Source: Armatimonadota bacterium
GTDB lineage: Bacteria; Armatimonadota; Zipacnadia; Zipacnadales; UBA5352
NCBI GenBank assembly: GCA_034722055.1
Contig: JAYENL010000043.1
Coordinates: 1-14,009, forward strand
Reading direction: 5' to 3'
DNA: 14,009 nt
The notes under the pieces are model-generated. The model was given only the letters and a program-made list of their open reading frames with translations, was not told where the DNA came from and searched no databases. Positions 1-14,009 of this stretch are shown one piece after another. Every line of letters begins with the position of its first letter. Within the stretch, counting starts at the first letter, position 1. Position numbers and translations under genes: made by a program.

Positions 1-654
1 TGGCCCGTACCATGCTGACGCTCAGGCATGGCTGACGTTAAAAGGGCAAAGCGGGCTACCGTTAAAAAGGGGAGTCAGGGCCGACTGTAAGACAGGATAA
101 TGGGTGAAGGGTTAGTGGGGATGCCGGGATAATGGGAAAAGCGCCGATGCTCGGCGTAAGGTGCGTGGGGAGGTTGGCGGCGAGCAAAGTGGGGGAGGGC
201 CGGTTGCGGGACCGGTCAGTGGAAGGGAGAGGACGGACCGTGAGCGAAGCATGGTGGAGGGAGAGCGCCGGGTGTCGGTGGTGGGTGTTAGGGCAGTGAT
301 GGGGCTGGCGCATGGGGGGGGACAGCGGGGGCTGGAGCCGGATGACGCCGAGAAGGTAGGGCAGAGCATCTGGTAGTAGCTGCAGGTGGGCCAGGACGAT
401 GGCGAGGAGGGGTGGTGGTCCTTGACTGTCGCGTGGGGGCGGGTAAGGCGCCAACAGAGGCTGGGAGTGTGACGGCAGTGGCGACAGGAGGCCACCGCGT
501 GCCGGTGCGGTAAGGGGAACCGGTCTCTCTCATCGATGCGTTAAAATACTGTACATGTGTGTAGCGAGAAACTACGGCAGATGACGGCAGAAGCGGCGAG
601 CAGCGGCGGGTCAGGGGGACAGAGTCGCATCCTGAACACTGAGGTGCCATTACC

Positions 655-1272
655 ATGAGTCTGCGTGCGAAGACTGCGATCATCGTCATCGTGGCCCTTA
701 TAGCGATCGCCGGCTTCAACTACCTCATCCGCATGGATCCCACGCAACTCGCCGCCCGGGGCGTGGGCAAGGATCCTCATGCCCACGGGCGCGCTCACGA
801 ACATGAGGAGCACGAGCAACACCAGCCACAGGAAGACCCCAGCAGGCCCATCGGCCCGGAGGATGCACCGATCTTGATCCAGGCCTGCTACATGGAGCGG
901 GGCATGTTGATGGAGGAGCTGCGCCCGATGCTGAAGGATGTCGCGCAGGATTACGCCGGCTTGGTTCGAGTGGAGTTCGTGGACACCACGAAGCCCGAGA
1001 GCCGCGAGATGATTGAGCAGGTCGCCAAGGGGATGATCAATGGGCTGATCATCAACGGCGAGGTGACCAAGGCGACCCCGGGCACAGCGTTCGGAATGTC
1101 CAGCTTCCGGGGCCTGGCCAGCTTCGACGACTGGAGCGTTGCCGAGCTGCGTCTGGCCATCGAGCATGAGCTGGCGCAGAAGGGCGTAGAGTTCACCTCG
1201 CACGTGGGAGAGGAAACGGAGACTGCCATGCCGATCCCCCCGCCCGTCCCTGAGCACTCTCACGGCCACTGA
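655..1272 (+). CDS. Membrane-anchored/exported His-rich protein with probable thioredoxin-like fold, no CxxC (205 aa)
   Basis: GAGGTG RBS at 641-646 before ATG 655. Hydrophobic N-terminus (AIIVIVALIAIAGF), His/Glu linker HAHGRAHEHEEHEQH, GPEDAPILI (resembles DsbA-like GxxDAPVxI), YAGLVRVEFVD and LIING resemble thioredoxin-fold segments. C-terminal EHSHGH. Confidence 0.8.
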   Translation: MSLRAKTAIIVIVALIAIAGFNYLIRMDPTQLAARGVGKDPHAHGRAHEHEEHEQHQPQEDPSRPIGPEDAPILIQACYMERGMLMEELRPMLKDVAQDYAGLVRVEFVDTTKPESREMIEQVAKGMINGLIINGEVTKATPGTAFGMSSFRGLASFDDWSVAELRLAIEHELAQKGVEFTSHVGEETETAMPIPPPVPEHSHGH

Positions 1273-1384
1273 AGCCCCACGCTCCAAGCTCGCCACAACG
1301 AGTGCCGTTCGCCGTTGAGGTTTCTGCCGTTTGCTGATACCTTGTGCCTGCTGGCTCGGAGCTGCCGTTAAGGGAGAGATGGCT

Positions 1385-3292
1385 ATGCACAGGATGGGCC
1401 GATCCGTGACGATCCTCATGGCATCGCTACTGGCGGTCGCAACCTGGGGGGCGGAGCTGACGCGCCACGATCTGGGGCGCACGGTGAAGTTCAAGGTGGT
1501 CGTCGATAAGGCGATGCAGCCGGAGGCAGACTGGCACACCGAGGAGTGGATGGTCAAGGAGAGCGCGGACGCGGGATTCAACGTCTACTCGCCGCGGCGC
1601 GCCAATGACCTCGACGAGGTCCGACAGGTCACGCAGTGGTGCGGGAAGTACGGCATCCTGCACATCCCCTGGATGCGGGGCACGCTGGGGGCGAGTCTCG
1701 ATGACCCCAAGGCCGATGGCAAACGCATGGTGTGGGCCTCCGGCCTGGAGGACAAGCTGTGGAGCCCGAACTCGGACGAGTTCTGGGAGTGGACCAACGG
1801 GCTGATCCTGGAGTACGCGAAGATCAGCAGGGAGATGCCGGAGCTGTTCGGCGTCTTCCTGGACTACGAGAACTACGCACTGGGGTCCAACGGCTACGCC
1901 CTCTCCTACGACGACATCATCATGGGCAGCTTCGCTCAGGCGAAGGGCATGGACCTGCCCGAGCTTGCCCTCGATGAACGATACCAGTGGCTGAAGGACC
2001 AGGGGCTGCATGATGAGTTCGAGGCCTTTCAGGTCCAGCACTGGCGGGAGCGATGCCGGACCTTGCGGGAGGCCGTGGACGCCATCGACCCCACCTTCAT
2101 GTTCATGATCTACCCCGCGCCGGGCACGAAGTTCATGATGGAGGCCTGCTATCCCGAGTGGGCCACCGAGCAGGCGCCACTGATCCTGGCCGACGCGGTG
2201 ACCTACGGCCGCCGGGCGGTGCTTCCTCACATGCAGGCGCTCCGGGCGAACCGCAACGCTCTCCGCGAGCGCCAGCAGCTTGCCCGGAGGGCTGGGGTCC
2301 CGATGCTCTACACCGGCGGGATCGATCCGGCGGTGAAGGGCGCCGACCCCGAGTTCTGCGGCCGCAACGCCGCGATGATCTCGCACGTCACCGACGGCTA
2401 CTGGATCTTCTACGAGGGCCCCGAGTACGAGCAGGACCACCCGGAGTACTTCGACTGGTTTGCGCAGGCGAACGAGGCCATCAGCAACCGCAACTGGCAG
2501 TGGGCGTGGCAGAAGCGCGAGACGCCCGACACCTTCGGCCTCGAGGAGCTGACCATAGAGCAGCCCGACAAGAAGCAGCTCATCATCTACGGGGCCAAGA
2601 GCCCCTTCATGGGGATGCTCACCGATAATGAGGAGTACGAGGTGCACGAGCTGGCCGGGGTGTCGCTGCAATACTTTGCGCAGGCGGACGTGGTGATCCT
2701 GCAGAACTTCAACCAGCAGCTCCCGCGCGGCTCGCCCTTTGTGCAGATGCTGCAGGACTACGTGGAGCAGGGCGGGGGGCTGATGCTGGTGCACGATACG
2801 GGGTGGTTCATGGCCAGCCCCTTCCCAGAGATCGCGGTGCGCGACGTTCCCACGCAGCGGGTGGAGGCCGTGCGCCACGTGGTGGAGACCGACCTGGTGG
2901 TGGAGGACGTGCATCACCCGGCGCTGCGGGGCATCGACCCCAGGACGCAGTTCTCCACCGAGTTCCGCGACCACATGATCTTCAAGCCCGGCGACCTGGG
3001 CACTGTCCTGCTGCGCAACGAGTTCGGCGACCCGGTCTACGTGGCCGGCCAGATAGGGCTTGGGGGGGCTGTGGCCACGGGAAGAGACGCGGAAGCGTCT
3101 CCGGGGCGCGTGATCTTCTCCGGCTGCTATTACGGCTACAGTAATCCGCTATCGGGGGCGGAGGCAGAGGTCTTCTGGTCGTGCGTGGGCTGGCTGGCCG
3201 GGGAGGGCCCGAGCTACCGGCGGCCGATACGCCGCATCCACGAGGGGCCGCACCCCGCAGAGCCATGGCCGGAGCGAGCGGGGTTCAAGTAG
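1385..3292 (+). CDS. Secreted protein: putative glycoside-hydrolase-like TIM barrel plus C-terminal ThuA/class I glutamine-amidotransferase-like domain
   Basis: Long ORF with GC-rich third positions. AGGGAGA at 1371-1377 favours ATG 1385 (ATG 1379 and TTG 1331 are alternatives). Signal-like MHRMGRSVTILMASLLAVATWGA, GVFLDYENY in the N-terminal domain, ADVVILQN...LQDYVEQGGGLMLVH and GRVIF typical of ThuA/GATase1-like folds. Confidence 0.75.
   Translation: MHRMGRSVTILMASLLAVATWGAELTRHDLGRTVKFKVVVDKAMQPEADWHTEEWMVKESADAGFNVYSPRRANDLDEVRQVTQWCGKYGILHIPWMRGTLGASLDDPKADGKRMVWASGLEDKLWSPNSDEFWEWTNGLILEYAKISREMPELFGVFLDYENYALGSNGYALSYDDIIMGSFAQAKGMDLPELALDERYQWLKDQGLHDEFEAFQVQHWRERCRTLREAVDAIDPTFMFMIYPAPGTKFMMEACYPEWATEQAPLILADAVTYGRRAVLPHMQALRANRNALRERQQLARRAGVPMLYTGGIDPAVKGADPEFCGRNAAMISHVTDGYWIFYEGPEYEQDHPEYFDWFAQANEAISNRNWQWAWQKRETPDTFGLEELTIEQPDKKQLIIYGAKSPFMGMLTDNEEYEVHELAGVSLQYFAQADVVILQNFNQQLPRGSPFVQMLQDYVEQGGGLMLVHDTGWFMASPFPEIAVRDVPTQRVEAVRHVVETDLVVEDVHHPALRGIDPRTQFSTEFRDHMIFKPGDLGTVLLRNEFGDPVYVAGQIGLGGAVATGRDAEASPGRVIFSGCYYGYSNPLSGAEAEVFWSCVGWLAGEGPSYRRPIRRIHEGPHPAEPWPERAGFK
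3063..3105 (+). repeat. REP-like palindromic element, copy A (inside the 1385-3292 CDS)
   Basis: GGGGGGCTGTGGCCACGGGAAGAGACGC-GGAA-GCGTCTCCGGG; 37/43 ungapped identity to the intergenic copy at 10708-10750. Confidence 0.85.
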
Positions 3293-3346
3293 CTGCGAGC
3301 GGCACCTTACCATGCGCACTACCGCCGCCACGGGAGCTACCATGTC

Positions 3347-5482
3347 ATGGAGGCAGCATCGCACGCCTGCCTGATGATCATGCTGCTTACAGCGCCCTGT
3401 CTCGCCCTCCCTCAGGGCGAGCCACTCGGCGCGTTCGCCTACGAGCGCGCCGAGGCCGCCCGCCAGGACTGGGTGCCGCAGTTCGGCAGCGAGCCGGTCC
3501 GCATCAAGCAACTCGACAACGGCTCGACGTGCCTGGCCCTGGATGCCGCCTTCCAGGAGAGAATGGACCGCGTCACCTGGGACTGGGAGCATCCCCTCGA
3601 TCTCTCCGATGTCGGCTACATCTCCTTCGAGGTCTCGGCCACGAGGCCGGAGCTGGCCGGGACCGTGGGCTTCTACTTCGGCACCGCCAACGGCTGGTAC
3701 GCGTGCTTCCTCGGTGGCCTGAGCGAGCAGTGGCGCAAGATCGCGCTGCGGCTGGACACCTTCGGGGAAGAGGGGACGCCCGACGGCTGGGGCCACGTCC
3801 AGCGCATGCGCTTCGCGGTCTGGGCCTCAGGGCCGGGCGATGTGGTTTTCCGCCTCCGGAACCTCCATGCCATCCCCCGCGACCCCGCCGAGAACTTCCT
3901 GAAGAACGGCAGCTTCGAGATTCCGGGCGTGGGAGTGCCCTACGGCTGGGGCAGCGGGCACTGGGGAGTGGGGGAGATGCCCTGGGTCGCGGGCATGGAC
4001 CTGTGGCGCGAACACTTCCTCCTGGACAGATCGGTCGCCCACCACGGCGAGACCAGCCTGTGTATCCACAACACCGAGGACCTGCCGCTGCTGCGGGCCG
4101 TGTCAGTGTGGGTGACGCCGCCCGACAGCCTGGAGTCCTGCGTGCTGTCGGCATGGCTGCAGGCGGACCGCGAGGGCCTTCCGGTCCTGTTGAGAGGCGG
4201 AGGCCAGCAGGCGCAGGTCGAAGTGGGGGAGAGCTGGTCCCAGCACGCCCTCCCGGGGCTGGAGCCCGCCAGGCGGATGACCATGAGCATCGAGCCGCAG
4301 GCCCCCGGGCGGCTGTGGATCGACGCCGTGCAGCTTCAGGGCGGGGACGAGCCGAGCACTGAGTTCCATCCGTGTATCTCCGATGAGCGCATCGCCGAGC
4401 GCGAGGCCCAGGTGGACTGGTCGCCGCCATCGCGAACGAAGGAGATGGCGTCGGGACGCGCAACGTCGGGACCAGTGCAGCCACTGCAGCCCGCCATCGA
4501 CGAGCATGGGCGCTTTCTCCTGGGCGGCGAGCCCTACATTCAGCACTCGCTGGGCCTGGAGTTCATCTCGGATTTGGATGTCCTGGATGCGGTGGCCGCC
4601 AATGGCTTCGAGGACGTGACGGTGCAGATACGCGAGTACGTGAGCGCCCAGCGCCTGCAGGAGATCTTCGACCGTTGCGCGGAGTTGGGCCTGCGCATCA
4701 TCCCGTGGCTGGACCGGCGCATCCCGCGCGAGACCCTCCGCCAGCACATCGAGACGCTGCGCGACCACCCGGCCCTGCTGGTCTGGTATGTCTACGACGA
4801 GCCCAGCGGGGAGGGCTTCGAGGAGGCCGAGGCGCGGCTGGAGATCGCTCGGGAGCTGGACCCCGGCCGACCGGCGTTCATCAACTATCTCTCCAACAAG
4901 CTGGAGGATCACGCCGGCGACATCTACTCCACCGACGTCTACCCCATTCCGCACGCCACGCCCATGGCCGCCATCGGCGCGGTGCGGCGAATGCAGGAGG
5001 GGGCCAGCGCGGAGGGCAAGCCGGTGTGGATGTGGCTGCAGGGGACGGGCTACGCCTACTGGATGGACCGCGAGCCGTCGCCGCGCGAGCTCTCGTGCAT
5101 GGTCTACGGATCGCTGATCGAGGGCGCGCGGGGTATCTACTACTTCGCGCAGTTCCCGCGCACCAGACAGTGCCTGGATGAGATGCGCGCGCTACTGGTG
5201 GAGGTGAAGGCGCTGGAGCCGTGGCTGACAAGCCTGGAGGAGGCACCCGCGGCCGCGGCCAATGACGCCAACGTCCTGACGGCAGCCTACCGCCGCGGCG
5301 ATGAGGTCTGTGTGCTGGCGGTCAATACGCAGCGGGAGACGCGCGAGGTGCGCCTGTCACTGGCAGATGCGAGGGGCGACATCGACGTGATGTTCGAGGG
5401 CCGCTCAGTCGTCGCCGAGGACGGCACATGGTCGGACCACTTTGGCCCCTATGAGCGCCACGTGTATCGACTCACGGAGTGA
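3347..5482 (+). CDS. Secreted multidomain glycoside-hydrolase-like protein (two CBM-like modules, GH-A-like barrel, C-terminal beta-sandwich; 711 aa)
   Basis: Hydrophobic N-terminus LMIMLLTAPCLA; CBM-like PLDLSDVGYISF...WRKIALRL; NFLKNGSFE (CBM4_9-like start); IDEHGRFLLGGEPY and HPALLVWYVYDEP (GH2/GH5-like); DIYSTDVYP; GARGIYYF; C-terminal FGPYERHVY. Exact start uncertain. Confidence 0.8.
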   Translation: MEAASHACLMIMLLTAPCLALPQGEPLGAFAYERAEAARQDWVPQFGSEPVRIKQLDNGSTCLALDAAFQERMDRVTWDWEHPLDLSDVGYISFEVSATRPELAGTVGFYFGTANGWYACFLGGLSEQWRKIALRLDTFGEEGTPDGWGHVQRMRFAVWASGPGDVVFRLRNLHAIPRDPAENFLKNGSFEIPGVGVPYGWGSGHWGVGEMPWVAGMDLWREHFLLDRSVAHHGETSLCIHNTEDLPLLRAVSVWVTPPDSLESCVLSAWLQADREGLPVLLRGGGQQAQVEVGESWSQHALPGLEPARRMTMSIEPQAPGRLWIDAVQLQGGDEPSTEFHPCISDERIAEREAQVDWSPPSRTKEMASGRATSGPVQPLQPAIDEHGRFLLGGEPYIQHSLGLEFISDLDVLDAVAANGFEDVTVQIREYVSAQRLQEIFDRCAELGLRIIPWLDRRIPRETLRQHIETLRDHPALLVWYVYDEPSGEGFEEAEARLEIARELDPGRPAFINYLSNKLEDHAGDIYSTDVYPIPHATPMAAIGAVRRMQEGASAEGKPVWMWLQGTGYAYWMDREPSPRELSCMVYGSLIEGARGIYYFAQFPRTRQCLDEMRALLVEVKALEPWLTSLEEAPAAAANDANVLTAAYRRGDEVCVLAVNTQRETREVRLSLADARGDIDVMFEGRSVVAEDGTWSDHFGPYERHVYRLTE

Positions 5483-5510
5483 CGGCGCCCTGGATTGAGG
5501 GCAGTGCGAA

Positions 5511-5526
5511 TGTTTCACGTGAAACA
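5511..5526. promoter_or_regulatory. parS: parS centromere-like site (ParB/Spo0J binding)
   Basis: TGTTTCACGTGAAACA is an exact match to the conserved bacterial parS palindrome. It extends to a 20-bp palindrome (5509-5528) and is intergenic. Confidence 0.93.
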
Positions 5527-5710
5527 TTTGTGCGAGAGACCGGAAGCCGAGAGGTGGCGCACCGGCGAAAGGTGGGGGAGAGGAGCCCCCTGCAACGAGT
5601 GCTGCGCCGCCCGGACCGATGCGGCGTGCAGAAGGGGGCCCGCGTTGTTTGACGCGCGGGCCGGGGTGGAGCCTGAGCGGTGCGTTAGAGGTTTGAGAAC
5701 GCCCCGCTCA

Positions 5711-5748
5711 CCGGAGACGCGCAGCGTCTCTTCCTACCGCCGCAGCTC
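5711..5748 (-). repeat. REP-like palindromic element, copy D
   Basis: Minus strand GAGCTGCGGCGGTAGGAAGAGACGC-TGC-GCGTCTCCGG; same stem and flanks as copies A/B, with GTAG 5' of the stem. Confidence 0.8.
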
Positions 5749-5855
5749 GGCCGCTCGCTTCGCTGGTGGCGGCCCCTACACGGTGGGCGCGAGAGCGTCC
5801 TGGCGTCACGCGGGAAGGGCAGGTAGGTAGGTACGCGAGCTTCTGTCGGCCAGCT

Positions 5856-6491
5856 CTACTTGGTGGCGTCCCAGTAGGTCGGGTTGTTAAGGACTGTGTC
5901 CTTCCGCAGCCACTTCACATGCCCGTCGACGAACGTAAAGTTGGAGCCCCCGTTGTGCCGGGGATCCACGTGGAAGCCAACACCCCGGGTCGAGACGTCA
6001 GAGCAACGACAGGAGGGGTCGGAGTGATGGGTGCATCCGCCGGTGGTCTCGTTGAAGAGAATAATCTCCGCGGGCCGTTTGATGTCCGCCAGCGTCCGCC
6101 CTCTTGTGGAGCCTGTCGTGTGGCAGGCCACGCCGTATCCCCCACGGATGCCGGGGATCCCCGCCAGGCCGCCAATGTCGTAGGTCCTCATGCAGTAGCC
6201 GTTGGTGACGTAGGTGAGGCCGCGACCGTAGCTGGGGCACACGAAGAGTTGGTGGTTTTTCACGTATGGCTGGATTCTCTGGTTCCAGACGATCCGCCCC
6301 GTGAACCTCTCATCGTAGTCCTGTACATACATTTGCATGGCCAGACCCAGTTGCTTCATGTTGGACGCGCAGCTCGCTTGCCGAGCCTTCTCCCGCGCTC
6401 GGGCGAAGACGGGGAACAGAATCGCTGCCAGGATGGCGATTATGGCAATCACCACCAACAGCTCAATCAGGGTGAACCCTTTGCGCCTCAT
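5856..6491 (-). CDS. Prepilin-type N-terminal cleavage/methylation domain protein, DUF1559 family with H-X9-DG C-terminal motif
   Basis: MRRKG^[81 protein letters not shown] about 8 nt upstream favours ATG 6491 over 6500. Confidence 0.93.
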
Positions 6492-6597
6492 CGTCACCAT
6501 CCCTTCGCGACGATTGTAGTGACCGGCTTACAAGGCCGCGTTTGCAGACGCAGCCTCTCGCGCACCACCATGCAGCGTCCCTCTCATCCTCGCTGGA

Positions 6598-6626
6598 AGT
6601 ATAGCACGCGCCATTCCCGCTGTCAA
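6598..6626 (-). promoter_or_regulatory. Sigma70-type promoter of the DUF1559 gene
   Basis: Minus strand TTGACA (6626-6621) - 17 bp - TATACT (6603-6598), with an extended -10 TG. Confidence 0.85.
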
Positions 6627-6757
6627 CCAAAGTTAAGCTTGCGGGTCCCCGCTGCGCGGCCCACGCTCCCGGTAGAACAGCACCCCCGCCTCTCTGCGCC
6701 GCGGCGAGGGCGCGTGAGTTCCGCAGCCCCCCGGCCACCCAACCACCGCCACGCAGC

Positions 6758-7120
6758 TTACAGGATATAGGCGCGGATCTGCAGGTCGGCGACCTCGGGG
6801 TCTACTGCCGGCTGCGGCTGCCGGTCCGCCCATGCCCGCACGATAATCCGCAGCACACTGCTACGCGTGAACTCCTGCACCGCGGCGGCGTGCCAGTCCA
6901 GCGCGCGTACGTGCTCCCGCGGCAGCCGCAAACACACTTGCACCTTCTCCAGCGGCCTCTCGCAATCCTCGCCCTCAGGCTCTGCGGGAGGCATGGGCTC
7001 ACGCTCCACCCAGGCGCGGACGATGGTGCGCGCCACATGGCTACGGGACCGCGCCACATACGCCGCCCGGGCGTCCAGCGCCGCAACCAGGTAGCGCGGC
7101 ATAATCACACTCACTCGCAT
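6758..7120 (-). CDS. Tandem ribbon-helix-helix (CopG/Arc/MetJ-like) DNA-binding protein (120 aa)
   Basis: Two homologous units, MRVSVIMPRYLVAALDARAAYVARSRSHVARTIVRAW and VQVCLRLPREHVRALDWHAAAVQEFTRSSVLRIIVRAW, joined by a Pro/Glu linker. RBS is weak, so the start is uncertain. Confidence 0.8.
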   Translation of the reverse strand: MRVSVIMPRYLVAALDARAAYVARSRSHVARTIVRAWVEREPMPPAEPEGEDCERPLEKVQVCLRLPREHVRALDWHAAAVQEFTRSSVLRIIVRAWADRQPQPAVDPEVADLQIRAYIL

Positions 7121-7541
7121 CAGTTTGTGCGAACCGTCTCTGCTGCGGCCGGGTGACCATCTGTCGATGTCTACCCCTCCATGGCGGCCGGCCTGTCGTT
7201 GGCCGAGAGCTGACGCCTTCCCTTAACTGTACACGCTGGCGCGGTGGATCTTGCGCAGCGCCTTGCCTCGGACGCGAGGCACCGGCGGGCAGGACAGTCA
7301 TCCAGCCCCCTGAGATGCCCGACACCTTTGGCCTCACGCACTCGAGGCCGCAATGGCGCCGAGGACAACACACGGACCGAGACCAAAGGTCTCCACTGTC
7401 CCTGCCCCGGAACGGGAAACAGCACTCAGTAGGTGCTTGTCTATCCCGCGCTGATGGCTACCCGCTCCCAACGGAAGGTCTCGGTGCAGCATCAGGTGAA
7501 ACCGCATCGGGCCTCGCGCGCCACAGAGAGGGGCAAGAGCT

Positions 7542-8957
7542 ATGTTCCAGCGCACCATCCTCACTGACGACCACATCGAGCCGCTGGCTGACGCGGTGCT
7601 CACAGTCCTTGAGAAGGTGGGCGTCCTCTGCCAGAACGACGAGCTCATGCAGGCGCTCGACGATGCCGGCGCCGAGGTGGACTACGACACGCAGCGCGTG
7701 CGCTTCCCGCGGCAGATGACCGCGGAGTTCGTGAACGCGATGCGCGCGGAGTACGTAGCCGACGGTCTCACCGAGGTCCCCATGTCCCTGCAGCCGCCAG
7801 GGATGCCCTCCGTGGGCACGCAGGTGGCGCAGTTCTACCACGACTACCGCAGCGGCGAGAGCCGCCAGTCGAATCGCGAGGACCTCGTTACCCTCATCAA
7901 GTTCGGCGACGCCCTGCACGGCGAGCAGGGGGTGGGACACGCGCTGTCGCTGACCGACGTCCCGCCGATGCTGGAGCCACTGGAGGCCGCCATACTGCTG
8001 GCGGAGTACGCCCACGAGCCCGCCGGGGCCTTCGCATGGCACGTGGATCAGATCCCGTACCTCCGGGAGATGGGGGAGATTCTGGGCCGCGAGGAGTGGT
8101 TCGCCTGGGGCGCTATCTGCTTCGCTCACCCCCTGCGCTTCGACCGCGATACGGCCGCCAAGTACGTGGCGCGGGCGAAGGCCGGCCAGCCCTGCGGGCT
8201 CACAGCGATGCCCGTGGCCGGCGTCTCCACCCCGGTGACCGTGGAGGGCTTCGTGGTGGTCTCCATCGCCGAGCACGTCGCCACCTGGATCGCCGGCCGG
8301 GCGGTCAATCCCGACGTGCCGCTGCATGGGAGCATGTGGCCCGGGACCGTGGACATGGCCACCGGGGCAGTCAGCTACTCCGCGTGGGACGCCCTCTTCT
8401 ACGGCTTCGCGGCGGTGGAGTTTGTGCGGCGCTGGATCGGAATGCAGATGCCTATAGGCTCGGGTGAGTACTGCGACGCCAGGGTGCCAGGGCTCTACGC
8501 GGCATTAGAGAAGGCCTACAAGACCATGACCGTGGCGGCCTTTGCGGGGCAGCCACTATCATGCGGCGGCGGGATGGTGGACGAGGGCAAGATCCTCTCC
8601 CCTGTGCAGATCCTGCTGGACCGCGAGTTCGCCTCCGGCTCCACCCACCTGTGCCGGGAGTTCGATCCGTCCCCGGAGAATATCGCCATGGACGAGATCC
8701 TCGAGGTCGGCGTCGCCATGGGCACCAGCCATCTGGAGACGATGCACACGGCGCGACGCTTCCGCGACAGCCTGTGGCTGCCGGAGCTGATGGACCGCTC
8801 CGGGTACGCCGGTTCCGAGCGGGAGGAGCAGATCCTGCAGAAGGCCGCCGACCGCGTGGACGAGCTGCTGGAGAGCTACGAGAAGCCGGAAGGGCGTGAG
8901 GAGCAGCTCACGGCGATGCGCGAGGTCGTGGAGCGCGCACGGCAGGAGCTGCTGTAA
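7542..8957 (+). CDS. Trimethylamine methyltransferase (MttB) superfamily protein, non-pyrrolysine (471 aa)
   Basis: VLTVLEKVGV...AGAEVD...VRFP, HPLRFD, MPVAGVSTPVTVEG, VDMATG, DARVPG...EK, QILLDREF, HLETMHT..RFR are MttB-family hallmarks. No in-frame TAG. AGAGGGG upstream. Confidence 0.9.
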   Translation: MFQRTILTDDHIEPLADAVLTVLEKVGVLCQNDELMQALDDAGAEVDYDTQRVRFPRQMTAEFVNAMRAEYVADGLTEVPMSLQPPGMPSVGTQVAQFYHDYRSGESRQSNREDLVTLIKFGDALHGEQGVGHALSLTDVPPMLEPLEAAILLAEYAHEPAGAFAWHVDQIPYLREMGEILGREEWFAWGAICFAHPLRFDRDTAAKYVARAKAGQPCGLTAMPVAGVSTPVTVEGFVVVSIAEHVATWIAGRAVNPDVPLHGSMWPGTVDMATGAVSYSAWDALFYGFAAVEFVRRWIGMQMPIGSGEYCDARVPGLYAALEKAYKTMTVAAFAGQPLSCGGGMVDEGKILSPVQILLDREFASGSTHLCREFDPSPENIAMDEILEVGVAMGTSHLETMHTARRFRDSLWLPELMDRSGYAGSEREEQILQKAADRVDELLESYEKPEGREEQLTAMREVVERARQELL

Positions 8958-8961
8958 CGGC

Positions 8962-9198
8962 AGCGACGAGCTACCAGCGACAAGCTACAAGCCAACGGCT
9001 GCGAACGGCAGACAGCAGCAGGCAACATCAGATAACGACAGCCAACGACAGAGATGGCAGGCACCGGCGCCCGGTGTGCGGTCGCGTCCCCTCCGTTCCC
9101 GAGGGCTAACGGGCGAGCTGGGCAGCGCGCCGCTCCCTGCGACATGCAGACGCCGTTCCTGCCGTAGCCTCGCAGCTTTTCGCTCGTAGCTCGTCGCT
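8962..9198. repeat. Intergenic element with imperfect terminal inverted repeats built from 7-mers, containing a 10-bp tandem array
   Basis: 8962-8991 matches the reverse complement of 9169-9198 at 26/30 (first 13 perfect). Six 10-bp units at 8992-9051. Confidence 0.75.
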
Positions 9199-9199
9199 C

Positions 9200-10525
9200 T
9201 CAGCCCGGCAGGCAGATGGCCTTCATGGCGTCCAGGAGGGCCTGCGGCTCGTCAGGGCCATAGCTCTCCGCCGACAGCCGCAACGTCGAGTCGAATGGGC
9301 TCTGCCGCGCGATGAGCTTGGCATCATCGCGTCGGGCCATGATCAGCCGATCGTGCAGGCGCTGCACGTCATCAAAGCCCTGTTCAAGGAAGGCCTGCAG
9401 TTCATCCGCGTAGGCGATGAAGTCATCGTCCCACTCGATCTTTTCATTGATGATGTTGATAGCGGGCATCTCCGCGATGACCTCGCTGTAGGGCCGACCC
9501 TCGTGGGTGAGGGCGCTGGTCACCAGGGCCGCGCTGGCCACGGCGTCGCCGCGCAGCGACAGCTCCGGGTAGCCGAAATGCCCGTCCGGCTCAGCGGAGA
9601 ACACCGCGTCATTGTCCTTGATGAGCTGTGCGATGAAGGTCTGCCCCCAGCGGCTGGGGACGATGGTATAGCCCATGGCCTCCACGGCCGCCATGGTGTG
9701 CAGACTGACCCCCACGTTGAGCACCGCCGGGCCGGGCTGTCGCTGGCTGCCGCACAGCAGCTCGATGGTGTAATCCGGCAGCACGTACGCCCCAGTCTCG
9801 TCGAAGGTCACAATCCTGTCGGCATCACCATCGAACGCCAGCCCCATGTCCGCAGCGTGCTCCACGACTGCACGGCCCAGCTTCTCGAGGTGTTCGGGGC
9901 GGGGCTCGGAGGGCCTGGCAGCAAAGCTGCCGTCCGGCTCGCCATTGATCAGAATAACCTCGTGGCCGAGGCGCTCCAGGATCATCTGCACGGCCGGAAT
10001 GGCGGCGCCCCCGCCCGGGTCCACCGCCACCTTCAGGGTGCCGGCGGGCTCGGCCATCGCCACCACCCAGTCCACGTACTGCTCCAGCACGTCATCACAG
10101 GCTCTGATGGCGCCCATCCCGTCCCACGGGGGCCACTGTGCGGGCTCGTTGAGGCGCTCCTTGGCAGCGTCCTCAAGCTCGGGCCACCAGATGTGTGAGT
10201 CGGGCTCCATGAACTGCACGCCGTTCCAGTCCGGCGGATTGTGTGAGGCGGTCACCATGCAGGCCGGCATGGCAGTGTGCTTCCCCCAGGCCGCGATGGC
10301 ACCGGATGGGAGCGTGCCGCAGTCGTTGACGGTCATCCCGGCGCCCGCAAGCCCGCTCATCAACGCGGCCTTGAGCGCAGGGGTGGAGACCCGGTAGTCT
10401 CCCGCGATCGATATCTCGTCGTACCCCTCGTCATGGAAGTGCCGTGCGGCGATCGCTCCCAGCCTGGCCAACACCTCCGGATGCAGATCTCGGCCAGCGA
10501 TCCCCCGGAAGCAGTAAAGCAGCAT
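9200..10525 (-). CDS. Alpha-D-phosphohexomutase (phosphomannomutase/phosphoglucomutase/GlmM family; 441 aa)
   Basis: MVTASHNP catalytic Ser loop, FDGDADR metal loop, AEPDGH at the sugar-binding loop, RQSPFDSTLRLSAE C-terminal domain. GGGAGGG RBS 5 nt before ATG 10525; the upstream extension to 10783 runs through repeats. Confidence 0.92.
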   Translation of the reverse strand: MLLYCFRGIAGRDLHPEVLARLGAIAARHFHDEGYDEISIAGDYRVSTPALKAALMSGLAGAGMTVNDCGTLPSGAIAAWGKHTAMPACMVTASHNPPDWNGVQFMEPDSHIWWPELEDAAKERLNEPAQWPPWDGMGAIRACDDVLEQYVDWVVAMAEPAGTLKVAVDPGGGAAIPAVQMILERLGHEVILINGEPDGSFAARPSEPRPEHLEKLGRAVVEHAADMGLAFDGDADRIVTFDETGAYVLPDYTIELLCGSQRQPGPAVLNVGVSLHTMAAVEAMGYTIVPSRWGQTFIAQLIKDNDAVFSAEPDGHFGYPELSLRGDAVASAALVTSALTHEGRPYSEVIAEMPAINIINEKIEWDDDFIAYADELQAFLEQGFDDVQRLHDRLIMARRDDAKLIARQSPFDSTLRLSAESYGPDEPQALLDAMKAICLPG

Positions 10526-10670
10526 GTGAACCCTCCCTCTCAATCGTGACAGCAACACGCAGCAGGACTGCGCGCGGATCGACGAATGACGACAGCGACG
10601 ACTGTGGACTGCCGGCGGTCCAATGGCCCCCACACGAAGGGCGCGCTCCAACGACAATCGCCCTCCGGCC

Positions 10671-10750
10671 GGGGCTGTGCCCGCGGGAAGAGCGCGCAAA
10701 GGCCTCCGGGGGGCTGTGGCTGCGGGGAGAGACGCATACGCGTCTCCGGG
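10671..10750 (+). repeat. REP-like palindromic element, tandem copies C (degenerate, 10671-10710) and B (10708-10750)
   Basis: GGGGCTGTGCCCGCGGGAAGAGCGCGCAAAGGCCTCCGGG followed head-to-tail by GGGCTGTGGCTGCGGGGAGAGACGC-ATAC-GCGTCTCCGGG. Confidence 0.85.
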
Positions 10751-10807
10751 CGCCCCGCCCGCACGTTCCGCCGACACTACCAACTTGCACCCGGCTCCCC
10801 CGCCGGG

Positions 10808-10836
10808 TTGACAGCCCGCTGAGGCTGTGCTATGTT
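10808..10836 (+). promoter_or_regulatory. Sigma70-type promoter facing the nucleotidyltransferase gene
   Basis: TTGACA (10808-10813) - 17 bp - TATGTT (10831-10836), with an extended -10 TG. Confidence 0.75.
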
Positions 10837-10868
10837 CCGTCGTGAGCTTGATACTTAGCGCCGGGGTC

Positions 10869-10898
10869 AGTCTATAGTGCCCGGCACACTGCTGTCAA
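10869..10898 (-). promoter_or_regulatory. Sigma70-type promoter facing the phosphohexomutase gene
   Basis: Minus strand TTGACA (10898-10893), then TATAGA at 16 bp or TAGACT at 18 bp. Confidence 0.6.
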
Positions 10899-11085
10899 CG
10901 GGAGTCAGCGCCGCCACCCGGAGCGCGCCACGCGTCGCCGGTGGCGACGTTTCTCTTCGCACACCCACTCCTCAATGAACGACAGATAACATCAGACCAC
11001 ACCAGTCACCACACGGCACGGCACCGGACGGCAGACAGCGTCAGAGGACCTCGGCAACGACACGACAGACCTAAAGGGTGAGGCA

Positions 11086-11952
11086 ATGCAGGCTGTAATC
11101 CTCGCTGCCGGGCGCGGAACGCGTCTGCGCCCTATCACCGACCATGTCCCCAAGCCACTCATTCCCTTCTGGGGAAGGCCCTTCATCGAGTACCTCCTCG
11201 AGACCCTCCAGGGCCTGGTGGATGAGGCGATCATCGTCGTCCCCGATAATGACGTCATCCGGCGGCGCCTGGGCGACCGCTTCGGGGAGCTGCCGCTGCG
11301 GTACGCCTGCCAGCCCGTCCCCAACGGCACCGGCGACGCGGTCCTCCACGCCCGGCACCTGGTTGAGGGCCCGTTCCTACTGAACCTCGGCGACACCTGG
11401 GCGCCGCGGGAGACTATGGAGGCGCTCATCGAGTCTCAGGCCGATGTGGTCCTCACCTCCATCGAGGTCGATGACCCGGAGCACCACCTGAGCATCAGCA
11501 CTAATGGCGACGCGCGAGTCATCGGCCTGTGGACGGACGCCACTACAGTGGACGCCGGGGTCTTCCGGCTGTGCCCGGAGATCTTCCACCATCTCGACCG
11601 CCTGCCGCCACGCGGTACAGAGCTGCGGGTGATGCAGGGCATCGATGCCCTGCTCCGAGGTCGAGCCGACGTGCGCACGATCCGAATGCCGCAGCCCTGG
11701 CTGCAGTTCGGCGATCACGAGGGCCTGGGCGGGGTGCTGCGGGTGATGCGGCAGATGCGCGACAGGATCCCGGGGTGTGGGGGAGAGGGGGACCGCAGCC
11801 TCGAGATCGCCACTAGGGACAGCCACATCGCCAACTCCCTGATCTTCGGCCCCGGCGAGGTCGTGGGCTGCACCATCCGCGACAGCCTCATCTACTGCGC
11901 CCGGCGGATCGAGGGCGAAGAGATCGAAGGCGAGATGGGCATTCGGGTGTGA
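11086..11952 (+). CDS. Sugar-phosphate nucleotidyltransferase (NTP_transferase family, divergent) with short C-terminal hexapeptide-like tail (288 aa)
   Basis: MQAVILAAGRGTRLRPITDHVPKPL signature; QPVPNGTGDAV; PFLLNLGD; DAGVFRL; IANSLI..CTIRDSLI. AAGGGTGAGG RBS. Confidence 0.9.
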   Translation: MQAVILAAGRGTRLRPITDHVPKPLIPFWGRPFIEYLLETLQGLVDEAIIVVPDNDVIRRRLGDRFGELPLRYACQPVPNGTGDAVLHARHLVEGPFLLNLGDTWAPRETMEALIESQADVVLTSIEVDDPEHHLSISTNGDARVIGLWTDATTVDAGVFRLCPEIFHHLDRLPPRGTELRVMQGIDALLRGRADVRTIRMPQPWLQFGDHEGLGGVLRVMRQMRDRIPGCGGEGDRSLEIATRDSHIANSLIFGPGEVVGCTIRDSLIYCARRIEGEEIEGEMGIRV

Positions 11953-11960
11953 GCCAGCAG

Positions 11961-12010
11961 TTAACGGCAGACAACATCAGATAACGCCAGATAAAGGCAG
12001 ACAACGGCAG
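11961..12010 (+). repeat. 10-bp-period degenerate tandem array (consensus about AYAACGGCAG)
   Basis: TTAACGGCAG ACAACATCAG ATAACGCCAG ATAAAGGCAG ACAACGGCAG, five units in exact register. Confidence 0.85.
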
Positions 12011-12327
12011 CACGGACTTTGCCGAGCGGTCTGAACGGCCCCTCCGGGGCTCCGCCCGTACGGAGGGGCGGGCAGCCTTGGGTGCCCACCATTGAAGCCG
12101 CGTCGCGGGGATCGCGAACGGCTCGGCGCACCAGAGCCCCCAAAGCCAACGACGGCAGCCCGTCGGTCCGTACGACAAGACAGGCGGCGGGCAGAACGCG
12201 CGGCTGGGGCGATCCACCGGCGCTCCGGATAGCAACGACCGTGCGCGAACGGATGCCTGCCCCGACACCCGCCCTTTCAGCCGGTAGGATGTTCCCGTTG
12301 GGGCACCTTCCACTTGATAGCCTACCT

Positions 12328-13479
12328 TCACAACCAGTCCGGATGCCAGCAGTAGGCGAACTGTGGCGGAAACAGCGCATCCGCGAGCTCGCGTAGCTCG
12401 ACGGAGGTGCCCGACCGCCAGGGCGGAGTGCGGTCGGGGGCAAAGGCCACGTCCCGGGGATCGCTGAGAACATCGTCGAGCGTCCGGTAGCCGACAATGA
12501 GCTGCAGCAACTTCCACTGCTTGAGACCGCTGTGCTTGAGACCGCTGTGCGGTCGCCCCTCGATGGCGTGGTCGGACTCGCTCAGCTCGGCACAGACACG
12601 GGCGGAGCGATTGCTGACGACGATCCCGAAGCGGCCAAGATCCGTCTCCACCAGCATGCTGCCCGAGAGCCCCCTGCCGGCTACGCGCCGCGACAGCTCC
12701 CCCTCGAGCTTGCCCATCAGCTCATCCTGGTTGATGATCCGCATCATGGGCCCGCCATCGGCCTCGGTGGAGATGTGCGTCCGCGCGCCATAGCTCCGGC
12801 AGTGCAACGCGAATTCATGGTCGGCCGGCACACAGCAGCGGATCTCATCCACCTCCCAGCGCGTGGCGCGCCGCCCCAGCTCCGCCAGGATACTGTCCCA
12901 GGCCCGCGCATCCGTGGCGCCCACCTCCGCCACCTCCACCTCGTCCCTGATGGGCGTCACCTCGCCGCTATGCCGGTCAACATGCGCGCTGTCCACCGCG
13001 CAGTATCCGACGATGCGCCCGCGCTCGTTCTCAACCACGAACAGGTCCACACGCGTGAAGAACCGCGTGCCCATGGGGAAGCCCTCTGCCGGCCAGGTCC
13101 AGGGCCGGCGTACGACTGAGCCGGTGCGCGTAGCGTTGGTCTCGTTGTAGATGCGCAGGATGCAGGGCATGTCGCCGTCCTCAAAGGGCCGGCCGGGCAG
13201 CGCGCCCTCAGCGCGAATGGCGGTCTCCGTGGGGATGATCAGGCGCTGGCGCTCGCTCATGAACTCCACGGCCCGCTCCATGACCTGGCGCATGTACCCC
13301 TGGCGGCGGTGCTGCGGCTCGGTCCATACCCCGCCGATGCCGCCCATGCGCACCCGTGCCGAGCCGATGCGCATCTCGCGATCGGCTATGTTCAGCCACG
13401 CCACCTCCTCGCCGTCCAGCCGCCGGGCAACGCGCCAGTCCAGCTTTCCACTGCGGGAGACGTCAGTCTCCGTGGGCAC
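12328..13479 (-). CDS. Eis-like GNAT acetyltransferase with C-terminal SCP2-like domain; apparent internal in-frame deletion (possible pseudogene)
   Basis: MRIGSARVRMGGIGGVWTEPQHRRQGYMRQVM (motif A), second GNAT domain (RPFEDGD...IYNE...GSVVR...GRIVGY), MMRIIN, LLQLIVGYRT, ALFP. GAGGTG RBS before GTG 13479. Confidence 0.85.
   Translation of the reverse strand: MPTETDVSRSGKLDWRVARRLDGEEVAWLNIADREMRIGSARVRMGGIGGVWTEPQHRRQGYMRQVMERAVEFMSERQRLIIPTETAIRAEGALPGRPFEDGDMPCILRIYNETNATRTGSVVRRPWTWPAEGFPMGTRFFTRVDLFVVENERGRIVGYCAVDSAHVDRHSGEVTPIRDEVEVAEVGATDARAWDSILAELGRRATRWEVDEIRCCVPADHEFALHCRSYGARTHISTEADGGPMMRIINQDELMGKLEGELSRRVAGRGLSGSMLVETDLGRFGIVVSNRSARVCAELSESDHAIEGRPHSGLKHSGLKQWKLLQLIVGYRTLDDVLSDPRDVAFAPDRTPPWRSGTSVELRELADALFPPQFAYCWHPDWL
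12518..12550. repeat. Perfect 15-bp tandem duplication in the GNAT gene
   Basis: TGCTTGAGACCGCTG x2 plus TGC; encodes HSGLK-HSGLK on the minus strand. Confidence 0.9.
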
Positions 13480-14009
13480 GCAACCACCTCTGAATCACAG
13501 CAACAGGCTACGAGCTATCGGCGGCCAGCCGACGACAAGGGCGCGACGGCCACGACGAAGGCTGCCTCATACTTGCGCACATGCCCCACTCGCGTAGAGC
13601 TTGCATCCGGACGCCGCTATGCGTACCCTGAACCGACGCTTACCACACTCGCAGGTCCGCAGCAAAGCGCGCCTCAGGGTGCATGCACTTCCCAGGAGAG
13701 GGGCGGAGACCTGCGGGCACGTCTCGGGAGGTGGGGTAGCGCAGAGAGCGAACAGCCTCACAACTGCGCAGAACCTATGTTATGTCATCTTCAGCGCAGA
13801 TGACATGTGGTCCCGGCGCTGTCTGCAGAGGGAAAACGTCGCGGCATGGAGATCGCCGCGCCTGCCCGAAGCGCATTGTGGCGCAGGCTTCCAGGCTACA
13901 GTCGTTGGCAGGCAGGAATCCTAAGTTATGCGCCTTTTTCGGCTTGGCGGGAAGGTTCTCAGTCAGGTCGTGGCGCACCTGTTGGTGAGCGATCATCGGA
14001 GCCTTTCGG

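Follow-up and report, generated by a model that had tools for sequence, protein, structure and literature searches.

The window, a stretch of 14,009 nucleotides of contig JAYENL010000043.1, comes from a fragmented Armatimonadota MAG (G000; 68% G+C, 330 contigs) and contains, at positions 1385–3292 on the plus strand, a gene for a protein of 635 aa (P0001), whose start codon is uncertain (1331, 1385 or 1406). The protein has an uncharacterised N-terminal region and a C-terminal domain that is predicted to adopt a class I glutamine amidotransferase-like (GATase1/ThuA-like) fold. The Pfam ThuA model matched the protein with an E value of 6.6e-4, which is under the Pfam cut-off, and the Foldseek matches of the domain were 2gk3, 3soz, 1t0b and 3rht, with E values between 3.5e-8 and 3.4e-5. 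The closest named homologs of the protein carry an Armatimonadota label, and the sequencing runs containing the window DNA are brine metagenomes.

The part of the gene encoding this domain harbors a 42-bp repeat unit (3065–3106, plus strand; 55.3 bits with the covariance model), which is in frame and adds 14 residues, at about 560–573 of the host protein. Both edges of the insert carry the direct repeat GGG with a period of 42 bp, on the left at 3062–3064 and on the right at 3104–3106, where the sequence and the flank tables place it as the final bases of the unit. The family norm is GGGC, which usually stands ahead of the unit and gives the period of 42 bp, and the window copy is one base off that register. 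The unit consists of an arm, GGGGCTGTGGCNGYGGGRA, a hairpin with seven stem pairs and a loop of 4 nt, and (C/A)GGGC, in this order. At the window site the hairpin occupies 3084–3101 (stem arms 3084–3090 and 3095–3101), and across the family its structure is kept while its sequence is variable. Within the conserved 5′ arm, the tetranucleotide GTGG (3071–3074) lies 9 nt ahead of the stem and is conserved at 49–50 of 54 per base in the ungapped-profile column counts from the source genome; it resembles the tag of REP elements, yet it does not stand at an end and does not abut the stem. Folding of the window copy gave z = −4.1, with 0 of 200 shuffles folding equally well, and the copy at 10706–10752 taken as a whole has an unexceptional fold (z = −0.95). 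A search of the window at Rfam gathering scores gave no matches.

That intergenic full copy, delimited by profile and covariance model at 10710–10751 on the plus strand, is the second of a tandem pair, and immediately upstream of it, at 10669–10709 on the same strand, lies a degenerate copy with a broken stem, detected as repeat family D6, by nhmmer and by the covariance model. The left arm of host hairpin repeat B (10653–10664, plus strand) is the apparent insertion target of the pair. A shorter variant copy with a 3-nt loop is located on the minus strand at 5709–5753, within host repeat C (5663–5764, minus strand); a near-identical copy with the same flanks was found in G001 (locus L108), and the repeat family of host C also flanks a RAYT-like Y1 gene on contig C193. 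The first-pass annotation had noticed the likeness between the insert and the intergenic copy, and recomputation reproduced each of its particulars: 3063–3105 and 10708–10750 are identical at 37 of 43 positions without gaps, the 7-bp stem is perfectly kept in both copies, three of the six differences fall in the 4-nt loop, and the 42 bp are bounded by GGG on both sides.

Leaving aside P0002, which is the database entry of the window itself, 119 homologs were aligned with the host protein. At the insert site, the distance between the anchors is shorter by exactly 14 residues in 115 of them and by 12 in one, and the remaining three end before the site. The site is also empty in the same-genus ortholog (86–88% identity). 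The clean 14-aa gap that had been expected in orthologs was thus recovered; the presence of the 14 residues in distant orthologs, which would have refuted the insertion, was not borne out. In an AlphaFold model of host residues 396–605 (mean pLDDT 94.9), the insert sits between strands E155–162 and E179–184, and the blocks at 161–180 are the sole poorly predicted stretch, with pLDDT of 66–76 as compared with 96–98 elsewhere. The 14 inserted residues are modelled as a low-confidence beta-turn loop between two beta-strands of the predicted GATase1/ThuA-like fold, the kind of placement that had been anticipated for them.

Copies in the source genome and its relatives

An ungapped profile seeded by the intergenic copy alone recovered 55 copies above 20 bits in G000, with none in the block-shuffled and none in the reversed genome, and a gapped nhmmer profile recovered 87 copies at ≥12 bits, again with none in the reversed genome. 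The existence of further genomic copies was therefore borne out; the scan pattern that the first-pass annotation had offered for finding them is one base too short, gave no matches and missed the window copy itself. The window copy has the fifth-highest score, and 3 bases separate it from its nearest sister copy (at least 3 from every other); as judged from these comparisons, it is probably recent.

Under our own gene calls (85% coding), 82 of the 87 copies in G000 are intergenic and five overlap genes, namely the window copy, two antisense units in one gene on contig C135, one unit in a gene on C191, and a weak match on C37 (12.4 bits), which was excluded from the counts, leaving three genes counted as hit. 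The C191 gene contains 14 additional residues relative to all six of its orthologs, and the C135 gene with its two units is about 27–29 residues longer than seven of seven more distant homologs. The same-genus ortholog of the C135 gene carries a 32-nt truncated copy, in frame and at the same site (25.7 bits; 0 of 12 million null positions), so this site either is a hot spot or goes back to an old shared insertion, of which one lineage later lost a part while the other gained a second unit. Head-to-tail arrays of the unit were observed in C135 and C314. As many as 39 of the 55 profile copies are stop-free in all six frames, as compared with 38% of shuffles, and the stem pair 23/34 covaries among them (G-C in 29 and A-T in 14 of the 55; Fisher p = 4e-6).

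With the covariance model, 70 copies were detected in G000, 10 in G001 (same genus) and 64 in G006 (same family, other genus). G007 and G012 each gave a single strong copy, five more of the 79 class genomes gave weak matches only (E > 8e-4), and the family is abundant in only three of these 79. A first covariance model, applied to 61 genomes, had given 76 copies in G000, 13 in G001, 45 in G006, one each in G007 and G012 and one weak match; the weak model matches (E > 8e-4) are those in G005, G024, G048, G050, G302 and G388. A restriction of the family to the genus, suggested by a strict pattern (2 of 61 genomes), was overturned by the covariance-model matches in G006. The stem-free pattern, run over 401 genomes of the phylum, recovered G000, G006 and one chance site. 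In genome_contigs, the exact pattern matched three records, with 13 loci in total, one record being a chance Streptomyces match. The matches in G192 (L136) and Streptomyces (L196) were discarded as chance, both being without the stem and the direct repeat. No match to the unit was obtained from viral_contigs, and a stem-free arm search in G000 disclosed no new subfamily above background. Twelve metagenome loci are near-identical to G006 loci, and locus L214 of the metagenomes holds one unit where locus L112 of G006 has three, which reflects either ongoing array change or assembly collapse.

In G006 the arm, the 42-bp length and the position of the stem are kept, and the stem sequences differ from those of G000. 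In a 30-row alignment of mixed genera, six of the seven stem pairs are changed on both sides and 96% of the stem cells are paired, as compared with at most 46% in slid controls, although related rows inflate these figures. An outer stem, of the kind known from enterobacterial REPs, is supported in G000; in G006, 77% of its cells are paired and one pair is broken in 16 of 30 rows, and because this stem is not conserved across the genera no reliance is placed on it.

From the approximately 64–67 candidates of G006, 53 were examined and two were dropped as false positives with no gap against homologs. In total, 32 of the 51 examined copies are in frame, distributed over 28 genes. Exact gaps of 14, 15 or 42 residues relative to G000 homologs were found in 17 of the 28 genes, and in all 16 of the genes having a G000 homolog at ≥50% identity with aligned flanks; four loci with distant homologs (≤41% identity) gave inexact gaps of −2, 11, 12 and 72, and seven of the 28 genes gave no testable homolog comparison. 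The single copies of G012 and G007 are exact 14-residue inserts, and six G006 copies are 45 bp long, five of these being in genes. The G006 host genes are unrelated, and include HypF, a PfkB kinase, a xylose-isomerase-like barrel, a radical SAM protein, glycoside hydrolases and a tyrosine recombinase. Further in-frame intragenic copies, which the first-pass annotation had proposed to count, are present in the C191 and C135 genes of G000 and in large number in G006. We consider it almost certain that the unit is a mobile repeat inserted in frame.

Target sites, junctions and candidate mobilizers

Many of the intergenic copies in G000 are located within the hairpins of other repeat families. For host hairpin A, 51 empty sites were counted against five at +42 and two at +43 (67 anchor pairs), and for host B eight empty sites against two at +42, one at +43 and one double (21 anchor pairs), the leftover A and B anchor pairs looking like chance pairings or other repeats; host C occurs in +40 variants. 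Since empty and filled versions are found in one genome, the unit inserts as one module at GGGC. It is 42 bp long, sometimes 45, combines the conserved arm with a hairpin of 7 bp and 4 nt, uses (C/A)GGGC-like targets and leaves a direct repeat of 3–8 bp, the length of which varies from 0 to 10 bp across copies. It lands in other repeats' hairpins, in spacers and in genes, and it forms head-to-tail arrays. Other repeat families of G000 hardly ever occur in genes (0/86, 0/28, 0/52, 0/46 and 2/128).

The reading that we regard as reasonably probable as a whole is that of a REP-like repeat, mobile yet non-autonomous, that belongs to one family of Armatimonadota and is integrated in trans by a dedicated hairpin-reading enzyme. 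A copy would be released as folded single-stranded DNA, probably as a circle joined at the GGGC repeat, and a trans-encoded enzyme would read the arm by its sequence and the hairpin by its shape and integrate the copy at GGGC. The direct repeats would allow arrays to grow, with either slippage or rolling-circle copying taking place between them, and the surviving inserts would be near-neutral loops rather than new functions. With a length divisible by three and, in most cases, no stop codon, a unit inserted into a gene leaves the reading frame intact and lengthens the protein by a Gly/Ala-rich loop of 14 or 15 residues.

As for the enzyme, a RAYT-type HUH (Y1) transposase acting in trans is the most likely candidate, which we nevertheless propose only tentatively. 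It comes first because the circle-excision and amplification model for REP/BIMEs, as outlined in the accessible text of PMC3333891, predicts an identical short sequence at either side. The six Y1 genes detected in G000 have other palindromes at their flanks, including host C. From their motifs, read by eye, we take these genes to be RAYT-like. A two-sided direct repeat with partly target-derived bases is atypical of IS200/IS605-type insertion, and the non-terminal position of GTGG, 9 nt from the stem, which is not that of a REP tag (PMC3733652, PMC8266576), also speaks against a RAYT. The window junction lying one base off register counts against the reading as a whole. None of the ten Y1 loci of G000, G001, G006 and G007 (MAGs 83–93% complete) is flanked by the unit, and the mobilizer is for this reason put forward as a putative one only; REPtrons can be lost, according to the main text of PMC3733652. 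The ORFs near all 87 G000 copies revealed no recurring gene family. Searches of G000 gave no match for DUF559 and none for IS91 Y2_Tnp, whose control was also without a match anywhere, while the one GIY-YIG match lies within a 637-aa frame and is not a small stand-alone nuclease. None of the four 23S-IVP four-helix genes of G000 adjoins a listed copy by coordinates, and its two IS110 and two RT loci carry no unit.

It is also conceivable, though unlikely, that the unit is the substrate of an undescribed non-RAYT system, in which a 35-nt single-stranded element composed of a fixed arm and an exchangeable hairpin would be integrated over an overlap of about 8 bp centred on GGGC. A length kept at multiples of three (42, 45) and a target biased to sense-strand glycine codons would then represent an adaptation to life inside genes, the element writing loops into dozens of enzymes in one species.

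The junctions were compared in 40 non-tandem copies from G006, G012 and G007, with 15 of 55 copies left out (11 tandem, three of other lengths and one at a contig end). The position +1 after the left and the right GGGC agrees in 28 of the 40, as against 18.1 expected (0 of 5000 shuffles), and direct repeats of ≥7 bp are present in 15 of the 40, as against about 5 expected. At the informative sites, where the target base differs from the consensus, the left side is target-like in eight and consensus-like in ten. These observations favor a rival in which the same element is integrated by a recombinase with a 7–8 bp overlap, being either a tyrosine recombinase that acts on folded single-stranded DNA or an enzyme of the IS110 type, and heteroduplex resolution would then make the left junction resemble the donor in some copies and the target in others; the two IS110-family matches in G000 are also in its favor. 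However, no such junction covariation was observed in the 39 non-tandem copies of G000, neither IS110 locus carries the unit or has dispersed end copies, and GGGC is unlike the dif or attI cores, and we give this rival a low probability.

An account that dispenses with a dedicated enzyme appears improbable. In it, replication or repair would spread the unit by template switching or gene conversion at G-rich microhomologies of a hairpin-stalled fork, and slippage would produce the arrays, which is consistent with the variable direct repeats (3–10 bp), the frequent tandem arrays, a target resembling both unit ends and the cognate enzyme searches that found none. However, the arm sequence is kept while the stem is replaced at fixed geometry across genera, suggesting recognition by a protein, and neither the precise insert length at many unrelated sites nor the abundance of the family in so few of the genomes searched agrees with such an origin.

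Strand, frame and fate of the in-gene copies

The in-gene copies are located on the sense strand in 25 of 30 cases, as against about 60% expected (p = 0.004–0.01), and they lie in the Gly/Ala-rich frame, after a glycine codon, in 19 of 30, as against 33–37% of the available targets (p = 0.0006–0.003). All six frames are used, and the frame bias within the sense strand is marginal (p = 0.03–0.06). A sense bias was also observed in co-oriented spacers (38 of 46), and because the intergenic copies share it, part of the bias comes from the mechanism or from selection at the RNA level. The GGGC target is often a glycine codon, which may steer the inserts toward turns, so that the preference for turns may not be due to selection alone.

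These biases, together with the truncated in-frame copy that the sister species holds at the C135 site, are what might be expected if the peptide or an mRNA hairpin were selected for a function such as regulation or a new surface, with the in-gene copies as adaptations. We consider this very unlikely, since the same sense bias exists between genes, where no peptide is made, the copies use every frame in unrelated host genes with the sense-strand frame preference only marginal, and the sister species lacks the window insert. By analogy with the Rickettsia palindromic element (RPE) in Rickettsia guanylate kinase, reported as neutral in the accessible text of PMC2229807, the inserted peptide is most likely neutral. 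A Logan contig across the window site shows 0 differences, and its run may be the source of the same DNA and is hence not independent. Among the contigs listed, none from the runs X4, X5 and X6 covers the site, and the runs listed as containing the DNA include none of RNA. Chance resemblance or misassembly, which a G+C-rich, fragmented MAG without any run known as independent across the site might suggest, is hardly credible, given that the null searches gave 0, that no other copy is identical to the window copy, that the gap is exact in 115 homologs and that the same pattern recurs in other genomes.

Relation to known repeats and meaning

The closest likeness in organization is to the GTAG/CGTC-tagged REPs, for which the main text of Di Nocera et al. 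2013 (PMC3733652) lists intragenic members in many species; Armatimonadota are absent from that main text. As described there, they are small palindromes of 20–40 bp (the unit, with 42 bp, is slightly above), mostly intergenic, tandem or clustered, with stems of 6–9 bp (7 bp in the unit) and with GTGG among their tag variants, and some lie wholly inside ORFs like the unit and add 20–30 residues. The G000 subfamily of the unit has GRCG/CGYC inner stems, as in GTAG-3 (PMC3733652, main text). In contrast, the GTAG tag is described there as unpaired, terminal and 0 or 2 nt from the stem, whereas the GTGG of the unit is internal and 9 nt away, and head-to-tail arrays, which the unit forms, are said there to be rare among GTAG families. 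The unit also differs from GTAG REPs in its 19-nt conserved arm before the hairpin, in its bounding direct repeats and in that no flanked RAYT was found. CGTC REPs, in the description available, have a terminal unpaired CGTC, a stem of 8–9 bp and a short CCA tail, whereas the unit has a 7-bp stem; in a single subfamily of it CGTC occurs, and there only within the 3′ arm of the stem, and the G006 stems lack it.

Like the RPEs, as portrayed in the accessible parts of PMC2229807 and PMC10969869, the unit is a dispersed palindrome found between genes and in frame in unrelated genes, where its peptide is tolerated, and the in-gene share in G006 (32 of 51) equals or exceeds the 'nearly half' given in those parts for RPEs. 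However, RPEs are 105–150 bp long with terminal inverted repeats (PMC2229807, accessible text), whereas the unit has 42–45 bp and a GGGC direct repeat in place of inverted repeats, and its use of all six frames is a further difference, the two being compared by description. Pattern scans of genome_contigs for the unit gave no Rickettsia record. From these descriptions, the unit appears to belong neither to the RPEs, being too short and without terminal inverted repeats, nor to the GTAG/CGTC REPs, having no terminal tag.

With the REP/BIME/REPIN elements and their RAYT (TnpA-REP), in so far as the accessible parts of PMC3333891, PMC8266576 and PMC3116915 describe them, the unit shares mosaic repeats, insertion in or beside repeats and tandem amplification, as well as the recognition of a folded single strand as a likely basis and the presence of RAYT-like genes in the same genomes; unlike them, it flanks no RAYT gene and forms no inverted doublets with itself. 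A classical MITE has terminal inverted repeats and a fixed-length target duplication, whereas the unit is without either. The small dispersed repeats (SDR) of Nostocaceae, the subject of Elhai et al. 2008, are reportedly of about 20 bp, as compared with the 42–45 bp of the unit. By description only, as given in the accessible text of PMC2884548, the unit resembles SDR in being very small, tandem and probably mobile and in having no known transposase.

The literature covered, which leaves aside Figure 1 and the supplements of PMC3733652 and Elhai 2008, contains no description of such a repeat in Armatimonadota, and to this extent the first-pass annotation was right not to recognise the element as described. 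The phenomenon itself is well described beyond Rickettsia, in-frame intragenic palindromes being documented in the accessible text of PMC3733652 and PMC2229807, and the unit is therefore a new family of a known phenomenon, that of selfish repeats inserting in frame, as in Rickettsia and other bacteria. Similarly, the suggestion that this lineage has a small mobile palindrome that makes peptide insertions at turns stood as regards mobility and in-frame loops, but in G000 most copies are intergenic and no more than three genes are hit.

With this family, the Armatimonadota join those lineages whose proteins have received peptide loops from tiny palindromic repeats. The family offers a clean test set for repeat movement, which is an open question for RPEs and most REPs, in that a single genome contains both the empty and the filled state of a target, stems vary from genus to genus at a constant arm and geometry, and the junctions are partly target-derived. 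In addition, the G006 inserts in 28 genes constitute a natural experiment on loop tolerance, and for annotation, 14-residue inserts of this kind are repeat-derived and should not be taken for functional motifs.

Other repeats and genes of the window

The A/C-rich arrays of a 10-bp unit, which lie between genes at 8994-9061, 10973-11054 and 11953-12010 of the window (repeat families D1 and D2), are a tandem-repeat family separate from the hairpin unit, and a motif scan of the genome (G000) for two consecutive A/C-rich units returned 81 matches on 20 contigs. The spacer of two convergent genes is bracketed by 38-nt inverted repeat arms of 84% identity (8962-8999 and 9161-9198), and an arm related to them was observed at 1326-1370, upstream of the host gene. 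The small protein encoded at 6761-7120 (-) apparently consists of two repeated domains, with weak, below-cut-off matches to ribbon-helix-helix and HicB-like proteins, and has no obvious toxin partner.

Putative mobile-element genes and flanking palindromes

Six Y1 genes judged RAYT-like by eye, and considered candidate mobilizers, were found in G000 on contigs C193 (about 22660-23920, L022), C256 (about 59740-60600, L024), C100, C30, C61 and C324, most of them flanked by long palindromic repeats. Host repeat C, one of the repeat families into which the unit has inserted, flanks the C193 gene and has a core motif with about 200 matches; for each of the additional REP-like families, 46-158 motif matches were counted. 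G000 also encodes two reverse transcriptases, one of which is joined to a long N-terminal part of unrelated sequence, as well as a protein that resembles the IS110 family but is atypical (C318:14933-16168, L079; C185, L080; C98:1411-2604, L078).

Copies within genes and the insertion turn

Contig C135 of G000, whose gene with two in-frame units is preceded by an unrelated tandem repeat (L027:3975-4250) with a reading period of 14 residues (42 nt) that was detected on no other contig, carries at least 10 unit copies. In G006, from another genus of the family, a tyrosine recombinase gene (C592, L149:135-1124; Phage_integrase and N-terminal SAM-like domains) contains a 45-bp copy and its product is 15 residues longer than the G000 homolog, and the HypF gene (L142) harbors three units in tandem. 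An unrelated two-residue extension in homolog P0004, at the turn holding the window insert, suggests that this turn is a tolerant site.

Age of the unit family

Near-identical copies with matching flanks were observed between window 5663-5764 and G001:C154:3392-3436 (L108), and again between G000:C166:8114 and G001:C485:3697; since both species of the genus share such copies, the unit family is older than their split. By comparison, the window gene acquired its copy more recently.
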